From: Escherichia phage teqdroes | Direction: 5' to 3' (one strand) | Sequence record: NC_054932.1 | DNA length: 64,000 bases | Part shown: in pieces, positions 1 to 64,000 of the stretch | How positions within the stretch are numbered: position 1 is the stretch's first letter | How the letters are laid out: each line of letters opens with the position of its first letter | Translations under genes and position numbers: made by a program | The notes under the pieces: model-generated | The model's input: the letters and a program-made list of their open reading frames with translations, nothing else | Told to the model about the DNA's origin: nothing | Database searches by the model: none

Positions 1-299
1 AAACTTTGAACTGTACGTTGACTCATGGCACCAATAAGATATTTACTAACCCCTGATTTTCTTATCAGTTTTTGTGTGCCAGCAGTAATTAGCGTGGTAA
101 TTCCCTGATTAATATCACCTTGAGTCAATCCTAACCAATCTGAATTTAGGCCCAAGTTATTATAAGAAAAGTTGCTAATTGAACTTATCAACGAAGAGCT
201 TTTAGTTGATGGAGTTGTCGCAAAAACGCAGCTAAACATATTATTACGTTGGAAATCTGCGTTTATTGCTTGATTATTAAATTCCTCTAAAGAATACAT
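1..299 (-). CDS. 54: baseplate tail tube initiator gp54, N-terminal part (gene runs off the window start)
   Basis: Minus-strand ORF starts at ATG 299..297, overlapping the gp48 stop (TAATG), and stays open to position 1; translation begins MYSLEEFNNQAINADFQRNN; sits where gene 54 lies in T4. Confidence 0.6.
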   Translation of the reverse strand, partial: MYSLEEFNNQAINADFQRNNMFSCVFATTPSTKSSSLISSISNFSYNNLGLNSDWLGLTQGDINQGITTLITAGTQKLIRKSGVSKYLIGAMSQRTVQS

Positions 300-1393
300 T
301 AAAAAGTCCCCGCATATAAAGAAGCACGGTTTAACGTGATAATTTCTCTCATAGTAATCTCAAGAGTAAATGTACTAGGGAGGTTTGGAGCAATAGCTAA
401 TCCGTTAAAGTTACCATTAGGTGTTTTATCAAATCTGATACTCTGGATTTGACATGGACCGAATATTTCCGTTTTTCCATCAAACTTAGATGTTGCACCA
501 AAGTTTTTCACCATCCAAACTGTCGGGTTTGAAACTACTAGAACGTTAGTTAAACTCGATGTCATTTTCTCAAATAGTGTTTTATTTTTAGCTGCGTCTT
601 CCGGAGATAAAGGTTCAATTAACGTAGAACGATACCAATCATCTAAATATCCCTTTATTTCAGCAGCATATTGAGATTTACCCGTTTCACCATAAGAAAA
701 ATAGTTAAAATATTGATAGATATTAATAATAGCCATTAAATCTTCTGTTGAACGTGGAGTCAAATCCCATGTAAACACTTTAGTTCTATTTTCAGCACCA
801 CCATACATACTTCTGGCTGTCGTATAAATCTGTTCATTATTATCAGCCATTATACCTTGTGTTATACTTTCCAGCGCCCCAAATACTGCGGTTGAAGCAA
901 TATTACTTAGCACACCAGTAGCAGTACCTCCGCCTCTACTGATGAGGCTTTCTTGAACATCATTAAATCTATGTGATGATGTATCAACATCAGATTTAGA
1001 TCTCGGTAAAAGAATATTTGCGATAGGAGATTTACTTATTGTTCCTGAATTATTATTTGATATTAATCCATTTGATAGTTTTGATACTGTACTACTAATA
1101 GTGTTTCTAGCTGTACGTAAAATACTCGAAGATGAAGAAGAGTAGTTAGATCTCATCGATCTAAGACTTCCAGAATCCCTAGATGACATATTGTATGCAG
1201 TAAATAATAATCCATTCTTATATAGATCTGTTACCTGGAAGTCCCCTGTAGTGTCATTACCACTAGCACGCCCAGTTGGAAACTGGGCAGTGTATGTTTT
1301 AGTTCCTACTTCTGATTTAGTACTCTGTCCGGCTGAAATTTTCTCACCAGACTTTTTAATTAAATCAGCAGTTATTTCTTTAACAATTGCCAT
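299..1393 (-). CDS. 48: baseplate tail tube cap gp48
   Basis: 364-aa ORF, same length and position (between 29 and 54) as T4 gp48. Confidence 0.85.
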   Translation of the reverse strand: MAIVKEITADLIKKSGEKISAGQSTKSEVGTKTYTAQFPTGRASGNDTTGDFQVTDLYKNGLLFTAYNMSSRDSGSLRSMRSNYSSSSSSILRTARNTISSTVSKLSNGLISNNNSGTISKSPIANILLPRSKSDVDTSSHRFNDVQESLISRGGGTATGVLSNIASTAVFGALESITQGIMADNNEQIYTTARSMYGGAENRTKVFTWDLTPRSTEDLMAIINIYQYFNYFSYGETGKSQYAAEIKGYLDDWYRSTLIEPLSPEDAAKNKTLFEKMTSSLTNVLVVSNPTVWMVKNFGATSKFDGKTEIFGPCQIQSIRFDKTPNGNFNGLAIAPNLPSTFTLEITMREIITLNRASLYAGTF

Positions 1394-1401
1394 ATTATTC
1401 C

Positions 1402-3174
1402 TTAATTAACTCCAGTCGCATCAAATACACCAGGAGCAGTCGTGCTCGTTACGGGTGTCATATTATGAACGACAGTATTTTTCTTAATAACATTATTAGT
1501 ATTATTGATTGAAGGAGATGCTTGTTGAACAGGAGCTTGCTGTGCTTTGTTCTTTTCAATCACCTGGACTTGTTTCGCTTCTGGTGATTTAGCAGAAGTT
1601 TCAGGTTTGGCATTAGGCTGATTTTTCTTGAGCTCTTGATAAGTAGCATCAATTTTAGAAAATCTAGCAGCAAGTTCTTTTTTAACTGCCGGTGAATTAT
1701 TTAAATCCGGGTCATCCATCCGTTTTTTAAGGTCTTCATAGGCAGCTTCAACTGATTTAACCGTTGAGTCTTTACTCATATCAGCTGAATCAGCATATTT
1801 TTCAAAGCGAATCATTGCGGCACGGGCTTCATTAGCCTTCATTAAAGCATTTTTTCTTTCTTCAGGTGAAAGTTGCTTTAATTTTTCTTCTTCTGCCGCA
1901 CGCTCTTCGTCGGTAGTTAGTGCTTCTTTATTATCAACCCCACGAATCCAATTAGATGCACGAGTTTTCCAATTAGCAATTTTATCTAATCCTTTTGCTA
2001 TCGGACCAAGGTCTCCATTCATTCGTTTATCTTGATAATTTGCAACTTTTTCCTGGTCTTCTTTATTGAGAGATGCTCCAGTAGAATTTTGGAAATTTTC
2101 TAATGCTCTTCCTTCTACTTCATCAGCAGTATCCTTCATACCAGGAATGACTCGAAGAATTGCAGCAGATAATTTAGCCATACCTAATTGAATAAGTTCA
2201 CCTAAATTAAAAAGAACACTTCCGAGTCCTTCAACAATAGCTGCTGTCAATCCACCCCAATCTCCCGCTTCCCAAAGTTGTTTAATTTTATCAATAGAAT
2301 CAAAGATGCTCTGTAATAAAGGACCCCATGTTCCGGTTTCGCTAGAGAATTTAGTAAAGTCAGTATTAAATAAATCCCAGGCTTTTGAAAATTTATCTGA
2401 CCAATATTTAAAATGAACCATCAGCAAGTCTATTCCAATAACAACAGCCAATATCATTGCAGTCATTTTAGCAGCTTCAATAGCAGCACTGATGGTGTAC
2501 TTAAATAACATGCTTGATATTTTATCACTAATTGAAATGGATTTCTTAAATCCAAAATCAACTGTCTTTGTTAATTTATCTAAAGCTTGAGATAATTTTA
2601 AGTTAAATGCTTCTTTTTTCTGTTTTTCTTCTGGTGATTCTTGCTTTGGCTCAACTGGCTGAGGGGTAGGGAAAAAATCAGCGTCAGGATCATTATTAAC
2701 TGCTTCGGGAGCCGGTAATAAAGGACCCACAGATTCAGCAGTATCATCCTCAACGACTTTAACAGGAATAGCGCTTTCAACTGTAGCTAAACTAGTCCCA
2801 GTCTGTTGAATTCCAGCTGTCTGAATTTTTTGTTCTAATAAACTCGTTAATTTATCTAATTTGCTTCCGAGTGATTCACCGATTTCTTTATTAATATTGT
2901 TGCCAATTTCGACAGTTTCAGCAATTAACTCAGAACCGGCAGTAGTATCACTCACTGCGCTTTCTACGTTACCAATTGCTCCAACTATTTCATTCGATTT
3001 TTCTTCGACAGTTTGAGCTATTAATTCAGAAGCAGCTTGAGTATCATCCAATTTCGTAGATATATCATTAAGTCCAGATAAAGTGTTAGAAGCAGATTTA
3101 GCCGCTTCCTGTGTTGGTTTATTATCTGAAATAACTTTTCTACGCATCGTTTGCATTTCTTGTGGCTTTTTCAT
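1402..3174 (-). CDS. 29: baseplate hub / tail length determinator gp29
   Basis: 590-aa ORF, T4 gp29 length and position; long helical Ala/Glu/Lys-rich regions. Confidence 0.85.
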   Translation of the reverse strand: MKKPQEMQTMRRKVISDNKPTQEAAKSASNTLSGLNDISTKLDDTQAASELIAQTVEEKSNEIVGAIGNVESAVSDTTAGSELIAETVEIGNNINKEIGESLGSKLDKLTSLLEQKIQTAGIQQTGTSLATVESAIPVKVVEDDTAESVGPLLPAPEAVNNDPDADFFPTPQPVEPKQESPEEKQKKEAFNLKLSQALDKLTKTVDFGFKKSISISDKISSMLFKYTISAAIEAAKMTAMILAVVIGIDLLMVHFKYWSDKFSKAWDLFNTDFTKFSSETGTWGPLLQSIFDSIDKIKQLWEAGDWGGLTAAIVEGLGSVLFNLGELIQLGMAKLSAAILRVIPGMKDTADEVEGRALENFQNSTGASLNKEDQEKVANYQDKRMNGDLGPIAKGLDKIANWKTRASNWIRGVDNKEALTTDEERAAEEEKLKQLSPEERKNALMKANEARAAMIRFEKYADSADMSKDSTVKSVEAAYEDLKKRMDDPDLNNSPAVKKELAARFSKIDATYQELKKNQPNAKPETSAKSPEAKQVQVIEKNKAQQAPVQQASPSINNTNNVIKKNTVVHNMTPVTSTTAPGVFDATGVN

Positions 3175-3704
3175 TCAAATAATCCAATAATATTGCCAAT
3201 TCCAGTTATTGGACCATTAGGGCCAGGAATTGCTAAAGTTGTAAAAATATCATTTGCCCATTTTAAAACGAATGCTGGCATCTCAAGAAAATTAATTTCT
3301 TTAACTTCATCATTGACCTTAAGTAAGCATTTAGATAACATATCGCTCACCGTTAAAAATTGTTCAAATTTTCCAGGAGGTCTAAAATAAAATGTATTTC
3401 CTTGGTATTGAAATTCCAATCTTTGGCATACATAGACATCATTAATGTCATAAGTATAGCCATCTATTTCTTTACGAGATTTAATCTTTCCATTAAATTC
3501 CAATAAATGAATAGAAACGAAATCAACTTCTGCCGGTGATAAATTCGGACAAATAGAATCAATAAGAAGTTTTAAATTTTCATCAGGACCTTTAACATCC
3601 TTTAAAATGTTATAATGTTTAAGACCCATTTTAGGAATAGAAACTTCTTTATTGCTTATTGGAAGAACTACTTTCTTCAGTGGTAGTATCAGATTTAAAT
3701 TCAT
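3171..3704 (-). CDS. 28: baseplate hub distal subunit gp28
   Basis: 177-aa ORF between 27 and 29 as in T4; 5' end overlaps the 3' end of gp27. Confidence 0.8.
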
Positions 3705-4824
3705 TTTTAACCTTAACTGGGTCTATTGTTTCCAGTTTCGTTGCATTAGTGAACATATAAAGATGAGTTACTGAATTATTATTTGATAATTCATGGATAA
3801 CTTCATCAACGTAAAATTCTGTTTTAAATTGGTTTTTACTATCATTAAAAATAATTTTAACACCAGGAGTCAAGTTAAAATTACCGACAGTAGAACATTT
3901 AGCATAGCCGTCATATTGTGCCATAGTTTGAAGACGAATAGCTTCTTCATATCCATTCCTATAAGTCATTTCAGAATAAGCACCTGACCTTGACACTACA
4001 ATAGAGTTTTCGCCCTTTCCTGTAGTAATCATTGGCAGTGAAGAATCTAAAAATGAATGAGCATAGATAGTAGCATTTTTCATTGGGTCACGTTTGTGAG
4101 GATTCGATTTAGTCAACCAAACAAAATCATATGCTAATGGGTATTTTAATTCTTGGACAAATTGACCTATTAAAGATGGCTCACCGACAATCATTGGATA
4201 TGGTTCTTGATTTATCATCATATCATAGTCCATCATGTTAACTCCCATGATGTCTTGCCACACAAATACAAATTTGTCACTTCCCACAGCTAGAGCAACT
4301 TCTCTTACATATGACAAATAGTTTTCAAATGTGCTAGTCCATGGAATATCAGGAACATAAGCATTTATAGCATTTATTGCTGGAGTTAATAATGTGCGAT
4401 CTTGATAAATGACACCAAGCATTTCTTTTATAGATTCACCTGCATCAGGGAAAAATGGTCTACCAAATTTAAGATTTTCTATAGAATGAATAGTTCCCAA
4501 TTCAATAGCAATGATGTTATCGCCTTTTGAATCTACTGACACTGAAAAATGCTTACATCCATAAATTCGTGTTTTAACATTATTAATATCATTTGCATTA
4601 GCTACAGAAATCTGAATTATTTCATTTCCATCCATTTTTGTATGGATGTTTTTAGAATCATAAAACTGCAGCATTCCTTCATTTCGGCCATAAAGAGAAT
4701 CCCGCATAGTTAATGTAGTAATAGTAGCAGCTAATTCAACAAATCTATTATTACTCCAAGCGTCGTAGCTATCAAATAATTTAACGCTGAGATTTGGATA
4801 TCCGGGGCGTTGCAACATACTCAT
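3649..4824 (-). CDS. 27: baseplate hub subunit gp27
   Basis: 391-aa ORF, T4 gp27 length and synteny. Confidence 0.85.
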
Positions 4825-5573
4825 TATTGTTTATCCTTCTCAATCAGTTTTAATACGAATCCGCGCTCAGCAGGAATCATTTTCATTATTGAATTTAAGC
4901 TATAATTACTTTTTACGAGTGTGTGATTAATTTGATAAAAAGTAAATATCTCATCTGGGTTAACTAATAGCTTAAACACGTCTACTATATCAGTGTATTT
5001 TTTAATGTACTTATTACAGCATGACATATGTAGAGTTAAATTAATAGGATTCATTGCATCGAGAATTTGTTCTAATGTTTCTATCTCGATGGCGTCAACG
5101 AGTTCTATTTGACTAGACTCGCTAATTTCCTTCCAATCATACCAAATTTCATCTACTTGAACAGAATGAATATTTTCAGTAATCATCTTTGCTTTATTTT
5201 CATAAAACTCAGAAGGAAACTTTAATTTAATTTTAACATTAGCTACATCAAAAACAGGTTCCTTTAATTCTTTTTGGTATATTTCAAATGGAACTGTCTT
5301 TTCTTTTTTACATTTTGGACATACGAATGTGACTGGTACTTTTGTTTTACCTATTGACCCTACAAATACCTGCAAAAATATAAATGGTTGCCAAGTCTTC
5401 GGATAGTCTCCAAAATAATCATCAATTAAATCAGTAATTATTTCTTTTTGTTCTTGTGGTGACCGATGTTCTATATCGTTTCGAACTAACAAAAAATCTC
5501 GATAATCTTCTACCGTAAATGGTTTAAAACGATGAACACCATCTGGTAATTTACAACGAATAATGTTTGCCAT
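4824..5573 (-). CDS. 51: baseplate hub assembly catalyst gp51
   Basis: 249-aa ORF, T4 gp51 length and synteny; CxxC pairs present. Confidence 0.8.
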
Positions 5574-5624
5574 AGATGCTCCTTTTATTCTATTTATAAA
5601 TATGATAAATAAAGGAGCTAAAAT

Positions 5625-6251
5625 ATGTATGAATACAAATTTGATGTGAGAGTTGGTTCTAAAATAATCAATTGTCGCGCATTCACGCTTAAAGAATATC
5701 TAGAACTTATTACTGCCAAAAATAATGGTTCTGTAGAAGTAATTGTTAAAAAGCTAATCAAAGACTGCACAAATGCAAAAGATTTAAACCGCCAAGAATC
5801 AGAACTATTGTTGATTCATTTATGGGCACATTCTCTCGGTGAAGTTAATCACGAAAACTCCTGGAAGTGCACCTGTGGAACTGAAATATCAACCCATATA
5901 AATCTATTACATACACAAATAGATGCACCAGAAGACCTCTGGTATACACTGGGTGACATTAAAATTAAATTCCGATACCCTAAAATTTTTGATGATAAAA
6001 ATATAGCCCACATGATAGTATCATGTATAGAAACGATTCACGCTAACGGGGAAAGCATTCCAGTTGAAGACTTAAATGAAAAAGAGCTGGAAGATTTATA
6101 TTCTATCATCACAGAGTCAGATATTGTAGCTATAAAAGATATGCTTTTAAAGCCTACTGTTTATTTGGCTGTTCCAATTAAGTGTCCAGAGTGTGGAAAA
6201 ACCCATGCTCACGTAATAAGAGGCCTCAAAGAGTTCTTTGAGTTACTATAA
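5625..6251 (+). CDS. 26: baseplate hub subunit gp26
   Basis: 208-aa ORF divergent from gene 51, as in T4. Confidence 0.8.
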
Positions 6252-6649
6252 TGTCAAATATTAATAAGCTTTATTCTGACATTGACCCGGAAATGAAAAT
6301 GGATTGGAACAAAGACGTTTCAAGATCACTTGGATTAAGGTCAATTAAAAATAGTCTTTTAGGAATTATTACAACAAGAAAAGGTTCAAGACCGTTTGAC
6401 CCTGAATTTGGATGTGATTTATCTGACCAACTTTTTGAGAATATGACTCCTCTTACTGCTGACACAGTTGAGCGTAATATCGAAAGCGCAGTAAGAAACT
6501 ATGAGCCACGTATTGATAAATTAGCAGTTAATGTAATACCGGTTTATGATGATTATACTTTGATAGTAGAAATACGCTTTTCGGTCATTGATAACCCTGA
6601 TGACATTGAGCAGATAAAACTACAACTGGCTTCCAGTAATAGAGTATAA
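6251..6649 (+). CDS. 25: baseplate wedge / sheath initiator gp25
   Basis: 132-aa ORF; start overlaps the gp26 stop; T4 gp25 length and position. Confidence 0.85.
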   Translation: MSNINKLYSDIDPEMKMDWNKDVSRSLGLRSIKNSLLGIITTRKGSRPFDPEFGCDLSDQLFENMTPLTADTVERNIESAVRNYEPRIDKLAVNVIPVYDDYTLIVEIRFSVIDNPDDIEQIKLQLASSNRV

Positions 6650-6676
6650 TGCTTCACGTATAAACGTGGTATAATG
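6646..6676 (+). promoter_or_regulatory. MotA-dependent middle-type promoter upstream of uvsY (MotA box TGCTTCA about 13 bp before a TATAAT -10)
   Basis: Sequence aaTGCTTCAcgtataaacgtggTATAATg read directly; spacing fits T4 middle promoters. Confidence 0.5.
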
Positions 6677-6715
6677 AATCTAAGTCCATCCAATAACAAT
6701 TGAATAGAGAACAAT

Positions 6716-7129
6716 ATGAGATTAGAAGATCTTCAAGAAGAATTGAAGAAAGATGTGTTTATAGATTCGACTAAATTACAGTATGAAGCAGCTAATAATG
6801 TGATGTTATATAGTAAATGGCTTAATAAGCATTCAAGTATTAAAAAGGAAATGCTTAGAATTGATGCACAGAAAAAAGTTGCTCTTAAAGCTAAATTAGA
6901 CTACTACTCGGGACGAGGAGATGGTGATGAATTTAGTATGGATCGTTACGAGAAATCAGAAATGAAGACAGTTCTATCAGCTGATAAGGATGTTTTAAAG
7001 GTTGATACCTCGTTACAGTATTGGGGGATTTTATTAGATTTCTGTAGCGGAGCTCTTGATGCTATCAAATCACGCGGATTTGCTATTAAGCATATTCAAG
7101 ACATGCGAGCATTTGAGGCTGGAAAATAA
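6716..7129 (+). CDS. uvsY: recombination mediator protein UvsY
   Basis: 137-aa ORF, T4 UvsY length and position after gene 25. Confidence 0.85.
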   Translation: MRLEDLQEELKKDVFIDSTKLQYEAANNVMLYSKWLNKHSSIKKEMLRIDAQKKVALKAKLDYYSGRGDGDEFSMDRYEKSEMKTVLSADKDVLKVDTSLQYWGILLDFCSGALDAIKSRGFAIKHIQDMRAFEAGK

Positions 7130-7353
7130 TGAGATATAGCATTGATGATGCTTTTAATTATGAAGAAGAATTTGAAACGGAAATTCAATTCTTAATGAAA
7201 AAGCATAATCTTAAGCGTCAGGATATTCGTATCCTGGCCGACCATCCATGCGGTGAAGATGTCCTTTATATTAAAGGAAAATTTGCCGGATATCTTGATG
7301 AATATTTTTATTCTAAAGATATGGGCATTGATATGCATATGAGAGTTGTATAA
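7129..7353 (+). CDS. hypothetical protein (uvsY.-1 position)
   Basis: 74-aa ORF whose start overlaps the uvsY stop. Confidence 0.6.
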   Translation: MRYSIDDAFNYEEEFETEIQFLMKKHNLKRQDIRILADHPCGEDVLYIKGKFAGYLDEYFYSKDMGIDMHMRVV

Positions 7354-7356
7354 ATA
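7349..7356 (+). promoter_or_regulatory. late promoter core TATAAATA
   Basis: Exact TATAAATA about 25 nt upstream of the small ORF at 7382. Confidence 0.45.
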
Positions 7357-7381
7357 GATATATAATTCAGAGGAGACAATC

Positions 7382-7549
7382 ATGTCAGATAAGATTTGTG
7401 TTGTCTGTAAAACTCCAATCGATTCTGCATTGGTTGTTGAAACAGACAAAGGTCCTGTACATCCTGGGCCTTGCTATAATTACATTAAAGAACTACCAGT
7501 TTCAGAAAGTTCGGAAGAACAATTAAATGAAACACAACTTTTGCTATAG
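7382..7549 (+). CDS. small Cys-containing protein, 55 aa (uvsY.-2 position); not in the supplied ORF track
   Basis: ATG preceded by GAGGAG; translation MSDKICVVCKTP...GPCYNY...; below the track's 60-aa cutoff. Confidence 0.5.
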   Translation: MSDKICVVCKTPIDSALVVETDKGPVHPGPCYNYIKELPVSESSEEQLNETQLLL

Positions 7550-7572
7550 TGTGACCTTTAGTCTATAGTTTT

Positions 7573-7601
7573 GGCCCTTCCTTTTTGGTTGGGCCTTTTT
7601 T
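7573..7601. terminator. hairpin GGCCC...GGGCC followed by a T-run, between convergent uvsY.-2 and uvsW.1
   Basis: Inverted repeat plus TTTTTT read from sequence. Confidence 0.55.
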
Positions 7602-7604
7602 AAT

Positions 7605-7847
7605 TTAAAAGCTTTCTTCTACTTCATCGTCTGAATCTTCTAATTCAGCTCTTTTTCCTGCCAAAGCATCTCTCACAGAGATGTCATCAGTATCTTTTAA
7701 TTCAGTTTCTTTGACTCTTTTCTTATAATAAGCTTCAAGTTCTTCTAAACCTTCTAATGTTTGACAAGAGGCAATTTTACCCATAAATTCATCAATAGAA
7801 GCTTCATAAAGAAATTGTTTAAATTCTAGTAACATCTTTTTCTCCAA
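7605..7847 (-). CDS. uvsW.1: UvsW.1 small acidic protein
   Basis: 80-aa ORF immediately downstream of uvsW on the same strand. Confidence 0.7.
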   Translation of the reverse strand: MEKKMLLEFKQFLYEASIDEFMGKIASCQTLEGLEELEAYYKKRVKETELKDTDDISVRDALAGKRAELEDSDDEVEESF

Positions 7848-7860
7848 AGGGCCGAAGCCC

Positions 7861-9372
7861 TTATAAATTAACTGTTTTCATTACGTAATTAAATTTTTCA
7901 TCTGCGTAGCGCTGAATACGATCAATGCCGTGTTTTAAAAGATAGTTCAAATGAACATATTTCTTTTTAGTATTAGCAGATTTTGGCTTAACACCACAAT
8001 CATCTATGAGGTCCCAGACTGTTGCTATTGTCTTAGAACCATGCTTACGTAATACACGACCGATTGTTTGTAATACAATGATTTTTGATTTAACACCGTG
8101 CGCTAAAACAACGTGATGCAGATTTTTAACTGAAATACCAGTAGAAAATACACCATAACTAGCTACTATAATTATTCCTTTACCATTTTCAGCTAAGGTT
8201 TTCATTATATTGCGGGTTTCGGTATCAACTTCCCCTGATACGTAATAAACTTTATCGTATTCATTTTTAATTAAATCGAAAATAGCTTTACCATGTGATA
8301 CATGTTTAAACATGACAAAAGCGTTTTCATCTTTTTGCGCAAGCTTAATAGCTAATTTAGCGATCCATTTATTTCTTTTACTAAGCCCAGTAATAATTTT
8401 TATTTCTTCTTGATAAGTTTTTCCCTTTAATTTAGTAGTGAACTCATCTGGATAGCGAAGAAAAATACTATTAATTTTTAGCTCAGTTACTTGTCCATCT
8501 TCCATTAATTTAGAAGTCGTTACTGGCTTAAATATTTCACCAAACATTCCAACATACTGCATGATATTAGCTTTGCCATCACGTAATGAACCTGATAGAC
8601 CAAATTTAAACATACAGTTATTTAATCCTGATATGATAGATGAAATACTTTTTCCTGTAGCAAGATGGCATTCATCATTCATCATCATTCCAAACTGTGA
8701 GAACCATTCTTTTGGTTGTTTTACTACAGTTTGCCATGTACCAACAACGACTGGTGCATCATTTTTATATTTATCATCTTTTGATGCTCCGCCACCAATT
8801 TTCTTTATCATTGCATGGCTGAATAAACGATAGTCAACGAAGTCATCAGCCATCTGAGTTGTCAGAGCAGTTGTTGGAACAATGATAAGAATTTTACCTT
8901 CATAATTTTCCAAATAATACCGAGCAAGCAAAGCTTGAATTAACGATTTACCAGCGGATGTTGGAAGATTAAGAATTCTACGACGATTAACTAATCCTTC
9001 GAACACTGCATCTTTTTGATACCAGTGTGGTTCAATTCTTTTATTTCCTGAATAGATTTCTAATTTAGAAAGCCATTCATCAAAATCTTTTCTTGATAAT
9101 TCTTCTTTTTCGTTAATTTGTGGGTCAATCCAGGCTTTATAGCCAAAGTTATCACAGAACTTTTTAATTTGCCCGACTAAGCCAAATGGAAGAAGACGAT
9201 TATAATCTAAAAGACGGATTCGTCCATCCCAGTGGCCATATTTGTATTTCGGATTAAAACGATACCCATCAGCTTCAAAGCTAAAGAAATCACGGAGTTC
9301 ATGAAATGTACTTTCTTCACAATCAATTCTCACGTGACTAAAATCATAAAAATGTACTTTAATGTCAGTCAT
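7861..9372 (-). CDS. uvsW: ATP-dependent SF2 helicase UvsW
   Basis: 503-aa ORF; Walker A-like LPTSAGKS, DEAH-like MMNDECH; T4 UvsW length and position. Confidence 0.85.
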   Translation of the reverse strand: MTDIKVHFYDFSHVRIDCEESTFHELRDFFSFEADGYRFNPKYKYGHWDGRIRLLDYNRLLPFGLVGQIKKFCDNFGYKAWIDPQINEKEELSRKDFDEWLSKLEIYSGNKRIEPHWYQKDAVFEGLVNRRRILNLPTSAGKSLIQALLARYYLENYEGKILIIVPTTALTTQMADDFVDYRLFSHAMIKKIGGGASKDDKYKNDAPVVVGTWQTVVKQPKEWFSQFGMMMNDECHLATGKSISSIISGLNNCMFKFGLSGSLRDGKANIMQYVGMFGEIFKPVTTSKLMEDGQVTELKINSIFLRYPDEFTTKLKGKTYQEEIKIITGLSKRNKWIAKLAIKLAQKDENAFVMFKHVSHGKAIFDLIKNEYDKVYYVSGEVDTETRNIMKTLAENGKGIIIVASYGVFSTGISVKNLHHVVLAHGVKSKIIVLQTIGRVLRKHGSKTIATVWDLIDDCGVKPKSANTKKKYVHLNYLLKHGIDRIQRYADEKFNYVMKTVNL

Positions 9373-9422
9373 GTCTAAATACCATGTAATAAATATATCT
9401 ATATTTATACTGAGGAAATATT

Positions 9423-10103
9423 ATGATAGATAAAGATTATATTGCAGAGCTGAAGGCTCTTGATGATAATAAAGAAGCTAAAGCTAAACTAGCTGAATAT
9501 GCTGAACAGTTTGGTATAAAGGTCAAAAAGAATAAATCTTTTGATAATATCGTTGTTGATATTGAAGAAGCCCTCCAGAAGCTCGCTAGTGAACCTATGC
9601 CAGAGACTGATGGGTTATCTATTAAAGACTTAATTGATGCTGCTGATGCCGCAGAGGGATTAAAATATGACGATGAAGAAGTCAATCCAGAAGCAGCACT
9701 TCTGATTGATTCTCCAGTTAAATCTGACATTAAAATTGAAGTAGTAGAAACGGATAAAATTCCTGAAAATACCGATGTTTTGATTGAAGATACTCCTTTT
9801 GTTGAAGAAAAATTCGAACAAGCTGTAGCTGAGATTATTGAATCTGAAAAGCCGTCTGTATTTACTCTTCCGGAAAACTTTAGCCCGAATCTTCAGTTGA
9901 TTGGAAAAAATCCAGGATTCTGCACTGTTCCTTGGTGGATTTATCAATGGATTGCTGAAACTCCGGATTGGAAATCTCACCCAACAAGTTTTGAGCATGC
10001 GTCAGCACACCAAACTTTATTTAGCTTAATTTATTACATTAACCGTGACGGATCAGTTTTAATTCGTGAAACACGCAATTCTTCTTTCGTAACATTAAAA
10101 TAA
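9423..10103 (+). CDS. inh: Inh, inhibitor of prohead protease gp21
   Basis: 226-aa ORF next to hoc, as in T4. Confidence 0.75.
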   Translation: MIDKDYIAELKALDDNKEAKAKLAEYAEQFGIKVKKNKSFDNIVVDIEEALQKLASEPMPETDGLSIKDLIDAADAAEGLKYDDEEVNPEAALLIDSPVKSDIKIEVVETDKIPENTDVLIEDTPFVEEKFEQAVAEIIESEKPSVFTLPENFSPNLQLIGKNPGFCTVPWWIYQWIAETPDWKSHPTSFEHASAHQTLFSLIYYINRDGSVLIRETRNSSFVTLK

Positions 10104-10112
10104 GGATAACTT

Positions 10113-11243
10113 ATGGCTTTTACAGTTGATATAACTCCTAAAACACCTACTGGAGTTATAGATCAGACTCAGCAGTTTACTGCTACACCCAGTGGTGAAA
10201 CTGGAGGTGGAACTATTACCTATGCTTGGACTGTAGATGATTTTCCACAAGATGGAGCTGAAGCAACTTTTAATTATGTATTAAAAGGACCTGCCGGTCA
10301 AAAGACTATTAAAGTAGTTGCAACAAATACAGTTCCAGAAGCTGAAGCTGAAACAGCAGAAGCTACTACAACTATCACAGTTCAAAATAAGACACAGACA
10401 ACTACCTTGGCAGTAACTCCTGATAGTCCTGCTGCTGGAGTGATTGGAACAGCTGTTGAATTTACCGCTGCCTTAGCTTCGCAGCCACCAGGTGCATCTG
10501 CTACGTATCAATGGCACGTTGACGGTTCTCCTGTGGGCGAAGCAACTTCTGCTACATTCAATTACACTCCTACCACAAGCGGAGTTAAAACAATTAAGTG
10601 TGTGGCTCAAGTAACCGCGACAGATTATGATGCAAAAGAAGTTACTTCTAATGAAGTGTCGCTGACTGTTAATAAAAAGACAATGAATCCACAGGTTACA
10701 TTGACTCCTCCTTCTATTAACGTTCAGCAAGATGCTTCGGCTACATTTACTGCTAATGTCACTGATGCTCCAGAAGAAGCGCAAATTGAATATTCATGGA
10801 AGAAAGATTCTTCTCCTGTAGAAGGATCAACTAATGTATATACAGTTGATACCTCATCTATTGGAAGTCAAACTATTGAAGTTACTGCAACTGTTACTGC
10901 TGCTGATTATGATAGCAAAACTATTACGGCGGAAGGTCAAGTTCAAGTGACTGATAAAGTTGCTCCAGAACCAGAAGGTGAATTACCTTATGTTCATCCT
11001 CTTCCACATCGTACTTCAGCTTACATCTGGTGCGGTTGGTGGGTTATGGATGAAATCCAAAAAATGACTGAAGAAGGTAAAGATTGGAAAACTGAAGATC
11101 CAGATAGTAAATACTACCTGCATCGTTACACTCTTCAGAAGATGATGAAAGACTATCCAGAAGTTGATGTCCAAGAATCGCGTAATGGATACATCATTCA
11201 TAAAACTGCTTTAGAAACTGGTATCATCTATACCTATCCATAA
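10113..11243 (+). CDS. hoc: highly immunogenic outer capsid protein Hoc
   Basis: 376-aa ORF with tandem Thr/Val-rich Ig-like repeats (recurring ATxTVTAxDYDxK); T4 Hoc length. Confidence 0.85.
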   Translation: MAFTVDITPKTPTGVIDQTQQFTATPSGETGGGTITYAWTVDDFPQDGAEATFNYVLKGPAGQKTIKVVATNTVPEAEAETAEATTTITVQNKTQTTTLAVTPDSPAAGVIGTAVEFTAALASQPPGASATYQWHVDGSPVGEATSATFNYTPTTSGVKTIKCVAQVTATDYDAKEVTSNEVSLTVNKKTMNPQVTLTPPSINVQQDASATFTANVTDAPEEAQIEYSWKKDSSPVEGSTNVYTVDTSSIGSQTIEVTATVTAADYDSKTITAEGQVQVTDKVAPEPEGELPYVHPLPHRTSAYIWCGWWVMDEIQKMTEEGKDWKTEDPDSKYYLHRYTLQKMMKDYPEVDVQESRNGYIIHKTALETGIIYTYP

Positions 11244-11249
11244 TCATAA

Positions 11250-11275
11250 GGGGCTTCGGCCCCTTTCTTCATTTT
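11250..11275 (+). terminator. hairpin GGGGC-UUCG-GCCCC followed by a T-rich tract, after hoc
   Basis: Read from sequence. Confidence 0.55.
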
Positions 11276-11332
11276 GAAAGCACACAAAACACAATCAGAA
11301 AATGATGTATATAATGGCACCAACTCGATAAC

Positions 11333-11548
11333 ATGAGATTGATTATGAGAACTGAGGTTGTGGTGTTTACTCTTCATGAGTCTGGAAAGTCATTCATTGA
11401 AATTGCTCGTGAATTAAACTTACAGGCAAAAGAAGTGGCTGTATTATGGGCTCGAGCTATGACTGCTAAGAATAAATTTGAAACTCGAGAAAAAGTTGTC
11501 TATAGAAAAAGACATATCAATAAAAAGGTGAAAAATGGAACAGTATGA
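11333..11548 (+). CDS. hypothetical small protein (24.3 position)
   Basis: 71-aa ORF; start uncertain (ATG 11333 or 11345). Confidence 0.5.
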   Translation: MRLIMRTEVVVFTLHESGKSFIEIARELNLQAKEVAVLWARAMTAKNKFETREKVVYRKRHINKKVKNGTV

Positions 11549-11813
11549 TCTTTATGAAAATGAATCTTTTGCTAATCAATTACGCGAAAAAGCATTCAAA
11601 AGTAAACAGTTTAAGCTAGAGTGTTTTATTAAAGATTTTTCGGAACTTGCTAATAAAGCAGCTGAACAAGGTAAAACACATTTTAATTATTATTGTATTG
11701 CTCGTGATAAATTGATTACTGAAGAAATTGGTGATTGGCTGAGAAAAGAAGGATTCAGCTTTAAAGTTAATAGTGATCAGCGTGATGGTGATTGGTTAGA
11801 AATTACATTTTGA
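11535..11813 (+). CDS. hypothetical protein (24.2 position)
   Basis: 92-aa ORF with AAGGTG ribosome-binding site. Confidence 0.55.
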   Translation: MEQYDLYENESFANQLREKAFKSKQFKLECFIKDFSELANKAAEQGKTHFNYYCIARDKLITEEIGDWLRKEGFSFKVNSDQRDGDWLEITF

Positions 11814-11822
11814 GGATTAATT

Positions 11823-12827
11823 ATGTTTAAAAAGTATAGCAGTCTTGAAAATCATTACAACTCTAAATTTATTGAAAAACTTTATAGCTTGGGATTGACT
11901 GGTGGGGAGTGGGTAGCTCGTGAAAAGATTCACGGCACAAATTTCTCATTGATTATTGAGCGTGATAAAGTAACTTGCGCTAAACGTACTGGACCGATTC
12001 TTCCTGCTGAAGATTTCTTTGGGTATGAAATTATTTTAAAGAATTACGCTGATTCCATTAAAGCAGTACAAGATATTATGGAAACCTCAGCGGTTGTATC
12101 TTATCAAGTCTTTGGCGAATTCGCTGGACCTGGCATTCAGAAGAATGTCGATTATGGTGATAAAGATTTTTATGTATTTGACATTATTGTCACTACAGAA
12201 AGTGGCGATGTGACTTATGTCGACGATTATATGATGGAATCATTCTGCAATACATTTAAATTTAAAATGGCTCCACTTTTAGGTCGCGGTAAATTTGAAG
12301 AGCTTATTAAATTGCCAAATGATTTAGATTCTGTCGTCCAAGATTATAATTTTACAGTAGACCATGCTGGATTAGTTGATGCAAATAAATGCGTTTGGAA
12401 TGCCGAAGCAAAAGGCGAAGTATTTACCGCTGAAGGATATGTATTGAAACCTTGTTATCCTTCTTGGCTGCCTAATCGCAATCGTGTAGCGATTAAATGC
12501 AAGAATTCCAAATTTAGTGAAAAGAAAAAGTCTGATAAGCCTATTAAAGCTAAAGTTGAACTATCAGAAGCTGATAACAAATTGGTGGGAATTTTAGCTT
12601 GTTACGTTACACTGAACCGGGTAAATAACGTTATTTCTAAAATTGGCGAAATTGGTCCAAAGGATTTTGGAAAGGTGATGGGGCTAACTGTTCAAGATAT
12701 TTTGGAAGAAACTTCTCGTGAAGGTATTACTCTAACTCAAGCAGATAATCCTTCTTTGATTAAGAAGGAATTAGTTAAAATGGTACAAGATGTACTTCGT
12801 CCAGCTTGGATTGAGTTGGTGAGCTAA
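11823..12827 (+). CDS. rnlB: RNA ligase 2 (Rnl2)
   Basis: 334-aa ORF; nucleotidyltransferase lysine motif in [10 protein letters not shown]; T4 Rnl2 length and position. Confidence 0.85.
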
Positions 12828-12832
12828 ATAAA

Positions 12833-12858
12833 AAGGGACCGAAAGGTCCCTTTGCTTT
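12833..12858. terminator. bidirectional hairpin GGGACC-GAAA-GGTCCC between convergent rnlB and gene 24
   Basis: Perfect 6-bp stem with GAAA loop, T-runs on both sides. Confidence 0.6.
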
Positions 12859-14140
12859 ATTCATCAATAATAATTTTTGGTAATTTAACACCTAATAAAA
12901 CAGACAAATCTGAACGACCAGCCATTTTATCCATGTCTCCACCGTCAATTATTCTTGCTTCTTTTTCATCTTTTGCTACGGTATAAGGATTTGCTGATAA
13001 AGCATATCTAACTAATAAACCGATAGACGGCTGTAAGCTTTCTGGATCAACAACAACTTTAAATGCACCTACATGTTCAGGGTCATCTAAGTCGAGACCT
13101 TCTGTATACGGAGCATAGAAAATTGATCCAACAATTTCTTTTTCACCGATATTTTCTACTACACCAACGATTACATAATCTAATGGGCTGTTAGTATCGC
13201 AATAAAGCGGTAAACCATTAGCTAAGAACCCGTAGGCATTTTGTGAAAGATATTTATCATCTTCCGGTTTATGTTTTAACCAACCTGATGCAGCAAGAAT
13301 CGCAGCAGCACGAGCTGAAGCTACACAAAATGTTGCTGTATAAGTTGATTCTTTTTGGATATGTGAAACCATTTCACATACCATTCGATATAATGAACGA
13401 CCCGCTTCAGGTGCAGATGCATAACTCAAATCGATGAATCCACTATCAGTAATTCCTGTAACTTTATAGCGTTTTGACACTGTAATCAAAGACTGCAGAA
13501 TATCTTTATTGATTTCATCCGCCATTTCGGTTGCAAGCAAATCTTCCAAGAAATTAGGAGCATCGAATCCATTTGCTTCTAAATCTTGTGCTAATTCAAC
13601 TGTGATGCCAGTTTTAAGTTTACGAGATTTAACGGCGGTTTGCCATTTATTAATCTGGAATCTAGCATCCGCAATTTCACTATCAGAGCTTTCAAATTTG
13701 CTTGTTGACGCTGCGTCAGAAAATAGACGAACCTTTAAAAGAACAATTGCAATCTGAAGAGCTAACTCTAAGTCGCTTTCTTCAATATCAGCAAATGGAG
13801 TATCTTCTAATACTTTATAAACGATATTATTATATTTGAATAAATCGCCTTTATTGAGAGTTAATTTAGACTCTTCTGTCAATTCTGTGATTTGTTCTCG
13901 GTCTACATATCCAGCTTCGCCAGCGTAAGTAGCACCAGTTTTAAATGTAAATTCATTGTCTGGGTTAAGGTATTTGATACCATAAAAAGCAGCAACAGGT
14001 TGATTAGTTCTTTGCGTTGCTACAATGTCAGAATATATTAATTTAGTGGTAGCGCGAGTCAAAGCAACGAGATTTGGGCGACCGATTGAGTTGCTATTCG
14101 TTGTGGTTGATTCGCGCAGAAGTTCGTTGATTTTAGCCAT
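12857..14140 (-). CDS. 24: capsid vertex protein gp24
   Basis: 427-aa ORF, paralog-like to gp23; T4 gp24 length and position. Confidence 0.9.
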   Translation of the reverse strand: MAKINELLRESTTTNSNSIGRPNLVALTRATTKLIYSDIVATQRTNQPVAAFYGIKYLNPDNEFTFKTGATYAGEAGYVDREQITELTEESKLTLNKGDLFKYNNIVYKVLEDTPFADIEESDLELALQIAIVLLKVRLFSDAASTSKFESSDSEIADARFQINKWQTAVKSRKLKTGITVELAQDLEANGFDAPNFLEDLLATEMADEINKDILQSLITVSKRYKVTGITDSGFIDLSYASAPEAGRSLYRMVCEMVSHIQKESTYTATFCVASARAAAILAASGWLKHKPEDDKYLSQNAYGFLANGLPLYCDTNSPLDYVIVGVVENIGEKEIVGSIFYAPYTEGLDLDDPEHVGAFKVVVDPESLQPSIGLLVRYALSANPYTVAKDEKEARIIDGGDMDKMAGRSDLSVLLGVKLPKIIIDE

Positions 14141-14167
14141 TGCGCTTTCCTTTCAGTTTATATGATT

Positions 14168-14175
14168 TATTTATA
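14168..14175 (-). promoter_or_regulatory. late promoter core TATAAATA for gene 24
   Basis: Reverse complement of tatttata, about 30 nt upstream of the gp24 start. Confidence 0.55.
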
Positions 14176-14185
14176 CCATAAAAAC

Positions 14186-14208
14186 AACTAAAGGGACCCG
14201 AAGGTCCC
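14186..14208 (-). terminator. hairpin GGGACC-(UUCG on the minus strand)-GGTCCC downstream of gene 23
   Basis: Stem-loop then T-rich run on the minus strand. Confidence 0.55.
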
Positions 14209-14223
14209 TTAAATCGTCAAAGA

Positions 14224-15789
14224 TTAGATACCTTTAACATATACACGGCGGAAGTAAGCGTTCTTACCAAGGCTGTTCAGGATAGAAGGCATACCACTCT
14301 GAATGCGAGAAGCCGGAGCCTGAGCAGCGGATTCTGCAAATGGGTTGATACCGATACCGTAACGAGTTTTGAATCCCATTACTGGTTGGAAGTTCTTCGG
14401 ATCGGAACCACGCAGCGGAGTCAGAGCTACATATGGAGCATAGTAAATACCAGCATCCATTTCGTTCGGACCTTTATAACCTACAGTGAAATAATCCTGT
14501 TTAGCATACTGGTCGATATATACACGGTATTTACCACCCAGAACACCTGCAAATACTGACTTAGTAGTATCAGTATTAAAACCGGTTGCCAAACCTTGAG
14601 CAGCATAAGAAATGCCAGTATCAACAGAAGCCAGTACGTTAACTACGTTACGAGAAGCGATAATGAAGTTACCTTCGCCGCGACCGGTTTGACGAGCAAT
14701 TTCAACTGCTTCTTTGTCAATCTGGAACAACAGAGCTTTAAAGGATTCACCCGCCCAGCGAGCACCACGAATATCGATTGGGTCCTGGAAGTCAAATACA
14801 CCAGCTTTAGAACCCGGAGTCAGAGTCATACCAGATTTACCAACCTGAGCTGAGTAGTTAATCCAATCAACAACTTCACGGTTGATTTCCAGCATAATTT
14901 CTGTAGCCAGAATACCAGACAGTTCAGCGTCAGCATCCATACCGTGAACAGCGCGGAGGTCTTGTGCTAATTCGATAGAGTAAGCAGCTTTCAGCTGGCG
15001 AGATTTAGCTTCGATAACTTGTTTATCGATACGGAAGCCCATTTCATTCCATGGGTTATCGGTAGAACCGTTGAAACCTTCCTGGAGTTCAGCGATAGAA
15101 GTAGCCATACCTTCAGCGATTTCTACCAGTGCACCAGCTTCCATTTGTTTCTTAATTTCAGCATCTAATTTATCTGCATCAGTTGCGCTTGCACTAATTG
15201 TTACTTGAGCAGAAGCTTGCAGATACACAGTACCAGTGTCCTGGAAGAAGTGAGTATAGATATCACCTACTGTGGTTTCTGTGCTAGCAGCCAGAGCTGG
15301 GAATTTCTTAGCAGCACCCTGACCAGAGAACATTGCATCTGGACCATACATTGGGTGGAATGCTTCTTTAGCACCGGCAGCGATCGGATCTTTACCATAT
15401 ACCGCGCGGAGTGCGAATACCTGACCGGTTGGGCTGTTCATCGGCTGAACACCACAAATATCGAAAGCAATCAGGTTAGGAATAGCACGACGTACCATAC
15501 CCATAACAGCTGGGCCAATCTGAGTTACTGCGCCAGAAGTCTGACCTGCAGCGATGTTGGTAGCATTGTAACCGTGGTCACCACCGATTTCAGCTTCTGT
15601 TAAGAAAGAACCAAATGCCTGAGCAATTTTTTCGTCTTTATATTCTGGAGCTGTCTGGAAATCTTTTTCCTGGTTTTCAAAGATTTTAGCGATAATCGCT
15701 TGTTTGCTATTAGCAATTTCCGGTAAACCTTCACCTTCCAGTAATGGCTTCCATTTGTTCAAAAGTTCAGCTTTAGTTTTGATAGTCAT
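14224..15789 (-). CDS. 23: major capsid protein gp23
   Basis: 521-aa ORF; sequence recognised as T4 gp23 (MTIKTKAELLNKWKPLLEGEG...). Confidence 0.95.
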   Translation of the reverse strand: MTIKTKAELLNKWKPLLEGEGLPEIANSKQAIIAKIFENQEKDFQTAPEYKDEKIAQAFGSFLTEAEIGGDHGYNATNIAAGQTSGAVTQIGPAVMGMVRRAIPNLIAFDICGVQPMNSPTGQVFALRAVYGKDPIAAGAKEAFHPMYGPDAMFSGQGAAKKFPALAASTETTVGDIYTHFFQDTGTVYLQASAQVTISASATDADKLDAEIKKQMEAGALVEIAEGMATSIAELQEGFNGSTDNPWNEMGFRIDKQVIEAKSRQLKAAYSIELAQDLRAVHGMDADAELSGILATEIMLEINREVVDWINYSAQVGKSGMTLTPGSKAGVFDFQDPIDIRGARWAGESFKALLFQIDKEAVEIARQTGRGEGNFIIASRNVVNVLASVDTGISYAAQGLATGFNTDTTKSVFAGVLGGKYRVYIDQYAKQDYFTVGYKGPNEMDAGIYYAPYVALTPLRGSDPKNFQPVMGFKTRYGIGINPFAESAAQAPASRIQSGMPSILNSLGKNAYFRRVYVKGI

Positions 15790-15807
15790 TTGTGTTAACC
15801 TTTAAAA

Positions 15808-16617
15808 TTAGAAACGAGATGCGACTTTCGCATATACACTTACAATATCTTCTGCACCCTGTGCAGCTTTATCTTCTACAGCTTCAGTGACGAAATTCAG
15901 TCCGGCTGCTTCAGTATCAGGAGTATTTATACTCTCAGTAATAGTGCTTTCATCTTTATTAGATTTCTTCACCATTTCTACGATTGCACTCAATTTACTT
16001 GAGAATGCATCTGAATAATCCATACCTTCGACCAGAGCAGAGACTTTTTCTTTTTGAGACTCAGTCAGATCTTTAGTACTTTCGCTCAATGCCACTTCAC
16101 GCTGCACATAATTGATATATGCGTCACGCTTATTGAGTTCTTCGAACAGACGAGCTGATTCTTCTTTATGTTCTTGCAGCTCTTCTTCCATTTCAGCTAC
16201 AACATCAACCGATTCTTCTGGAACAACAACGTTGTGTTCAACAAAGAGCTCTTTTAATCCACCAAGCATGGATTCAAACAGTTCGGCTTTGATGCCTTTA
16301 TCAACTGCTAATTTATTTTCAGCGAGCCATTCTTTCGCAAGATGGTCAATGAATTTAGAAGCTTGCTCAGCGATTTTCTTCTCAGCTTTTTCTTCGGCTT
16401 CTTCTTTATTTTTTTCTACTTCTTCTTCTGCTTTTTCAGCAATTTTAGCGATATGAGATTCAGCTAATTTAACGGCGTGCTGCTTGACGGTAGCTTCGAA
16501 TACAGTGCCGAAAGTTTCTTTTGCTTCCGGAGAAATATTAACTGATTCGAAAATACTATCAAGAGCAACGGAAGCATCAATTTTCTGCGCTTCGGCAATC
16601 AGTTGTTCTTTAAGCAT
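15808..16617 (-). CDS. 22: prohead core scaffold protein gp22
   Basis: 269-aa Glu/Lys/Ala-rich helical ORF between 21 and 23. Confidence 0.9.
   Translation of the reverse strand: MLKEQLIAEAQKIDASVALDSIFESVNISPEAKETFGTVFEATVKQHAVKLAESHIAKIAEKAEEEVEKNKEEAEEKAEKKIAEQASKFIDHLAKEWLAENKLAVDKGIKAELFESMLGGLKELFVEHNVVVPEESVDVVAEMEEELQEHKEESARLFEELNKRDAYINYVQREVALSESTKDLTESQKEKVSALVEGMDYSDAFSSKLSAIVEMVKKSNKDESTITESINTPDTEAAGLNFVTEAVEDKAAQGAEDIVSVYAKVASRF
15924..15931 (-). promoter_or_regulatory. candidate late promoter for gene 23 (TATAAATACTCC on the minus strand, inside the gene 22 coding region)
   Basis: Exact TATAAATA on the minus strand about 135 nt upstream of the gp23 ATG. Confidence 0.4.
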
Positions 16618-16644
16618 TTTGTAGTCCTGTTGTTTAGATAATAA

Positions 16645-16652
16645 TATTTATA
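16645..16652 (-). promoter_or_regulatory. late promoter core TATAAATA upstream of gene 22
   Basis: Reverse complement of tatttata in the 3' end of gene 21. Confidence 0.45.
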
Positions 16653-17286
16653 ACGCTTTTTTCATGGCCTCTGCGAGAGCCATATAGGCGTCATCGGCAC
16701 TTGTATCGGCTTCCGCCGTCTGTGATTCGGTAATTTCCTTAGGAGTTACCCATGCATCTGGAGCACTTGGACCCCATACTGCATCAACACCTACAGTTAA
16801 TTTGAATCCTTCGTTTACGATACGATAACCTTTATTTGTGTCAGTCAATGAACCTAATCCACGAGAAGAAACTCCTGGAATCCATCCGGCACGAATATTA
16901 GCTGCTAATTTATCTCCAGGACCATGGTCACCTTCAATAACACGAGCTCGTCCGTATACGTCATTTCCTTTCCACCACATATCTTCTATAATGATAGCGG
17001 CTTGCATTGGGTCAACATTAGCGCGTGGAGGATGATTTAATTCTCCGAGAGCTTGTTTAGTTAAAACTTGCTCATTAATATAGTCTTTTACCGCTTTTTC
17101 CAATATACGTTTTGGATAAAGACGTTTATTTCTATTGACGACTTCCGCTTGCATGAATATTCCTTCGATGTATAAACCCGGTTTTAAACCTAAGTCTTTT
17201 CCATCATGAGATTCAAGCATTGGCACGCCATCAATAATTTCGCCAGGTTGACCCCAAGTTTCAATTAGTAATTGGGGTTCATTCAT
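16648..17286 (-). CDS. 21: prohead core protease gp21
   Basis: 212-aa ORF, T4 gp21 length and position. Confidence 0.9.
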   Translation of the reverse strand: MNEPQLLIETWGQPGEIIDGVPMLESHDGKDLGLKPGLYIEGIFMQAEVVNRNKRLYPKRILEKAVKDYINEQVLTKQALGELNHPPRANVDPMQAAIIIEDMWWKGNDVYGRARVIEGDHGPGDKLAANIRAGWIPGVSSRGLGSLTDTNKGYRIVNEGFKLTVGVDAVWGPSAPDAWVTPKEITESQTAEADTSADDAYMALAEAMKKAL

Positions 17287-17711
17287 TAGCTTAATCCTAA
17301 TGCTTTACGGCGTTTAAGAGCTTTTTTACGCTTACGCTGAGCACGAGATTGACCTGCTGGATTGGCAATCTTCGTTTTGGTAGCTTTACGAGCAATTTGT
17401 CTACGTTTTGCTTTAGACAGCCCAGTGGTTTGAAATGCATTACGTTCACGCGTTTTGCGGTCTTTAGTGCGAGTAATTTCACCACGGGCGGAAACATGTT
17501 TAACGATAAATTCATTTAGCGGCATATTTTCATTAATAGAAGCTAATGCAACCGCTAAATCAGTTTCATCATCAAGCATATTCTCGACAATTGTATTTAT
17601 ATCGTCTTTATTTAAAGCAGAAGACAATTCGTCAAAGCGACCCTGTGCTTCAGGAATAAGTGCTTCGACATTCTCGAGAACTAATTCATGAGTTTCAGGG
17701 ATCAGAAGCAT
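17286..17711 (-). CDS. 68: prohead core protein gp68
   Basis: 141-aa ORF with basic C-terminus; position between 67 and 21. Confidence 0.8.
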
Positions 17712-17949
17712 TATTCATCATCCTCGTCTTCGTCAGAGTCTTCGTCTTTTTTGTCGTCTTTATCATCACTATCTTCGTCTTCGTCATCATCCTCGTCATC
17801 AGGTTCTTCACCTTCGATTAAGAAATTACGAGCGATAGCGATTTTTTCTTCTTTAATTAAATCAATCGTTCTTGCAGCCATGGCTTCAGCAAATAATTTA
17901 CGAGCGGCTACGAGGTCGTTTGATTTAATAGCTTCAATTAAACCTTCCA

Positions 17950-17950
<1 letters not shown>
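17711..17950 (-). CDS. 67: prohead core protein gp67
   Basis: 79-aa ORF with a poly-Asp/Glu C-terminal tail. Confidence 0.8.
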
Positions 17951-19575
<1,625 letters not shown>

Positions 19576-19607
19576 TTAAGCAGGATGGGGATTTCTCCCC
19601 ATTCATT

Positions 19608-20099
19608 TTATTCCCAATAATCGAGAGCAAGAGTTACTTCAAAGGTTTGGATTTCATTGTTTGAATCCCAATCTAATTGAAGTTCACCCACGTTAGTAGG
19701 CCACAGACCTTTAATTTCAATTTCTTTTGTTACTGTTTTAGCGTCACGAGCGTATTGACGAACGATAGCGCTCTTTTTATACTCGGCAGGTTTTCCACCA
19801 GTAATTTCGTTTCCTTGCCCCGCAGCAATGCTTTGCCAATCAACGAACTTCTGGCGAGCATCATGTGCCTCATCGTTCATTACTGTAACAGTCCAGTCAT
19901 CGAATGTACGATCACCTGCTACGTTAATTTTACGGTTCATAAATCCGACTGGAATTTTTTCTACAATACCAGCTGGTAAAGCAGTGGCTTTACATTGAAA
20001 CGTAAAATTTTGTCCAAGATAAGAAATTTCTACTTGGAATAAGTTAGGTCGCGCAAAATCACCCGATTCAAACGCGCGTGTTACATCATCTACAAACAT
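19608..20099 (-). CDS. 19: tail tube protein gp19
   Basis: 163-aa ORF, T4 gp19 length and position. Confidence 0.9.
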   Translation of the reverse strand: MFVDDVTRAFESGDFARPNLFQVEISYLGQNFTFQCKATALPAGIVEKIPVGFMNRKINVAGDRTFDDWTVTVMNDEAHDARQKFVDWQSIAAGQGNEITGGKPAEYKKSAIVRQYARDAKTVTKEIEIKGLWPTNVGELQLDWDSNNEIQTFEVTLALDYWE

Positions 20100-20113
20100 A
20101 TTAGCCTCTGTAG

Positions 20114-20121
20114 TATTTATA
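20114..20121 (-). promoter_or_regulatory. late promoter core TATAAATA upstream of gene 19 (proximal)
   Basis: Reverse complement of tatttata. Confidence 0.5.
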
Positions 20122-20172
20122 TCCCTATGTTTAACCTAGGGCATATAGAATTAAAGAATTAAGGATATAGTG

Positions 20173-20180
20173 TATTTATA
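20173..20180 (-). promoter_or_regulatory. second TATAAATA upstream of gene 19, next to a GGCCTG...CAGGCC hairpin (20182..20199)
   Basis: Reverse complement of tatttata. Confidence 0.4.
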
Positions 20181-20215
20181 TGGCCTGCCGAAACAGGCCT
20201 TTAGAATGCACCGTA

Positions 20216-22195
20216 TTAACCTGCAAGACCAGTTAACTCATCGAAATCTGCACCAGTAGCAGTTGCTACGAAGTTTAAGGTAATGTAGTTAATGCTTCTA
20301 GCCGGTTGGATGTAGAATGTTGCAACAAACTCATTTCTATCAATTACTGACGGAGTGTTATTTGTTGTATCGCAAACTACACGATATTCATAAATTCCAC
20401 CGAGAGCTTTAATTCCCTGTAAGTACTGGGCAGTTTCTGTGCGGAATGATGAACGAGTAAACGCGTTGTTTAATTCGAACAAACGATATTTTGAACTACG
20501 TCCGATATTCGTTTTCAACATATTAAACAGACGACGAACGTTAATACGATCAAATGGAGAAGGAACAGAAGTAGCTGTTTTATCACCATACAATACGTAA
20601 CCATCACCACCTGTACCAGTTACTGGGTTGATAGCTTCTTGGTATAAACGGTCGCGCTGAGCCTGGCGAGTTTCAATAGCCAGTTTAATAACGTTAAGAA
20701 TCTGACCACGATTATAACCAGCTGGAGACATCCAAGTCTGAGATACGTTATCAGTTCTTGCGCATAAACCAGCAATATCAGCTGCTAATGGAACCCAACG
20801 ATTCACATCATTATATTTGTCATACTGATACTTATAGTTACCATCAATTGCTGCGTAGGTTGAACTGATATTAAAGTTATTATCAGTGTATGAACCTGCT
20901 GCAGTTCTCCAATTGACTAAGTTATCAACAGCACGAGTTACAGGAATTCCAACTACAGTTTCACGCGGAGGAGAGCATAATACTAAGCAATCTTGGCGAG
21001 CATCCCCAATTGAAACGACGTGTTTTTGGACAGTAGATGCTGTTTCTAAAGATTCACCGGCACAAGAACCCGCAATAAACAGTTGAACATCAACGGATTC
21101 ACGGTCAGCAAAGAAGTCCCAAGCTTCCATCAAATCTCCTGCTGTTACTTCAGCATTTGATGATAATCCACCAGACAGAGTTAAAATTCCAGAGAAGCCT
21201 TCTGGCCAGTTTTGTGCAGTTGCAAAAATATATTCTGAACCACCTTTTGCGAAAAAGTCATCGATATAGATGTTACTATCGTAAATATCTTTTTCACCAC
21301 GCTTAGTTGAAAGAACAACGCTTTGAACAATAGCATCATTACGACGAACTATAATAGCATACTGTGAATCAGTTTGTGGTCCATATCCAAACACTGCTTT
21401 AGCAGTAGATGCACGAGTACCACCACCTGGATAAATTGGGAGTAATGCAGAAGCTCCTTTTGCGTAGTCAGCTTTAGATACGATTTCAATTTCAATTTTA
21501 TCGCCTAATTCGCCTGGATAAAGAGCTACTACTCCTGGAATTCCGTATTTTTTAAGATTTGTTTGAAAGTCAACCGCTGTCATAGCAGCTTCAGCATTTT
21601 CAATTTCAGCTAATAAAATACCAGAATCAGTAATAATTTTTCCAAGAGTTATTACTGCAGCTAAACCAGAGGAAGACGAAGAAATTTCCGCAGTCCAGTT
21701 AGAACCTAATTCCGGATATTCACCGACTTCTTTCGCTTTAGCGATAATTTTTGCAGTAGGAATATTAATTTTCTTAATTTTTCCATCTGCGTCTACTTCA
21801 GTAATTTTACCTTCAGTTTCAATATCATCTGAAACATATTTGACCGTGATTTTATCTCCAACTGCATAGTTACTACCTGGGGTAGAAATTGTGTATTCAA
21901 TATTACCAGCAATCGGAGATGAGTTTTTAGCGGTATCTCTATCAACAGCACGAACTACTCGTAAGTCATTTCCGTACTGCAAGAAATTCATCGCAGACAT
22001 AAAATAGTCAGCAGTTTCAGCGGTTGGTTGACCAAAAGTATTAACTAAATCTACTTCATTTGTAACCTGTTTAATCTGAAAAGCAGGACCCCACTGGAAT
22101 TTACCGGCCAAAGCTGCTGTACCAGTAGAGTTATTAACCACGGTGCTTTGAACCGTAGTTTCTTTGAGCTCAATGCCCGGAGATAATAAAGTCAT
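20216..22195 (-). CDS. 18: tail sheath protein gp18
   Basis: 659-aa ORF, T4 gp18 length and position. Confidence 0.95.
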   Translation of the reverse strand: MTLLSPGIELKETTVQSTVVNNSTGTAALAGKFQWGPAFQIKQVTNEVDLVNTFGQPTAETADYFMSAMNFLQYGNDLRVVRAVDRDTAKNSSPIAGNIEYTISTPGSNYAVGDKITVKYVSDDIETEGKITEVDADGKIKKINIPTAKIIAKAKEVGEYPELGSNWTAEISSSSSGLAAVITLGKIITDSGILLAEIENAEAAMTAVDFQTNLKKYGIPGVVALYPGELGDKIEIEIVSKADYAKGASALLPIYPGGGTRASTAKAVFGYGPQTDSQYAIIVRRNDAIVQSVVLSTKRGEKDIYDSNIYIDDFFAKGGSEYIFATAQNWPEGFSGILTLSGGLSSNAEVTAGDLMEAWDFFADRESVDVQLFIAGSCAGESLETASTVQKHVVSIGDARQDCLVLCSPPRETVVGIPVTRAVDNLVNWRTAAGSYTDNNFNISSTYAAIDGNYKYQYDKYNDVNRWVPLAADIAGLCARTDNVSQTWMSPAGYNRGQILNVIKLAIETRQAQRDRLYQEAINPVTGTGGDGYVLYGDKTATSVPSPFDRINVRRLFNMLKTNIGRSSKYRLFELNNAFTRSSFRTETAQYLQGIKALGGIYEYRVVCDTTNNTPSVIDRNEFVATFYIQPARSINYITLNFVATATGADFDELTGLAG

Positions 22196-22223
22196 TTTTA
22201 ATCCTCTTTAATATGCTTTAATA

Positions 22224-25364
<3,141 letters not shown>

Positions 25365-25405
25365 GATTTCTCCTAATCTGGGCTTTAATTAGTTTATAAT
25401 ATTTA

Positions 25406-27107
<1,702 letters not shown>

Positions 27108-27138
27108 TTAAAATCCTTTGGGGCCTTGCGGCCCCATG

Positions 27139-28602
27139 TTATGCTGGTGATAAAAAGGTAGAAAGCAATACCCATTCGCCGTCTTTACGAACGTAAGCTT
27201 GCCCATCTCTTGGCGCTTCAGGAATATAACCGGCTTCTTGGAGAGCTTGAACATCGCCTTGTAAAGAAGATATATTGCCTTTAGCTGTATTCACTTCTTG
27301 TGTAACTGATGCAATGTTGGTTTCGTTAGCTTTTATTGAATTGGTTAATCCGCGTTCTTCAACAGTTGAACCGTTTGGATTAGTTCCATTTACTAAAGTA
27401 TTTAACGCTACAACTTGCCCTTTAATTCCTGTGCTGTTATTACCAATCTCTACTTGTAGGTTTTGAACATCATTATTCAAGCCTGAAACAGAAGTTTCAA
27501 TTGTAGAAACTCGGTTTAAAAGAGACCCAGGAGGAGAAGGTTGTCCACCACTAGAATCAGTTCCAACAATTTGGTTTAACCATGAAACATTCGCTCTTAA
27601 ACCAGATGAAGTGTTTTCACCGACGATTCCATTTAGAGATTCGATTGAAGTTGTATTATCTTTGATTTGGCCTTTAATACTTGAAGGAATATCGTCTGAT
27701 CCAATAGAAGTTTCAATAACGGTTAAACGCTGTTTAATACCTCCACTTTGATTTAGCTCTAAATTAATAGATGCAATATTATCAGTGTTTGTATTAACAC
27801 TCGTGATAATCGAATTATTTCCTGGATATCCTATTGAGGTCTTAATAGCACTAATGTCAGACTCAACTGTTGTCTGTTTAGTGTCAATTTCATTTAAACG
27901 ACTGTAAACGTTCTGTGAAAATGACGGTGGTTTTGGTCCAAGCTCTTCGCGAAGATTACCAACTTCAATAGTCAAAGAACCTACATCAGATTCAATAAAT
28001 TTTGTTTCTAATTCGCTTAAACGTATTCCCTGTGAAGTAATGACATCAGTATTATTAATAATGCGATGCTTCATTCCACTACTAGGATTTCCTACAACAG
28101 GAAGACCATTAATATCTTGACCTGTGTATTGTCCAAGTTCACGCTTTATCCATAGTAAATCATTTCTGATCGTTCTGTATACAGAGTTGGCCTCGGAGTT
28201 AAATGGACCAATATCAGCAAGAATGCTGTCAACTGTGCTATTAGTCCCATTTAATATTTCTGTATGTTCACTGGTTAGCGTTTTAAGGTCAGAAATATCA
28301 TTTTTATTGATACTTATTTGGGCCAAAGCTTCAATATCACCAGATACATCTAAGATGCCCTGAATTGTTTTAATATCACTATTTGCGGTTTCTAAAGATG
28401 TTTTAAGTATTCCAATGTTTTTATCAAGAACTTCAACATTTCTTAGTACAGAAACTGTAGGTCTATTCATTGAACCTTCGCTTCCATACTGTGTGTCAGC
28501 TCCTAATATTTCTTCGCCGTTTTTAATCCAGGAAATGCGGCTCTGGCCCTCTGCAGGAGGGCCGTCAACGAATGGTAAGTCATTCAGTACAATATCTGTC
28601 AT
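27139..28602 (-). CDS. wac: fibritin (whisker antigen control protein)
   Basis: 487-aa ORF with long heptad-like segmented coiled coil; position between 12 and 13. Confidence 0.9.
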
Positions 28603-30182
28603 TCTTTTACCTTAATTATGTAGTTTAAAGAAATGTTCCATGGACGTGTTTCATTTCCAATTAATTCAGGGCGATTTAACGTATATTTGGAATTTCGCTG
28701 CGATGCCGGGTCAATTTCATATCCATCATTGGTGAAGTATGAACGGTTATCCCAGTCAAGTCCTTTACGTGTACCAACAAAATTTGATCTACGGGTATTA
28801 CCGAATGCCCCAGAATCATCATGCTCACCAAATCCACCAGCATGTTTATGATAAGACATCTGCTGTTTCTGTACTTCACCAACATATCCACCAGTACAAC
28901 CTACACCTAATCTAGGTTTACCAAATTGGTCATTACCATTAACATTTGGATTTGTTAAGTGAGAGCCACGACCAGAGCCACGAACAAAAAGACCACGCAT
29001 GTCAGGCAATCCAGGATTTGATGAGCTTCCGCCATATCTTGTTCCAATTCTAGAAGCATATAATGGACAATCTGACGCTGAAACAGTTCCACCGTGGCAA
29101 AAACGCCAAGCATCACTAGGAAGACTATCAGCGGCCCACATCATAATAGCTCCGACAGGAATAGTTCTATCAATTTCATTTTGTGTTACGACACGCTTAC
29201 CTTGAATATAACCACCGGTCATGTTAACTGTTCCGGTAATATTTGCTCCACCTGAAGCTATTGTAAGCGTGTTATTAATGCGAAGTGTTCCATTGATAGT
29301 TTGACCGCCTCTTTGGTGGATAACGTCAGCATTCCAAGCTAAGGCTGATGAAGCATCTCCTCCACTCTGTGAACCGGCCGTTGTTGTTAATCTAACTACG
29401 CCTCTCATTGACGTTGTAGAACCACGACCATTAAGAGTTGCGCCAGTAACCGCAACAGAAGCATTATTCGAGTTAACTTCTGATTGTGTTCCTAATTTAA
29501 TTACGCCTTTATATTCTTCAGTAGCAGATGAATTCATAAACGTATAAGGAGAAATTGCATAGCCTTCTCTCAAAGTTCCCTGACGAACCTGCGCTACTGT
29601 TGCTAATTGAACAACACCTTGGTCCGATTCAGTAGCTGTGGTTTCAGAAGGAGCAATTTGCGCAATTAATTTAATAGCTAACTGCTGTGTTTTTAATGGA
29701 GTCATTGCAGTAGTATCATCTGCACCAGCTAATGCTTGCGGTAGAGATGAAATTTTAATAACACCATTCGAGGATTCAGTTGAAACTCGTGTTTCAAACG
29801 CATTATTAAGAGCAACAGTAAATTTAGCTGGAGTTATAGAAGATTCATTATTAACTCCGGCAATGGCTTCATCATTGGTTGAATATCTTGTTAATCCGTA
29901 AACAGTTTCAGTTGCGTTTGGATATGATAATCTTGTTGCCAACGTTGCTGGTGTAACTGCTTTGGTATTATTAGTTCCATCTATAACTTCCTGTTCAGTG
30001 GCAAGAAATAAAATTCCCTTTGTTGTTGACGATGCATCAGGAACTCCATTTACGCCAGCAGGAGAAATGGCTGCTATAGCAGCCTGAACATCAGTAATCT
30101 CTGGTGGAAAATTCGTATCGGTAGGATCAAATTTTACATAACGAGATTCATTAGAAACGTGTTGATATGTATTATTACTCAT
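28599..30182 (-). CDS. 12: short tail fibre protein gp12
   Basis: 527-aa ORF, T4 gp12 length and position. Confidence 0.9.
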
Positions 30183-30838
30183 GCTGTTCTCTCAAAATGA
30201 TAAAATACTGTAGGAGTCTGCTGATTATCTAAAGTTACAGTTTGTGCGCCTAATAAATTCCATGTACCGTAGCCAGGTTTAGACTCAGAAATAATTTCCT
30301 GTGAAATAGTTATTCCATATGTAGAATATGTGCTTAATACATGTTTTTGATTATCTAAATAAGTAACTTCTAATTTACTACCATCTGTTGGATGGTCTTT
30401 ATATGAGTTAATAGCAGTAAATGACGCAATAGCTTCTTGAAGGGCAACACGAACTTTTGCAACAAACTCAATTGCCGTCATTCCAGTAGTTGCTGAAACT
30501 GGAAGACCAAATACTAATACCGTAACAGGAGAACCCGGAGGAAGAGAATCGTCTGTTACAGTTCCAGAAAATGCCCAATAATCGGTTTGAGAAACACCCT
30601 CAGGAGAAACACCAGTTTTATTAGTAATAATTGTACCAACGTCTTTTATAGAAAAATTATGAACATCATTAATAGCTGATTCTACGTTTGGTTCATAAAA
30701 TCCTTTCGCTAATTGAGAAATTGTCACTGACCCAACTGATTGACGATTCATTACATCTATATTACCAGCTTTAGGTCTAAAACCAAGAAAATCGGCTAAG
30801 CGGGAAATAACTCCCGCTTTATTATTAAGTAAACTCAT
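30179..30838 (-). CDS. 11: baseplate wedge / short-tail-fibre attachment protein gp11
   Basis: ORF open to 30856; start at 30838 overlaps the gp10 stop and gives the 219 aa I recall for T4 gp11. Confidence 0.85.
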
Positions 30839-32646
30839 TATGCAATCCTTATCCAACGATAAACTGTAATATATGGTTGAATGTTAGTTATTGATGTTGG
30901 CGGAGTGTGAGTAGAGTTAGTAGATGCTTTAGCTTCACGGTATTTAGTGTAAATTGGACCGGATTCATCTGGATCGTATTGACACCCACCAACAATGACT
31001 GATCCATTTTCATCAACTATTAGAACTTCTTCATCTGTTTCAGTTGCAGGAAGATTAGCATTTTCCAATGTAACAGAAGTAGAACCACCTGTTCCACCTG
31101 CAGTATGTGAAGGATTTCCACCCGAATCTAAATCGTTGTTATTTAGAGCAAAGTTAGGGTCCGAAATATCTTCATTCCATCCAACTAAAACTTTTCCTTG
31201 CCCAAATAATTTCCATGAGCCGAATCCCATATATGTAACAGGGTTGTTTGGATTAACAGCGTTTTCATATATAGTTCCAATAGGATAAATCGTATCAAAG
31301 ATATTTGAAACAGCATTAAATTCGCGTTGATAAGATTGAACTGCTTCTACATTTGGCCAACCAATTTTATCGAAGTCTGTTAAATTTACATCACCAGAAA
31401 TATCTACTCCCGGTCCTTGAGATACATAAAGATTATCAGTTTCATCAATAATCTCGTCTTTTGTTAATAATGTGCCTAAATCATTATTAAACCAGGTGAT
31501 ATTGATAATGTCACCATGCTCAAATACTCTATCGAAATGTAAAATTTCCGGTATGCCGTTTTCATCAGTTTCAATTGAATAATCGGTATGAGATTGTTCC
31601 CAAGTTCCACCTAAAACAGAGCATTCTACTTCATCGTCTGAATCGGCACCAACACAATGAAATAATGGCATTCCAACTGTGCCAGCCAATTCCTGCAAAA
31701 TCCCATTAAAACGAACCTCAAGAGAGTTAGGATTAATAGGTTCTCCTGGAATTAATCCAAAAGCAGAAAATGGAATTGATTTCATTGTTGATAAATCAGT
31801 AACGTAAATACTTCCTTCTAAAGAAGTTTTTGACGTTAATTTTGAATCTAACAATCTAATTTGACGTCTTGTATATGAACTTCTCCACTGCGATACACCA
31901 TCCATAAATGTTTCAATTTGAACAGTGTCACCAATATTACAAGGCTGTCTTAATCGAATATTAAATCCATCAAGAGGAACCAGTTCTCCTTCATTTTCGC
32001 CCGGAGAGCCAAAATCGCTGTTTTCGCTAAACACATCGCCATAATATAATTCGTTACCACGATGTTTTACTCTGATGTTATTTACATTATAACTAGTTCC
32101 ACGGAAAACATCTAAAAAGTCTGTTTGTCCTTGGACTTCGACTAAAAATTCTTTACGAGCTACATTACTAATGTCTGAACTGGTAATTTTGTCAATTTGT
32201 TTATTTTTGACATATTCCCAACGTCCTGGGGCACAATACACTAGTTCTAAATCGCTGAATTGAACATTAATTTCAACTGGTACTGCAGACCCTTTAATCG
32301 TATCGCCGGAAGCAGCTACTAGTGTAACTGGGTTGACGTTCCATGTAGCAAATACGTCTCTAGCTCTAATTACCTTGTTGTAATCATTAACTGTACCCTT
32401 TGGAAGACTTATAGTCACTCTTCCAGAAGATGTATTAATAGCGTATGATTTTCCCCATTCTGCTGTTAATGTTTGTCCTGATGAAGCATTATAAGTTTTC
32501 CAGGCACCGGCTGAATATGGAACATCACCATCACCGAGTTCATAATAAAGCTCATCAAAGTTTTCATTTATTTTTATACCACCTTTACGCAGGTAGTCAC
32601 CGGTACCATCATCTACAACATTACCGATATTAATATTTTGTTTCAT
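30838..32646 (-). CDS. 10: baseplate wedge protein gp10
   Basis: 602-aa ORF, synteny. Confidence 0.9.
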
Positions 32647-33512
32647 TATTGAGCCACCCCGATTTTCTGCGTAGCGATAACTTTAACTGCTGCTCTCATA
32701 CCGACAGTTGAAGAACTTATAGTCGCCGTTACATAATTTTCTTTAATACTAAATGCAATATTAGCGATTTCGTCTTCTTCGGTTTCATTCCCAACCCGCA
32801 TGACAGCATATTCAGAAGAAATTACCTCTGAATTAACAGTATCCACAAGAATATTTATTTCTGCTGTTTTAATTTTTCTTCCATCTACCGATTGGCACGT
32901 AACTAGCAATTTAGCCATATTGTATTCAGTGCGATGAAATAGTGGAATATCAACTGATCCGGATGTAGAAATATTCCATGTACCTTCAGCTGGTGATTCC
33001 TTTTGTCCAAACATACTTTCAATAGAATAATTCCAAACCGATGTAGAATTATCAGATGAAATACAGCGTAAAGTAACTTTACTATATGGGCTAGTTACTA
33101 CTAAATTACCTGAAACACCTTTAATTGAATCAATAGCTTGAATTGTTAGAGGATTAGTAACTGATATTGATCCATTAGAGTTAATAAATTCAACGCAGTC
33201 GCCAAGTTCGCCTCTTTCAATGATAACTTTAACACCTACAGTAGAGGTATCAATATCATGCCTAGTGCCAACTTTCACTGGAGTTGCATACTCCGTAATA
33301 GAGTGTTTTTGATAATATCCAGTAGCATGGATAATTTGACCATCTGCTCCAGTGCCATTTGCTACTGCCATTTTACGCTGATCGCCAAACGCATTATAAA
33401 TTGCGTTAAAATCACTATTAATTTTATTACCACCGTCGAATAAGATATCACCAGTAGAAGCGTTACCAATTTCGCCGGTATCAATCAATTTCTTTGGTTC
33501 TTGAATGAACAT
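32646..33512 (-). CDS. 9: baseplate wedge / long-tail-fibre socket protein gp9
   Basis: 288-aa ORF, synteny. Confidence 0.9.
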   Translation of the reverse strand: MFIQEPKKLIDTGEIGNASTGDILFDGGNKINSDFNAIYNAFGDQRKMAVANGTGADGQIIHATGYYQKHSITEYATPVKVGTRHDIDTSTVGVKVIIERGELGDCVEFINSNGSISVTNPLTIQAIDSIKGVSGNLVVTSPYSKVTLRCISSDNSTSVWNYSIESMFGQKESPAEGTWNISTSGSVDIPLFHRTEYNMAKLLVTCQSVDGRKIKTAEINILVDTVNSEVISSEYAVMRVGNETEEDEIANIAFSIKENYVTATISSSTVGMRAAVKVIATQKIGVAQ

Positions 33513-33536
33513 AGCGGTTTCCTTATGAGTTTATAG

Positions 33537-33544
33537 TATTTATA
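33537..33544 (-). promoter_or_regulatory. late promoter core TATAAATA upstream of gene 9
   Basis: Reverse complement of tatttata. Confidence 0.5.
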
Positions 33545-33552
33545 AAGAAAAA

Positions 33553-33570
33553 GGGAGCCCATGGGCTCCC
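33553..33570 (-). terminator. palindromic hairpin GGGAGCCC-AU-GGGCUCCC downstream of gene 8
   Basis: Perfect 8-bp palindrome followed by a T-run on the minus strand. Confidence 0.55.
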
Positions 33571-33575
33571 TTAAT

Positions 33576-34580
33576 TTAAAATGTAAACAGAATATTGATT
33601 TCTTCTGTTTGATCCATTGCCATAATAATAGGTGGCCTATTTTCCATATAAATCATTTCACCCGAATGCCTCATTAAATCTTCTGGATCATAATAATCCT
33701 TTTCAGCTTTAACGTTTGGGTCATTTGGATGAGCTTTAGCTTCAAGAGGATTCGTGATTATTGATATTTGTCTAAATCCTTTATTTCCTGGCAATGCAGC
33801 TTCAGGAAAATAAACTGAATCTAAATATGCTTTAAAACGAATAGTATTTGCCTTAACACGGTAAATTAATCCAAAATCATCTTGTTGCCAAGTGAGATTG
33901 TCTTCATATCCCCATCTAGTCGGGTCTTCTTTTAATTCCTCAGGCCAAGGAACCACGATATATTCATTCGTGCATCTATTTATAGATACATCAGGCGGAA
34001 TCTCAAATAGATATTCCCACACATACCCGTCTCCTGGTTCAATTGTTCCTTCAGCATCTCCTCGGCCTTCAGGCGGAGTCATTGACCTAGCAGAAGGAGT
34101 CCATTTTCCACCTAATTTGAGGCATTCATCCTTATCAGTTAAAGATGTTATTGAACACATTCCGGTATCAGGAACATCTAAACAACGATATACTAACCAG
34201 CCTGCGCCTGATTCAGTAGCATTGTAAGGAGCTGAGTTACACACTACAATATCGTTAATTCTAAATGTGTATGGATCCGGATATCTAGTATCTCCCCAAT
34301 CTCTGCGAGGAATAACAGCATCAAGCATTGATGGAAGAACCTTTACTGTTCCCATCATATGCGTCCACATGTCAGTTACGCCTAATACAGAATCGGTTGG
34401 ATAAGGTGGGGCAAAGCCCACCTCATTTTCATTTGATGACCACGGTTCTGATCTTCCAAATGTGATAAAGATAGTGTTTTTATCCGGACCACTTCCAATT
34501 GAATTATAAAAATTCAACATTTTTTCTGTTCTAAATTTTGAAGTAACTATCGCACGATAGATAACACTTGAATCATTCAT
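33576..34580 (-). CDS. 8: baseplate wedge protein gp8
   Basis: 334-aa ORF, synteny. Confidence 0.9.
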   Translation of the reverse strand: MNDSSVIYRAIVTSKFRTEKMLNFYNSIGSGPDKNTIFITFGRSEPWSSNENEVGFAPPYPTDSVLGVTDMWTHMMGTVKVLPSMLDAVIPRRDWGDTRYPDPYTFRINDIVVCNSAPYNATESGAGWLVYRCLDVPDTGMCSITSLTDKDECLKLGGKWTPSARSMTPPEGRGDAEGTIEPGDGYVWEYLFEIPPDVSINRCTNEYIVVPWPEELKEDPTRWGYEDNLTWQQDDFGLIYRVKANTIRFKAYLDSVYFPEAALPGNKGFRQISIITNPLEAKAHPNDPNVKAEKDYYDPEDLMRHSGEMIYMENRPPIIMAMDQTEEINILFTF

Positions 34581-37500
34581 CTATTTTAACCTGTGTTGGA
34601 TTTTCAGGGTCTCTTGGATTTCCTATATTGTCTTTTAGACGTTTATTAACTAAATCTCTAAATTGTGCAAATGTTGTTCCAGATGCGTCAAATAGAGGAC
34701 TCATTAATTTACGTCGTTCAGACGGCAATTGACCTTGAAATATTGAATTGTTATTTTCAGCATTATAGTCATCAGGAAGAGGATATTCTACACCAGCCAT
34801 TGGGCCAGGCTCATAAATTGCTTCGCCTGTTACTGAATCATGCTCAATTTCACCAGTTGGAGTTAATTTAGCTACTCTATCAGCATATTCAGTAGGCAAT
34901 CCAGAATCCCATTTATAGTTTTTGTATTTATTAATTATAGTCTCTGTATGTTTAAGAGTTAAACCAACATTAATAAACATTGTTAAAAGGGTAATTGCTA
35001 TAAATCCAAATCCTACTGGATGAACAAAACGAATAACGTCAGATTTCCAGCGGGAAGAAGGTAAATTGGATTTAATTTTCATTACATAGTATGATCTACT
35101 TCTATTAATATAGTCTATATTGTTTTGAAGCAAATCCTTTCCTTTAACCCCACGAATAATTTCGCCTTCAAAACTAGGGAGTCTTTCTGCTTTAACTTCT
35201 TGACCAGCAATTAATCGTCCTAAAAGATTATGAATAGTTACGGTCCATTGCAATTTACCATTAGAATAGCTTCTTTCTATATAAGTAACATTACATCTTC
35301 CTGTTGCCGTATAAATCGTTTGTCCTACTAAATCTTCAGTCAAAGAATCAGATTGAACGATTATGTCATATTCAGTACCAGCCCCAGATTCAATTTCAAT
35401 TTCAACTTCTTCATTATAAAGAACTTTAAAAAGAAATTTGTATGATGCTTCAATTCCTTTAGTAGAATAAAAATCATAGCTACGTGATTCAAAGAATCTC
35501 GCAACAGCATCGCGTTTGTCAGCATTTAAATAAATGTTTCTTTTATATATCTCTGACCACAAATATTCCCATGCATGCTCTTCTCGTGGATATTGGTTAC
35601 GAATTAAATTTCGTAAATTGTTATACTGAGTTCCATATCCATCAGAAAGATATTGAATATATGCTTCGCAAAATGCTTCAAAATTCGAATCCTGTAACAA
35701 ATAAGAATCAGGCATCATTGTGCCAATTAATGGTCTTAAATCAGGGTCAGCTAATCCACGCTCTTCTTCTGGTGACCAAGGAGTCTCATGCTCTTGGTTT
35801 TGTAAAAATGCTTTTAAAAATACTTCAGTTGGCTTCCAAATAATTTCTACTGTATCTCTCACACGATAGTTAAAATCATAGTAAGAAATTATTTCACCGG
35901 AGGCTTTGTAGAAAAGCATTCCTGATGCGTATTTTTTAAATCCAGTGAATTTGACATTTGGCATTACTATAGTGCAATCACCATCATCCCAGTATTCATG
36001 AACTAATCTATCTGGTGATGTTTCCGGAATATTTTCTATAACTTTAGTGTATTTTAAATCAGCATAAACTACTACAACCCTATCGGAGTTGTTTATCCAA
36101 CAACGGGTGTTAGATTTTTTAGACCAATTAAAGAACGGTTCTGCGTAGTATTTCATTGGCTGAGGCGTAAAAGTTTCCCAATCAGATTTTTCATCCGCTA
36201 TAAATGCCATCATATGATAATGCTTATCAGCTAACCATTCACGAGGAAATTCATATTTAACAGCACCGATTAACTGATATTTCACCACAGTTTCAGGGTC
36301 ATTAACAACATTATCACTTAAAAATTTAAAATTACTCGAAGACAGAGAAACTAATTTACCGTCAGTTGACATATTCGCATATCCGGGTTGAATACGTCTT
36401 CTTTCTTCTTCAGTATTACCAAAAACTCTTTTCCATGTTTTTTCGTCATGATTTAAAACATATATTCCTTTATCAGCGGAATCAATTATTTTTGATGTTC
36501 TAGGATTAGCATTTAATGTTTCAACTTCACCAATAATAAGAGCAAAAACTTTATCACCGATAGAATCCATTTTATAGCATACTGCTTTAGGATTTCCGGT
36601 TATAGTCATGGTATCAGGTTCAAAAAGTCTTTCCGAATATGTTGGAGATAATGGATCAGAATCTATAGGTGCATTACTCGTTTTTATGTATCTAACTTTG
36701 TCTCTGGCGACAACGTAAATGTAATCATCGGTGCAAGTAATAGCTTCTGCAATGCGGTATACATTCGCTGGCAAAGTCGCGTAAGTGGCAAAAATTTCTA
36801 CATCAAATCCTAGATGTAATTGGTCGCCAAGTTTAGCAAATGTTATATCCTGAGAACTAAATCTGACATCATCAGCTGACCATCTAACATCAGTAGATTT
36901 GCGGCCATAGAAAATCTTGTCGTATCCTAGAACGTATGTAGTGTTCGCAGATTGGTAATATACTGTCTTAGATAAAGGATATCCTACACGATCATTGAAG
37001 AGCTTTACAGCTTTCCAGGTTTGTCCTTTATCATTGGATACTTTAACTACAGGTTGATAACGCTCAAAAAGATATAGAATCCCTTCTGATTCCATCAAAT
37101 AAACTCGATTAATATCCTTACATACCTGCTGAATAGAACCTTGTATTTCATGATACTCATTTTCACCAATAATAAAATTACTTATTGATGAAACATCAAC
37201 ATATGATGGGCTGAATTGGAACGATTCATTCATCAATGCAGCCATTATAGTATCATTATTAAAATTAACATAATCAGAATTATTAAGAGTAAATTTTTCC
37301 TGAATGAATTTATTAGCTAATTGCATTTCAATCATGTTTTGAAATGTATAAGCATTTGTAGCAAAAGTTTCAAACTCTTCGGTATAAATCCAATCAGACT
37401 GCTCAAAATCTTGTGCAGCTGTGGCTACTCTAATAATGTATGTTGTTAATGGATCAGCATCATCAAAAAAGAAACTATTATTTGCTGTATATCCTAAATT

Positions 37501-37671
37501 AATCCAACGATATTGATTACTCGGGAGTTTTTCCCCCGAGTTTGTTTTTGTCTCAGCGATTTCTACAAAATAGTAGAAATTAGCACCAACGTCATCCCAG
37601 CGTACTTGCACCTGATTTGCGGATAACTTGGAAATTCTGAGACTAGTGACTGAAGGTGCTTTTACTGTCAT
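34573..37671 (-). CDS. 7: baseplate wedge protein gp7
   Basis: 1032-aa ORF, synteny. Confidence 0.9.
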   Translation of the reverse strand: MTVKAPSVTSLRISKLSANQVQVRWDDVGANFYYFVEIAETKTNSGEKLPSNQYRWINLGYTANNSFFFDDADPLTTYIIRVATAAQDFEQSDWIYTEEFETFATNAYTFQNMIEMQLANKFIQEKFTLNNSDYVNFNNDTIMAALMNESFQFSPSYVDVSSISNFIIGENEYHEIQGSIQQVCKDINRVYLMESEGILYLFERYQPVVKVSNDKGQTWKAVKLFNDRVGYPLSKTVYYQSANTTYVLGYDKIFYGRKSTDVRWSADDVRFSSQDITFAKLGDQLHLGFDVEIFATYATLPANVYRIAEAITCTDDYIYVVARDKVRYIKTSNAPIDSDPLSPTYSERLFEPDTMTITGNPKAVCYKMDSIGDKVFALIIGEVETLNANPRTSKIIDSADKGIYVLNHDEKTWKRVFGNTEEERRRIQPGYANMSTDGKLVSLSSSNFKFLSDNVVNDPETVVKYQLIGAVKYEFPREWLADKHYHMMAFIADEKSDWETFTPQPMKYYAEPFFNWSKKSNTRCWINNSDRVVVVYADLKYTKVIENIPETSPDRLVHEYWDDGDCTIVMPNVKFTGFKKYASGMLFYKASGEIISYYDFNYRVRDTVEIIWKPTEVFLKAFLQNQEHETPWSPEEERGLADPDLRPLIGTMMPDSYLLQDSNFEAFCEAYIQYLSDGYGTQYNNLRNLIRNQYPREEHAWEYLWSEIYKRNIYLNADKRDAVARFFESRSYDFYSTKGIEASYKFLFKVLYNEEVEIEIESGAGTEYDIIVQSDSLTEDLVGQTIYTATGRCNVTYIERSYSNGKLQWTVTIHNLLGRLIAGQEVKAERLPSFEGEIIRGVKGKDLLQNNIDYINRSRSYYVMKIKSNLPSSRWKSDVIRFVHPVGFGFIAITLLTMFINVGLTLKHTETIINKYKNYKWDSGLPTEYADRVAKLTPTGEIEHDSVTGEAIYEPGPMAGVEYPLPDDYNAENNNSIFQGQLPSERRKLMSPLFDASGTTFAQFRDLVNKRLKDNIGNPRDPENPTQVKIDE

Positions 37672-39650
37672 TGTGATATAGGCTCCAAATCGATAGTTAA
37701 GTATTGTGGACGTAAGTCATTTTCAAATACAATCAGTGAACCATCGCGAGTAAAGATAACATCATCGGTTGGGTCAGAATATAATTCAATGGTCTGAACT
37801 TCAAATTTTTCAGATGTTAAATTAATTTTAGCGATATTCCAATAAATCATGTCAGCCGGATAATTTATTTCACCGATAACATAATATTTGTCACGTCCAT
37901 CAGAATTTGCTAATTTATTAAAATCATTGCCTGTATACGGCTGAATGTTTTCATTTTCTGTAACATCGCCAGAAGCAAATGGACCAATAATAACTTTACC
38001 AATTCCTTTAGAATCTCGGTCTGTTGATACTATACGAACGTCATATAATACATCTTCTTCTAAACCAGTATCAGGATTTACAACCTTTCGTCCAGAATTA
38101 AATGAAAACGTATTAGATTCCATAGAACGATCTTTTATTTGATTATTGTATTTAATACCTGCTTCAGGCGTTTTATAGAAGTTTTGTACTTCACGAACCA
38201 TTTGAATAGTCGCTGATGAACCAATGACAGAATGATCTGCATCATCTACATATGTCAACATCTTAGACTTGGCAAAAGACGAGTTAAAAATTTCTACATC
38301 TTCGGTATAATAGCGATCAATTTTATCAATTATTTGACCTTCAAGCCACTGCTCGGATTCTTGCAGTTTATTTAAAGCATATGTGACTTTTAAATTAGTC
38401 TTAATAAAAAGATAATTAGGAGAAATAATTGATGGCGTAATAGGAGCTAAATTATAGTCTTTGAGATAATTTTTAATATCTTCACGTTGTACAGTAGTTA
38501 GATACAGACCTGATTTAGGTTTAGCAGCAATAAATGCATACCCAGGTTTAGTAGAATCAGTGAAAGTTTGAACTGCTTGAATAATAGAACCAAATCTCTC
38601 TGAAACGAATGTATCATAGTCAGTCGCAGTTACGCATCGTTGTTGGGTTTCGCGTTTAATAGTACCCAATTCGCGAATACGCTCAATATCTTCTGGATCA
38701 CCGCCGCCATCTGCCCCAACAAAATCTGGGTCATCGTTTGGATTTTCATTAATATTGATGACAGTTATATTTGTTAATGTATCTGCGTATGAAAATCCGA
38801 CTGCTCCGTTCGCGTCAGCACCATTAGTACTAATGTACTCAATAACAATCGTAGAGTTCTGAGTAGGTTTAAGACCTCCGATATAATTAGCGGTCAAAGC
38901 TCCTTCAGAAGCATTAACAGAAATTTCACCTTCACCAAAATAGAATTCAGTGTTTCCATCAATAGTTTCACGCATATAATAAATCGTTGATGTTGAACCA
39001 GCATGAACCATTGACTTTCTCGTCCAGTTAATCCATTCCGCTCCATCAACATATAATTTAACCTGGTTTCTATCAATATTTTTATCATAAATGATAATAG
39101 GTGTTAATTTATCATAAATGATTTCAGTTCTTACTATACGTCCCTGGGCCAATTTTAAACGCGGAAAATATTGGTTATTTTTATCACGAATAGCAATAAC
39201 GTCTTCGGTAGAAACGAAGTTGTATGGATTAACAGAAGTATCTTTTGCATATGCTAAAAAGCGAGTTCCGCGAGGAATAGTAATGTAATTCCTATTCAAT
39301 GCGTCGGTGCATGTTAACATAATTTCGGTCTGCGCAGCGGATTTTGAAGTAGGTAAATATCCGTTATCTTGTGCAGCTTGAACAACTGAACTTCGTAAGT
39401 TAGCAGTACGCATAAAGCTTTCATACACAGCAGCATTACCAAACTGTTGAATGTATAATGTATTATAAGCTAAAAGGTCACACAGAACGTTTAATCTTGA
39501 GCCTTCAAAATCATAATCCAAAAATTCATTTTGACCATTAAGCCATTCAATGAGGTTTTGTTTTATTTCAGCAAACGTACCCCCGACGAATATCTCGGGA
39601 ATAGCATTTGCTGTTCTTGTTAATTGATAATTTACAGGGGTATTTGCCAT
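37668..39650 (-). CDS. 6: baseplate wedge protein gp6
   Basis: 660-aa ORF, synteny. Confidence 0.9.
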   Translation of the reverse strand: MANTPVNYQLTRTANAIPEIFVGGTFAEIKQNLIEWLNGQNEFLDYDFEGSRLNVLCDLLAYNTLYIQQFGNAAVYESFMRTANLRSSVVQAAQDNGYLPTSKSAAQTEIMLTCTDALNRNYITIPRGTRFLAYAKDTSVNPYNFVSTEDVIAIRDKNNQYFPRLKLAQGRIVRTEIIYDKLTPIIIYDKNIDRNQVKLYVDGAEWINWTRKSMVHAGSTSTIYYMRETIDGNTEFYFGEGEISVNASEGALTANYIGGLKPTQNSTIVIEYISTNGADANGAVGFSYADTLTNITVININENPNDDPDFVGADGGGDPEDIERIRELGTIKRETQQRCVTATDYDTFVSERFGSIIQAVQTFTDSTKPGYAFIAAKPKSGLYLTTVQREDIKNYLKDYNLAPITPSIISPNYLFIKTNLKVTYALNKLQESEQWLEGQIIDKIDRYYTEDVEIFNSSFAKSKMLTYVDDADHSVIGSSATIQMVREVQNFYKTPEAGIKYNNQIKDRSMESNTFSFNSGRKVVNPDTGLEEDVLYDVRIVSTDRDSKGIGKVIIGPFASGDVTENENIQPYTGNDFNKLANSDGRDKYYVIGEINYPADMIYWNIAKINLTSEKFEVQTIELYSDPTDDVIFTRDGSLIVFENDLRPQYLTIDLEPISQ

Positions 39651-39658
39651 TTTAAATC

Positions 39659-39952
39659 CTATTTAATGAATACTTTAGATGATGCCTGAGCCACAGTATC
39701 ACCGCATGATATTGGATCAGCCATTTGAACAGCTTTCTTTCCAGTGACATATACTTTAGAAGTTCTGGGTTGTGTCACTCCGCCATGTGTTTCATATGGC
39801 TTTTTAATTTCTGTATGTTCTGTAATTGGATCGCCTGCTACGAGAACAGCAATTCCTCCAGTGAATACTTTACTTTGTGTAGCATTCACAACTGTTGGAG
39901 GCCACGCTTCATGGCCAGCAGTAACACACTTATCATAACTTAATCCTGACAT
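39659..39952 (-). CDS. 5.4: PAAR-repeat tip protein of the cell-puncturing spike gp5.4
   Basis: 97-aa Gly/Val-rich ORF between 5 and 6. Confidence 0.8.
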
Positions 39953-40510
39953 TTATGGCCTCTCATACACATAGCTTCTCAGTTTATTAGCCCAACGACT
40001 CCAATTTCCAACTATAGTTTTAGTATAATTTTTAACGAGAGTTTTTCTTACTGGAGCAGGAGGATCTGCCGGTTCAGTAGTATCAGAAGATGACCTAGAA
40101 TTACTGCCAGAACCTCCAGATTCACTTTGTTCTTGGTAGTCATATATTAATGTTACTTCGTAAGTGAATGTCTTCTGGAGATTTTGAGGAGCTTTCCACA
40201 AATACAACTGAGTATCAGAATCAGTAGGAAGTTCTTCCCATGAAGCAGCAGTTTTAAATTCATCGCCTAAACGATATTTCAACGCGTCATTTCCGAAACC
40301 AAATACAGATTCATATGTTCCATATAAGCGATTTTCTTCTACTAAAACTCCAGGAGTTTCTTCGTAACTAGTTATATTTATAGATACTAACGTTTCACCT
40401 GTTTCTAATTGAGCGGTAAAGGTGACGTCGATAGAAGAACCTTCCATGGATTCTCCTAAATCAGCGCTCATTGGAAGTATATTAGCCAATGTCAATCCTC
40501 GATCCATCAA
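39953..40510 (-). CDS. hypothetical protein (5.1 position)
   Basis: 185-aa ORF immediately downstream of gene 5. Confidence 0.6.
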
Positions 40511-42209
40511 TTGTGTATTGACCAGATGAAATAGAACTCATAGATGCCATTTTTTCTGTCCAATCACCGCCAACGTCCCAATCAACTGTCCCAGCAACTT
40601 TCCAAGAAAGATTTCCATTTACTGTATTAGTTTGATTACCTTCAACTAAAGTGGTAGCATCTCCTTTAACTGTAATGTCAGCATTGCCTTCAACTACAAT
40701 AGTAACATTACCTTTGACTAGGATAGTTCCATTACCTTCAACCGTCTTAGTTTCATCGCCACGTACAAATATTGTATTGCTTCCATCTATTTGGTGAAGA
40801 CGATTATCCATGTTATAATAAATTTCTGAACCACCGACGTTAGTCTTTTTATCACCGGCTACCAAAAAATTACCATCAGCGTTGGTTATATCATACAAAT
40901 TATCAACAGTTTTTCTTGTTCTTCTTCCTGACGGTGATACTTCTTCATAAGTTCCAGTTGGATGAACTAATCTGTATCGTTCTTGCCCAGGGGTATCATC
41001 AAATTCTTGGATATGTCCACTTTCAGTTTCCATTGTATGCACATAAGGATATTCACCTTTATATGAAGAAACTGGTTCTTTGAATAAAATTCTCGAGTCA
41101 TTTGGAATAGGAGGATCAGCAGGGTCAGAAGATTTAGCTACAGTAGCAGCCATTGCTGATAGAGACCTAGCTGGGGTTTTCACTTCAACACCATATGATT
41201 CCAAATTTCCCGTAAGAATAATCATGGTAACACGGGATGCACGGCCTTTTGTTTGTTGATACCACAATGAATCACGACCAGCTTTATATGCTTTTTCCCA
41301 ATCTCCGGCTAACATAGCAGTTAACATTGTGTTAAATTTAGCTACACCGCCAACACCCATCTGAAATGCCATATTTTCTAACGCCATTTGACGAGAACGA
41401 TTAACTGCCTGCCAAACTGGGCCAACTTTAGAATGTGATTTAATGTCCCGTTGCATATCAGCCAAATCACGCTCAAATAAAGCTGTCGCCTCTTCCATTG
41501 TAATAGAACCTGGGTTTCCAGTAATTTCACGACCAACTTGTTTTGATAAAACTTTATTAATTTGAGCCATATCACGAACTGGCTGCTTCATGATAAGATG
41601 ACCAATACCAATTGTCGGATATCCTTCGGTATCCCAATAAACTTTTAATCTTAATCCTTCATCACGGCGAAGCATTTCAGCCATTGACATATTTGGATTA
41701 TCATCGGTTGGAATCTCTGATAGTGGTCTATCATCGGGATTTATTGCGGTGTCTAAGTTACTATCTTGGATAATGTTAGAAGACGAATCATATCCTACTT
41801 CTCCGCCTTGGTTTAATACGTTCGTATCATTTCCTAAACGTCTAGGATACTGCCCAGTTGGGTCAGAAAATCCTTCAAGTCTATTCGGTTTTTCGCGAAC
41901 TATTCCACCATATGTGCCAAGGACAATTCCGTTAGTTTTCCATTTGTCTAAAAAATGACCATAAACTCTAGTTCCTTCTACTGGCCCTGTAACAGAACCT
42001 CCAATTCCTGACATCGCTGCAGAAGTTATAGGTTGAATAACTGACATCCATGGTAATTTTTCAGTTGGAATACCCATTACATCACCTTGTGCTCTTTGGG
42101 GTGGATGCAAACCAACCACACGAACACGAACACGACCTAATTTTAATGGGTCCATTCTATCTTCAACAACACCAACAAACCAATTAAGGTTATTACTTAT
42201 CATTTCCAT
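40482..42209 (-). CDS. 5: baseplate hub / tail lysozyme and cell-puncturing device gp5
   Basis: 575-aa ORF with an internal T4-lysozyme-like segment (GYPTIGIGHL...) and C-terminal VxGxxxxxV beta-helix repeats. Confidence 0.95.
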   Translation of the reverse strand: MEMISNNLNWFVGVVEDRMDPLKLGRVRVRVVGLHPPQRAQGDVMGIPTEKLPWMSVIQPITSAAMSGIGGSVTGPVEGTRVYGHFLDKWKTNGIVLGTYGGIVREKPNRLEGFSDPTGQYPRRLGNDTNVLNQGGEVGYDSSSNIIQDSNLDTAINPDDRPLSEIPTDDNPNMSMAEMLRRDEGLRLKVYWDTEGYPTIGIGHLIMKQPVRDMAQINKVLSKQVGREITGNPGSITMEEATALFERDLADMQRDIKSHSKVGPVWQAVNRSRQMALENMAFQMGVGGVAKFNTMLTAMLAGDWEKAYKAGRDSLWYQQTKGRASRVTMIILTGNLESYGVEVKTPARSLSAMAATVAKSSDPADPPIPNDSRILFKEPVSSYKGEYPYVHTMETESGHIQEFDDTPGQERYRLVHPTGTYEEVSPSGRRTRKTVDNLYDITNADGNFLVAGDKKTNVGGSEIYYNMDNRLHQIDGSNTIFVRGDETKTVEGNGTILVKGNVTIVVEGNADITVKGDATTLVEGNQTNTVNGNLSWKVAGTVDWDVGGDWTEKMASMSSISSGQYTIDGSRIDIG

Positions 42210-42783
42210 AAGATTTCTCCATTATACGTATAAGGTCGTTCATAAATGAATTGATGTCTGATTTTGCTATTATTTTTATTTGACGAAGTTTTTCATTTTC
42301 AAGAACAGCCGCTTCATACGTATCGACCGCAGCAAGTGCTCCTTCATATTGAGGATATTTTCTAGCTTTATCGCCTTTGTCATACCAAACATATGGATTA
42401 TCATCGTATGATATTAAATTATAAAATTTTTCACCGTTCTCATTCACATGATATACTATTTGGTCTCCACCCACATTTTTGTATTTTTGTATAGATGCTT
42501 GATAAGCTGCTTCTTGTGAAGTAATCCATCCATAATACGGATCATAATTATCATTACACATCAATAAAACCCAATACAGCTGTGGATTTCCATATATAGT
42601 ATTTGCTAATTCTTCCGGGCGTGGTGAACCTTTAATATAATAAGTACGTAAGCGGTATCCCGCAAGAGCGCGTTTAAAATAGTCTTTATAGTTTCTAAAA
42701 ATATCTGTCATAGGAATAGTCGGCGCGTTTTTATTCACCGTTTTGGCCGCATATTCAATCGGATCAAAAAATGTAAAGAGCAT
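42193..42783 (-). CDS. 53: baseplate wedge protein gp53
   Basis: 196-aa ORF, synteny. Confidence 0.85.
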   Translation of the reverse strand: MLFTFFDPIEYAAKTVNKNAPTIPMTDIFRNYKDYFKRALAGYRLRTYYIKGSPRPEELANTIYGNPQLYWVLLMCNDNYDPYYGWITSQEAAYQASIQKYKNVGGDQIVYHVNENGEKFYNLISYDDNPYVWYDKGDKARKYPQYEGALAAVDTYEAAVLENEKLRQIKIIAKSDINSFMNDLIRIMEKSYGNDK

Positions 42784-42796
42784 GGGCCCTCCTGTT

Positions 42797-42804
42797 TATA
42801 AATA
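42797..42804 (+). promoter_or_regulatory. late promoter core TATAAATA for gene 4
   Basis: Exact motif about 27 nt upstream of the gene 4 ATG. Confidence 0.5.
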
Positions 42805-42811
42805 TATTATC

Positions 42812-42819
42812 TATTTATA
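42812..42819 (-). promoter_or_regulatory. late promoter core TATAAATA for gene 53 (divergent from the gene 4 promoter)
   Basis: Reverse complement of tatttata. Confidence 0.5.
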
Positions 42820-42830
42820 AGGAGAATCCA

Positions 42831-43283
42831 ATGGCATATTCTGGAAAATGGGTTCCTAAAAATATATCAAAGTATAGAGGTGACCCTAAAAAAATTACGT
42901 ATAGATCAAATTGGGAAAAATTCTTTTTTGAATGGTTAGATAAAAATCCAGAAATTATTGCATGGGGTAGTGAAACAGCAGTAATTCCTTATTTTTGTAA
43001 TGCAGAAGGGAAAAAACGTAGATACTTCATGGATATTTGGATGAAAGATTCTTCTGGGCAAGAATTTTTTATTGAAATAAAACCTAAAAAAGAAACACAA
43101 CCACCGGTTAAACCAGCACATCTAACAACCGCAGCGAAGAAAAGATTTATGAATGAAATTTATACATATTCTGTTAATACCGACAAATGGAAAGCAGCGC
43201 AAGCTTTAGCTGAAAAGCGTGGAATAAAATTTAGAATTCTAACAGAAGATGGATTACGAGCTCTTGGCTTTAAGGGGGCATAA
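42831..43283 (+). CDS. 4: head completion protein gp4
   Basis: 150-aa ORF, synteny. Confidence 0.85.
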
Positions 43284-44107
43284 TGGCTATTTTTCAAATA
43301 ATTAATGAAAGCACTCCCCAAGTTCCAAAGGTTAAGCAATCATTAAACGAAAAGAAATGGATTCAAATAGGTCTTGAATACAAAAAGGCCAAAGCAAAAG
43401 GAATGACAGGAAAGCAATTTGCTGAAGAAAGAGGAATCAAATACTCTACGTTTACTTCGGCAATGTCAAAATATGCTTCAGGAATTAAAACAGCTGAAAA
43501 GATTCAAAAGCTTGAATCAAAACCAATGAATAAGCTCAATAAGCAAGAAAGACAACTGCTTATGATAAATTCATTCAGACAAACATTGCGCGATAAAATT
43601 CGTAATGAAGGTGCAGCAATTAATAATAAAACCAGAAAGTGGTTTGCTGAAACTATTAAGCAAGTAAAAGGACATAAAGTTGTTCGCCCGCAGCCGGGAC
43701 GAATATATGCTTTTGCTTATGATGCTAAACACAAGGAAACTCTTCCTTACTGGGATAAATTTCCTTTGATAATTTACCTTGGTTTAGGTAAGCATAATTT
43801 AATGTACGGATTGAACTTGCACTATATTCCACCTAAAGCTCGTCAGCAATTTCTAGAAGAGCTTTTAAAGCAATATTCAAATACACCTACTATTACTAAT
43901 AAAACGAAATTAAAAATTGATTGGAGTCAAGTGAAAGGATTTAGGGGTGCAGACCAAATGATTAAGGCATATATACCCGGTAATATTATGGGTAGCCTTG
44001 TTGAAATCGCCCCGAAAGACTGGGCGAACGTTGTGTTGATGCCACTTCAGCAGTTCGTTTCAAAAGGAAAACGTTTCTCTGCAAACAAAGTCTGGTCAAA
44101 TATCTAA
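43283..44107 (+). CDS. 2: DNA end protector protein gp2
   Basis: 274-aa ORF, synteny. Confidence 0.85.
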
Positions 44108-44213
44108 TTCTATTATCTTCCATTCTTTTCTGTTGTTTGTTCTAAATGGAATTGAATGGAAGGGACTTAGACCCATTATACCACCAACAGTTATAAAGCA
44201 TTATGAGGAATAT

Positions 44214-44744
44214 ATGTCGCAAGCTCTGCAACAAATTTTTAACCAAGCAAATACAACTAACTTTGTAGTATCAATACCACATAGTAATACTACATCTGCT
44301 TTTACTTTAAATGCTCAGTCAGTTCCTATTCCAGGAATTAGAATACCTGTTACTGATACCGTGACTGGGCCGTTTGGACTTGGCCGAGCACAACGACCAG
44401 GTGTTACATTTGAATACGATCCACTCATTGTGAGATTTATAGTTGATGAAGAACTTAAGTCGTGGATAGGAATGTATGAATGGATGCTAGGAACTAGTAA
44501 CTATCTTACAGGTGAAAATACTGCCCAAAAAACAGGTCCTGAGTACATTACGCTTTACATCTTAGATAATAGCAAAACTGAAATCGTGATGTCAATAAAT
44601 TTTTATAAGCCTTGGGTTTCTGACCTATCTGAAGTAGAATTTAGCTACACAGAAGATTCAGACCCGGCTTTAGTATGTACAGCTACGATTCCTTACACCT
44701 ATTTTCAAGTAGAAAAAGATGGTAAAATTATAGCAGAAGTTTAA
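44214..44744 (+). CDS. 3: tail tube terminator / tail completion protein gp3
   Basis: Track ORF opens at 44133; ATG 44214 with GAGGAA ribosome-binding site gives the 176 aa I recall for T4 gp3. Confidence 0.8.
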   Translation: MSQALQQIFNQANTTNFVVSIPHSNTTSAFTLNAQSVPIPGIRIPVTDTVTGPFGLGRAQRPGVTFEYDPLIVRFIVDEELKSWIGMYEWMLGTSNYLTGENTAQKTGPEYITLYILDNSKTEIVMSINFYKPWVSDLSEVEFSYTEDSDPALVCTATIPYTYFQVEKDGKIIAEV

Positions 44745-44793
44745 TGCTTCAGTTTTGTGTGTTATAATCTTAATTAAATTTGAGGAGAAACAC

Positions 44794-45518
44794 ATGAAAC
44801 TAATCTTTTTAAGCGGTGTAAAGCGTAGTGGAAAAGATACTACTGCTGATTTTATCATGAGCAATTATTCTGCAGTTAAATACCAACTTGCTGGTCCTAT
44901 TAAGGATGCATTGGCTTATGCATGGGGAGTATTTGCAGCAAACACTGACTATCCTTGCTTAACTCGTAAAGAGTTTGAAGGAATTGACTATGATCGTGAG
45001 ACTAATTTAAATCTGACTAAATTAGAAGTAATCACGATTATGGAACAAGCATTTTGCTATCTTAATGGTAAAAGCCCAATTAAAGGTGTGTTTGTTTTTG
45101 ATGACGAAGGAAAAGAATCAGTTAATTTCGTAGCATTTAACAAAATTACTGACGTTATAAATAATATTGAAGATCAATGGTCAGTCCGTCGTCTGATGCA
45201 AGCCCTAGGTACGGATTTGATTGTTAATAACTTCGACCGCATGTACTGGGTAAAATTATTTGCTTTAGATTATCTTGATAAATTTAACTCAGGTTATGAT
45301 TATTATATCGTTCCTGATACCCGTCAAGATCATGAAATGGATGCGGCTAGGGCGATGGGTGCTACAGTAATTCATGTAGTTCGTCCTGGTCAAAAATCCA
45401 ATGATACACATATTACAGAAGCTGGATTGCCAATTCGTGATGGCGATTTAGTAATTACAAACGATGGTTCTCTTGAAGAACTTTTTTCTAAAATTAAAAA
45501 TACACTAAAGGTACTATA

Positions 45519-45519
<1 letters not shown>
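44794..45519 (+). CDS. 1: deoxynucleoside monophosphate kinase gp1
   Basis: Start MKLIFLSGVKRSGKDT (P-loop) with GAGGAG ribosome-binding site; 241 aa from this start. Confidence 0.9.
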
Positions 45520-46216
<697 letters not shown>

Positions 46217-46228
46217 TTTCACAAAGTT

Positions 46229-46260
46229 GTTTACATACTGATGAGGTAGTGATACTATTA
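46229..46260 (+). promoter_or_regulatory. early promoter (GTTTAC -35, extended -10) with the -10 inside a GATGAG/CTCATC stem-loop
   Basis: Read from sequence upstream of ipI. Confidence 0.55.
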
Positions 46261-46288
46261 TCTCATCAAAATTAATTAGGAAAATAAA

Positions 46289-46576
46289 ATGAAAACATTT
46301 AAAGAATTTACTTCTACAACTACCCCGGTTTCTACCATTACCGAAGCTACTCTTACTTCTGAAGTTATTAAAGCAAATAAAGGACGAGAAGGTAAACCAA
46401 TGATTAGTCTGGTTGATGGCGAAGAAATCAAAGGTACTGTTTACCTAGGTGATGGGTGGTCTGCTAAAAAGGATGGTGCTACAATCGTTATCTCTCCTGC
46501 CGAAGAAACTGCGTTGTTTAAAGCTAAACACATTTCTGCAGCACATCTCAAGATTATTGCTAAAAATCTTTTGTAA
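46289..46576 (+). CDS. ipI: internal protein I (IPI), capsid-packaged anti-restriction protein
   Basis: 95-aa ORF; mature part ATLTSEVIKANKGREGKPMISLVDGEEIKG... recognised as T4 IPI*; N-terminal propeptide ends in an I-x-E gp21-type site. Confidence 0.85.
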   Translation: MKTFKEFTSTTTPVSTITEATLTSEVIKANKGREGKPMISLVDGEEIKGTVYLGDGWSAKKDGATIVISPAEETALFKAKHISAAHLKIIAKNLL

Positions 46577-46595
46577 TAAACAATTTCACAAAGTT

Positions 46596-46627
46596 GTTTA
46601 CACGGGGTTTTAGTAGTGATACTATTA
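46596..46627 (+). promoter_or_regulatory. early promoter, part of the repeated promoter/RBS cassette
   Basis: GTTTAC then GTGATACTAT; identical downstream 55 bp repeated at 46913. Confidence 0.55.
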
Positions 46628-46661
46628 CCCTATCAAAACAAATGTGAAATTGGAGAATAAA

Positions 46662-46895
46662 ATGAAAACGTATCAAGAATTTATTGCTGAAGCTGCTGAT
46701 GTAAAAGTTGAGTTTATTTACATTGGTAAGAAAGATAAAATGGGCGAAATGCCTCATGGAGTTCTTCGTGATGCATTAGATAATTTCGGTCAACTCGGTG
46801 GTGAAGAGTTTGGTGATTATTTTGTTATCTATGGACCAGAAAAAGTCATCGAGAAATGGGCTGATAAATATAAATCAATTTTTCGTAAAAAATAA
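46662..46895 (+). CDS. internal-protein-like small protein with capsid-targeting-type N-terminus (MKTYQEFIAEA)
   Basis: ATG 46662 after GGAG; 77 aa; the track ORF begins upstream at a GTG. Confidence 0.6.
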   Translation: MKTYQEFIAEAADVKVEFIYIGKKDKMGEMPHGVLRDALDNFGQLGGEEFGDYFVIYGPEKVIEKWADKYKSIFRKK

Positions 46896-46934
46896 GTTTA
46901 CTTTTAGATAGGGTAGTGATACTATTACCCTATC
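46896..46934 (+). promoter_or_regulatory. early promoter with the -10 in the loop of a perfect 9-bp hairpin (GATAGGGTA...TACCCTATC)
   Basis: Read from sequence. Confidence 0.55.
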
Positions 46935-46961
46935 AAAACAAATGTGAAATTGGAGAATAAA

Positions 46962-47147
46962 ATGAAACGTTGTGAATTAATTCGAAATGTTGCTATTGCA
47001 ATTTCTGCTTCCGCTTTTAGTTTTTCAATGTTTGTTGGATTTATATGTGGATTATTGACTACAGCAGAAAATGTGTTTTCACTTGTAGTAGCATTTTTAA
47101 TTGGTTTAATTGCTATTGTTATGGATAAAATTTCTAAAGGTGAATAA
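46962..47147 (+). CDS. small hydrophobic (membrane) protein, 61 aa
   Basis: ATG 46962 behind the same RBS cassette; two hydrophobic stretches. Confidence 0.5.
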   Translation: MKRCELIRNVAIAISASAFSFSMFVGFICGLLTTAENVFSLVVAFLIGLIAIVMDKISKGE

Positions 47148-47558
47148 ATGAGTATTAACGAATATTATGTTTATGCCGGGGATTATGCAAATCCTTCTCA
47201 TTTTGAAGGTAATTTAATACCTGATAAAGTTTTTAATACTCCTTTTGAAGCGTGGAGTTGGATTGAAAGTAAAAATGGATTTTCTTACCGTTATGTTGAA
47301 GTAACTGATTGGAGAGGAACTAAATATCCTAAAGACCATTATTACGTAAATCCATCTAAGGTAAATTTTCTTTTATTCGCAGGTGATAATTATTATCCTT
47401 GTGGCGGATATGATGATTTAATTGCGTATGCTGAAACAGAAGATAAACTGCGTGATATCATTAAAGAAAATGAAAATAAACCAGATTATGGTTCCAATCG
47501 TTTCGACTGGTGGCAAATCGTAAATGCCCATACTCATGCTATCGTTGATAGAGGCTGA
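47148..47558 (+). CDS. hypothetical protein
   Basis: 136-aa ORF directly abutting the previous stop. Confidence 0.5.
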   Translation: MSINEYYVYAGDYANPSHFEGNLIPDKVFNTPFEAWSWIESKNGFSYRYVEVTDWRGTKYPKDHYYVNPSKVNFLLFAGDNYYPCGGYDDLIAYAETEDKLRDIIKENENKPDYGSNRFDWWQIVNAHTHAIVDRG

Positions 47559-47560
47559 TA

Positions 47561-47848
47561 ATGATTCTTTATGCTAAAGTATCATCCATTGAAAATGGAT
47601 ATAAATATGATCAAGAAGCAGCTAAAGCCTTGATTGATGATTATGGCATTTTAACATGTTTTGAAGTTGAAAAGGTTTACATTGACCGTTCATCTTCTCA
47701 GGTTAAATTAGTGAAGGAAGACCGTAAATTTAATACAGTAAATTTTGATTTCTTTATTGAAACAGAAAAAGGTCCTCTTGAATATGATATTTTCAAGAAT
47801 CCTTTGGGTCTTGAATGCATCGTAAATATGTATTATCATAAATGGTAA
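47561..47848 (+). CDS. hypothetical protein
   Basis: 95-aa ORF. Confidence 0.5.
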   Translation: MILYAKVSSIENGYKYDQEAAKALIDDYGILTCFEVEKVYIDRSSSQVKLVKEDRKFNTVNFDFFIETEKGPLEYDIFKNPLGLECIVNMYYHKW

Positions 47849-47945
47849 ATATGCTTTAAGAATTATTTGTTATTATTAACTCATACCGCACTGATTAATA
47901 CCCTCTATCATCAAGGGTTCTTGCTAAAGAGCCTTTGTTAATAAT

Positions 47946-48018
47946 TGGGAATTAGCCAAGTTGGTAAGGCACTGGATTTTGATTCCAGGATGCAAAGGTT
48001 CGAGTCCTTTATTCCCAG
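47946..48018 (+). tRNA. tRNA-Gln: tRNA-Gln (anticodon UUG)
   Basis: Cloverleaf folded by hand; acceptor TGGGAAT/ATTCCCA; CCA not encoded. Confidence 0.75.
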
Positions 48019-48019
48019 C

Positions 48020-48106
48020 GCGAGAATGGTCAAATTGGTAAAGGCACAGCACTTAAAATGCTGCGGAATGATTTCCTTGTGGGTTCGAGTCCCACTTCTC
48101 GCACCA
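48020..48106 (+). tRNA. tRNA-Leu: tRNA-Leu (anticodon UAA), long variable arm, CCA encoded
   Basis: Cloverleaf folded by hand; acceptor GCGAGAA/TTCTCGC. Confidence 0.75.
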
Positions 48107-48111
48107 AATTT

Positions 48112-48185
<74 letters not shown>

Positions 48186-48231
48186 ATTTATGACTCGTCG
48201 TGAGACGCTCAGTTCTTTATTAGGGACTGAT

Positions 48232-48840
48232 ATGCATTTTTATCTTTATAAAATAACAAATAAAATTAATAATAAAATTTATATTGGTGTGCATTCTACC
48301 GAAAATTTAGATGATGGATATATGGGTTCTGGTAAATTATTAAAAAGAGCCCAAGACAAGTATGGTATAGAAAATTTCTCTAAAGAAATATTAGAGTATT
48401 TTGATGATAAAGAATCTATGCTTGAAGCCGAGAAAAATATTGTCACAGAAGAGTTTTTAAATAGACCAGATGTGTATAATTTAAAACTTGGCGGAGAAGG
48501 TGGATGGGACCATATAAATAATTATCCTATGACAGATCAGCAACGCGAATTAATTTCATTGGGTGTTAAAAAGGCACATTCTAACGGAAAATTAAAAGGA
48601 TGGTCTTCAAATGGATTAATGAAGAATGGCTTTGCTGGTAAAAATCATTCTCAAGAAGCTAAACGTAAAATAGCAAAAGCAAACGAAGCAAAAGTTTCTG
48701 CGGATGAAAGAAAAAGAAGAATAGAAATTTCTAAATTATATGATTTTTCTAAGCGTGGTGAATTATCTAAATATGCTAAGCATATTGGCGTAAGTCATAC
48801 TCAAGCAAAAAGAATTCTAAATCAAATTAACAATATATAA
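48232..48840 (+). mobile_element. segB: GIY-YIG homing endonuclease (SegB-like) inside the tRNA cluster
   Basis: FYLYKITNKINNKIYIGVH...YMGSG GIY-YIG motif; track ORF opens at 48190 but ATG 48232 has an AGGGA ribosome-binding site. Confidence 0.75.
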
Positions 48841-48846
48841 ATATTT

Positions 48847-48936
48847 GGAGGCGTGGCAGAGTGGTTTAATGCACCGGTCTTGAAAACCGGCAGTCGCTCC
48901 GGCGACTCATAGGTTCAAATCCTATCGCCTCCGCCA
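48847..48936 (+). tRNA. tRNA-Ser: tRNA-Ser (anticodon UGA), long variable arm, CCA encoded
   Basis: Cloverleaf folded by hand. Confidence 0.75.
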
Positions 48937-48942
48937 GTTTTT

Positions 48943-49018
48943 GCTGATTTAGCTCAGTAGGTAGAGCACCTCACTTGTAATGAGGACGTCGGCGGTTCGA
49001 TTCCGTCAATCAGCACCA
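48943..49018 (+). tRNA. tRNA-Thr: tRNA-Thr (anticodon UGU), CCA encoded
   Basis: Cloverleaf folded by hand. Confidence 0.75.
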
Positions 49019-49019
49019 A

Positions 49020-49094
49020 GGCCCTGTAGCTGGAAGGTTCAAGCAAGCGACTCATAATCGCCAGATGGTGGTTCAATTCCACCCAGGGCCACCA
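49020..49094 (+). tRNA. tRNA with CAU anticodon (Ile2/lysidine-type or Met)
   Basis: Cloverleaf folded by hand; identity between Ile(CAU) and Met cannot be decided from sequence alone. Confidence 0.6.
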
Positions 49095-49106
49095 AATTAT
49101 GAATTA

Positions 49107-49193
49107 GGGGAGTTATCCCGTAGAGGTAGCGGTGTGGACTGTAAATTCATTGTCATTGCGACTCGGGTGGTTCGACTCCACCACTCCCCACCA
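49107..49193 (+). tRNA. tRNA-Tyr: tRNA-Tyr (anticodon GUA), type II long variable arm
   Basis: 87 nt with CCA; anticodon loop CTGTAAA; T-arm GGTGG-TTCGACT-CCACC; acceptor GGGGAGT/ACTCCCC. Confidence 0.55.
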
Positions 49194-49197
49194 ATTT

Positions 49198-49272
49198 GGA
49201 TGTGTAGCTCAATGGTAGAGCGATCGCCTGTTAAGCGATTGGTTATAGGTTCGAATCCTATCACGTCCGCCA
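49198..49272 (+). tRNA. tRNA-Asn: tRNA-Asn (anticodon GUU)
   Basis: Cloverleaf folded by hand; anticodon loop CTGTTAA. Confidence 0.6.
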
Positions 49273-49386
49273 AATTTGTGACAACTGTCACATTAATATC
49301 TACTTGACGCGATTATAGGGGTTGAACTGATCACTCTTCTCTTAATTTCGTGTGAAGACATCTTGATTGTTGGAGTAGGTATTAAT

Positions 49387-49462
49387 GTGGCCGTAGTTCA
49401 GTTGGTAGAACTCGAGATTGTGATTCTCGTAGTCATGGGTTCGACTCCCATCGGTCACCCCA
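49387..49462 (+). tRNA. tRNA-His: tRNA-His (anticodon GUG)
   Basis: Cloverleaf folded by hand; anticodon loop TTGTGAT. Confidence 0.6.
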
Positions 49463-49466
49463 ATTA

Positions 49467-49542
49467 CGGGGCATAGCTCAGAAGGAAGAGCAAGGACCTT
49501 CTAAGTCCTAGGTCGTAGGTTCGATCCCTACTGCCTCGACCA
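49467..49542 (+). tRNA. tRNA-Arg: tRNA-Arg (anticodon UCU)
   Basis: Cloverleaf folded by hand; anticodon loop CTTCTAA. Confidence 0.7.
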
Positions 49543-49560
49543 ATTATAAGTGAGGAAAAT

Positions 49561-49911
49561 ATGAAAGGTAATGTTTATTTAGTAGTTCATGATTTAACAT
49601 TTTACTTCAATGAATATGAAAAACATATCTCATTTCGTGAAATTAATTTACTTTATCAACACGCGGATTATATTTATATTCAAAACGAATTTGGTCATTG
49701 GCAATTTCTCAAAAATCGTTCATTTGGCTTAGATGGTTACGAATACTTTGAACGTAAAGACCTTTTAGATAAAATTCCGTTATCTACGCAATATCAAAAT
49801 CACAAATCTTTATATAAATGCCGTCCAATTCGAAATGTTGAATCCGCGTATGAAGCAATTGATTTATGGCGTGAACGCCGTAAACAGATTGATGCTTTAA
49901 AAGAATATTAA
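49561..49911 (+). CDS. hypothetical protein
   Basis: 116-aa ORF directly downstream of the tRNA cluster. Confidence 0.5.
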   Translation: MKGNVYLVVHDLTFYFNEYEKHISFREINLLYQHADYIYIQNEFGHWQFLKNRSFGLDGYEYFERKDLLDKIPLSTQYQNHKSLYKCRPIRNVESAYEAIDLWRERRKQIDALKEY

Positions 49912-49914
49912 GAA

Positions 49915-50248
49915 ACCGGGTCGCTACCGGTAAGTCGTCGGACTGATGTTCCCTGAGTAAGGAATTGCGTTAATAATCTTTGCGTTTATTGATGCCCTCT
50001 TACATCACAGCAGAAACGGCGCACCGAATTATCGATTCGAGGAAATATCTTTGCCGTAAGCCGAGTAGCGTTTTTGACGGAACGTTCGGATATGGTCGAG
50101 ATATGGCCTTTTAAAAATATTGAGTAGCGTCAACTGCTTAATAACCGGGTTCGAATCCCGGCGTTTCGTACAAACACTTGCCTTAGCAGGTGGAACCCCG
50201 ACAAGGTTGCCGCAAGGCTTAGCCCCGACCGAAAGGTTGGGGCTTTTT
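49915..50248 (+). ncRNA. candidate stable small RNA region (compare T4 species 1/2 RNAs), ending in a rho-independent terminator
   Basis: About 330 bp with no convincing ORF; tRNA T-arm-like CCGGG-TTCGAAT-CCCGG at 50145..50161; hairpin plus T-run at 50221..50248. Confidence 0.35.
50221..50248 (+). terminator. rho-independent terminator AGCCCCGACC-GAAA-GGTTGGGGCT plus T5
   Basis: Read from sequence. Confidence 0.65.
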
Positions 50249-50250
50249 GG

Positions 50251-50258
50251 TATAAATA
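50251..50258 (+). promoter_or_regulatory. late promoter core TATAAATA upstream of the IP-like ORF
   Basis: Exact motif about 37 nt before the ATG at 50295. Confidence 0.5.
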
Positions 50259-50294
50259 AGTATATTAAAACCACGAATTAAAACAGGAAATAAG

Positions 50295-50768
50295 ATGAAA
50301 TCATATGCTCAATTTTTAAATGAAGCGGTGTTAAATGAAGCATCTAGCACCGAAATTCAAGCTGTCGCAAAAGCAGCCATTGCCGCGGGTAAATATTCCT
50401 ATAAAGATGCTTCCGATGAATCACGATTCCAATTTGCTCGTGATATGAAAGCCGAAGGATTTACAGGGAATGCAGTTAGTATGGCCTGGAAAAGTTTAGT
50501 TGCTACTGGCGCTGCTTTTGCAAAGGCTTCAGGTAAACCTGCTCCTAAAGCAGATCCTAAAGCTACACAAGAAAAAAATATTGTTAAAGGAATTATCTCC
50601 AAATATGAAGCTATCCTTAAAGAGCTTTTAGTAATCAAAACTGAAGGTCAAAAGTTAGCTCGTGCTTATAGTTTCAAAGATAACCCACATGCTCACTCTC
50701 TTGAGTATGTTGAAGACATCCAAAAAATTATTAAAGACCGCATTTGGTCTGCTAAACAAATCAAATAA
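50295..50768 (+). CDS. internal-protein-like protein (157 aa) with capsid-targeting-like N-terminus MKSYAQFLNEA
   Basis: N-terminus resembles the T4 internal-protein targeting sequence with L-x-E sites; bracketed by homologous terminators. Confidence 0.5.
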   Translation: MKSYAQFLNEAVLNEASSTEIQAVAKAAIAAGKYSYKDASDESRFQFARDMKAEGFTGNAVSMAWKSLVATGAAFAKASGKPAPKADPKATQEKNIVKGIISKYEAILKELLVIKTEGQKLARAYSFKDNPHAHSLEYVEDIQKIIKDRIWSAKQIK

Positions 50769-50775
50769 CATTCTT

Positions 50776-50803
50776 AGTCCCAACCGAAAGGTTGGGACTT
50801 TTT
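50776..50803 (+). terminator. rho-independent terminator AGTCCCAACC-GAAA-GGTTGGGACT plus T-run
   Basis: Homologous to the 50221 terminator with compensatory stem changes. Confidence 0.65.
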
Positions 50804-50936
50804 GGTATCTAGGCCTTTCTGGGCCTCTCTAGGCATCATTTAGTTTCTACCCTTTATAATATATTATCCTATCTTTTAATTGCCCCTCCTGACCCTAGAA
50901 TTCCCTAAAACTTTTTAAAAATTTTTTCACAAAACT

Positions 50937-50968
50937 GTTTACATCCCTTTTCTTCCATGGTACTATAC
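50937..50968 (+). promoter_or_regulatory. early promoter (GTTTAC ... TGGTACTATAC)
   Basis: Read from sequence. Confidence 0.5.
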
Positions 50969-51009
50969 AACTATCAACTACTGATACAGAAAACAACTCG
51001 GAGAACGAA

Positions 51010-51273
51010 ATGGATAATTACGGCGAACTGTTCAACTTCTTTATGAAATGTGTTTCAGAAGATTTCGGTCGTACAGTGAATGATATTAAAGTTATCGGTC
51101 CTGATCATCCGATGTTTGAAACTTATGCGGTAATGGGCAATGAAGACGGTCAGTGGTATACTGTAAAGGTTGTGATTAACATGTTCACTGCTGAAAGTTA
51201 TGTTAAACTGTCTTCTAAAGTTTACCATGATAACGACGAAATCGCAGAAGAATATTTCAATAATATGAAATAA
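51010..51273 (+). CDS. hypothetical protein
   Basis: 87-aa ORF. Confidence 0.5.
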   Translation: MDNYGELFNFFMKCVSEDFGRTVNDIKVIGPDHPMFETYAVMGNEDGQWYTVKVVINMFTAESYVKLSSKVYHDNDEIAEEYFNNMK

Positions 51274-51312
51274 GTTTACATAGGCTCATGATTGAGATAT
51301 TATGAGCCTATA
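51274..51312 (+). promoter_or_regulatory. early promoter with the -10 in the loop of a perfect 10-bp hairpin (ATAGGCTCAT...ATGAGCCTAT)
   Basis: Read from sequence. Confidence 0.55.
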
Positions 51313-51329
51313 CAAATGAGGAAAACATT

Positions 51330-51665
51330 ATGAAACGTAACTTTAGTAAAGCTTTTTGTAATAGAAATAATTATCCTGAAGAGCTTTTTGAATCTAAGGA
51401 CTTTAAAGAGTTTAACGAACGTTCTCAAAACATGCCTGTACAATGGGTGTTAGATTATGCCAAACGTATCTTTGAAGGCGTGCGGGATATTTGTCCTGAT
51501 GATGAAGCTCCTTATTTTAAAAAGGCTTGGGAACTCGCCAACCAAGCATATATCAATGCTTTAGAATCTTCTAAAGGTACTGACGATGATTTTATTTTAT
51601 TAGCTATCAATGATGCCGTTATTGAGGCCATCAACGTCTTTATCGACGAGCTAGACGAAGAATAA
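51330..51665 (+). CDS. hypothetical protein
   Basis: 111-aa ORF. Confidence 0.5.
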   Translation: MKRNFSKAFCNRNNYPEELFESKDFKEFNERSQNMPVQWVLDYAKRIFEGVRDICPDDEAPYFKKAWELANQAYINALESSKGTDDDFILLAINDAVIEAINVFIDELDEE

Positions 51666-51696
51666 GTTTACAATCTATTAAAACGTGATATTATCT
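51666..51696 (+). promoter_or_regulatory. early promoter (GTTTAC ... GTGATATTAT)
   Basis: Read from sequence. Confidence 0.5.
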
Positions 51697-51721
51697 AATT
51701 ATACCAACCTAAGGAAATACT

Positions 51722-52315
51722 ATGAACACACTGAAGAAAATTGTTGAGTTTATTCGCACTAAACTTGGTTCTGCTATGGCTAAAAATCTATCTGTTGAAG
51801 AACAGTATACTGCTGCAGCAGCAAAACTACTTGATAAGATTAAAGATCTAAAAACTGCTTCTGTTAAATCTATTAATGAAGAAAAGCGTATTCGTGAACT
51901 TATTGTCGAAAAGAATAAGCAGGCCGAATCAAAAGAGCGTGAAATTCGCAAGCTTCTTTCGGAAGGTCAAGATGTAACAATGCATGCTAAACTTGGTTTA
52001 CTATATCGTCGAACAGCTGAGCAGTTGACTACTAAAGCTGATGGTTATGCTGAAATGCGAATTGAAATCGCCAAGAAAGTAGTTGAGTTAGATGATGCTC
52101 GCCAAGAACTTGCAGTTAAATTGGAATATATCCGTGAAACTCGCGCCGCGAATGCCCTCGGAATTAGTACTGCCGATGATGTAGTTGAAATTGCAGCACT
52201 GACTAAGGTTGATATTGAAGATACTCTTGCTCGAGTTGAAACCTTTAATGGTAATATTTCTGGGGTTGAAACTACCTCTGCCGATGTTCAGGAATATATT
52301 AATTCTCTGAAATAA
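51722..52315 (+). CDS. hypothetical coiled-coil protein
   Basis: 197-aa helical ORF followed by a GGGGC-UUCG-GCCCC hairpin. Confidence 0.5.
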
Positions 52316-52356
52316 TGATAAGGGGCTTCGGCCCCTATTACTTGGAGTAAATAGGA

Positions 52357-52965
52357 ATGAAAATGCAAAGTGATTTCAATTCAATGTTTGAAGAATTCCA
52401 AAGACAAGTTGATGTTCCAGACCAATTATTAAATGCTCTTAAACGTATGGCAGAAGGACGTAATTATTATTGGGGTTCTTCATATGAAACTGATGAAAGT
52501 CTTTCTGGAAGATTTTCTAGAGGTAAAAAGTCTTTAATACGTCCTGGAATACTTATTAACAGTATTGAATCAATTCATTCATTGACATGTGATTTTGATG
52601 TTGAATTTACTGATTTCATTTCTCCTGAATGGTCAGTTTGTTATTTAAACGACGATTTTGATTATCTCGGTGTTTATAGTTTAAGTGATGCATGGTTTAA
52701 ACGTAATTTACAAAAGTCAAATTTATTTTATATTGATACTACTGTAAAATTTCGGGGCAAGAAATATTTCTTTACTCTTATAGTTGATTCTGAAACTAAG
52801 CATGAAAATAAGCGTATTCTTAGTAAAAAGAATATCTTAACTATTGTTGATGATCTTTTTGATAAATTCGTGGAAAATCCTAGTTTTGAAAGCGATTTAT
52901 TACTAGAAAAATTTGTTAAGGAATGTAGAGAATATGTCAAAGCCATCAATGTATCTTCCAAGTAA
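52357..52965 (+). CDS. hypothetical protein, first member of the coupled tandem array
   Basis: 202-aa ORF; C-terminus FVKECREYV carries the shared junction motif. Confidence 0.5.
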   Translation: MKMQSDFNSMFEEFQRQVDVPDQLLNALKRMAEGRNYYWGSSYETDESLSGRFSRGKKSLIRPGILINSIESIHSLTCDFDVEFTDFISPEWSVCYLNDDFDYLGVYSLSDAWFKRNLQKSNLFYIDTTVKFRGKKYFFTLIVDSETKHENKRILSKKNILTIVDDLFDKFVENPSFESDLLLEKFVKECREYVKAINVSSK

Positions 52966-53326
52966 ACCCTTAAAGTATGAATTAAAGCGCCAGCTAATTT
53001 CTACTGATGTATTAATAGGTCCTGTAATAGCTGTATCATTTGTAATTCTACTGGGGGTTGGAATAGTTATAGATGTTATGACTGATATTGAATCTAATAT
53101 AATATTTGCGTCAACATTAATTCTTCCAATGATAGTTCCATTTTTATTAATACCTGTAAATTGGGTAGGATACTGGTATCAAGGAAGGCATTATCGTAAA
53201 CGCGTACGTGATTGGAAAGCACAGTGTAAAAAGATTAAAAAGGAACATCAGCTTAAACTTGCTGCGTATGAATTTGATGAAATTATGAAATTTGTTAAGG
53301 AATCACGATGCAAAAGCCAAAACTAA
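52934..53326 (+). CDS. predicted membrane protein (two transmembrane segments)
   Basis: ATG 52934 after AAGGAA; track ORF begins upstream at TTG; overlaps the previous ORF end. Confidence 0.5.
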   Translation: MSKPSMYLPSKPLKYELKRQLISTDVLIGPVIAVSFVILLGVGIVIDVMTDIESNIIFASTLILPMIVPFLLIPVNWVGYWYQGRHYRKRVRDWKAQCKKIKKEHQLKLAAYEFDEIMKFVKESRCKSQN

Positions 53327-53670
53327 ATAAAGTCAAATATTCGCTTCCTGAGTCATTTTTAATTTTTGCTGTGGCGTTGGCTGCAGCTCTTGCGGGTAGT
53401 CTTTTTGGATTGTTAATTGACTGTCTTATTTTAAACATTGACGGCACAGTAAATATAATAGAAGTTTGGAGTGAACTTCACTATACTAAAATTATTTCAT
53501 TATTTTCATTCTTTGGTACCATGTTATATTTTCATTATGATAATTTTAAAATAAATTGGCAAAGAAAAAAAGATTACAAAATACAATTAAAGGAATATAA
53601 TAGCTACATGTCTTATATTGAAAAAGAATCAATGGAAGAGTTTGTGAGTGATTGCAGGAAAATCAAATGA
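53308..53670 (+). CDS. predicted membrane protein
   Basis: 120-aa ORF with hydrophobic core; C-terminus DCRKIK. Confidence 0.5.
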   Translation: MQKPKLNKVKYSLPESFLIFAVALAAALAGSLFGLLIDCLILNIDGTVNIIEVWSELHYTKIISLFSFFGTMLYFHYDNFKINWQRKKDYKIQLKEYNSYMSYIEKESMEEFVSDCRKIK

Positions 53671-54155
53671 TTTTAAAAACTCGCTGGTATGATTTAGATG
53701 ACGGGGATGATGGCATTTCAGTTGATAGAGTTGACTGGAATGGCTGTTCCGAAGATATGAAAAATTTGCTGATTAGGGAGTTTAGAATGGGATATCAACC
53801 AGTTAAGCCATCTACTGCAACAGATGATAAATTCGTGTGTATTCATAATGGTCGCGCTAAATTAACGAACGCTGATTGGTTCACAGATAAAATTATGATT
53901 CTGTGGTACATTATTAGTTTTCCTGTGACATCATTTGTATTTTGCTTCTTTGGAGAAAGTCCAGTAGACAGAACGGGAGATTGGATTATTTTAACCATAC
54001 TTGTTAATATTTTTACAGCAGCAATACTATCTGGGATATGGTACACGTTCATTGAAATGCCATGGCGTTTACGCAGACAACAAAAGATTTTTGATGAAAA
54101 GAAATATACCCAAAATTTAAATAGCTTTATCACTGAATGCAGGAAATTAAAATGA
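53667..54155 (+). CDS. predicted membrane protein
   Basis: ATG overlaps the previous stop (ATGA); C-terminus ECRKLK. Confidence 0.5.
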   Translation: MILKTRWYDLDDGDDGISVDRVDWNGCSEDMKNLLIREFRMGYQPVKPSTATDDKFVCIHNGRAKLTNADWFTDKIMILWYIISFPVTSFVFCFFGESPVDRTGDWIILTILVNIFTAAILSGIWYTFIEMPWRLRRQQKIFDEKKYTQNLNSFITECRKLK

Positions 54156-54592
54156 AAACATTATCAGCTGGTATTATCTTTATGACAGAAGATAAAGATT
54201 TATTTATGGGTCGGGTTACTGGTTCTCGTAAGCCTGGAATGATGGCACATCGCTGGGATATTCCAAAAGGTCGTGTAGAATGTTCTGATTTGAGCGCATT
54301 AGATGCAGCACGAAGAGAATGTTTAGAAGAGACCGGTTTTAGCAATTATAATCCAGACCTTCTAGAAGACCTAGGTGTATTTAAATATTCTAGTAATAAA
54401 GACTTACAGTTATTTTATTATACGATTCCAGTAGAGCATGAGATGTTCAGAAATTGCCATTGCGAGTCTTATTTTGAAAATAAAGATGGCGTTATGATTC
54501 CAGAGATGGACGCTTTTGCTCTTATTCCTCGTACTCAGTGGCAATATGTGATGGGTCCTTCACTTTACCGAATAATGAACAACCTCTTTTAA
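54137..54592 (+). CDS. nudE: Nudix hydrolase NudE
   Basis: Nudix box GRVECSDLSALDAARRECLEETGF; alternative start at 54152 (ATGA overlap). Confidence 0.8.
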   Translation: MQEIKMKTLSAGIIFMTEDKDLFMGRVTGSRKPGMMAHRWDIPKGRVECSDLSALDAARRECLEETGFSNYNPDLLEDLGVFKYSSNKDLQLFYYTIPVEHEMFRNCHCESYFENKDGVMIPEMDAFALIPRTQWQYVMGPSLYRIMNNLF

Positions 54593-55123
<531 letters not shown>

Positions 55124-55126
55124 AGT

Positions 55127-55163
55127 TGTTTACTTTCTCCTAGAATTGTGATAGTATATTCAC
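55127..55163 (+). promoter_or_regulatory. early promoter with the -10 in a TGTGA/TCACA stem-loop
   Basis: GTTTAC then TGTGATAGTATAT. Confidence 0.5.
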
Positions 55164-55182
55164 AGTTACTTGGAGGGATAAA

Positions 55183-55599
55183 ATGACTCGTATTAATTTG
55201 ACTTTAGTATCTGAACTTGCTGATCAACATTTAATCGCAGAATACCGTGAATTGCCGCGTGTTTTTGGTATAGTTCGTAAGCATGTGGCAAACGGTAAGC
55301 GCGTTAAAGATTTTAAAATATCTTCTAAATTTATTTTAGGTTCTGGTCATGTTACTTTCTTTTACGATAAGTTAGAATTTTTGCGAAAGCGTCAATCGGA
55401 CATTATAACGGAATGCTTAAAACGCGGGTTCAGTATAAAAGATACTGAAGTTCCTGACATCAGCGATATTCCAGTAGAATGGAAAAATGATTATAATCCA
55501 TGCAAATCAGCTATTAAATTGAGTCAACAACGACTTGATGAAAAAATTTTAATGAAACCACATTGGTATAAGTATTACGGTAAAAATATTTACATTTAA
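55183..55599 (+). CDS. denV: endonuclease V, pyrimidine-dimer DNA glycosylase
   Basis: 138 aa, [17 protein letters not shown]...; recognised as T4 DenV-like. Confidence 0.9.
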
Positions 55600-55608
55600 A
55601 GGAAACAT

Positions 55609-56082
55609 ATGAAAACATATCAAGAATTTATCACTGAAGCAGCTATTAATTCTCAAATTATTGCTGAATCTTTTACTGATCTTTTGAAATTTAAAAAAGG
55701 TCAAAAAATCACTGCTGTATTGGATGATGGTACAGAAGTTGAGATGGATGTACAGGGATATAATTATGCAGTAGATGGAAAACTGTATAATAAATCTCAT
55801 GCTAAATTTGATTCATTTGACGACTTTGTTAATACAGTTGAAGATGAAAAAACTCGTAGATCCATTGCAACTGGTGATGCTAAGGTTCTTATGGCACATG
55901 GTCATGAACGCATTCGCGCTAAACAGAATAAAATGGGTGAAGATAATTTTGCATTAGTTGGTTATCAATCTGGTAAACAAACTTATGGCTATCAACGTAC
56001 TGCTACCATGTATAACAAAAATGGTAAAATTGCCTTTGTGAATAGTAAAGGTTCTATTCAGTACGTTAAATCGTTCAAATAA
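55609..56082 (+). CDS. internal-protein-like protein (157 aa) with canonical capsid-targeting N-terminus MKTYQEFITEA
   Basis: N-terminal 11 residues match the T4 internal-protein targeting sequence; AAGGA ribosome-binding site. Confidence 0.6.
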   Translation: MKTYQEFITEAAINSQIIAESFTDLLKFKKGQKITAVLDDGTEVEMDVQGYNYAVDGKLYNKSHAKFDSFDDFVNTVEDEKTRRSIATGDAKVLMAHGHERIRAKQNKMGEDNFALVGYQSGKQTYGYQRTATMYNKNGKIAFVNSKGSIQYVKSFK

Positions 56083-56187
56083 GCAAATAAGAAATATGGG
56101 AACAACCTGGACCTCATGATTCTGTGAGGGATTCCCGCCAACCTGTAATAAGGTCGAGCCTGAGCGCGGTAATGGGTAAATACAGAA

Positions 56188-56775
56188 ATGGAAAATTCAT
56201 GCGCCATGGAATGGCCCAAATTTAGAGATAACAAAATGAGAACATTTTTAACTGGTCCTTATCTATCCCTGATGAATGCTTTTACACACCATTCTGATGC
56301 TAGAGTAGAAGAAATTTGTAAAAACGATTATATCCCACCATTTGAAGACTTACTCAAGCAGTATTGCACACTTCGATTAGATGGTGGCAGACAATCCGGT
56401 AAATCAACTGCTGTGACTAACTTTGCTGCTAATTGGCTGTATGATGGTGGAACAGTTATTGTTCTTTCTAATACTTCAGCTTACGCTAAAATTTCTGCAG
56501 GCCACATTAAAAAAGAATTTTCTCGTTATTCTGGCGATGATATTCGATTCCGCTTATTTACCGATTCTGTCCGTAGTTTTATCGGTAATAAAGGAAGCAA
56601 GTTCAGAGGTTTATCGCTTTCGCGGATTTTGTATATAATCGATGAGCCTGTTAAATCTCCTGATATGGATAAAATTTACGATATTCATATTGAAACTGTG
56701 CACCACTGTTGCAATAGTAAATGCTGCATTGGTGGTATTACTCGTCCACAGTTTTTCATAATCGGAATGCAATGA
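56188..56775 (+). CDS. hypothetical P-loop protein (vs.8 position)
   Basis: 195-aa ORF with Walker A-like GGRQSGKST. Confidence 0.5.
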   Translation: MENSCAMEWPKFRDNKMRTFLTGPYLSLMNAFTHHSDARVEEICKNDYIPPFEDLLKQYCTLRLDGGRQSGKSTAVTNFAANWLYDGGTVIVLSNTSAYAKISAGHIKKEFSRYSGDDIRFRLFTDSVRSFIGNKGSKFRGLSLSRILYIIDEPVKSPDMDKIYDIHIETVHHCCNSKCCIGGITRPQFFIIGMQ

Positions 56776-57101
56776 TGACAGACACACAGCTTTTCGAATA
56801 TCTTTATTTTTCGCCAAAAACTATTAAAAATAAATTGGTGAATCATTTTGAAATTTTGGCAAATAATAACGTCTTGAGCGAATTTTATCCTAAGCAATAC
56901 AAATTACAAAAAGGCGTATTCAAAGGATGCAGAGTTTTGTGCACTGCTCCTAATGCAAGATTAATGAATAAAATTCCATATTTTACCATGGAATTTATTG
57001 ATGGACCTTTTAAAGGACTAATCACCCAAAGTTTAATGGCATATGATTCTGAGCCATTTTTAATTAAAGAACAGTCTTGGATAAATTTATTTTCTAATTG
57101 A
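56772..57101 (+). CDS. hypothetical protein (vs.7 position)
   Basis: Start MMTDTQ overlaps the upstream stop; track ORF extends upstream. Confidence 0.45.
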   Translation: MMTDTQLFEYLYFSPKTIKNKLVNHFEILANNNVLSEFYPKQYKLQKGVFKGCRVLCTAPNARLMNKIPYFTMEFIDGPFKGLITQSLMAYDSEPFLIKEQSWINLFSN

Positions 57102-57107
57102 GGTTAT

Positions 57108-57470
57108 ATGAAAGCATATCAAATTCTTGAAGGCACACATAAAGGTACTATTTATTTTGAAGATGGTATTCAAGCACGAATTATTGTCTCCAAAACCTTT
57201 AAAGAGGACTCTTTTGTAGACCCAGAAATTTTCTACGGTTTGCATGCCCGTGAAATTAAAATTGAACCACAGCCTACAGTTAAAATCGAGGGTGGTCAAC
57301 ACCTGAACGTTAACGTTCTGCGTCGTGAAACTCTGGAAGATGCAGTTAAGCATCCGGAAAAATATCCGCAGCTGACCATCCGTGTATCCGGTTATGCAGT
57401 TCGCTTTAACTCTCTGACTCCGGAACAGCAGCGCGACGTTATTGCTCGTACCTTTACTGAGAGTTTGTAA
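57108..57470 (+). CDS. hypothetical protein (vs.6 position)
   Basis: 120-aa ORF. Confidence 0.5.
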
Positions 57471-57691
57471 TGGCAAAGATAATTATTGAAGGTTCTAAAG
57501 ATGTGCTAAATGCTTTCGCTGAGTGGTTTAGTAATTCAGGCGAACAGCAATTTAACGAAGCGTGGAATATGGGTGATATTGATGGAATTTATCCTACGAC
57601 AGAAATTTCTGTTCAGGGATATGGCATTCATGAACCTATTCGTTTAGTTGAATATGATTTATGTACTGGTGAGGAAGTCAAATATGATTGA
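57470..57691 (+). CDS. hypothetical protein (vs.5 position)
   Basis: 73-aa ORF. Confidence 0.5.
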   Translation: MAKIIIEGSKDVLNAFAEWFSNSGEQQFNEAWNMGDIDGIYPTTEISVQGYGIHEPIRLVEYDLCTGEEVKYD

Positions 57692-57950
57692 AGATATTAA
57701 GGGTTATAAGCCGCATACTGAAGAGAAAATCGGTAAAGTGAATGCTATCAAAGACGCTGAAGTTCGTTTAGGACTTATCTTTGACGCTTTATACGATGAA
57801 TTTTGGGAAGCATTTGATAGCTGTGAAGATGATGAACTCGCGAAGAATTATGCTGAAAGCCTCGATCAGTTAACTATTGCTAAAACGAAACTCAAAGAAG
57901 CCAGTATGTGGGCTTGTCGTGCAGTGTTCCAACCAGAGGAAAAATACTAA
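57684..57950 (+). CDS. small helical protein at the vs.4 position; candidate Acb2-type cyclic-oligonucleotide sponge
   Basis: ATG 57684 after GAGGAAG; about 88 aa; assignment by position only (fourth ORF upstream of regB). Confidence 0.4.
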
Positions 57951-58228
57951 TGGCTCAATTAAGTGCAGGGTTTGGTTATGAGTATTATACTGCACCTCGT
58001 CGTGTATCTGCCGCTCCTAAGAAAATTCAAAGTCTTGATGACTTCCAGGAAGTAGTCCGTAAAGCTTTTCAGGACTATGCACGTTATCTTAAAGAAGATT
58101 CACAGGACTGTCTCGAAGAAGATGAAATTGCTTACTATGAACAGCGTCTTGAACAGCTTAAAAACTTACATGAGGTTCGTGCAGAAGTTTCAAAGTCTAT
58201 GAATAAATTGATTAGATTTAAAGAATAA
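57950..58228 (+). CDS. hypothetical protein (vs.3 position)
   Basis: ATG overlaps the previous stop (TAATG); about 92 aa. Confidence 0.45.
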
Positions 58229-58230
58229 CT

Positions 58231-58260
58231 GTTTACTTTTCCTCTTGACTGTGGTATAAT
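58231..58260 (+). promoter_or_regulatory. early promoter (GTTTAC ... TGTGGTATAAT)
   Basis: Near-consensus extended -10. Confidence 0.6.
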
Positions 58261-58287
58261 TTTTCTATCAGTTAAGAGGAGAATAAC

Positions 58288-58749
58288 ATGACTATCAATA
58301 CAGAAGTTTTTATCCGTCGAAATAAGCTTCGTCGTCACTTTGAGTCGGAGTTTCGTCAAATTAACAATGAGATTCGTGAGGCATCAAAAGCAGCAGGGGT
58401 CTCATCGTTTCATCTAAAATATTCTCAGCATCTTCTTGATCGTGCAATTCAACGGGAGATTGATGAGACATATGTTTTTGAATTATTCCATAAAATAAAA
58501 GACCATGTTTTAGAAGTTAATGAATTCCTGAGTATGCCTCCGCGTCCTGACATTGACGAGGATTTTATTGATGGGGTTGAATATCGTCCTGGACGTTTAG
58601 AAATCACAGATGGAAATCTTTGGCTTGGATTTACAGTTTGTAAGCCTAATGAGAAGTTCAAAAACCCGTCACTTCAATGCAGGATGGCAATTATCAACAG
58701 TCGTCGTTTACCAGGAAAGGCTTCTAAAGCAGTAATTAAAACTCAATGA
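58288..58749 (+). CDS. regB: site-specific endoribonuclease RegB
   Basis: 153 aa, MTINTEVFIRRNKLRRHFESEF...; recognised as T4 RegB-like; synteny. Confidence 0.85.
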   Translation: MTINTEVFIRRNKLRRHFESEFRQINNEIREASKAAGVSSFHLKYSQHLLDRAIQREIDETYVFELFHKIKDHVLEVNEFLSMPPRPDIDEDFIDGVEYRPGRLEITDGNLWLGFTVCKPNEKFKNPSLQCRMAIINSRRLPGKASKAVIKTQ

Positions 58750-58756
58750 GGTAAGC

Positions 58757-59302
58757 ATGAGAAAAGCACTACTCGCTGGTCTATTGGCCATTTCAATGAT
58801 GGCACATAGCTCCGAGCATACTTTCAGTAATGTCCAACTCGATAACATGCGTTACGCGTATCAATTCGGGGAACAATTTTCTAAGGATGGAAAATATAAA
58901 ACATACAAAAATATCCACAAGAGCGGATTAGGTCATATAATGGCAGCCATTTTATGGCAAGAAAGCTCTGGCGGAGTTAATTTAAAATCTAAACCAAAGC
59001 ATCACGCCTACGGAATGTTCCAAAATTATTTGCCTACTATGCGAGCAAGAGTTAAGGAACTTGGTTATAATATGACCGATGCTGAAATAAAAAGAATGTT
59101 GAATAAACGATCCAATTCAGCTTCCTGGGCGTACATTGAGCTTTCTTATTGGTTAAATATACATAAGGGCGATATAAGAAAAGCAATATCCTCTTATAAT
59201 TCGGGATGGAATGTTAAAGCAGGTTCTAAATATGCTTCTGAAGTCCTAGAAAAGGCTAATTACCTTAAAAATAATAAACTTTTGGAAATAGTAAATGACT
59301 AA
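58757..59302 (+). CDS. predicted secreted/periplasmic protein (vs.1 position)
   Basis: 181-aa ORF with N-terminal signal-peptide-like MRKALLAGLLAISMMAHS. Confidence 0.5.
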   Translation: MRKALLAGLLAISMMAHSSEHTFSNVQLDNMRYAYQFGEQFSKDGKYKTYKNIHKSGLGHIMAAILWQESSGGVNLKSKPKHHAYGMFQNYLPTMRARVKELGYNMTDAEIKRMLNKRSNSASWAYIELSYWLNIHKGDIRKAISSYNSGWNVKAGSKYASEVLEKANYLKNNKLLEIVND

Positions 59303-59636
59303 AATTTTGGTTTTATGTATAGGATTAATTTCATTTTCTGCGTTAGCAGATACATCATATACTGAAATTAGAGAGTATGTAAACCGTACTGCAGCGGATT
59401 ATTGTGGGAAAAATAAAGCATGCCAAGCTGAATTTGCGCAGAAATTAATATATGCATATAAAGACGGAGAAAGAGATAAATCAAGCAGATACAAAAACGA
59501 TACATTGTTAAAACGATATGCTAAAAAGTGGAATACCTTAGAATGTTCAGTTGCGGAGGAGAAAGATAAAGCCGCTTGTCATTCAATGGTTGACCGTTTA
59601 GTAGATTCTTATAATCGAGGATTGAGTACTAGATGA
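59295..59636 (+). CDS. predicted secreted protein (vs position)
   Basis: 113-aa ORF with signal-peptide-like MTKILVLCIGLISFSALA. Confidence 0.45.
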   Translation: MTKILVLCIGLISFSALADTSYTEIREYVNRTAADYCGKNKACQAEFAQKLIYAYKDGERDKSSRYKNDTLLKRYAKKWNTLECSVAEEKDKAACHSMVDRLVDSYNRGLSTR

Positions 59637-60112
59637 TTGTAAAATATATCAAGGGCGATATTGTCGCCCTATTTCTTCAAGGTAATATTATTGCGCACGG
59701 GTGCAATTGTTTTCATACTATGGGTTCAGGTGTAGCGGGTCAATTAGCAAGAGCCTATCCCAAAATTTTAGAAATAGATAAAACTACTACCGAGTACGGT
59801 TCTCGTGATAAATTAGGCGATATGTCTATTGTTTTTAAACATAATCCTACAGGATTTGGTATATGCTATAACCTGTATACGCAATACGAACCGGGTCCTA
59901 ATCTTGATTATGGTGCTTTAGTAAACTGCATGATAGAATTAAATCTACAGGCAGAAACCCTTTTGTTTAAACCAGTAATTTACATTCCACGCATAGGTTG
60001 TGGTATTGCTGGCGGTGATTGGGATAAGGTTTCTAAATTAATCGACATGTTTACTCCTGATATTGATTTAATAGTGGTGGATTATGAAAGTACATTACCC
60101 GCATCCGTTTGA
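59633..60112 (+). CDS. macro-domain-like protein (possible ADP-ribose binding or hydrolase)
   Basis: 159-aa ORF; AHGCNCFHTMGSGVAGQLARAYP resembles the macro-domain N-x-x-N ... G-x-G-V-A-x-x-[IL] core. Confidence 0.45.
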   Translation: MIVKYIKGDIVALFLQGNIIAHGCNCFHTMGSGVAGQLARAYPKILEIDKTTTEYGSRDKLGDMSIVFKHNPTGFGICYNLYTQYEPGPNLDYGALVNCMIELNLQAETLLFKPVIYIPRIGCGIAGGDWDKVSKLIDMFTPDIDLIVVDYESTLPASV

Positions 60113-60296
60113 TCCTAAAAACAAAGCAGAAATTATTCGTCAATGGGAACGCATTTGCCGTACTAAATGCCCAATTAATAGTCCACATGATGTAGATAAA
60201 GACTATATTGGAACATTCGTTGAATATACCTTTATTGATAGGAAAGGTCGTAAACAACATGTAGAAGAATATTGCTTAAAGGTTACATGGTTATGA
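60084..60296 (+). CDS. hypothetical protein
   Basis: 70-aa ORF overlapping the previous ORF end. Confidence 0.4.
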   Translation: MKVHYPHPFDPKNKAEIIRQWERICRTKCPINSPHDVDKDYIGTFVEYTFIDRKGRKQHVEEYCLKVTWL

Positions 60297-60499
60297 GCCA
60301 AACTAGTATTCTTAAAAATGCTCATTGTGAAAAGTGTAAATGGCCGGTTGTTTTTGCTTTATGTAATGATGAAATGGCTTGCGATTTCGATTATTGGTGC
60401 TATTGTTCTAATAAAGGATGCATCAATCATAAAGGTGAAGGATTTTATTCAGGATTTTATCCTTATCCTGATTTCGTTAAAGAAGGTAAACCAAAATGA
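60287..60499 (+). CDS. small Cys-rich protein (possible zinc-binding)
   Basis: CEKCKW...CNDEMACDFDYWCYCSNKGC; start 60287 or 60293. Confidence 0.45.
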   Translation: MVMSQTSILKNAHCEKCKWPVVFALCNDEMACDFDYWCYCSNKGCINHKGEGFYSGFYPYPDFVKEGKPK

Positions 60500-60672
60500 A
60501 TGATGATTTAAAATATCAACTATTACGTGAACTCGATGTTTTGATTGAACTTTCTGCACAAAAAGGATTTATAATTGGATCGGGTCAAAAAGACCCCAAC
60601 GGTCATTTAATCGTAGCGGTTATGAATCAGAAACGAGTCATTTTAAAACTTTTGGGGATTAACATACTGTGA
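60496..60672 (+). CDS. hypothetical small protein, 58 aa; not in the supplied ORF track
   Basis: ATG overlaps the previous stop (ATGA). Confidence 0.4.
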   Translation: MNDDLKYQLLRELDVLIELSAQKGFIIGSGQKDPNGHLIVAVMNQKRVILKLLGINIL

Positions 60673-60854
60673 GCCTAAGCAAAGAACAAAAAGATAAATT
60701 GTTTGAGCTTATCCATGAACTTCTAGATGAGCATACAGAAGCAAACACCTTTTATGATGAATACGGCCCGCTATCTCCCGAACAGCAGGAAGAATTTGCT
60801 GATCGGTTTGATAAGAAAGAAAATGAATTAATAGCTTATGTGAATACGCTTTAA
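60669..60854 (+). CDS. small helical protein, member of the ~60-aa paralog family
   Basis: GTG start overlapping the previous stop (GTGA); MSLSKEQKDKLFELIHELL. Confidence 0.4.
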   Translation: MSLSKEQKDKLFELIHELLDEHTEANTFYDEYGPLSPEQQEEFADRFDKKENELIAYVNTL

Positions 60855-60863
60855 GAAGGTGAT

Positions 60864-61445
60864 ATGGCGAGTTTAATTTTTACTTATGCAGCAATGAATG
60901 CTGGAAAATCTGCTTCTCTTTTAACTGCTGCGCATAATTATAAAGAACGTGGAATGAGTGTATTAGTTCTTAAGCCTGCTATTGATACTCGCGATTCTGT
61001 CTGTGAAGTCGTTTCTCGCATTGGAATTAAGCAGGAAGCGAATATTATTACAGATGATATGGATATTTTCGAGTTCTATAAATGGGCTGAAGCACAAAAA
61101 GATATTCATTGCGTATTTGTAGATGAAGCTCAGTTTTTAAAAACTGAACAGGTGCATCAATTGAGCCGAATTGTTGATACATATAATGTTCCTGTTATGG
61201 CTTATGGATTAAGGACTGATTTCGCTGGAAAATTATTTGAAGGTTCTAAAGAACTTTTAGCGATTGCAGATAAACTTATTGAACTAAAAGCAGTTTGTCA
61301 TTGTGGTAAAAAAGCGATTATGACAGCTCGATTAATGGAAGATGGAACACCAGTTAAAGAAGGTAATCAAATCTGTATTGGTGATGAAATTTATGTTTCT
61401 TTGTGTAGAAAACATTGGAATGAATTAACCAAAAAGCTCGGTTAG
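60864..61445 (+). CDS. tk: thymidine kinase
   Basis: 193 aa; P-loop AAMNAGKS; C-terminal CHCGK...C zinc motif. Confidence 0.9.
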   Translation: MASLIFTYAAMNAGKSASLLTAAHNYKERGMSVLVLKPAIDTRDSVCEVVSRIGIKQEANIITDDMDIFEFYKWAEAQKDIHCVFVDEAQFLKTEQVHQLSRIVDTYNVPVMAYGLRTDFAGKLFEGSKELLAIADKLIELKAVCHCGKKAIMTARLMEDGTPVKEGNQICIGDEIYVSLCRKHWNELTKKLG

Positions 61446-61454
61446 TGCAAAAGT

Positions 61455-61462
61455 TATAAATA
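61455..61462 (+). promoter_or_regulatory. late promoter core TATAAATA
   Basis: Exact motif about 25 nt upstream of the ATG at 61488. Confidence 0.45.
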
Positions 61463-61487
61463 GGTTTATCTAACTAAAGGGGTATAT

Positions 61488-61700
61488 ATGCTACAATTAA
61501 CTGAAAAGCAACTTCGCAATCTTACTGTTCTTCAATTAGATGAAATTCGTAGGGAAGTTGGAAATATCATTTCAGCTTTGCGTCGAGAAGTATCACTCAA
61601 CCAATCTCCGGCAGACTATACTAGATTGCGAAATTTTGAAAAATACCTTGATAAAGTTAAGGCCGTGCATCGGCATAAAGTAAATACAGGACAAAAATGA
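61488..61700 (+). CDS. hypothetical small helical protein
   Basis: 70-aa ORF. Confidence 0.5.
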
Positions 61701-61712
61701 TAGGAGGCCTTT

Positions 61713-62006
61713 ATGGCCTTAAAAGCAACGGCACTTTTTGCCATGCTAGGATTGTCATTTGTTTTATCTCCATCGATTGAAGCGAATGTCGATCCTCATT
61801 TTGATAAATTTATGGAATCTGGTATTAGGCACGTTTATATGCTTTTTGAAAATAAAAGCGTAGAATCGTCTGAACAATTCTATAGTTTTATGAGAACGAC
61901 CTATAAAAATGACCCGTGCTCTTCTGATTTTGAATGTATAGAACGAGGCGCGGAGATGGCACAATCATACGCTAGAATTATGAACATTAAATTGGAGACT
62001 GAATGA
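61713..62006 (+). CDS. rI: lysis inhibition regulator rI (periplasmic antiholin)
   Basis: 97 aa with N-terminal signal/anchor MALKATALFAMLGLSFVLSPSIEA. Confidence 0.85.
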   Translation: MALKATALFAMLGLSFVLSPSIEANVDPHFDKFMESGIRHVYMLFENKSVESSEQFYSFMRTTYKNDPCSSDFECIERGAEMAQSYARIMNIKLETE

Positions 62007-62389
62007 AATTCAGCGACTTTTCACAAAGTGGAAAACCTTCAAAGGCAGATGAATACTTAGGTTTATTAATGGCTGCACAAGCTTATTTTCATTCTGCACA
62101 TTTTGAAACTAAAAGTTATGCTAGACACAAAGCATACGATTTTATTTTCTCCGAGTTGCCAGATTTGATTGATAAATTTGGTGAGCAATATTTGGGGTAT
62201 TCTGGTAGAAAATACACACCTTCAATTCCAGATGCCAGTAAACTTCCTACCGACACAATTAAAATGATTGATCGCATACTAGACCAATCTAACAGCATTT
62301 ATAAAGAAATGCCTCCAGCCATTCAAAGCACGATAGATGATATTACTGGAATGTTTTACCAGAGTAAGTATCTTCTTTCCCTCGAATAA
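62003..62389 (+). CDS. hypothetical protein (rI.1 position)
   Basis: 128-aa ORF overlapping the rI stop. Confidence 0.6.
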
Positions 62390-62393
62390 CATT

Positions 62394-62416
62394 AGTCTCC
62401 TTCGGGAGACTTTTTT
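62394..62416 (+). terminator. rho-independent terminator AGTCTCC-UUCG-GGAGACT plus T6
   Basis: Read from sequence. Confidence 0.65.
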
Positions 62417-62426
62417 CATTTTACCG

Positions 62427-62458
62427 GTTTACTTTCCGTCTGAGCCGTGGTACTATAC
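62427..62458 (+). promoter_or_regulatory. early promoter (GTTTAC ... GTGGTACTATAC)
   Basis: Read from sequence. Confidence 0.5.
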
Positions 62459-62484
62459 AACCATCGGATAAAGAGGAGAACATC

Positions 62485-62673
62485 ATGAAAATTGAAGCAC
62501 TTAATCAAGAAGGAAATATCTACGTCATCATTAATGGTGATTTTTTCGTCGACATGGATGAAGTTACTAGTGAAGAACTTGTAGAACTTCTTAAGAAACG
62601 TTATAATATGTGTGATGAAGTTGCAACTCACATGGCGTGTGCAATATTCTCTCTTTCATATGTGGTGGAATAA
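62485..62673 (+). CDS. hypothetical small protein
   Basis: 62-aa ORF. Confidence 0.45.
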
Positions 62674-62876
62674 TGATTAGTATCGAACAAGCGGATAAGA
62701 TTAAAGAATTGGTAGCTTTAATTCGTAAAGCAGACGAGGAACTTAGTGACTTTGCTTGGTTTTCGTCAGGCATTGCAAATAAAGGCATTGATGAACTTGA
62801 AGCTAAAGTTGATAATGCTTTAGAAGCGTTAGATATGTTTCTTGATGAAATTATCGATCATAATACGAGAGTTTAA
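62673..62876 (+). CDS. small helical protein, paralog family
   Basis: Start [13 protein letters not shown] overlapping the previous stop. Confidence 0.45.
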   Translation: MISIEQADKIKELVALIRKADEELSDFAWFSSGIANKGIDELEAKVDNALEALDMFLDEIIDHNTRV

Positions 62877-62878
62877 GT

Positions 62879-63073
62879 ATGCTAACACGTGAACAGTTTG
62901 AAAAAATCATTAAATTAGCACGTGATATTGAAATAGATTCATACCAATTAGCAGTTGAGCATTGTGAAGGATATTCATACGACGGTATAGAAGCAGCTAA
63001 AAGAGATTTGGATAAATCCAAAGCTAAGTTAGTTCAATATCTTGAAATGATTAGGTGGAATAATGAAAACTGA
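62879..63073 (+). CDS. small helical protein, paralog family
   Basis: MLTREQFEKIIKLARDIE... Confidence 0.45.
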   Translation: MLTREQFEKIIKLARDIEIDSYQLAVEHCEGYSYDGIEAAKRDLDKSKAKLVQYLEMIRWNNEN

Positions 63074-63236
63074 AAAGCAGATGTTTTTAATGAAGCTAAT
63101 TGAAGAATATGCTAATGCAGTTTCTGACTATGAGTATTCTGCTCGGGAAAGAGGTACGGCTTTCGCTAAAGAAGAATTGAAAATCATGGTTGATGCTCAT
63201 ACAAAGCTTCAGAATTTTATCGAAAACGTCATTTAA
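63063..63236 (+). CDS. small helical protein, 57 aa, paralog family; not in the supplied ORF track
   Basis: MKTEKQMFLMKLIEEYANAV...; ATG inside the previous ORF's last codons. Confidence 0.4.
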   Translation: MKTEKQMFLMKLIEEYANAVSDYEYSARERGTAFAKEELKIMVDAHTKLQNFIENVI

Positions 63237-63238
63237 TG

Positions 63239-63270
63239 GTTTACAAGTTGGCAAGGTTATGGTATAGTAA
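63239..63270 (+). promoter_or_regulatory. early promoter (GTTTAC ... TGGTATAGTAA) with imperfect flanking inverted repeat
   Basis: Read from sequence. Confidence 0.5.
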
Positions 63271-63400
63271 TCTTGTCAACTGCCAAGGAGAAGAGAATGA
63301 AAGTTTTGTTTGTTGTGTATGTGATGATTCAATATAATTACCCAATGTTTACTTATAATTTGGTAAACAACATTATTGATATGATTCAGAGGAGTATGTA

Positions 63401-63586
63401 ATGACAAGTGAGCAGGCTTTTAAATTAAGAGAATTAATTGAGACGTATAGTAAAGCTGTTCATACATCAACAATTATTGATGAATCAGCTTTCTCCGGAC
63501 ATGCTAACAAGATTAAATACAAAACTCTTATGGAAGAAGCTAAAGTAAATCTTGATTCTTATATTGAAACTTTAATTGGTAAATAA
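63401..63586 (+). CDS. small helical protein, paralog family
   Basis: MTSEQAFKLRELIETYSKAV... Confidence 0.45.
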   Translation: MTSEQAFKLRELIETYSKAVHTSTIIDESAFSGHANKIKYKTLMEEAKVNLDSYIETLIGK

Positions 63587-63587
63587 T

Positions 63588-64000
63588 ATGAAAGCTGTAA
63601 TTGAAACAACTGATTTGTTCGGTGACCTAGTTATCGAAAAACGCGGTAATGTATACGTTCTGACGCAGGAAGACGATAGTATTACTATTCTTCCTATGGA
63701 ACTGGCTGCGATTTTATCTTATGCTCCCTCAGGAGTTACCGGTGTAACTAATATTACAGGTGACCTCCAAGTTCGTTTTTATCGTGGCCTTTACGGCGGT
63801 AATATTGAAACTGAATTTATGTGTCTTTCTATCAACAATTGGGCAACATTCGTTGCCAAGGTGAAAGAATTCTTAGAATCTGAAACAGTTGAAACACCCG
63901 AAAAGGATAAACTTCAATGGGCTAAAGATCGCGGTGCTAACATTATTAATCCAGTAGCTGCAAACTATACTACGACTTTGGATGTCAAGACTTCTTATGA
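63588..64000 (+). CDS. hypothetical protein, 5' part (continues beyond the window end)
   Basis: ORF from ATG 63588 is open to the window end. Confidence 0.5.
   Translation, partial: MKAVIETTDLFGDLVIEKRGNVYVLTQEDDSITILPMELAAILSYAPSGVTGVTNITGDLQVRFYRGLYGGNIETEFMCLSINNWATFVAKVKEFLESETVETPEKDKLQWAKDRGANIINPVAANYTTTLDVKTSY

Follow-up and report, generated by a model that had tools for sequence, protein, structure and literature searches.

Four consecutive genes of a T4-type phage, e.5, e.4, e.3 and e.2, encode products that all carry the peptide Φ-x-x-F-[IV]-x-[ED]-[C/S]-R near the C-terminus (hereafter the tail). Selection maintains the tail at the level of the protein rather than of RNA or DNA, and a ribosome-binding-site overlap does not suffice to explain it. 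The array is built of modules, and the tail marks the points at which its genes are lost, swapped or reshuffled. On balance, we consider the tail to be a protein-selected module, likely a docking helix, and the junctions that encode it to be recombination arms between fast-evolving cassettes. Although T4 is the best-studied virulent phage, we know of no function for e.2 to e.5, and a tail common to otherwise dissimilar neighbors gives a concrete handle on these genes.

Organization of the e.5–e.2 array

The window analyzed here is a stretch of 64,000 nucleotides of Escherichia phage teqdroes (NC_054932.1). By profile match and position, four consecutive ORFs in the window correspond to the Tequatrovirus (T4) genes e.5, e.4, e.3 and e.2, and they lie at the coordinates reported in a first-pass annotation of this DNA (Table 1). 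The PHROG matches of the four products are full-length, the locus lies between e.6 and nudE, the ORF at 52357-52965 bears the name e.5 in the annotation of RB14 and T4, and the gene order is that of T4, RB14, RB51 and T2. Relatives of e.5 and e.2 carry the precomputed Pfam identifiers PF26876 and PF26896, respectively. Neighboring genes overlap by 32 nt (e.5/e.4), 19 nt (e.4/e.3), 4 nt (e.3/e.2) and 4 nt (e.2/nudE), the last two being the ATGA overlaps at 53667 and 54152 by which, as the first-pass annotation had observed, the run continues from e.2 into nudE. A hairpin between e.6 and e.5 forms the upstream edge of the coupled run. The nearest strong early-promoter-like site lies upstream of e.6, and no comparable site is found directly upstream of e.5. 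Sigma-70-like matches occur at chance level (28 sites versus 20.1 +/- 4.4 in shuffles); those inside the array also reach up to 10/12, and none is located at any tail junction.

Table 1. Positions of the array genes, their tails and flanking elements in the window
Feature	Position	Strand	Description	Basis
Early-promoter-like site TTTACA-16-TATTAT	51667..51694	+	Upstream of e.6; nearest strong one	
Hairpin GGGGCTTCGGCCCC	52321..52336	+	G+C-rich; between e.6 and e.5; no + strand T-run	
e.5	52357..52965	+	202 aa; predicted soluble, no TM segment; first tail carrier	ORF list; phrog_2607, E 5e-108
e.5 tail LEKFVKECR	52903..52929	+	L183-R191; contained AAGGAA is the likely SD for e.4	
e.4	52934..53326	+	130 aa; TM aa 31-49 and 56-74	ORF list; phrog_2604, E 2e-69
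e.4 tail IMKFVKESR	53282..53308	+	I117-R125; Ser instead of Cys	
e.3	53308..53670	+	120 aa; TM aa 19-37, weaker hydrophobic segment at about aa 60-77	phrog_2330, E 2e-60
e.3 tail MEEFVSDCR	53632..53658	+	M109-R117; followed by AGGAAA, SD for e.2	
e.2	53667..54155	+	162 aa; TM aa 76-94 and 106-124	phrog_2203, E 3e-79
e.2 tail LNSFITECR	54117..54143	+	L151-R159; AGGAAA is the SD for nudE	
nudE	54152..54592	+	Nudix hydrolase; ends the coupled run; without tail	PF00293, E 2e-13

The e.4, e.3 and e.2 products are predicted to be two-TM inner-membrane proteins with N-in/C-in topology, and the e.5 product is predicted to be a soluble cytoplasmic protein. Transmembrane segments had been noticed before in the last three ORFs, and all three have them: two in e.4, two in e.2, and one clear plus one weaker segment in e.3. 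The e.2 product also has a conserved N-terminal domain (W7, DDG, DW and C27).

Searches of all members in Pfam (a set without PF26876 and PF26896), NCBIfam and PDB sequences returned nothing usable, and the PHROG matches of e.2 to e.5 carry no functional assignment. No homology to Imm, Sp, RI or the T holin was found for any array member in Pfam, NCBIfam or PHROG, and no homology in these databases or in PDB ties the tail to any partner. Superinfection exclusion, lysis timing or anti-defence, which the first-pass annotation suggested as possible roles of the array, thus gained no support from a functional hit in any profile library. Literature searches by gene name (e.2 to e.5) found no reports. 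The only weak match was that of e.4 to the Bfi1 immunity family, which scored 18 bits against a cut-off of 100 and fits a TM composition bias. A small alarmone synthetase assignment for e.5 was rejected: it was the top Foldseek hit against PDB, with a TM score of 0.2 and E of 0.009, and Pfam RelA_SpoT was unmatched.

Conservation of the tail as protein

The alike C-terminal peptides recorded in the first-pass annotation are real and can be delimited as LEKFVKECR, IMKFVKESR, MEEFVSDCR and LNSFITECR, but e.5 does not end at KECREYV, as was stated there; it continues for eight residues (KAINVSSK). The tail is restricted to the array. The pattern F[IV].[ED]C[RK] occurs in 3 of the 195 six-frame ORFs of the window, all of them array members and all within the last 22 residues, and three times in the whole T4 genome (802 six-frame ORFs, 77,176 aa), always in these genes. 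In the large protein libraries (2e11 residues), a six-residue motif is expected about 5e5 times by chance.

The conservation of the tail lies in its amino acids. Among 46 distinct tail DNA sequences, a set that was collected with a loose motif and includes about four chance ORFs, Cys is encoded by TGT (18) or TGC (16), and Arg by CGT (13), AGG (11), AGA (8), CGC (5) or CGA (4). In nine e.2 orthologs, which show 24-48% identity to the e.2 of the window except for one close relative (91%), F154, I155, C158 and R159 make up four of only eight invariant columns. The pattern [FW]-I-x-x-C-R is at the end of all 13 full-length distant e.2 representatives, drawn from 24 matches among 1.84 billion protein representatives, with W in place of F in several of them (e.g. 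WIKGCRK and WIKRCRRD). The tail Cys is not universally required, because S, I, V or M substitutes for it in e.4 lineages. Conservation of the tail spans Tequatro-, Mosig-, Gapriver- and Dhakavirus and reaches two more distant T4-like phages, EcS1 and a 170-kb contig. The per-family alignments are thin (4-9 divergent lineages), and a first homolog search with e.3 as the query returned only relatives with at least 67% identity; in the entropy comparison, TM/loop regions show values of 0.44 and 0.37 versus 0.16 and 0.14 in tail regions.

Apart from the tail, sequence comparisons show no more than marginal similarity between the families. hhalign between families gave P values of 1e-5 to 2e-4 for most pairs, 1.6e-3 for e.4 and o133, and weaker or nonsignificant values for e.4 with e.5 and with e.2 (reversed controls, P of at least 0.009), and the similarity was limited to the last 9-25 columns, except that it spanned the whole length for e.4 and e.3. 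When the last 24 columns were removed, e.4 and e.3 gave P = 0.006 (collinear) and every other pair at least 0.03. Likewise, T4-type and Gaprivervirus-type e.5 have only 15 residues in common, around the tail. BLASTP without the tail weakly connected a few of the two-TM bodies to each other (E 1e-3 to 4e-4). This hints at an old paralog family, in which case the membrane members might owe their tail to common descent together with a role that is purely structural. Neither hhalign nor BLASTP without the tail linked the e.5-type bodies to the membrane proteins of the array.

A putative docking helix

The hydrophobic fraction in the tail is 0.92, 1.0, 1.0 and 0.96 at positions -3, 0, +1 and +4 and at most 0.28 elsewhere. 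This C-terminal pattern has the periodicity of an amphipathic helix, and basic residues flank it. In the AF2 models of e.5 (pLDDT 56) and e.2 (pLDDT 62; helices 68-96 and 103-161), the tail is helical, with low confidence. Judging from the periodicity and these models, the tail is most likely a cytoplasmic amphipathic helix. The confidence of the two models is too low for a fold assignment, and none was retained.

The sequences show directly the tail itself, its restriction to the array, its amino-acid conservation, the compactness of the junctions and the hybrid junctions left by cassette indels (described below); helicity, topology, co-translation and docking are inferred. In the scheme that we propose, e.5 to e.2 are T4 early accessory genes arranged in one compact run into nudE, with each start site in or just after the final codons of the preceding gene, and every product is predicted to end cytoplasmically in an amphipathic helix of the form hydrophobic(-3)-x-x-F-[IV]-x-x-C-[RK]. 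This helix would be a shared functional module, and docking is its most likely function: through it, the array products would interact at the inner membrane, either with a single common partner or among themselves. Ahead of the tail, the bodies evolve fast, especially in the TM and loop segments, which are probably the host- or competitor-facing parts. The tail-plus-start junctions stay conserved and so act as homology arms, within which recombination has repeatedly removed, replaced or re-assorted cassettes in frame.

It is possible, though we think it rather unlikely, that the tail is a membrane anchor with no specific partner, which would hold the cytoplasmic end of each TM protein against the inner leaflet and draw the soluble e.5 to the membrane. 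Such an anchor would fit the strict hydrophobic face (i, i+3, i+4, i+7), the K/R residues at +2, +5 and +6, the exchange of F for W in distant e.2 relatives and the location at or near the C-terminus in all members. General anchors, however, accept any hydrophobic exchange, whereas F/W, I/V, Cys and Arg in the tail are near-invariant at about 25% identity; moreover, the hydrophobic face comprises just four residues, and an invariant Cys is unusual on a lipid-facing surface. MinD and FtsA have C-terminal amphipathic membrane-targeting helices, and the tail resembles these in its C-terminal location, aromatic/hydrophobic face, basic flanks and W/F interchange, but it differs from them in its far stricter residues, its invariant Cys and the TM segments that its carriers already possess.

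Repeats and cassette exchange at the junctions

The first-pass annotation described one DNA junction common to all four genes; instead, there are two repeat pairs. A perfect 16-mer, AAATTTGTTAAGGAAT, is located at 52909-52924 in the e.5 tail and at 53288-53303 in the e.4 tail, and a 30-mer repeat of 80% identity joins the ends of e.3 (53641-53670) and e.2 (54126-54155). Of the 17 repeat families in the region, those at the junctions include the longest direct repeat as well as the perfect 16-mer. The repeat between the e.3>e.2 and e.2>nudE junctions extends about 33 nt into the downstream genes, but this extension is marginal (shuffle p 0.001), with 1.2% of other gene starts scoring as well.

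The array had been proposed to be modular and recombination-prone, and its content indeed differs among the T4 relatives compared, through loss of e.2, loss of e.4, inserts and broken members. Neither of the two outcomes that the first-pass annotation had named as refuting its view was seen, since the tail is conserved as protein and the array varies between relatives. The e.2 gene is missing in T2-type phages, where T2 and L010 have a hybrid junction of gattgcagg followed directly by aaattaaaatga, and e.4 is missing in Dhakavirus, where the hybrid junction is gctaaagaggttcaaaATGgaacggcc; the end-points of both losses fall in 9-16 nt of common sequence. Mosig-, Gapriver- and Dhakavirus have an insert of 3-4.5 kb between e.3 and e.2, and that of Mosigvirus (3.1 kb) begins at the ATGA of e.3. 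In T2/L010, Dhakavirus and Mosigvirus, the end-points of indels or replacements are located in the conserved junction element. Several array members are broken in individual phages, and the variable membrane-segment alleles assort independently among nine Tequatrovirus genomes. By tblastn, about 497 Tequatrovirus records have e.3 and about 446 have e.2; these counts replace a megablast count of T2-type junctions, which was unclean because split matches were joined. In the UFV05 chimera P0121, the first TM segment of e.4 is joined to the first TM segment of e.2 at a 13-nt repeat, and because this breakpoint lies at another microhomology, the junctions are favored but not exclusive deletion sites.

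Deletion between short direct repeats is known in T4 from the classical rII deletion studies. The losses of e.2 and e.4, and the breakpoint of P0121, resemble such deletions in ending in short shared sequences, but in the array it is selection for the peptide that preserves the repeats. Because these repeats are functional gene ends, the array deletions are precise, in frame and leave the coupled genes intact.

That the hybrid junctions of T2-type and Dhakavirus genomes lie exactly at repeats, that these repeats stand out among the repeat families of the region and that neighboring cassette alleles assort independently could also be accommodated if the junction were a recombination linker kept alike by exchange or gene conversion, with the peptide a functionless passenger. 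We consider this improbable. The four junctions of one genome differ from each other (TGT AGA / TCA CGA / TGC AGG), third positions in the tail change freely between closely related phages without altering the encoded residues, and the motif outlasts any DNA homology usable for recombination.

In the hyperplastic regions of T4-type phages, genes are shuffled as modules by means of promoter-early stem-loop cassettes, or PeSLs (Arbiol et al. 2010, PMC2839356; Comeau et al. 2014, PMC4122927). Both PeSLs and the array junctions are short conserved borders of variable T4-type accessory genes, have indel or replacement end-points inside them and carry the downstream SD and start. However, a PeSL lies between genes and combines a sigma-70 promoter with a stem-loop terminator, whereas the array junctions are coding, have neither an intergenic early promoter nor a stem-loop, and conserve a peptide. 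The array adds a coding-sequence counterpart to PeSLs for in-frame gene exchange in T-even hyperplastic regions.

A more far-reaching and quite tentative version, which we would not bet on, is that the tail is a portable address label: any protein with Φ-x-x-F-I-x-x-C-R would be recruited to a single machine, of the host or of the phage, at the inner membrane, and recombination within the sequence coding for the label would splice new bodies onto it in frame. If so, the array would be an integrase-free cassette system, in which one junction targets the protein, starts translation of the following gene and provides an arm for recombination, and the hypervariable TM/loop segments would be the surface of an arms race, with host defences or rival phages as possible opponents.

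Translation starts at the junctions

AAGGAA or AGGAAA is found 5-10 nt ahead of each downstream ATG (e.4, e.3, e.2 and nudE), and the stops and starts overlap with the SD inside the upstream coding sequence, as in coupled operons. The SD and ATG of the next gene had been described as embedded in the last codons of the preceding one, and they are located inside or just after these codons; for example, the last base of the e.4 tail codons (53308) is the A of the e.3 ATG. The array is probably co-translated. Junction RNAs are no more structured than shuffles (z-scores +1.4 to -1.1), so coupling of the sequestration type is not indicated. The junctions were also called recoded, a description that does not hold: signals for frameshifting or readthrough are absent, every ORF comes with an ATG and SD of its own, all records examined list the orthologs as separate genes, and there is no programmed recoding at the array.

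The embedded ribosome-binding site might be thought to produce the shared peptide by itself, as a strong AU-rich SD region (UUUAUUAAGGAAU...) read in frame would give F-I-K-E by chance. In many junctions, the ATG follows the tail Arg codon by 0-10 nt and the K-E or E-E codons (AAGGAA, GAGGAA) are the SD of the following gene, and an unrelated coupled gene (60287-60499) ends in a partial look-alike, DFVKEGKPK. This explanation is nevertheless very improbable and already largely refuted by codon use, SD placement and other junctions. The SD falls in different codons of the motif (K-E in e.5/e.4, R-K in e.3/e.2) and is sometimes located after the stop, as in L043 (9724-9990), where the peptide end FIKSCRK and the stop come first and only then AGGAG-N5-ATG, or some 20 nt downstream, as in the Gaprivervirus/Dhakavirus e.5-type gene, whose nearest SD-preceded ATG is 22 nt past the tail. 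The invariant Cys-Arg is encoded by 2 × 5 codons, and none of the 43 other closely spaced (coupled) gene pairs in the window has the tail motif. The tail thus persists where the ribosome-binding site lies elsewhere.

It is also highly unlikely that the tail, while still nascent, influences termination or re-initiation at the overlapping stop and start and so tunes array stoichiometry: in most junctions the next start is within 0-8 nt of the tail, and in e.3/e.2 types the tail forms the final 7-10 residues before termination at AUGA, but it lies 9-15 codons short of the stop in e.5-type genes, is kept even where the next start is separate and, to our knowledge, matches no known arrest motif.

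Comparison with the internal-protein loci

The internal-protein (ip) loci of T-even phages have a common N-terminal capsid-targeting sequence, which directs the proteins to the prohead and is cleaved by gp21. Two peptides in the window, MKTYQEFITEA (55609) and MKSYAQFLNEA (50295), we take to be ip-type N-terminal sequences. Like the array, the ip loci lie in the same neighborhood, combine unrelated bodies with one short terminal peptide and are polymorphic in gene content. The array tail, in contrast, is C-terminal, belongs to early membrane or cytoplasmic proteins and includes the invariant Cys-Arg that is absent from the ip signal. The F-I-T-E resemblance between the tail and the ip signal spans just 4-5 residues.

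Gene Overlaps and Expression Signals

The window is a Tequatrovirus sequence, and its 1.8-kb array interval shows 98% identity to KAW1E185 and 96–97% to RB3 and RB14. The array genes are already known: e.5, e.4, e.3 and e.2 each belong to a separate PHROG, all of unknown function, and none has a match in Pfam, NCBIfam or PDB sequences, the Pfam copy searched being one without PF26876 and PF26896, new accessions assigned to relatives of the array proteins. The product names "sulfurtransferase" for e.3 or e.4 (records MZ502379, OK272473 and OP870144; proteins P0002 and P0005) and, once, "DNA primase" are unsupported by Pfam, NCBIfam and PHROG.

Coordinates of the array genes in the window and of the second tandem array in related loci
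Feature	Location	Basis or position
e.5	52357–52965	position and profile
e.4	52934–53326	position and profile
e.3	53308–53670	position and profile
e.2	53667–54155	position and profile
nudE	54152–54592	after e.2, then lysozyme e
Second tandem array	L003 4731–5525; L007 3024–4283; L008 3030–4286; L043 5950–6993	

The first-pass annotation was correct about the overlaps (32, 19, 4 and 4 nt) and the end peptides, except that e.5 runs eight residues beyond ...ECREYV. The DNA repeats it saw at the junctions are also real, but they form two repeat pairs and not one common junction: one is a perfect 16-mer shared by the e.5 and e.4 tails, and the other a 30-mer, 80% identical, at the ends of e.3 and e.2, which is the longest among 17 direct-repeat families detected in the region. 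Calling the junction "recoded" was wrong; RNA at the junctions shows no more folding than its shuffled versions. In the e.2 tail, the codons for E-C (GAA TGC; 54137–54152) generate an ATG in the nudE frame, from which T4 RefSeq starts nudE (151 aa), and other records start from the ATGA (146 aa); a Shine-Dalgarno sequence (SD; AGGAAA) precedes the ATGA start only. Two TATAAATA late-promoter motifs (54595–54602 and 54608–54615) lie immediately upstream of e; the coupled early run therefore stops at nudE, and e is served by a late expression signal of its own.

A hairpin, GGGGCTTCGGCCCC, with a UUCG loop (52321–52336) lies between e.6 and e.5; no T-run follows it on the + strand, and its role may lie in RNA stability or processing and not in termination. 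The upstream tRNA cluster (47946–49542) holds 10 tRNAs (Gln, Leu, Gly, Ser, Thr, Met/Ile-CAU, Tyr, Asn, His and Arg) versus 8 annotated in T4, and no segB was found between the tRNAs in this stretch.

A Conserved C-Terminal Tail

The similarity among the end peptides is real and beyond chance. The array proteins end near LEKFVKECR (e.5), IMKFVKESR (e.4, with Cys replaced by Ser), MEEFVSDCR (e.3) and LNSFITECR (e.2), and F[IV].[ED]C[RK] is confined to array genes both in the window (three ORFs) and in the complete T4 genome (the same genes, 3 of 802 six-frame ORFs), always near the C-terminus. None of the 43 other closely spaced gene pairs of the window carries the peptide. Across 47 coupled pairs, just one more C-terminus is tail-like, PDFVKEGKPK, and it lacks the Cys-Arg; this peptide ends a 70-aa RB32ORF111c-like ORF (60287–60499) that has an ATGA overlap with the next gene.

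No hydrophobic segment is present in e.5; two clear transmembrane (TM) segments are seen in both e.4 and e.2, and in e.3 a clear segment is accompanied by a weaker one. With basic residues ahead of TM1 and after TM2, the positive-inside rule predicts N-in/C-in hairpins with cytoplasmic C-termini for the membrane members. When 25 tails (about 12 protein types) are aligned on the Phe, positions −3, 0, +1 and +4 are hydrophobic (fraction 0.92–1.0) and the others polar (at most 0.28), with K/R frequent at +2 and +6 and invariant at +5. The hydrophobic positions are spaced i, i+3, i+4, i+7, as along one side of an amphipathic helix. Low-confidence AF2 models make the tail helical in e.5 (residues 180–196) and, in e.2, the end of a long helix running on from TM2. 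We suggest that the array is a compact run of accessory genes, probably co-translated, whose products share a C-terminal tail under protein-level selection, predicted to be a cytoplasmic amphipathic helix and most likely a common docking or assembly module. As a less probable rival, such a helix could be a membrane-interface anchor.

A second rival would make the tail purely a linker at the DNA level. Among 46 distinct tail sequences (a loose-motif set that includes about four chance ORFs), the Cys is encoded by TGT in 18 and TGC in 16, and the Arg by five codons. The tail is kept in Mosigvirus, Gaprivervirus and Dhakavirus orthologues and in two more distant T4-like phages (L043 and EcS1), although identity over the remainder of each protein falls to 20–50%. 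Nine divergent e.2 orthologues share only eight invariant columns, four of which are the F, I, C and R of the tail, and in an exhaustive e.2 profile search of 1.84 billion representatives, which gave 24 clusters, all 13 full-length distant representatives fetched end in [FW]-I-x-x-C-R. The next-gene SD falls on the K-E codons in e.5 and e.4, on the R-K codons in e.3 and e.2, beyond the stop codon at L043 9724–9990, and roughly 20 nt farther downstream for the Gaprivervirus e.5-type gene. With amino acids kept, codons varying and the SD shifting between junctions, the counter-reading of the first-pass annotation, that the tail is only an imprint of the ribosome-binding-site overlap, is largely refuted. 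On sequence grounds the tail is a genuine conserved protein motif; a further rival would have this peptide act as a nascent-peptide regulator.

Internal-protein-like genes at 55609–56082 and 50295–50768 start with MKTYQEFITEA and MKSYAQFLNEA, which look like capsid-targeting sequences; the F-I-T-E core recalls part of the e.2 tail (SFITE-CR), with only 4–5 residues alike.

Relationship of the Protein Bodies

In profile-profile comparison, similarity between families is confined to the last 9–25 columns, with e.4–e.3 alignable at full length. Most pairs reach P of 1e-5 to 2e-4; e.4 with e.5, e.2 or ORF133 is weaker or not significant. When the last 24 columns are cut, e.4–e.3 is the only pair that still gives a signal, weak but collinear, at P = 0.006; the best of the reversed controls is at P = 0.009. 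T4-type and Gaprivervirus-type "e.5" have only 15 residues around the tail in common. BLASTP without the tails gives a few marginal links among two-TM proteins, and the membrane members may thus be an old, fast-diverging tandem family; no such link ties the soluble e.5-type proteins to them.

For a low-confidence AF2 model of e.5, every top Foldseek PDB match is a small alarmone synthetase (RelP/RelQ) equal to e.5 in length (TM about 0.2, E about 0.01), and the RelA_SpoT profile has no match in e.5. An alarmone synthetase-like e.5 close to a Nudix hydrolase gene is at most a lead.

Gain, Loss and Exchange of Cassettes

The proposal that the array is modular and recombination-prone is supported, since whole cassettes differ among relatives. 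The e.2 gene is absent from T2 and phage locus L010, where the e.3 end reads gattgcagg/aaattaaaatga, matching e.3 as far as the shared TGCAGGAAA and the end of e.2 beyond it; tblastn counts suggest that e.2 is missing from about a tenth of Tequatrovirus records. Dhakaviruses lack e.4, and an e.5-type end is fused to the e.4-end/e.3-start over 16 nt of shared SD-ATG sequence. In nine Tequatrovirus genomes, the divergent blocks map to the TM/loop portions of e.4, e.3 and e.2 and assort independently, and the junctions are conserved; TM/loop segments have about 2.5 times the entropy of the cytoplasmic tail regions. Because they are conserved and flank fast-evolving bodies, the tail-plus-start junctions probably act as recombination arms that preserve the reading frame.

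Among described systems, the nearest is the modular shuffling mediated by promoter-early stem-loop cassettes in T4-type phages (PMC2839356, PMC4122927); unlike the array junctions, those are intergenic and based on promoters and stem-loops. According to Petrov et al. (2010; PMC2993671), the junctions at which T4-related genomes have acquired DNA laterally show no familiar mobile-element signatures. No description of the tail was found in the searchable literature, and neither this motif nor the way it coincides with cassette borders appears to have been described.

P0121, a 106-aa protein of Escherichia phage vB_EcoM-UFV05, is a natural in-frame chimera of the e.4 N-terminus and the e.2 C-terminal half (precomputed Pfam PF26873+PF26896). 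Its join lies in the first TM segments at a 13-nt direct repeat, ATCATTTGTA(A/T)TT (window 53035–53047 and 53930–53942); array deletions therefore also exploit non-junction microhomologies. Individual phages carry broken members: T4 e.2 (T4 67472–67960) is split into 102-aa and 36-aa pieces, L010 e.5 (8636–9251) into 145 and 92 aa, and e.3 of locus L014 (about 9590–9700) has lost its TM region by internal deletion. Going by these, phage growth does not require the array genes, at any rate in propagation hosts.

In Mosig-, Gapriver- and Dhakavirus, 3–4.5 kb of other small genes separate e.3 from e.2, including a further tail-bearing membrane protein, RB69 ORF133 (...NFIKECRGK). Within this insert, and in L043, lies a second tandem array of 3–5 small proteins (61–103 aa), each ending in G-x-W-[VI]-S-S-S-x-x-C-stop followed by TAAGGAAAT..ATG, another C-terminal motif shared across gene junctions.

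Follow-up and report, generated by a model that had tools for sequence, protein, structure and literature searches.

The open reading frame (ORF) downstream of denV in the 64-kb stretch of phage DNA analysed here (the window) is, judged by its sequence, ip4, the gene for the internal protein Ip4 of T2/K3/RB32-type Tequatrovirus phages. That the product is Ip4 and that it is packaged in the virion we hold, taken together, with high confidence, and the best explanation as a whole, in which Ip4 is packaged, processed, injected and likely directed against a host defence, we regard as probable. Ip4 is a known protein, named and widely annotated; it is neither an orthologue of T4 IPII or IPIII nor a new kind of protein. 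The novelty implied by an earlier note on this DNA is not supported, because the protein already carries the name Ip4 or IpIV in T2, K3 and RB70 and hundreds of genomes have it annotated. In T2-type phages this gene is an ordinary component with an existing name, and the window brings no new information on Ip4. Over 2.6 kb, the window is 99.1% identical to Escherichia phage vB_EcoM_G29 (Tequatrovirus).

The ORF begins with ATG and has an AAGGA Shine-Dalgarno sequence 6 nt 5' of the start. The features bearing on its identity, targeting and processing are the following.

55609..56082, plus strand, stop codon included: ip4 (157 aa; Ip4/DUF7412 internal virion protein), from the ORF and its Pfam and PHROG matches
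55609..55638, plus strand: capsid-targeting sequence MKTYQEFITE, residues 1-10, placed by 10/11 identity with the T4 IPII/IPIII N-terminus
55657..55668, plus strand: putative second gp21 site, I-I-A-E(20)↓S, with a near-invariant E20 and LNES in distant family members
16648..17286, minus strand: gp21 prohead core protease, the expected remover of the targeting sequence (Pfam Peptidase_S77, E 1.5e-111)
15808..16617, minus strand: gp22 scaffolding core protein, a component of the prohead core that receives internal proteins (Pfam T4_CASP, E 1.7e-89)
46289..46576, plus strand: IPI-family ORF at the ipI locus, 95 aa, starting MKTFKEFTSTTTPVSTITE↓A (PHROG 4363)
46662..46895, plus strand: ip6-like ORF at the ipI locus, 77 aa, starting MKTYQEFIAE↓A (PHROG 8111)

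The ip4 product matches Pfam PF24183 (DUF7412) over residues 1-157 of 157 (E 5.7e-96), its 319.4 bits lying above the curated cut-off of 27 bits, and, again from end to end, PHROG 3155, "internal virion protein" (E 6e-102). It is 99% identical to UniProt Q38388, "Ip4 [Enterobacteria phage K3]", and 100% identical to T2 Ip4 across the mature part. Ip4 (IpIV) of K3, T2 and RB70 is thus the same protein, with 99-100% identity, equal length and an equal signal, and the neighbourhood alone varies between phages. The orthologue in phage GiZh lies in the same gene order and is labelled "ipIV ... similar to T2 RB70 Ip4", and Ip4 or ipIV labels are also found on the orthologues in AR1, Shfl2, PST and Kha5h. 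When the window protein was compared with BFVD using Foldseek, the sole real structural neighbour was Ip4 itself (Q38388). A sequence search of the PDB found no relative, only a spurious, repeat-summed match to a designed Kelch protein, and a search of NCBIfam gave no match over the cut-offs. As relayed by two papers that cite it (PMC12373910, PMC2839356), Repoila et al. (1994) counted Ip4 among the internal proteins; with reference to that work, T4-like phages have been said to carry "at least 10" internal proteins recognised by their N-terminal signal (Silas et al., 2025, PMC12373910), and more than 30 internal-protein variants were known to Arbiol et al. (2010, PMC2839356).

The targeting signal had been recognised in the earlier note, and its reading holds: the ORF starts MKTYQEFITEA, identical at 10 of 11 positions to T4 IPII/IPIII, and the signal ends at a gp21-type site. 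T4 gp21 cleaves at L/I-x-E. The predicted motif (L/I-x-E plus a small residue) occurs as I-T-E↓A at Ip4 residues 8-11, and E10 is kept in at least 90% of family members, from which we infer that gp21 would cut after E10. When all six frames of the 64-kb window were translated and searched for the pattern MK[TS][YF]x[ED]F, it matched three times, at 46289, 46662 and 55609; it is no chance match, because all three occurrences begin ORFs exactly. BLASTP of Ip4 against T4 IPIII and IPII (NC_000866) aligned essentially the first 11-12 residues, KTYQEFI[AT]EA. This signal-only similarity, together with PF24183, PHROG 3155 and Q38388, agrees with the earlier proposal of a presumably packaged and injected protein distinct from IPI, IPII and IPIII, and the BLAST comparison with known internal proteins that the same note had suggested as a check does not make it an IPII/IPIII orthologue. 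Besides gp21 and gp22, the gp23 major capsid protein and the gp20 portal are encoded in the window.

In the mechanism that we propose, the 10-residue N-terminal signal would send Ip4 into the prohead scaffolding core, where gp21 would remove it after E10 and possibly cut after E20 as well. The mature basic protein (about 16.5 kDa, pI about 9.1) would remain in the head with the DNA and be ejected with it into the cell, where it would most likely serve as a ready-made anti-defence factor for the first minute, one that binds a host nuclease or another early defence and blocks it. Background for such a course comes from T4, whose internal proteins are ejected into the host with DNA (cited in PMC12373910) and whose IPIII is active from the cytoplasm without its signal (PMC9391042). 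Three different type IV restriction enzymes of the GmrSD kind are inhibited by Ip1, Ip2 and Ip3, one by each (PMC12373910). As a class of packaged, processed and injected protein, T4 IPI/IPI*, the inhibitor of GmrSD-CT596, offers an analogy to Ip4, with the differences that IPI lies at another locus, has the signal MKTFKEF... within a 19-residue propeptide, and has an unrelated mature domain of 76 aa. Another parallel is Bas37_0260, a signal-bearing protein unrelated to IPI-III at the ipI locus of phage Bas37, which inhibits McrBC (bioRxiv 10.1101/2025.11.20.689424). It is likened to Ip4 here by description, not by sequence; it sits at another locus than ip4, and the demonstrated role against type IV restriction is its own.

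From these analogies, an anti-defence role for Ip4 seems to us an even proposition. In the one test that has been published, Ip4 to Ip10 were assayed against five further active GmrSD variants, with no reproducible inhibition (Silas et al., PMC12373910). A more specific and more tentative proposal, which we put at somewhat under an even chance, is that Ip4 is an injected inhibitor of a first-line defence beyond the GmrSD variants tested, acting through a fold that has no solved relative. Every injected protein whose target has been solved so far revealed a type IV restriction system or subtype, and Ip4, being widespread, conserved and supported by virion proteomics, is a reasonable candidate for screening.

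How widespread and conserved the family is bears on the kind of target to be expected. Using the mature part as a tblastn query, we found Ip4 in 469 phage records. In 290 of them it is at least 99% identical, including those of T2, AR1, RB6, Shfl2 and Yersinia phage PST, and in another 160, from Klebsiella, Salmonella and Serratia T4-like phages, it is 60-80% identical. A word-indexed search with the mature domain returned 14 clusters (at 90% identity), all phage-like and about 157 aa long. An exhaustive profile search over 1.84 billion representatives (at 50% identity) gave seven family matches, which were signal-bearing phage proteins or fragments. Relatives of the mature domain from bacteria, or lacking the signal, turned up neither in the word-indexed search nor among the 1.84 billion representatives. 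Distant members have a variant signal, MNF(E/K)(Q/D)FLNES, for example MNFEQFLNES or MNFKDFLNES. In sequence terms the family is narrow but deep. Because Ip4 is at least 99% identical in 290 genomes and the family is kept in distant T4-like phages with a variant signal, these data would fit a conserved target common to Escherichia, Shigella, Klebsiella, Salmonella and Serratia hosts, not a strain-specific arms-race partner.

The first AlphaFold2 model of Ip4 was mediocre (pLDDT 74), and adding distant homologues gave a confident one (pLDDT 83.6, pTM 0.78). In the latter, residues 1-20 are of low confidence and flexible, and residues 25-157 fold into a compact alpha/beta domain, for the most part at pLDDT >90. 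Residues 11-18 are predicted to be a flexible linker because their pLDDT is below 50. The confident model had no informative structural neighbour. We also considered Ip4 as an enzyme and dropped this idea: H64, H99 and E111/D112 are invariant in close members and lost in distant ones, which makes an enzyme unlikely and a binding protein more plausible.

An unlikely alternative to the anti-defence role, although the best of those that we weighed, is that Ip4 chiefly fills the head as a basic protein associated with DNA, which neutralises or organises the packaged DNA or aids its ejection and has no specific host target. Several properties are in keeping with it. Mature Ip4 is basic (pI 9.1-9.3, 22 K+R vs 17-18 D+E, about 16.5 kDa as against 17.8 kDa uncleaved), as are T4 IPII and IPIII, and lysines of T4 internal proteins touch DNA phosphates in the head (PMC3012670). 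Across the whole family the invariant residues are G, K, N, Q, Y, T, A, L and V, and the Lys, Asn, Gln, Tyr and Thr among them include none that is catalytic. The weak structural neighbours are small barrels of the Sm/Hfq/L19/Tudor type, many of them nucleic-acid binders, and the high sequence conservation would also suit a housekeeping role.

Packaging itself is best documented for a homologue. In CsCl-purified virions of Klebsiella phages ValerieMcCarty03/04, "gp127/119 internal virion protein" was detected with 66/66 PSM (PMC13119998, Table 3), and the GenBank record identifies gp127 of ValerieMcCarty03 as the DUF7412 gene, whose product is 72% identical to the window Ip4. In the supplementary peptide table of the same study (PMC13119998), the N-terminal peptide TYQEFLNESR occurs once per row and within the reference sequence only, so that the homologue's N-terminal peptide has 0 PSM, which fits loss of the 10-residue signal. 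The next tryptic peptide, LATVGVMTESVGSNLLK (homologue residues 13-29), spans the equivalent of the second site and has 3 PSM in ValerieMcCarty04. Because it was detected, E21 of the homologue (E20 of Ip4) is not quantitatively cleaved in that phage.

These data weigh heavily against a reading in which the signal is vestigial and Ip4 stays in the cytoplasm as an early protein, without being packaged at all. The promoters could be taken to speak for it, since the sole nearby sigma-70-type signal is an early-type promoter 5' of denV and there is no late promoter directly 5' of ip4. However, the homologue is abundant in purified virions, the signal and E10 are conserved family-wide, distant members included, and late promoters 5' of e could read through; we therefore consider this reading highly improbable. 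The elements of the locus on which this turns, and those that relate it to T4, are listed here.

54595..54615, plus strand: two T4 late-promoter boxes, TATAAATA, 5' of e, the nearest candidate source of late transcription
54629..55123, plus strand: e
55124..55182, plus strand: e-denV spacer, 59 nt, an early-promoter-plus-hairpin (PeSL-like) element equivalent to the T4 e-ipIII element
55183..55599, plus strand: denV (endonuclease V), directly 5' of ip4 (Pfam Pyr_excise, PHROG 1183)
55582..55608, plus strand: conserved internal-protein-gene leader with Shine-Dalgarno, AAAAATATTTACATTTAAAGGAAACAT, 27 nt, overlapping the denV 3' end
56098..56190, plus strand: conserved GC-rich element at the 3' boundary of the ip4 insertion, from the window/T4 alignment
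56236..56775, plus strand: vs.8 homologue, 179 aa from MRTFLTGP..., 94% identical to T4 vs.8 residues 40-218 (the C-terminal 179 aa)

Between e and ip4 there is no TATAAATA late-promoter box, and late transcription would reach ip4 by read-through from the boxes upstream of e across e-denV-ip4. The gene order in the window is nudE (54137) - e - denV - ip4 - vs.8 - vs.7, and in T4 (NC_000866) it is e - ipIII - ipII - denV - vs.8 - vs.7. The earlier note had given this arrangement correctly: ipII and ipIII of T4 do lie between denV and e, and in the window e and denV are separated by a promoter only, with the signal-bearing ORF beyond denV. The gene ip4 belongs to the variable e/denV/vs.8 internal-protein locus, one of two such loci, and the denV-ip4 junction exactly as in the window is found in 163 records.

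Both edges of the rearrangement can be placed. The e-denV spacer has an early-promoter-like GTTTAC-N17-TAGTAT and a hairpin, runs straight into the denV ribosome-binding site, and matches the T4 e-ipIII spacer with about 94% identity across 66 nt; the PeSL concept is from PMC2839356. T4 ipII has an identical leader AAAAATATTTACATTTAAAGGAAACAT before it, and T4 ipIII has a shorter form. In the window this leader provides the last denV codons and the stop, giving YGKNIYI* where T4 has YGKAIYA*. The leader overlaps the denV 3' end, and the cassette junction therefore lies inside the coding sequence of the neighbouring gene. At the other side, the insertion ends 15 nt past the ip4 stop codon, at GGGAACAACCTGG, which in T4 abuts the denV stop codon. 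From the leader and promoter alignments it follows that the window differs from T4 through the clean exchange of a cassette at leader and promoter elements that are repeated, which fits the published model of internal-protein shuffling (PMC2839356).

The GC-rich spacer 3' of ip4 had no Rfam match, no tRNA and a folding z-score of -0.03 vs shuffled sequence. The GC-rich stretch as a whole (window 56098..56235; about 64,800..64,940 in T4 NC_000866) is conserved, and such a stretch is unusual for a T-even genome. In the T4 annotation it forms the first 39 codons of vs.8, and the corresponding frame in the window has GTG for ATG, a TAG stop and an 8-nt deletion, so the N-terminal extension of T4 vs.8 is probably not conserved coding sequence.

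Other phages arrange the same genes differently. In T2 (PV648364, 2386..3441 of the region compared), ip4 comes directly after e, and no denV is annotated between e and vs.7. This would agree with the UV sensitivity for which T2 is classically known. The order in Klebsiella Jiaodavirus is e-ip4-ipII-vs.8-like, and one distant metagenomic member of the Ip4 family again lies downstream of a weak Pyr_excise (denV-like) gene. T4 IPII and IPIII resemble Ip4 in their targeting sequence, upstream leader and ribosome-binding site, location in the variable e/denV locus and basic mature protein; they inhibit GmrSD-ECOR21 and GmrSD-ECOR17, respectively, whereas Ip4 did not inhibit the GmrSD variants tested, and their mature domains are unrelated to that of Ip4. 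That the window ORF is a displaced or diverged IPII/IPIII orthologue, with its first 11 residues and the leader before the gene in common with them, has next to no chance of being right, since BLASTP finds no similarity past the signal (IPII, 30% over 76 aa, driven by the N-terminus; IPIII, no further alignment), Ip4 falls in a different Pfam/PHROG family, and in ValerieMcCarty03 the gene for an Ip4 homologue stands next to a separate one for a clear IPII homologue.

In the ValerieMcCarty03 record, the coding sequence at 3580..4161, annotated as "putative IpIII internal head protein", lacks a targeting signal and by inspection is vs.8-like (RLDGGRQTGKT ... FFVIGMQ), and the public record appears to have mislabelled it. 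A metagenomic contig (Logan ERR14707364, 181..2758) has four ORFs that start MNFEQFLNES, MNFQRFLNEA, MSFKKYLDEQ and MKFSEFLNES, one of them a DUF7412 member; this set appears to be the internal-protein array of a distant T4-like phage. Within the 64-kb window there is no signal-bearing IpII or IpIII ORF. The product of the ORF at 46662..46895 is labelled "ip6" in phages VR7 and JK08 and occurs in 244 phage records. From the three signal-bearing ORFs in the window, the phage has Ip1, Ip6 and Ip4. The window also contains a cluster of ten tRNA genes (47946..49542, plus strand), for Gln, Leu, Gly, Ser, Thr, Met(CAT), Tyr, Asn, His and Arg. It differs from the set of eight tRNAs in T4 in that Pro is missing and Tyr, Asn and His are added.

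Follow-up and report, generated by a model that had tools for sequence, protein, structure and literature searches.

The vs.4 gene of a T4-like phage encodes a predicted hexameric cyclic-dinucleotide sponge of the Acb2 family and is accompanied by an Acb1 homologue

The window, by which we mean the whole stretch of 64,000 nucleotides from Escherichia phage teqdroes (NC_054932.1) that was analysed, carries the genes nudE, e, denV, Ip4, vs.8, vs.7, vs.6, vs.5, vs.4, vs.3, regB, vs.1, vs and tk.4 in this order, onward to tk. From vs.8 to tk.4 the order is the one annotated in T4 and in RB14, on the same strand. The features that concern us most are vs.4, its two overlapping neighbours, and the gene 57B, which lies 11.5 kb upstream of vs.4:

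45761..46216, plus strand: coding sequence of 57B (acb1), 151 aa, a predicted 2H-type phosphodiesterase (Pfam PF23474, identity to T4)
57470..57691, plus strand: vs.5, 73 aa, the upstream neighbour of vs.4 (phrog_1986, E 1.3e-43; annotated vs.5 in RB14)
57671..57674, plus strand: Shine-Dalgarno-like GAGG, read from the sequence 9 nt 5' of the vs.4 ATG and within the 3' end of vs.5
57684..57950, plus strand: coding sequence of vs.4 (acb2), a predicted cyclic-dinucleotide sponge (ORF listing, homology)
57813..57839, plus strand: codons 44-52 of vs.4, the hairpin tip, which hold all four amino-acid differences from T4 (T4 comparison)
57950..58228, plus strand: vs.3, 92 aa, the downstream neighbour of vs.4 (phrog_2037, E 1.9e-40; annotated vs.3 in RB14 and T4)

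The vs.4 open reading frame starts with an ATG at 57684 and closes with a TAA that ends at 57950, which makes 267 nt, or 88 codons plus the stop. It is tightly packed between its neighbours: the stop of vs.5 and the start of vs.4 overlap in ATGATTGA, and the stop of vs.4 and the start of vs.3 overlap in TAATG. We considered as the true product a longer frame of 100 aa initiated by TTG (57648..57950), and rejected it since the T4 and RB14 annotations, as well as the crystallised construct (residues 1-88), begin at the ATG, which moreover has its own GAGG site.

The coding sequences of vs.5 and vs.3 overlap the start and the stop of vs.4, and a polycistronic message that includes at least these two neighbours is the probable template for its translation; the packing of the three genes is consistent with both their co-transcription and a coupling of their translation. 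Matches to sigma-70-like promoters between 55000 and 59000 are at chance level (15 found against 14.2 expected) and none could be located for the vs.8-vs.3 block, nor does any plus-strand sequence from 55420 up to vs.4 match a MotA box. A strong match to the T4 early type of promoter lies at 58232..58260, within the 59 nt that separate vs.3 from regB, and consists of TTTACT, a 17-nt spacer and TATAAT, with a TG. This is the only convincing early-type site, and it is downstream of vs.4; it would serve regB, whose start of transcription would then be separate from the vs.8-vs.3 block.

The first-pass annotation of this DNA had assigned the ORF at 57684 to the vs.4 slot by position only, from a count of six ORFs between regB and an ORF with a targeting sequence. 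The count is right, as the six are vs.3, vs.4, vs.5, vs.6, vs.7 and vs.8, the same as in RB14 and T4. The genes that frame them are also well identified: regB by its Pfam match (E 5.9e-69), denV by a Pyr_excise match, and the targeting-sequence ORF by 100% identity to RB14 Ip4.

Upstream of this conserved block, the internal-protein locus is rearranged with respect to both T4 and RB14. The window has e, denV and Ip4 followed by vs.8 (54629..56082), whereas T4 has e, ipIII, ipII, denV and vs.8, and RB14 has e, Ip4 and vs.8, its annotation lacking denV over the 8.8 kb compared. The intergenic region between Ip4 and vs.8 (56083..56187) is comparatively rich in GC, with 47% in the bin 56100-56199 against 36% for the window; as a candidate structured RNA it was discarded, since its predicted fold does not surpass that of shuffled sequences (z 0.31) and Rfam has no match for it. 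The second gene upstream of vs.4, vs.6 (57108..57470, 120 aa), encodes a protein with a C-terminal domain of the glycyl-radical type (Pfam Gly_radical, E 2.6e-18), which resembles GrcA/YfiD, the spare-part protein of pyruvate formate-lyase.

Homology bears out what position had suggested for vs.4. In a comparison with the T4 reference genome, its product has the same length as T4 Vs.4 and is identical to it at 84 of 88 residues (95.5%), and it is 100% identical to the product of the gene annotated vs.4 in RB14. A sequence search of the whole PDB returned as best match, over the full length and with an E-value of 1.7e-53, the entry 7UQ2 ('Vs.4 from T4 phage in complex with cGAMP'), followed by the PaMx33 Acb2 entries 8H2J and 8IXZ (E about 0.05, nearly full length); in the alignment with PaMx33 Acb2, Y8 pairs with Y11 and K23 with K26, both of them essential in that protein. 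The assignment to the Acb2 type, also put forward in the first-pass annotation, is confirmed by two profile collections: the Pfam family PF24729 (Acb2/Tad1, hairpin domain) matches over profile positions 1-58 of 58 with 71.2 bits (E 8.2e-20; cut-off 27 bits), and the protein matches phrog_717 (E 6.3e-32), the PHROG in which homologues of Vs.4 were found by Jenson et al. (PMC10097602). The neighbouring 73-aa ORF (57470..57691), which had been named as the other possible vs.4, has no match to the Pfam Acb2 family, belongs to phrog_1986, is vs.5 in RB14, and has an N-terminus in common with T4 vs.5. By homology, the ORF 57684..57950 is thus the orthologue of T4 vs.4 (acb2), in a T4-like phage (Tequatrovirus).

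The gene sits in the same slot between vs.5 and vs.3 as the T4 gene for the protein of 7UQ2 (Jenson et al. 2023, PMC10097602). The two loci differ in vs.5: in the window it has its full 73 aa, as in RB14 and T2, and overlaps vs.4, whereas in T4 it is shortened to 58 aa and followed by a 36-nt gap. The T4 reference gene (6382..6558 of the T4 stretch compared) carries a 1-nt deletion after about codon 18, and its 58-aa product shares the first 18 residues only; judged from this alignment, T4 vs.5 looks like a frameshifted version.

The region is widespread among T4-like phages. Over 22 kb (42000-64000), the window is about 96-97% identical to Tequatroviruses, and a 1.8-kb query around vs.4 matches 819 phage records, 566 of which cover at least 80% of the query, with at most 98.7% identity among the full-length matches listed. 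Among phage records, 62 contain a vs.4 with an identity of at least 99%, and both of the sampled rows in this band are 100% identical. In every phage record among the matches listed, the gene is labelled 'hypothetical protein' (or vs.4 hypothetical protein), and the practical value of the present assignment lies in giving a function to such a gene. Homologues were also met farther away, in the Phapecoctavirus (Stephanstirmvirinae) genome MW175890.1, which lies outside the Straboviridae (77% identity), and in PV654520.1, a 142-kb record labelled Pseudomonas phage (98.9%); these point to horizontal spread or to mislabelling.

The single-sequence monomer model obtained with AlphaFold2 agrees with the helical character proposed at first pass for the ORF of about 88 aa, found at exactly the coordinates then given. 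It is a two-helix hairpin (residues 10-45 and 50-81, with the turn at 46-49) with a mean pLDDT of 87.3, and the N-terminal seven residues, which adjoin Y8, fall below 50. A Foldseek search with the model retrieved 7UQ2 first (E 2e-9), and then the Acb2 structures 8H2X and 8H2J.

The biochemistry of T4 Vs.4 allows a close reading of this conservation. T4 Vs.4 has a KD of about 30 nM for 3'3'-cGAMP, and a knock-out of the gene leaves T4 more sensitive to CBASS; the protein is a hexamer that holds three cGAMP molecules, each in a pocket formed between two protomers, where the bases are stacked by Y8 and F82, while hydrogen bonds and salt bridges come from Y8, H11, K23 and R79 (PMC10097602). The hexamer interface involves L29, A66, A73, A77 and F33, and with the substitution S74N, T12I or A77I the CapV effector is no longer inhibited (PMC10097602). 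In the window protein Y8, H11, T12, K23, L29, F33, L60, A66, A73, S74, A77, R79 and F82 are all unchanged, which means that, at the level of sequence, every published cGAMP-contact and hexamer-interface residue of T4 Vs.4 is kept. An alignment of nine Vs.4 homologues, ranging from 98% to 55% identity, gives a similar picture: residues 4-12, 22-26 and 70-79 show no variation at all and the adjoining terminal residues hardly any, the binding residues Y8, H11, K23, S74, R79 and F82 are the same throughout, and most of the variation falls in the central part, on the hairpin tip and its surroundings.

These data lead us to propose that the vs.4 product, an orthologue of T4 Vs.4/Acb2, forms hexamers that serve as a sponge for cyclic dinucleotides and works alongside Acb1, a reading to which we assign a probability of roughly 0.93. 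Orthology, gene structure and the conservation of the published residues are directly apparent from the alignments; oligomeric state, ligand binding, ligand spectrum and effect in vivo are predicted from those of the T4 protein. Hexamer formation would be expected because L29, F33, A66, A73 and A77 are identical and because the protein as a whole is 95.5% identical to the crystallised hexamer. As in T4 Vs.4, six interlocked copies would make up a hexamer, with one cyclic dinucleotide such as 3'3'-cGAMP clamped in each of its three pockets between two protomers. Y8 and F82 would stack on the bases, and H11, K23 and R79 would contact the ligand by hydrogen bonds and salt bridges; S74 may also be placed at the pocket, because S74N interferes with cGAMP binding. 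By sequestering the signal made by the host CD-NTase, the sponge would keep the CBASS effector off and allow the phage to replicate.

The range of ligands can be approached through the best-studied relative, Acb2 of PaMx33 (8H2J/8H2X/8IXZ; Huiting et al. 2023; Cao et al.). It shares with the window protein the PF24729 domain, the hairpin fold (TM about 0.7) and, presumably, the mechanism of a hexameric cyclic-dinucleotide sponge, but has only 21% identity to it over the stretch aligned by Foldseek. PaMx33 Acb2 has a second pocket, in which cA3 and cAAG are bound via R67 and T74, whereas Acb2 of the T4 type has D61 at the position of R67 and a helix without the kink, and fails to bind cA3 (PMC10312549). 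For T4 Acb2, Cao et al. report a KD of about 84 nM for cGAMP and binding of other dinucleotides, but not of cA3 or cAAG; the reason they suggest is that the helix of the would-be trinucleotide pocket is unkinked, so that Y37, A57, L60, D61 and T64 may clash with the ligand (PMC10312549). The window protein keeps this T4 state: the residues that line the non-functional trinucleotide pocket are identical, with Y37, A57, L60, D61, T64 and T68 all unchanged. As the proposed clash residues are retained, a spectrum restricted to dinucleotides may be expected, and cyclic trinucleotides would be left to the enzymatic counter-measure, Acb1 (57B).

A sponge of the same family with different or broader ligands than T4 Vs.4, for example 3'cADPR (Thoeris) or cyclic trinucleotides, would have precedents. 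The Acb2 proteins of PaMx33 and JBD67 bind cA3 (PMC10312549), ten Acb2 homologues inhibit type I Thoeris, and one of the family, Acb2_43, binds 3'cADPR instead of inhibiting CBASS (PMC12393519). We nonetheless hold this explanation to be extremely improbable for the window protein, whose dinucleotide pocket is identical in its residues to that of T4, whose proposed cA3-clash residues have not changed, and whose four differences from T4 all lie away from both published pockets. Moreover, Acb2_43 makes use of additional N- and C-terminal beta-strands (PMC12393519), which are absent from our model. Tad1 (Thoeris anti-defence 1) is a further relative to be considered, as it has the Acb2/Tad1 hairpin domain of Pfam and is also a hexameric sponge of immune nucleotides. 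It differs in binding gcADPR plus some CBASS signals. The window protein gave no match specific to Tad1 and resembles Vs.4 much more closely.

All four substitutions with respect to T4 Vs.4 (L44F, N46S, C50D and F52L, with C50D changing the charge) fall within the nine codons of the hairpin tip. In the model they lie on either side of the hairpin turn, at the pole opposite to the segments that would contact the ligand. At the nucleotide level, nine of the 17 differences from T4 are gathered in 25 nt (nt 130-154 of the gene), a cluster that could represent a recombination patch or a local hot-spot. Ten of the codon differences are synonymous and four non-synonymous, and the coding sequence is for this reason likely to be under constraint. 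The same region is polymorphic in the alleles of other Tequatroviruses, which have F or L at position 44, D or N at 45, S or N at 46, D, C or Y at 50, and L or F at 52.

Such a concentration of changes raises the question of whether we are dealing with a weakened or inactive allele of the orthologue, in which L44F, N46S, C50D and F52L would disturb the packing of the hexamer, a loss that could be favoured by guard systems such as Panoptes, which punish active sponges. The changes do all fall in one stretch of nine residues, the T4 hexamer is already destabilised by a mild interface mutation, F33A (PMC10097602), and natural loss of function is known in the family from T2, whose vs.4 has a deletion of 2 nt. 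Yet the frame is intact in the window and all residues supported by mutagenesis are kept; the substitutions are modelled at the hairpin end remote from the ligand site, in a set of positions (44, 45, 46, 50 and 52) at which related phages differ freely; 10 of the codon changes are synonymous against four that are not; and RB14 has the same protein, while the count of copies with at least 99% identity is 62 phage records. We regard a weakened allele as highly improbable. Positive support for this explanation, as for that of an altered ligand range, goes no further than the variants of these kinds known from other members of the family. Judged by its allele distribution and its pattern of substitution, the vs.4 of the window is a normal circulating allele under purifying selection and not a decaying gene.

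The T2 reference gene illustrates how a disrupted copy looks. It lies on the minus strand, and at about 10836..10860 of the T2 stretch compared GGTTATAAG has become GGATAAA through the loss of 2 nt; the frame that begins at the ATG ends after 7 codons, with loss of Y8, and the annotated product starts at an internal TTG. This fits the mention of a disrupted T2 Acb2 in the work on Panoptes (PMC12657218).

It may also be asked whether the polymorphic tip (positions 44, 45, 46, 50 and 52), instead of drifting neutrally, is under diversifying selection as a surface to which a host factor responds directly by recognition. We find this very doubtful. The host factor could be a guard for which Acb2 itself, as a protein, is the cue, or else a modulating partner of Acb2, and the alleles would then differ in the hosts in which they are safe and not in the ligands that they bind.

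Returning to the orthologous sponge, its proposed partner is the product of 57B, in which the first-pass annotation had seen an Acb1-type phosphoesterase. The match to Pfam PF23474 (Anti-CBASS protein Acb1) is very strong (202.7 bits against a cut-off of 27, E 2.6e-60), and the protein is identical to T4 57B at 151 of 151 residues and matches the solved Acb1 structure 7T26 with an E-value of 4.1e-62. Two H-x-T motifs can be read from the alignment, HST (43-45) and HIT (112-114), whose histidines we take to be the catalytic ones of the 2H fold. T4 gp57B is Acb1 according to Hobbs et al. 2022, as cited in PMC10312549, and acts on the same class of host signals as Vs.4. The two are unrelated in sequence and mechanism: Acb1 cleaves cyclic di- and trinucleotides, whereas Vs.4 binds its ligands without degrading them.

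With functions assigned by homology, the window thus pairs a signal-degrading enzyme (Acb1) with a signal-sequestering sponge (Acb2). The earlier proposal that the window may hold two counter-measures against cyclic-nucleotide signalling is therefore sound, with the one correction that the pairing was already on record: the co-occurrence of Acb1 and Acb2 in T4 has been published (PMC10312549; bioRxiv 10.1101/2025.07.12.664507), as have both proteins and their mechanisms, and what we provide is the correct annotation of a known system and not a discovery. A recent preprint adds a third sponge in T4, Sequestin/Y16O (bioRxiv 10.1101/2025.07.12.664507), for which a search of the 64,000-nt window with the published primer sequence gave no match within 3 mismatches.

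An active sponge may also carry a cost. Panoptes, a system that guards a decoy pool of 2',3'-c-di-AMP, is triggered by T4 Acb2, which is both required and sufficient for this, and the mutants that escape the system lose Acb2 function (PMC12657218). In hosts that carry Panoptes, sequestration of such a decoy by the window protein would trigger the system, as it does with T4 Acb2. Since its vs.4 allele is intact, the phage is predicted, by analogy with T4, to be resistant to CBASS of the cGAMP type and sensitive to Panoptes. Knowledge of the pair of sponge and nuclease helps to predict host range on CBASS strains as well as sensitivity to guards of the Panoptes type, and is relevant when T4-like phages are chosen or engineered for therapy.

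Two more regions of the window deserve mention. A cluster of 10 tRNA genes (47946..49542) is made up of Gln, Leu and Gly, a gap of 660 bp, and then Ser, Thr, Met(CAT), Tyr, Asn, His and Arg; T4 has eight, which include Pro and Ile and lack Tyr, Asn and His. The tRNA-Tyr gene is the only one of the ten missing from the list of Rfam matches at the gathering threshold. Downstream of vs, tk.4 (59633..60112, 159 aa), annotated in T4 just as 'phosphatase', encodes a macro domain (Pfam Macro, E 5.8e-8). Macro domains act on ADP-ribose derivatives, and a role of tk.4 against host defences based on ADP-ribose is conceivable.

Follow-up and report, generated by a model that had tools for sequence, protein, structure and literature searches.

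The window, a stretch of 64,000 nucleotides of the Escherichia phage teqdroes genome (record NC_054932.1), carries two consecutive open reading frames (ORFs) of 181 and 113 aa on the plus strand downstream of regB, exactly as the first-pass annotation had described them. Both are intact; the first opens with MRKALLAGLLAISMMAHS followed by SEHT and the second with MTKILVLCIGLISFSALA followed by DTSY. These ORFs are the T4 early genes vs.1 and vs, already known genes whose names the first-pass annotation had missed. The genome is that of a Tequatrovirus with a DNA identity of about 99% to Escherichia phage PE37, and the Tequatrovirus genomes that it matches at 99% have their genes in the same order. 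The interest of the locus is that vs.1 and vs are strictly paired and that their products have export features, which are at odds with the valyl-tRNA synthetase (ValRS) label that Vs carries.

Vs.1 is the orthologue of T4 Vs.1 (UniProt P13311; ORF 61.4 of X04567): the proteins are 99.4% identical over 181 aa and do not differ in substance, and in both genomes the gene has regB on one side and vs on the other. Vs is likewise the orthologue of its T4 namesake (UniProt P13310). Its identity is 97% with the T4, T2 and T6 forms (97.4% with T2/T6) and 100% with many other Tequatrovirus Vs, and it has the same position and the same overlaps with both neighbours as in T4. The protein is 113 aa long here against 115 aa in T4, having lost 2 residues from the signal peptide's c-region. 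No NCBIfam family covers Vs.1 or Vs.

The stop of vs.1 and the start of vs overlap by 8 nt, which is consistent with translational coupling, and the stop of vs in turn overlaps the start of tk.4 by 4 nt (ATGA). In T4, tk.4 is reported to be the anti-DarTG2 factor AdfM (bioRxiv 10.1101/2025.11.20.689424). Further downstream, 2 kb from Vs and still inside the window, is an ORF for RI; it has a match to the PHROG lysis-inhibition family, and the annotation of T4 describes RI as a membrane regulator of lysis inhibition. A promoter-like site upstream of regB matches the consensus at 10 of 12 positions and has a TG extension in addition, in a region where the count of such sites is not above shuffle expectation; it is the likely source of an early transcript of regB, vs.1 and vs. 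In T4 omics data the RNA of vs and vs.1 is classed as early and both proteins are detected in infection (PMC9697503 supplement). A candidate stem-loop at 59652-59670 was set aside, since the 101-nt region folded no better than shuffles (z -1.62). The features of the locus are collected in Table 1.

Table 1. Position of genes, signals and motifs around vs.1 and vs, numbered from the first letter of the window.
Feature	Coordinates	Strand	Remarks
Promoter-like site, sigma-70/T4 early	58232..58260	+	TTTACT, 17 nt spacer, TG-TATAAT; upstream of regB
regB, site-specific endoribonuclease	58288..58749	+	PF10715 E 5.9e-69; phrog_1323 E 3.4e-78; upstream neighbour of vs.1
vs.1 (T4 ORF 61.4 / T4p112), 181-aa precursor	58757..59302	+	predicted periplasmic SLT/GH23 lytic transglycosylase
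Vs.1 predicted Sec signal peptide, residues 1-18, MRKALLAGLLAISMMAHS	58757..58810	+	predicted cut between AHS and SE
Vs.1 E69-S70 codons, predicted catalytic Glu-Ser	58961..58966	+	C-terminal end of helix 59-70 (AlphaFold)
Vs.1 G86-M-F-Q89 codons, second SLT motif (GLMQ-like)	59012..59023	+	G86, F88, Q89 invariant, n=35
Vs.1 Y147-N-S-G150 codons, third SLT motif (AYNxG-like)	59195..59206	+	Y147, N148, G150 invariant, n=35
Overlap of vs.1 stop and vs start, 8 nt, ATGACTAA	59295..59302	+	
vs (T4 ORF 60.9 / T4p111, UniProt VS_BPT4), 113-aa precursor	59295..59636	+	small, predicted four-helix protein, four Cys in mature part
Vs predicted Sec signal peptide, residues 1-18, MTKILVLCIGLISFSALA	59295..59348	+	predicted cut between ALA and DT
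Vs C37-GKNKA-C43, Cys pair flanking helix 1 / helix 2 turn	59403..59423	+	predicted first disulfide loop
Vs C84...C95, Cys pair around helix 3 / helix 4 turn	59544..59579	+	predicted second disulfide
tk.4 / adfM, macrodomain protein	59633..60112	+	Pfam Macro E 5.8e-08; downstream neighbour of vs

The pairing of the two genes extends well beyond this genome. The ORF directly after vs.1 was a member of the Vs family in all 51 T4-like IMG/VR loci sampled, with a gap of -8 to +3 nt between the genes in each of them. In Marfavirus, Gaprivervirus, Jiaodavirus and Acinetobacter phage ZZ1, vs.1 is also followed by a Vs-family ORF, the start of which overlaps the vs.1 stop. In Aeromonas phage 25, vs.1 is interrupted by a stop codon within the signal peptide, and Vs is absent. 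The Vs.1-like enzymes of Kuttervirus, Felixounavirus and other phages that are not T4-like have no adjoining Vs, so Vs is not required by every enzyme of this kind.

Domain, motifs and fold of Vs.1

Vs.1 scores above the threshold of the Pfam SLT family (PF01464) over residues 61-154 (24.5 bits against a cutoff of 21.3, E 2.1e-05), and the same label is precomputed on several of its homologues. It also matches phrog_600 with an E of 2.7e-68. In an alignment of 35 homologues with identities down to 40%, E69 is invariant and S70 is conserved in at least 90%, while the second and third SLT motifs are kept in nearly all IMG/VR relatives. No invariant Asp was present at any position of this alignment, leaving no candidate for a second catalytic Asp.

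The AlphaFold model of Vs.1 has a pLDDT of 88.6, which is low for residues 1-20, and the 20 highest ranking Foldseek matches in the PDB are all MltD, Slt, LtgA, GH23 chitinase or goose lysozyme. The significance of these matches is modest (probability 0.75-1.0, E from 5.5e-3, TM 0.39-0.54) and the sequence identity to them is only 13-19%. A sequence profile search of the PDB returned goose-type lysozyme alone, a match too weak (E 0.46) to be relied on by itself. The model and its structural matches place Vs.1 in the lysozyme-like alpha-helical fold. The likeness to lytic transglycosylases and lysozymes that the first-pass annotation had put forward for the 181-aa protein is thereby corroborated by the Pfam score, the invariant motifs and the top structural matches, from which Vs.1 is predicted to be a family-1 lytic transglycosylase of the SLT/GH23 type. 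A marginal SLT similarity of T4 Vs.1 was noted already in 2003-2006 (PMC1524935), and no functional test of the T4 protein was apparent in the searchable literature.

Vs.1 shares with Slt70, MltD and MltE/EmtA the predicted SLT/GH23 fold, a single catalytic Glu-Ser and the GLMQ-like and AYNxG-like motifs. VirB1, IpgF, EtgA and P19 are small 'specialised' transglycosylases of secretion systems that bear signal peptides, and Vs.1, like them, consists of a signal peptide and one domain of about 160 aa. Unlike the bacterial family-1 enzymes it is encoded by an early gene of a lytic phage and has a dedicated small partner gene, and we know of no envelope-spanning machine that would need it.

Export features and the cysteines of Vs

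Both proteins look exported, in agreement with the proposal of the first-pass annotation, and comparison among homologues makes a stronger case for this than the single sequences did. In a heuristic scan for a basic n-region followed by 7-15 hydrophobic residues (the h-region) and by small residues at -3/-1, Vs.1 and Vs both passed with a small-x-small site at residue 18. Only three of the 125 ORFs scanned (ATG start, at least 60 aa, both strands of the window) did so, the third being RI. The Kyte-Doolittle maxima over 9 residues are 2.74 for Vs.1 and 3.47 for Vs, both at residue 4, and neither protein has a second hydrophobic segment after the N-terminal one. Every full-length homologue of Vs.1 and of Vs has a signal-like N-terminus although the sequence itself is not conserved; for Vs.1 the count was made on unique relatives with two start-codon artefacts set aside. 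In the Vs of CC31-like Karamviruses (33 records) the ordinary signal end is replaced by the lipobox LSG/C, a substitution that is sensible only if Vs is exported. It may be added that His-tagged Vs produced in the cytoplasm was insoluble (PMC8076793).

Vs matches phrog_1256 ('valyl-tRNA synthetase modifier') over its full length with an E of 5.2e-40, and PF26829 is precomputed for it and for all its relatives. That the second ORF contains Cys, as had been pointed out in the first-pass annotation, holds for five residues, of which C37, C43, C84 and C95 belong to the mature part and the remaining one to the signal segment. Throughout the family these four mature-region Cys and two Gly are the only invariant residues. 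C37 and C43 never vary among 21 diverse members, and across the family they are spaced 5-7 residues apart; C95 is invariant as well, and an equivalent of C84 is found in every full-length member at a spacing of 9-11 residues. Variable spacing of this kind fits disulfide loops better than a metal site and, together with the conservation of the Cys, suggests that Vs is probably disulfide-bonded.

The AlphaFold model of Vs (pLDDT 79, falling below 50 at residues 1-3 and 10-18) has helices at residues 20-37, 41-60, 69-84 and 89-111. Foldseek found no significant match to this model among solved structures in the PDB (best E 1.6), the matches in BFVD were Vs proteins only, and a Pfam scan of nine family members with E up to 10 returned nothing. 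HMMER scans of 1.8 billion representatives gave 8 matches with a T4-type Vs profile and 18 with a broad profile of 21 sequences, all of them PF26829. Those with a named source were phage Vs, except for a 99-aa JGI entry called 'sensor histidine kinase YesM', and these scans offered no informative context outside phages. By its predicted structure and its profile matches, Vs is a phage-only four-helix protein without a known fold relative. A DUF1311 match was weak (E about 7) and is regarded as noise.

The periplasmic T4 proteins RI (an antiholin) and Spackle, and Ivy, MliC/PliC and LprI, which inhibit lysozymes or transglycosylases, are small exported proteins, as Vs appears to be, and Ivy presents a short disulfide-closed loop to which the conserved C-x5-7-C loop of Vs may be analogous. 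This is a lead on mechanism and not a family assignment. A relationship of Vs to RI was rejected, the only BLASTP similarity covering 5 residues with an E of 0.52, and membership of a known family of lysozyme or transglycosylase inhibitors (Ivy, MliC/PliC, PliG, LprI and Spackle were considered) was rejected on the Foldseek, BFVD and Pfam results above.

Function of the vs.1-vs pair

The most plausible explanation of these observations, which we hold to be fairly probable, is that the pair is an early, coupled and Sec-exported envelope module made up of a lytic transglycosylase, Vs.1, and a probably disulfide-bonded protein, Vs. An early transcript shared with regB would yield vs.1 and vs as translationally coupled genes, and both products would enter the Sec pathway and lose a signal peptide of 18 residues each. 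Mature Vs.1, with 163 aa and a pI of about 9.6, would then be a soluble periplasmic family-1 (SLT/GH23) enzyme cleaving the MurNAc-GlcNAc bond of peptidoglycan via Glu69. Mature Vs, with 95 aa and about 11 kDa, would be a four-helix protein that acquires its two disulfides in the periplasm. One may speculate further that Vs acts in the envelope by binding to Vs.1 and thereby targeting, activating or restraining it, a tentative suggestion which in our view falls somewhat short of an even chance. The two proteins would in this manner work as one conserved module that raises phage fitness, most visibly in poor medium.

Published transposon data bear on the last point. In libraries of T4 and Bas37, vs and vs.1 carry 4 to 14 times fewer insertions than the genes on either side of the pair, and in M9 glucose there is a further drop for vs (log2FC -2.19, q 0) and for vs.1 (log2FC -0.87, p 0.0055). 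In a recent screen vs was the strongest T4 hit for growth in minimal medium. Given the translational coupling, the phenotype of vs.1 insertions could be polar on vs. A toxin-antidote relationship, in which Vs merely neutralises a harmful Vs.1, is disfavoured because insertions in vs.1 are themselves depleted and not neutral, a reasoning that polarity on vs could mask.

The envelope module is in conflict with the name of the gene, since an exported Vs should not meet the cytoplasmic ValRS. The strongest competing explanation is the one that the name conveys, namely that Vs binds and modifies the host ValRS in the cytoplasm, its N-terminus having no role in export or some of the protein remaining in the cell; the four Cys might then bind a metal, and the adjacency to vs.1 would be inherited order without functional meaning. 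Classical biochemical and genetic work, as recounted in PMC8076793 and in the HIDEN-SEQ preprint, described a T4 factor binding the cytoplasmic ValRS, and all database annotation follows this assignment. A vs knockout furthermore does poorly in minimal medium, a condition in which the supply of aminoacyl-tRNA could be important (HIDEN-SEQ preprint).

Several features of the Vs family fit this explanation poorly. The signal-like N-terminus is retained in every full-length member while its sequence varies freely, and in one lineage a lipoprotein signal has taken its place. The invariant residues are Cys and Gly only, and do not form the conserved surface that would be expected of a protein binding a highly conserved enzyme; the Cys spacings are also unlike those of typical zinc knuckles. 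In addition, vs is strictly tied to the gene of an apparently exported enzyme. The classical factor is reportedly about 10 kDa in size, and the mass computed for mature Vs, 11.0 kDa, is not far from this. This agreement cuts both ways, since it is the processed form of Vs that has this size and processing implies export. ORF 60.9 was unnamed in the sequence record of 1986, and literature searches found no newer work linking Vs to ValRS. On balance, we consider it unlikely that Vs is a cytoplasmic ValRS modifier.

A bolder proposal would reverse the label altogether. The vs product would not, or not only, be a cytoplasmic ValRS modifier but an exported, disulfide-bonded partner of Vs.1, lipid-anchored in some phages, and the pair an unrecognised module for envelope remodelling under nutrient-poor conditions. 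The classical ValRS factor could then be a small share of Vs that stays unexported, or it could be encoded by another small ORF of the region. In this full form the proposal is doubtful.

The first-pass annotation had pointed to superinfection exclusion or to a role against envelope-based defences, and nothing was found in support of either. A periplasmic device of this kind would recall T4 Spackle or Imm: Vs might, for instance, inhibit the tail lysozyme that incoming phages bring, or the two proteins together might disable a host defence based in the envelope. Such a role would agree with the early expression and predicted periplasmic location of both proteins, with a region rich in host-interaction genes (tk.4/adfM, rI) and with the significant depletion of vs.1 insertions on the wild E. 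coli strain CFE299 (log2FC -1.20, q 0.015). However, the cost of disrupting vs or vs.1 is already seen on plain E. coli K-12 in broth with single-phage libraries, and neither gene was defence-specific in the comparisons of LB with M9 and of K-12 with CFE299 or in two control comparisons. The Vs model is moreover unlike any solved structure, lysozyme and transglycosylase inhibitors included, Vs has neither a Pfam match nor similarity to RI, and an enzyme that cuts the cell wall is no obvious exclusion factor. An exclusion or counter-defence role is therefore improbable.

That Vs.1 is an auxiliary lysis enzyme aiding the endolysin at the end of infection, with Vs unrelated to it, is very improbable: the SLT domain, PHROG profile matches of this region that include endolysin and lytic tail protein families, and the 'some role in cell lysis' proposed in PMC1524935 along with the first notice of the SLT similarity speak for it, but vs.1 belongs to an early transcription unit with early and not late RNA, its own predicted cleavable signal would have the enzyme at the wall many minutes ahead of lysis, an endolysin (e) and a holin (t) are already encoded in the genome, vs.1 is non-essential whereas no insertions are tolerated in t, and the fixed partner gene would be left unexplained.

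The window adds no new element to the known gene content of these phages, and it is the mismatch between the features of Vs and its label that may matter. The signal peptide, the four conserved Cys and the lipobox of its relatives fit the cytoplasmic function in the name badly, and for more than half a century the biological role of Vs has gone without an explanation. If Vs is truly the periplasmic partner of a wall-cutting enzyme, the minimal-medium phenotype would need another explanation, and the "translation" label would be misleading in the hundreds of phage annotations into which it has been copied. A conserved, early-acting pair of genes for remodelling of the cell wall would then be part of the T4-like phages.

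Identity and surroundings of the two genes

The source genome of the window is a Tequatrovirus (T4-like). Region 58200-60200 shares 99.0% identity with Escherichia phage PE37, and 569 phage records match 80% or more of it. The two ORFs placed after regB by the first-pass annotation are real and intact, and comparison with the T4 reference and the 1986 T4 sequence identified them as vs.1 (ORF 61.4, T4p112) and vs (ORF 60.9, T4p111, "valyl tRNA synthetase modifier"). Both are known genes. They overlap by 8 nt, and vs overlaps tk.4 by 4 nt, in the local order regB, vs.1, vs, tk.4, three or four small tk.x ORFs, tk, rI.1 and rI.

Features at the vs.1-vs locus of the window
Feature	Position	Strand	Description
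regB	58288-58749		Directly upstream of vs.1; Pfam REGB_T4, E 5.9e-69
vs.1	58757-59302	+	Intact ORF, 181 aa
vs	59295-59636	+	Intact ORF, 113 aa
tk.4	59633-60112	+	Macrodomain gene 3' of vs; Pfam Macro, E 5.8e-08
Hairpin	59652-59670	+	Within first tk.4 codons; perfect 8-bp, G+C-rich stem, AGGGCGAT att GTCGCCCT; T-rich run 3' of stem

The tk.4 macrodomain protein, named AdfM in T4 as an anti-DarTG2 factor (2025 preprint, 10.1101/2025.11.20.689424), is still labelled 'phosphatase' in many phage records. The hairpin in this gene has a terminator-like score on both strands, and the 101 nt around it show no folding advantage over shuffled sequences (z -1.62). When 56188-58228 (+) was compared with T4 58500-66500, the T4 ipIII-ipII-denV-vs.8 arrangement was apparently absent from this phage lineage between the endolysin side and regB, as judged from the close relative G157lw; in the window a 195-aa P-loop-like ORF (GGRQSGKST; phrog_1488) with a weak terminase-ATPase-like match lies before vs.7, vs.6, vs.5, vs.4 and vs.3. 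A 90%-identity cluster represented by Vs.1 also includes 113-aa Vs proteins, presumably an artefact that the gene overlap introduced into the clustering, and its members with Bacillus, Enterococcus, Shigella or E. coli labels likely reflect phage contamination of those assemblies.

Predicted export signals and enzyme class of Vs.1

The first-pass annotation held that both proteins look exported, and this part of its interpretation stands. Each has a basic start (MRK in Vs.1, MTK in Vs), one strongly hydrophobic stretch from residue 4 (Kyte-Doolittle 9-residue maxima 2.74 and 3.47, respectively) and a small-x-small site at residue 18 (AHS/SE and ALA/DT), and a hydropathy scan found no second hydrophobic segment after the N-terminus in either. 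When the signal heuristic was run on every ATG ORF of 60 aa or more in the window, 125 in all over the two strands, only three passed, namely Vs.1, Vs and RI, the functional domain of which is periplasmic. For the window itself the signal peptides are a heuristic call, and the comparative evidence is stronger. The signal-like N-terminus is kept by all unique Vs.1 relatives sampled when two start-codon artefacts are set aside, and every full-length Vs-family member has a hydrophobic N-terminus of freely varying sequence; Vs of the window differs from the 115-aa T4-type Vs by a 2-residue indel within this segment. Most tellingly, Vs of the CC31-like Enterobacter/Cronobacter phages (33 records) begins with MKKLFVLLVVFALSG/CK, a canonical lipoprotein lipobox, while the four mature-region cysteines are kept. 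The replacement of one type of export signal by another would be senseless unless Vs is exported. The ATG of the Vs ORF in Acinetobacter phage ZZ1 (L007 2504-2833, 109 aa) overlaps the vs.1 stop and the N-terminus reads MKLINIIAVFCMIISMPVYA/QN; the deposited CDS (98 aa, start at 2537) is too short and leaves the signal peptide out. The insolubility of full-length His-tagged Vs produced in the E. coli cytoplasm (PMC8076793) is compatible with export but not specific to it. Taken from sequence comparison, the predicted export of Vs.1 and Vs is well supported.

The lytic transglycosylase or lysozyme-like fold suggested earlier for the 181-aa protein was borne out by Foldseek, in which the best 20 PDB matches were all MltD, Slt, LtgA, GH23 chitinase or goose-type lysozyme. 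These matches had modest scores (E from 5.5e-3, TM 0.39-0.54, identity 13-19%) and a sequence-profile search of the PDB returned goose-type lysozyme alone (E 0.46), which suggests a divergent member of the class. It is nevertheless recognisable: Vs.1 matches Pfam SLT at 24.5 bits, above the curated cutoff of 21.3, and the positions invariant among 35 homologues, down to 40% identity, include three family-1 lytic transglycosylase motifs (E69 followed by S70; G86-x-F88-Q89; Y147-N148-x-G150). No Asp is invariant anywhere in the alignment of these homologues, and a single-Glu transglycosylase is therefore a better fit than a goose-type lysozyme. In the AlphaFold model (pLDDT 88.6, pTM 0.83; confident save for the first 20 residues) E69 lies at the end of helix 59-70. 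The assignment of Vs.1 as a putative family-1 lytic transglycosylase is well supported in terms of class, and a marginal SLT similarity had already been described in 2003-2006 (PMC1524935). Vs.1 has relatives in 2044 phage records, among them Straboviridae of many hosts as well as Kuttervirus and Felixounavirus.

The Vs family and its pairing with Vs.1

Vs matches phrog_1256 ("valyl tRNA synthetase modifier"; E 5.2e-40) and belongs to a small, phage-only family of six clusters at 90% identity. A complete scan through 1.8 billion proteins yielded eight representatives of it, and a broad profile gave 18, all labelled PF26829. Its AlphaFold model (pLDDT 79) consists of four helices (20-37, 41-60, 69-84 and 89-111) after 19 disordered, low-confidence residues. 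No PDB structure resembled this model (best E 1.6), and the matches in a viral structure library were confined to other Vs proteins. An alignment of 21 diverse members, down to 19% identity, has five invariant columns (C37, C43, G58, C95 and G109); the fourth cysteine, C84, shifts its position in the alignment, but no full-length member lacks it. Each cysteine pair brackets a turn, one between helices 1 and 2 and the other between helices 3 and 4, at variable spacings (5-7 and 9-11 residues), from which we infer that the cysteines close two loops by disulfides rather than bind a metal.

The pairing was assessed in 55 IMG/VR loci with a gene for a Vs.1 relative. At each of the 51 T4-like loci the ORF directly 3' of vs.1, at a gap of -8 to +3 nt, was assigned to the Vs family by HMM. 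Of these downstream ORFs, 49 had a hydrophobic N-terminus and exactly four cysteines after residue 25; the other two were a truncated copy and a split one. The pair is also found in Marfavirus, Gaprivervirus, Jiaodavirus and phage ZZ1, where regB is replaced. Vs was absent from the four distant, non-T4-like loci, and the Vs.1-like enzymes of Kuttervirus and Felixounavirus are likewise without it. In Aeromonas phage 25 (L008 1911-2600) there is no Vs gene downstream of vs.1, and vs.1 itself has an in-frame stop within its signal-peptide segment (upstream frame MRGIG-stop-FSWIVFATHVYA/GPG, the annotated start being too late) and an abnormally extended C-terminus, possibly as a pseudogene or through sequencing error.

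A third exported-looking protein of 130-143 aa is encoded 3' of vs in a Klebsiella Jiaodavirus (L006 3363-3755, MKKAAILLCCAFSVNA/WEKL) and in ZZ1 (L007 2830-3261, MKIKAVLLSLLFLVSPGVFA/WEQL). These two proteins are clearly related, each with two cysteines in the mature part, and the window has no counterpart; the vs locus thus apparently gathers exported proteins.

Fitness phenotypes and the name of vs

The exported-protein features of Vs conflict with its name. Classical work, as cited in PMC8076793, describes binding of host valyl-tRNA synthetase by a small T4 factor. ORF 60.9 was left unnamed in the 1986 sequence record, and the computed masses are 11.0 kDa for mature Vs and 12.9 kDa for the precursor. 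The classical factor was reportedly of about 10 kDa with an effect seen in vivo, and such binding requires a cytoplasmic protein. That this binding is the main function of Vs appears rather unlikely; a fraction of Vs may stay intracellular, Vs may have two roles, or the ORF assignment may be wrong.

In T4, vs and vs.1 give early RNA and both proteins were detected (PMC9697503 supplement). Published transposon-insertion data (HIDEN-SEQ preprint, 10.1101/2025.11.20.689424) class both as non-essential on plates (TA saturation 0.94 and 0.88) and rank vs first among the T4 hits in M9 glucose, a result confirmed by knockout. In the supplementary tables, insertion reads in liquid LB on K-12 average 26.6 per TA site for T4 vs and 22.6 for vs.1, against 178.6 for regB, 289.6 for tk.4, 652 for vs.3 and 265 for vs.4. 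The low values were repeated in two other T4 controls, and the independent phage Bas37 gave 23.5 (vs), 73.8 (vs.1), 324 (regB) and 326 (tk.4). From LB to M9, the fall was log2 2.19 for vs (q 0) and 0.87 for vs.1 (p 0.0055, q 0.155), and on the wild strain CFE299 it was 1.20 for vs.1 (q 0.015) and a non-significant 1.04 for vs. This depletion indicates a fitness cost common to both genes and to neither flanking gene, which fits a common pathway but is suggestive only, since vs.1 insertions may be polar on vs via translational coupling. In Data S8 of the same preprint, insertions in nrdA, nrdB and td were better tolerated in M9 than in LB, and those in regB, the immediate upstream neighbour, rose (log2FC 1.17, p 0.049); these shifts have no connection with the vs.1-vs finding.

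A plain antidote role for Vs, which predicts no harm from losing the enzyme, is argued against by the cost that vs.1 insertions share with vs, to which polarity may contribute. An auxiliary lysis function of Vs.1 is unlikely, as the protein is early and self-exported and the genome has its own holin and endolysin.

We take the vs.1-vs pair to be a co-exported envelope module, in which Vs.1 would be a periplasmic lytic transglycosylase and Vs a small helical protein, probably disulfide-bonded, acting with it; we infer this partnership from synteny, coupling, co-loss and shared phenotype. Candidate roles are local wall remodelling in the early and middle period and control of wall turnover during slow host growth, and the analysis found no evidence for the superinfection exclusion or action against envelope-based defences first proposed. 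Read as part of an exported pair, vs presents a concrete challenge to a long-standing annotation.

Follow-up and report, generated by a model that had tools for sequence, protein, structure and literature searches.

The 159-aa open reading frame at 59633..60112 on the plus strand of the window, i.e. of the whole stretch of 64,000 nucleotides from Escherichia phage teqdroes (NC_054932.1), encodes a stand-alone macro-domain protein of the TARG1/ALC1-like class and is the orthologue of T4 tk.4, now called adfM (anti-DarT factor, macrodomain). With a probability of about 0.75 its product is a small ADP-ribosyl-glycohydrolase reversing DarT2 thymidine ADP-ribosylation on single-stranded phage DNA. 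The gene is already known, in a known allelic form, from hundreds of deposited genomes. Nothing about it is new in kind: T4 tk.4 has long been annotated as A1pp/macro and is now the anti-DarTG2 factor AdfM.

A resemblance to macro domains had been predicted for this frame from the string IIAHGCNCFHTMGSGVAGQLARAYP, which corresponds to residues 19-43 of the product. In the Pfam search suggested with that prediction, the Macro profile (PF01661) was matched from position 2 to 117 of 118 with 33.1 bits (E=5.8e-8), above its gathering cut-off of 22 bits. PHROG 335 was matched with E=1.6e-71. Searching the PDB with the single protein sequence yielded BT1257 (1.6e-10), Poa1p (1.5e-9), SCO6735 (8.5e-8) and DarG (4.8e-5); with the family profile, BT1257 (1.5e-18), TARG1 (2.2e-17), SCO6735 (3.9e-15), Poa1p (2.3e-14) and DarG (7e-12) were found. 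The likeness of the product to macro domains is far above chance. An AF2 model, calculated from an alignment of 55 sequences from which the T4 Tk.4 row was left out, reached a mean pLDDT of 94.2 and a pTM of 0.89. Strands and helices alternate in this model and form a macro fold, with a mixed central beta-sheet, helices on either side and matches to solved macro domains. The predicted resemblance was confirmed by the Pfam score together with this model.

In the Foldseek comparison with the PDB, TARG1 ranked on top (TM 0.72-0.74), followed by the macrodomains of BT1257, Poa1p and DarG. The closest neighbours in structure and in sequence lie in the TARG1/ALC1-like class and not among MacroD, PARG or macroH2A, and the product is a macro domain of this class. 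A structural comparison with MacroD and YmdB had been suggested beforehand. It upheld the macro fold, but not these two proteins as the nearest type: both came out much lower in the ranking than the TARG1-like proteins, and membership in the MacroD/YmdB type was ruled out.

DarG was the sole PADLOC model matched (PDLC02990, 27.7 bits, positions 3-144 of 329) and the best match in NCBIfam (NF048014, 27.8 bits compared with an equivalog cut-off of 250 bits, model positions 2-142 of 338). Both matches cover the macro part only. Membership in the DarG family was ruled out. DarG of DarTG2 (5M31, 5M3I, 7OMU) possesses a C-terminal DarT-binding domain and a catalytic lysine (Lys80 in T. aquaticus) and is encoded beside darT, whereas the phage protein has no such C-terminal domain, carries Gln84 in place of the lysine and is encoded between vs and tk.3, with no adjacent darT.

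The active site was examined in a family alignment of 55-56 homologues with identities down to 38%. Fifteen residues are invariant in it: H22, G23, N25, C26, G33, A35, D49, G62, N80, Y82, Q84, P119, G122, G124 and W130. Six of them (H22, G23, N25, C26, G33, A35) lie in the first ADP-ribose-binding loop, codons 22-37, HGCNCFHTMGSGVAGQ, at 59696..59743 (+). The second, diphosphate-binding loop, located by alignment mapping, comprises codons 119-130, PRIGCGIAGGDW, at 59987..60022 (+). Both contain the glycine-rich cleft segments typical of macro domains, MGSGVAG (residues 30-36) and IGCGIAGG (residues 121-128). The catalytic position, assigned from invariance and from the profile-to-PDB alignment, is Gln84, with the codon CAA at 59882..59884 (+). 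In this alignment the family segment 'NlYtQy' stands opposite 'LITKK' of TARG1 and 'MIGQH' of BT1257, so that Gln84 is aligned with TARG1 Lys84 and with a glutamine of BT1257. TARG1 Lys84 occupies the position of DarG Lys80 (PMC9411070).

Equivalences to SCO6735 were obtained by aligning BT1257 to SCO6735, with the residue numbering taken from PMC9411070. H22-G23-C24-N25 corresponds to SCO6735 H24-V25-C26-N27, Q84 to Gln85 and G124 to Gly128. Mutational data for SCO6735 exist at three of these positions: Q85A is inactive, mutation of Asn27 abolishes the activity and G128E lowers it (PMC9411070). SCO6735 does not have the lysine of DarG and TARG1, and it strips ADP-ribose off thymidine in DNA and rescues cells exposed to DarT (PMC9411070). 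With glutamine in place of the catalytic lysine (Q84) and the equivalents of Asn27 and Gly128 (N25, G124), the phage protein has a Gln-type centre. The arrangement of Gln84 with Asn25 and Gly124 implies a catalysis that would be mediated by water, not by a lysine Schiff base.

SCO6735 (Streptomyces coelicolor, PDB 5E3B) and BT1257 (Bacteroides, 2FG1/2AFC) are likewise Gln-type members of the TARG1/ALC1-like class and share approximately 26-29% identity with the phage protein. They differ from it in the mobile loop. SCO6735 has a 5-residue extension there with Lys89 and Lys94, and BT1257 carries 6 additional residues when compared with the profile of the phage family. The corresponding segment of the phage protein, YEPGPNLD, contains no lysine, and SCO6735 Lys34 is replaced by Ser32. 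From Q84 to Y93 there are 9 residues, as in TARG1, and 14 in SCO6735. Thus, the match to the SCO6735 subclass is incomplete, and the product represents a distinct phage branch of the TARG1/ALC1-like class, in which the Gln-type centre is present and the long mobile loop is absent. Human TARG1/OARD1 (4J5S) belongs to the same class and has a mobile loop of equal length, but its Lys84/Asp125 dyad is absent from the aligned positions of the phage protein, where Gln84 and Ala126 are found.

Phage T4 is very closely related to the window. Over the 2.5 kb surrounding the frame, many Tequatrovirus genomes are 98% identical, e.g. GiZh, ECO4, phiD1 and Kha5h, and the genes follow each other as in T4 (regB, vs.1, vs, tk.4, tk.3 ... 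tk). Identities to T4 amount to 97-99% for RegB, Vs.1 and Vs, 93% for Tk.3 and 99.5-100% for Tk, RI.1, RI and RI.-1. The frame fills the slot of T4 tk.4 (NC_000866 60922-61389; protein NP_049723), and the slot between vs and tk.3 is also occupied in T4, T6, JS98 and AnYang. By position and full-length homology the frame belongs to the T-even Tk.4/AdfM orthologous group and is the orthologue of T4 tk.4. Both proteins align over their full length and share H22, N25, Q84, G122 and G124. T4 Tk.4 consists of 155 aa, to which the protein of the window adds 4 C-terminal residues.

A1pp is the former name of the macro domain, and T4 tk.4 is labelled in RefSeq as "phosphatase; Tk.4; contains A1pp phosphatase motif". 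Other records use "macro domain containing protein", "Poa1p-like family protein" or "putative O-acetyl-ADP-ribose deacetylase". Searched with tblastn, the product matched 2776 of 50,697 phage records, and the matched phages infect Escherichia, Klebsiella, Salmonella, Pseudomonas, Vibrio, Acinetobacter and Aeromonas. Macro domains were reported for approximately 41% of myoviruses (PMC9503650). Furthermore, a bacterial homologue with 40% identity was observed in Pelagimonas, alone among housekeeping genes; darT was looked for near this gene and was absent in this one bacterial example. The lone gene fits a derivation of the phage gene from SCO6735-like cellular enzymes and not an antitoxin origin, although one case is too few to settle the matter.

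The frame runs from an ATG start to a TGA stop at 60110-60112 and is part of a run of genes on the same strand. Located upstream are regB (58288-58749), vs.1 (58757-59302) and vs, which codes for the valyl-tRNA synthetase modifier (59295..59636 (+), 97% identical to T4 Vs). The TGA of vs overlaps the ATG of tk.4 (ATGA). This overlap implies a shared transcript of vs and tk.4, and the two genes are probably coupled in translation. On the other side, tk.3 (60084..60296 (+)) begins inside tk.4, 29 nt ahead of its stop codon; in T4 the overlap of tk.4 and tk.3 is 4 nt. With start/stop overlaps at both ends of tk.4, the genes regB, vs.1, vs, tk.4 and tk.3 form a tightly packed run. The original prediction had placed the frame upstream of tk, which agrees with the position of tk at 60864..61445 (99.5% identical to T4 Tk), 752 nt 3' of the frame; four small frames separate the two genes.

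The best sigma-70-like match of a consensus scan was located upstream of regB at 58232..58260 (+), with TTTACT, a spacing of 17 nt, TATAAT and a TG in front. It is a weak candidate for an early promoter of the run from regB to tk.3. The same scan found 15 promoter-like sites in the region, compared with 20.6 expected from shuffled sequence; since the sites are not enriched, the match at 58232..58260 is weak evidence. A regular-expression search for MotA-box middle promoters gave one motif, inside tk.4 at 59914.

Evidence on the function comes from T4. When T4 transposon mutants were screened on DarTG2-carrying cells, tk.4 was the single significant match, and a clean tk.4 knock-out was sensitive to DarTG2, whereupon the gene was renamed adfM (bioRxiv 10.1101/2025.11.20.689424). 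The name reflects that T4 needs tk.4 for its escape from DarTG2, which ADP-ribosylates phage DNA. T4 without adfA and adfN had still been resistant to DarTG2 (PMC11825919); hence, a further factor had been predicted, and tk.4 fills this gap. An enzymatic removal of ADP-ribose from DNA 'seems likely' to the authors of the T4 study (bioRxiv 10.1101/2025.11.20.689424). Hydrolysis of thymidine-ADP-ribose on DNA, and also of uracil-ADP-ribose on single-stranded RNA, is known for TARG1, DarG and SCO6735 (PMC13036486). From the thymidine activity of these enzymes and the DarTG2 phenotype of T4, the reversal of the DarT2 mark is the best-supported mechanism. In the searchable literature we found no biochemical assay for the Tk.4 of a T-even phage, and the papers on CmdTAC and on the reversal of RNA ADP-ribosylation contain no tests of a T4 macrodomain; the T4 NADAR protein alone was assayed there. 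We infer that Tk.4 acts enzymatically on DNA and that the allele of the window, 58% identical, has the same activity as T4 Tk.4.

According to the proposed mechanism, tk.4 and its early neighbours regB, vs.1, vs and tk.3 would be expressed together. AdfM would bind ADP-ribose placed by the host toxin DarT2 on thymidine in single-stranded phage DNA and hydrolyse the base-ribose bond, giving free ADP-ribose and a replicable template. With the template regained, the phage could escape the abortive defence by DarTG2. The original prediction that the macro domain could reverse or read ADP-ribosylation during infection is supported. Several observations count against this mechanism for the protein of the window. 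The DarTG2 genetics were obtained with the T4 allele, which alone carries a demonstrated anti-DarTG2 phenotype; the allele of the window is 58% identical to it, with only 18-38% in residues 48-79 and 132-159. The basic mobile loop with Lys89/Lys94, which is the proposed DNA holder in SCO6735, is absent, the loop being 5 residues shorter, and the DarT-binding C-terminal domain of DarG is lacking. In addition, the product resembles the ADP-ribose-1''-phosphate phosphatase Poa1p roughly as much as it resembles DarG.

Poa1p (yeast, 6LFQ) belongs to the same class, and the H-x-C-N-C motif is common to Poa1p and the product, with the invariant H22 as equivalent of Poa1p His23. A Poa1p-like phosphatase or hydrolase would have small ADP-ribose derivatives as its substrates (for instance ADP-ribose-1''-phosphate, O-acetyl-ADP-ribose or immune signals based on ADP-ribose) and would clear by-products or signals with no DNA repair. 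To our knowledge, T4 RNA repair by polynucleotide kinase and RNA ligase 1 leaves no 2'-phosphate and hence yields no ADP-ribose-1''-phosphate, which speaks against such a role. The label "phosphatase" in the RefSeq entry of T4 and in PHROG 335 points in this direction, but it is a transferred name. Iyer et al. regard phage macro domains as mainly targeting low-molecular-weight ADP-ribose derivatives (PMC9503650), whereas the T4 screen ties tk.4 specifically to DarTG2, a modifier of DNA. We consider a Poa1p-like role quite unlikely, and the database names "phosphatase" and "Poa1p-like" for Tk.4 are probably misleading. T4-type phages encode three ADP-ribosyltransferases; that they carry such enzymes was an argument of the original prediction. 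The product might remove ADP-ribose from proteins, either the marks of the phage enzymes Alt, ModA and ModB, thereby tuning the host take-over, or those of host defence transferases. However, Alt, ModA and ModB form arginine linkages, and we know of no TARG1-like macro domain that cleaves these. TARG1 and SCO6735 do de-modify proteins too (PMC9411070), but the Lys/Asp dyad used by TARG1 for Glu/Asp-linked protein substrates is replaced by Gln84 and Ala126. A need for tk.4 on plain E. coli K-12 was not reported; the gene stood out only with DarTG2. A function on proteins is regarded as very unlikely.

Less probable still is uracil-linked ADP-ribosylated RNA as the main substrate, with protection of phage transcripts and not of DNA. 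The reversal of uracil-ADP-ribose on single-stranded RNA by TARG1, DarG and SCO6735 (PMC13036486) would permit it, and removal from RNA is plausible as a side activity. Nevertheless, DNA accounts for the DarTG2 phenotype, and no bacterial defence making uracil-ADP-ribose on RNA is described in the literature consulted. CmdT modifies adenine in mRNA, and CmdTAC defends robustly against T-even phages (PMC11618068), from which it follows that their Tk.4 does not neutralise CmdTAC. Least probable of all is a non-catalytic protection, in which the DarT2 toxin is bound and blocked or an ADP-ribose ligand is sequestered. Inhibition of DarT in vitro persists in the catalytically dead variants SCO6735 Q85A, DarG K80A and TARG1 K84A (PMC9411070), and the Tk.4 alleles diverge outside the active site, as expected of an evolving protein-protein interface. 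In contrast, N25, Q84 and G124 are strictly invariant in distant homologues, and catalysis by SCO6735 needs their equivalents; this invariance indicates that catalysis is under selection. The absence of the DarT-binding domain of DarG also speaks against mere binding. The enzymatic reversal of the DarT2 mark on DNA is therefore preferred.

A comparable phage enzyme is PhiKZ gp104, also called AdfM, a stand-alone macrodomain that counters DarTG2 as well (PMC13309987). It removes ADP-ribose from DarT2-modified DNA in vitro, needs a conserved Asn and is imported into the phage nucleus (PMC13309987). Unlike the T-even protein, it keeps the DarG-type 'PTK' lysine, and BLASTP aligned the two over 33 residues only (E=0.001). 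The T-even AdfM and PhiKZ gp104 appear to be independent recruitments that were given one name. With a Gln-type, SCO6735-like enzyme in T-even phages and a Lys-type, DarG-like one in PhiKZ, phages have recruited thymidine-ADP-ribose hydrolases at least two times, with different chemistry. SCO6735 is a cellular enzyme associated with antibiotic production, while the phage protein is viral and serves counter-defence.

The sequence of tk.4 departs from that of the surrounding genome. Compared with 54 kb of T4, nearly all orthologues in the window are 96-100% identical and a few 72-88%. The Tk.4 protein shares 58% identity with T4 Tk.4 over the full length, while its flanking genes reach 93-100%, and 93% with Tk.4 of Dhakavirus JS98. 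Over about 52 kb no other syntenic gene has diverged nearly as far, and a lower identity (37.5%) was seen only in a MobD.1-like frame at the edge of the window. The sliding nucleotide identity to T4 is approximately 1.0 until about 59660, 0.3-0.7 within the gene and recovers after about 60120. The identity to JS98 is about 0.9 over 59660-60140, compared with 0.4-0.7 in the flanks, and JS98 RegB, Vs.1, Vs, Tk.3 and Tk are 45-74% identical as proteins. The Dhakavirus-like block unlike T4 thus extends over ~59660..60140 (+), covering the body of tk.4 as far as the stretch it shares with tk.3. In this phage tk.4 is a single-gene cassette exchanged with a Dhakavirus-like lineage. The swap is ordinary T-even mosaicism, here hitting a counter-defence gene; loci caught in an arms race typically undergo such single-gene exchange.

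Both alleles are common. The type of the window (at least 90% identity) was found in 311 phage records, the T4 type in 224 records at 90% or more and in a further 159 at 80-90%. Along the protein the identity to T4 Tk.4 varies, with 85% in residues 1-47, 38% in 48-79, 71% in 80-100, 50% in 101-118, 69% in 119-131 and 18% in 132-159. In the second loop the window has IGCGIAGGDW, the family consensus, compared with IGAGIGKGNW in T4, where the loop reads PRIGAGIGKGNW. That the two alleles, on near-identical T4-type backbones, are functionally non-equivalent is unlikely. If they differ, the alleles may have co-evolved with different DarT2 toxins that they bind directly (cf. the catalytic mutants of SCO6735 and DarG). 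Alternatively, the divergence may serve to evade a host factor by which the macrodomain is sensed or inhibited, or the substrate range may have shifted to other ADP-ribosylated bases or to RNA. The allele swap would then alter which hosts and defence systems the phage overcomes. A second small patch was observed in the tk.2-like frame at 60669-60854, with 88.5% identity to JS98 and 52% to T4.

Two short patches of the window resemble the Dhakavirus JS98 with about 90% nucleotide identity, at 59660-60140 and at 60669-60854. Both are embedded in a backbone sharing 97-100% identity with T4 and T6. On the protein level the identity to JS98 amounts to 93% for the macrodomain protein Tk.4 and 88.5% for the tk.2-like ORF. 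Both patches are recombinational swaps, comprising one gene each.

Within tk.4, a perfect, GC-rich hairpin with an 8-bp stem was found (AGGGCGAT-ATT-GTCGCCCT; 59652-59670, -12.9 kcal/mol), which lies within codons 7-13 and is followed by a T-rich tail. T4 tk.4 is almost identical over the first approximately 40 nt, including this hairpin. The structure may serve transcription attenuation or slow down translation, or it may be a mere by-product of the codons for GDIVA. Furthermore, a MotA-box-like motif followed by a -10 element (TGCTTTA, 12 nt, TAGAAT) is located inside tk.4 at 59914-59939. It could be a middle-mode promoter for the genes from tk.3 through tk, the thymidine kinase gene. One GenBank record, ECML-123-2, carries a 'terminator' annotation somewhere in the feature list for its match to tk.4.

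The interval between tk.3 and tk (60272-60860) is variable. T4 tk.2 and tk.1 are replaced by three small ORFs of 75, 58 and 61 aa, and no match to T4 tk.1 was found anywhere within the window. The 75-aa ORF, for which T6 has a 100% identical ORF at the same location, is rich in cysteine (CEKC...CNDEMAC...CYCSNKGC). Because of this cysteine content, it may encode a zinc-binding protein.

The Nudix hydrolase NudE (54137-54592), annotated as active on ADP-ribose, is encoded 5 kb upstream of tk.4 and is 98% identical to the T4 protein. ADP-ribose freed by the Tk.4 macrodomain could be disposed of by NudE. The orthologue of 57B/Acb1, an anti-CBASS nuclease, is found at 45761-46216 with 99-100% identity. 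Many counter-defence and nucleotide-signal enzymes are encoded in the genome arm with NudE and 57B/Acb1. For the macrodomains themselves, the name AdfM was given independently in the literature to two phage proteins of barely similar sequence. T4 Tk.4 is of the Gln type and similar to SCO6735, whereas PhiKZ gp104 is of the Lys type and similar to DarG. The shared name may lead to annotation confusion.

The internal-protein locus (55123-56188) is unlike that of T4. Here, no match to T4 ipIII and only a weak match to T4 ipII (31%) were detected. The denV gene, 78% identical to T4, comes immediately after the lysozyme gene e. The locus contains a 157-aa ORF (55609-56082) with the N-terminus MKTYQEFITEAA, which is similar to the capsid-targeting leader of the T4 internal proteins. 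This ORF probably encodes an alternative injected internal protein, possibly an anti-restriction factor.

Further genes below the T4 background of 96-100% lie at 52934-54155, 56188-56775, 62673-62876 and 63588-64000. Identities to T4 were 83% for e.4, 88% for e.3, 72-83% for the ORF of the e.2 region, 88% for vs.8, 76% for the ORF of the mobD.3/4 region and 37.5% for the MobD.1-like ORF at the window edge. In the tRNA region, a stretch at 48232-48708 encodes a GIY-YIG homing endonuclease of the seg type. Its 83% identity to T4 SegB extends over no more than 99 of 221 residues, and it matches SegC and SegD at 38-44%. This is a different seg gene or else a seg remnant.
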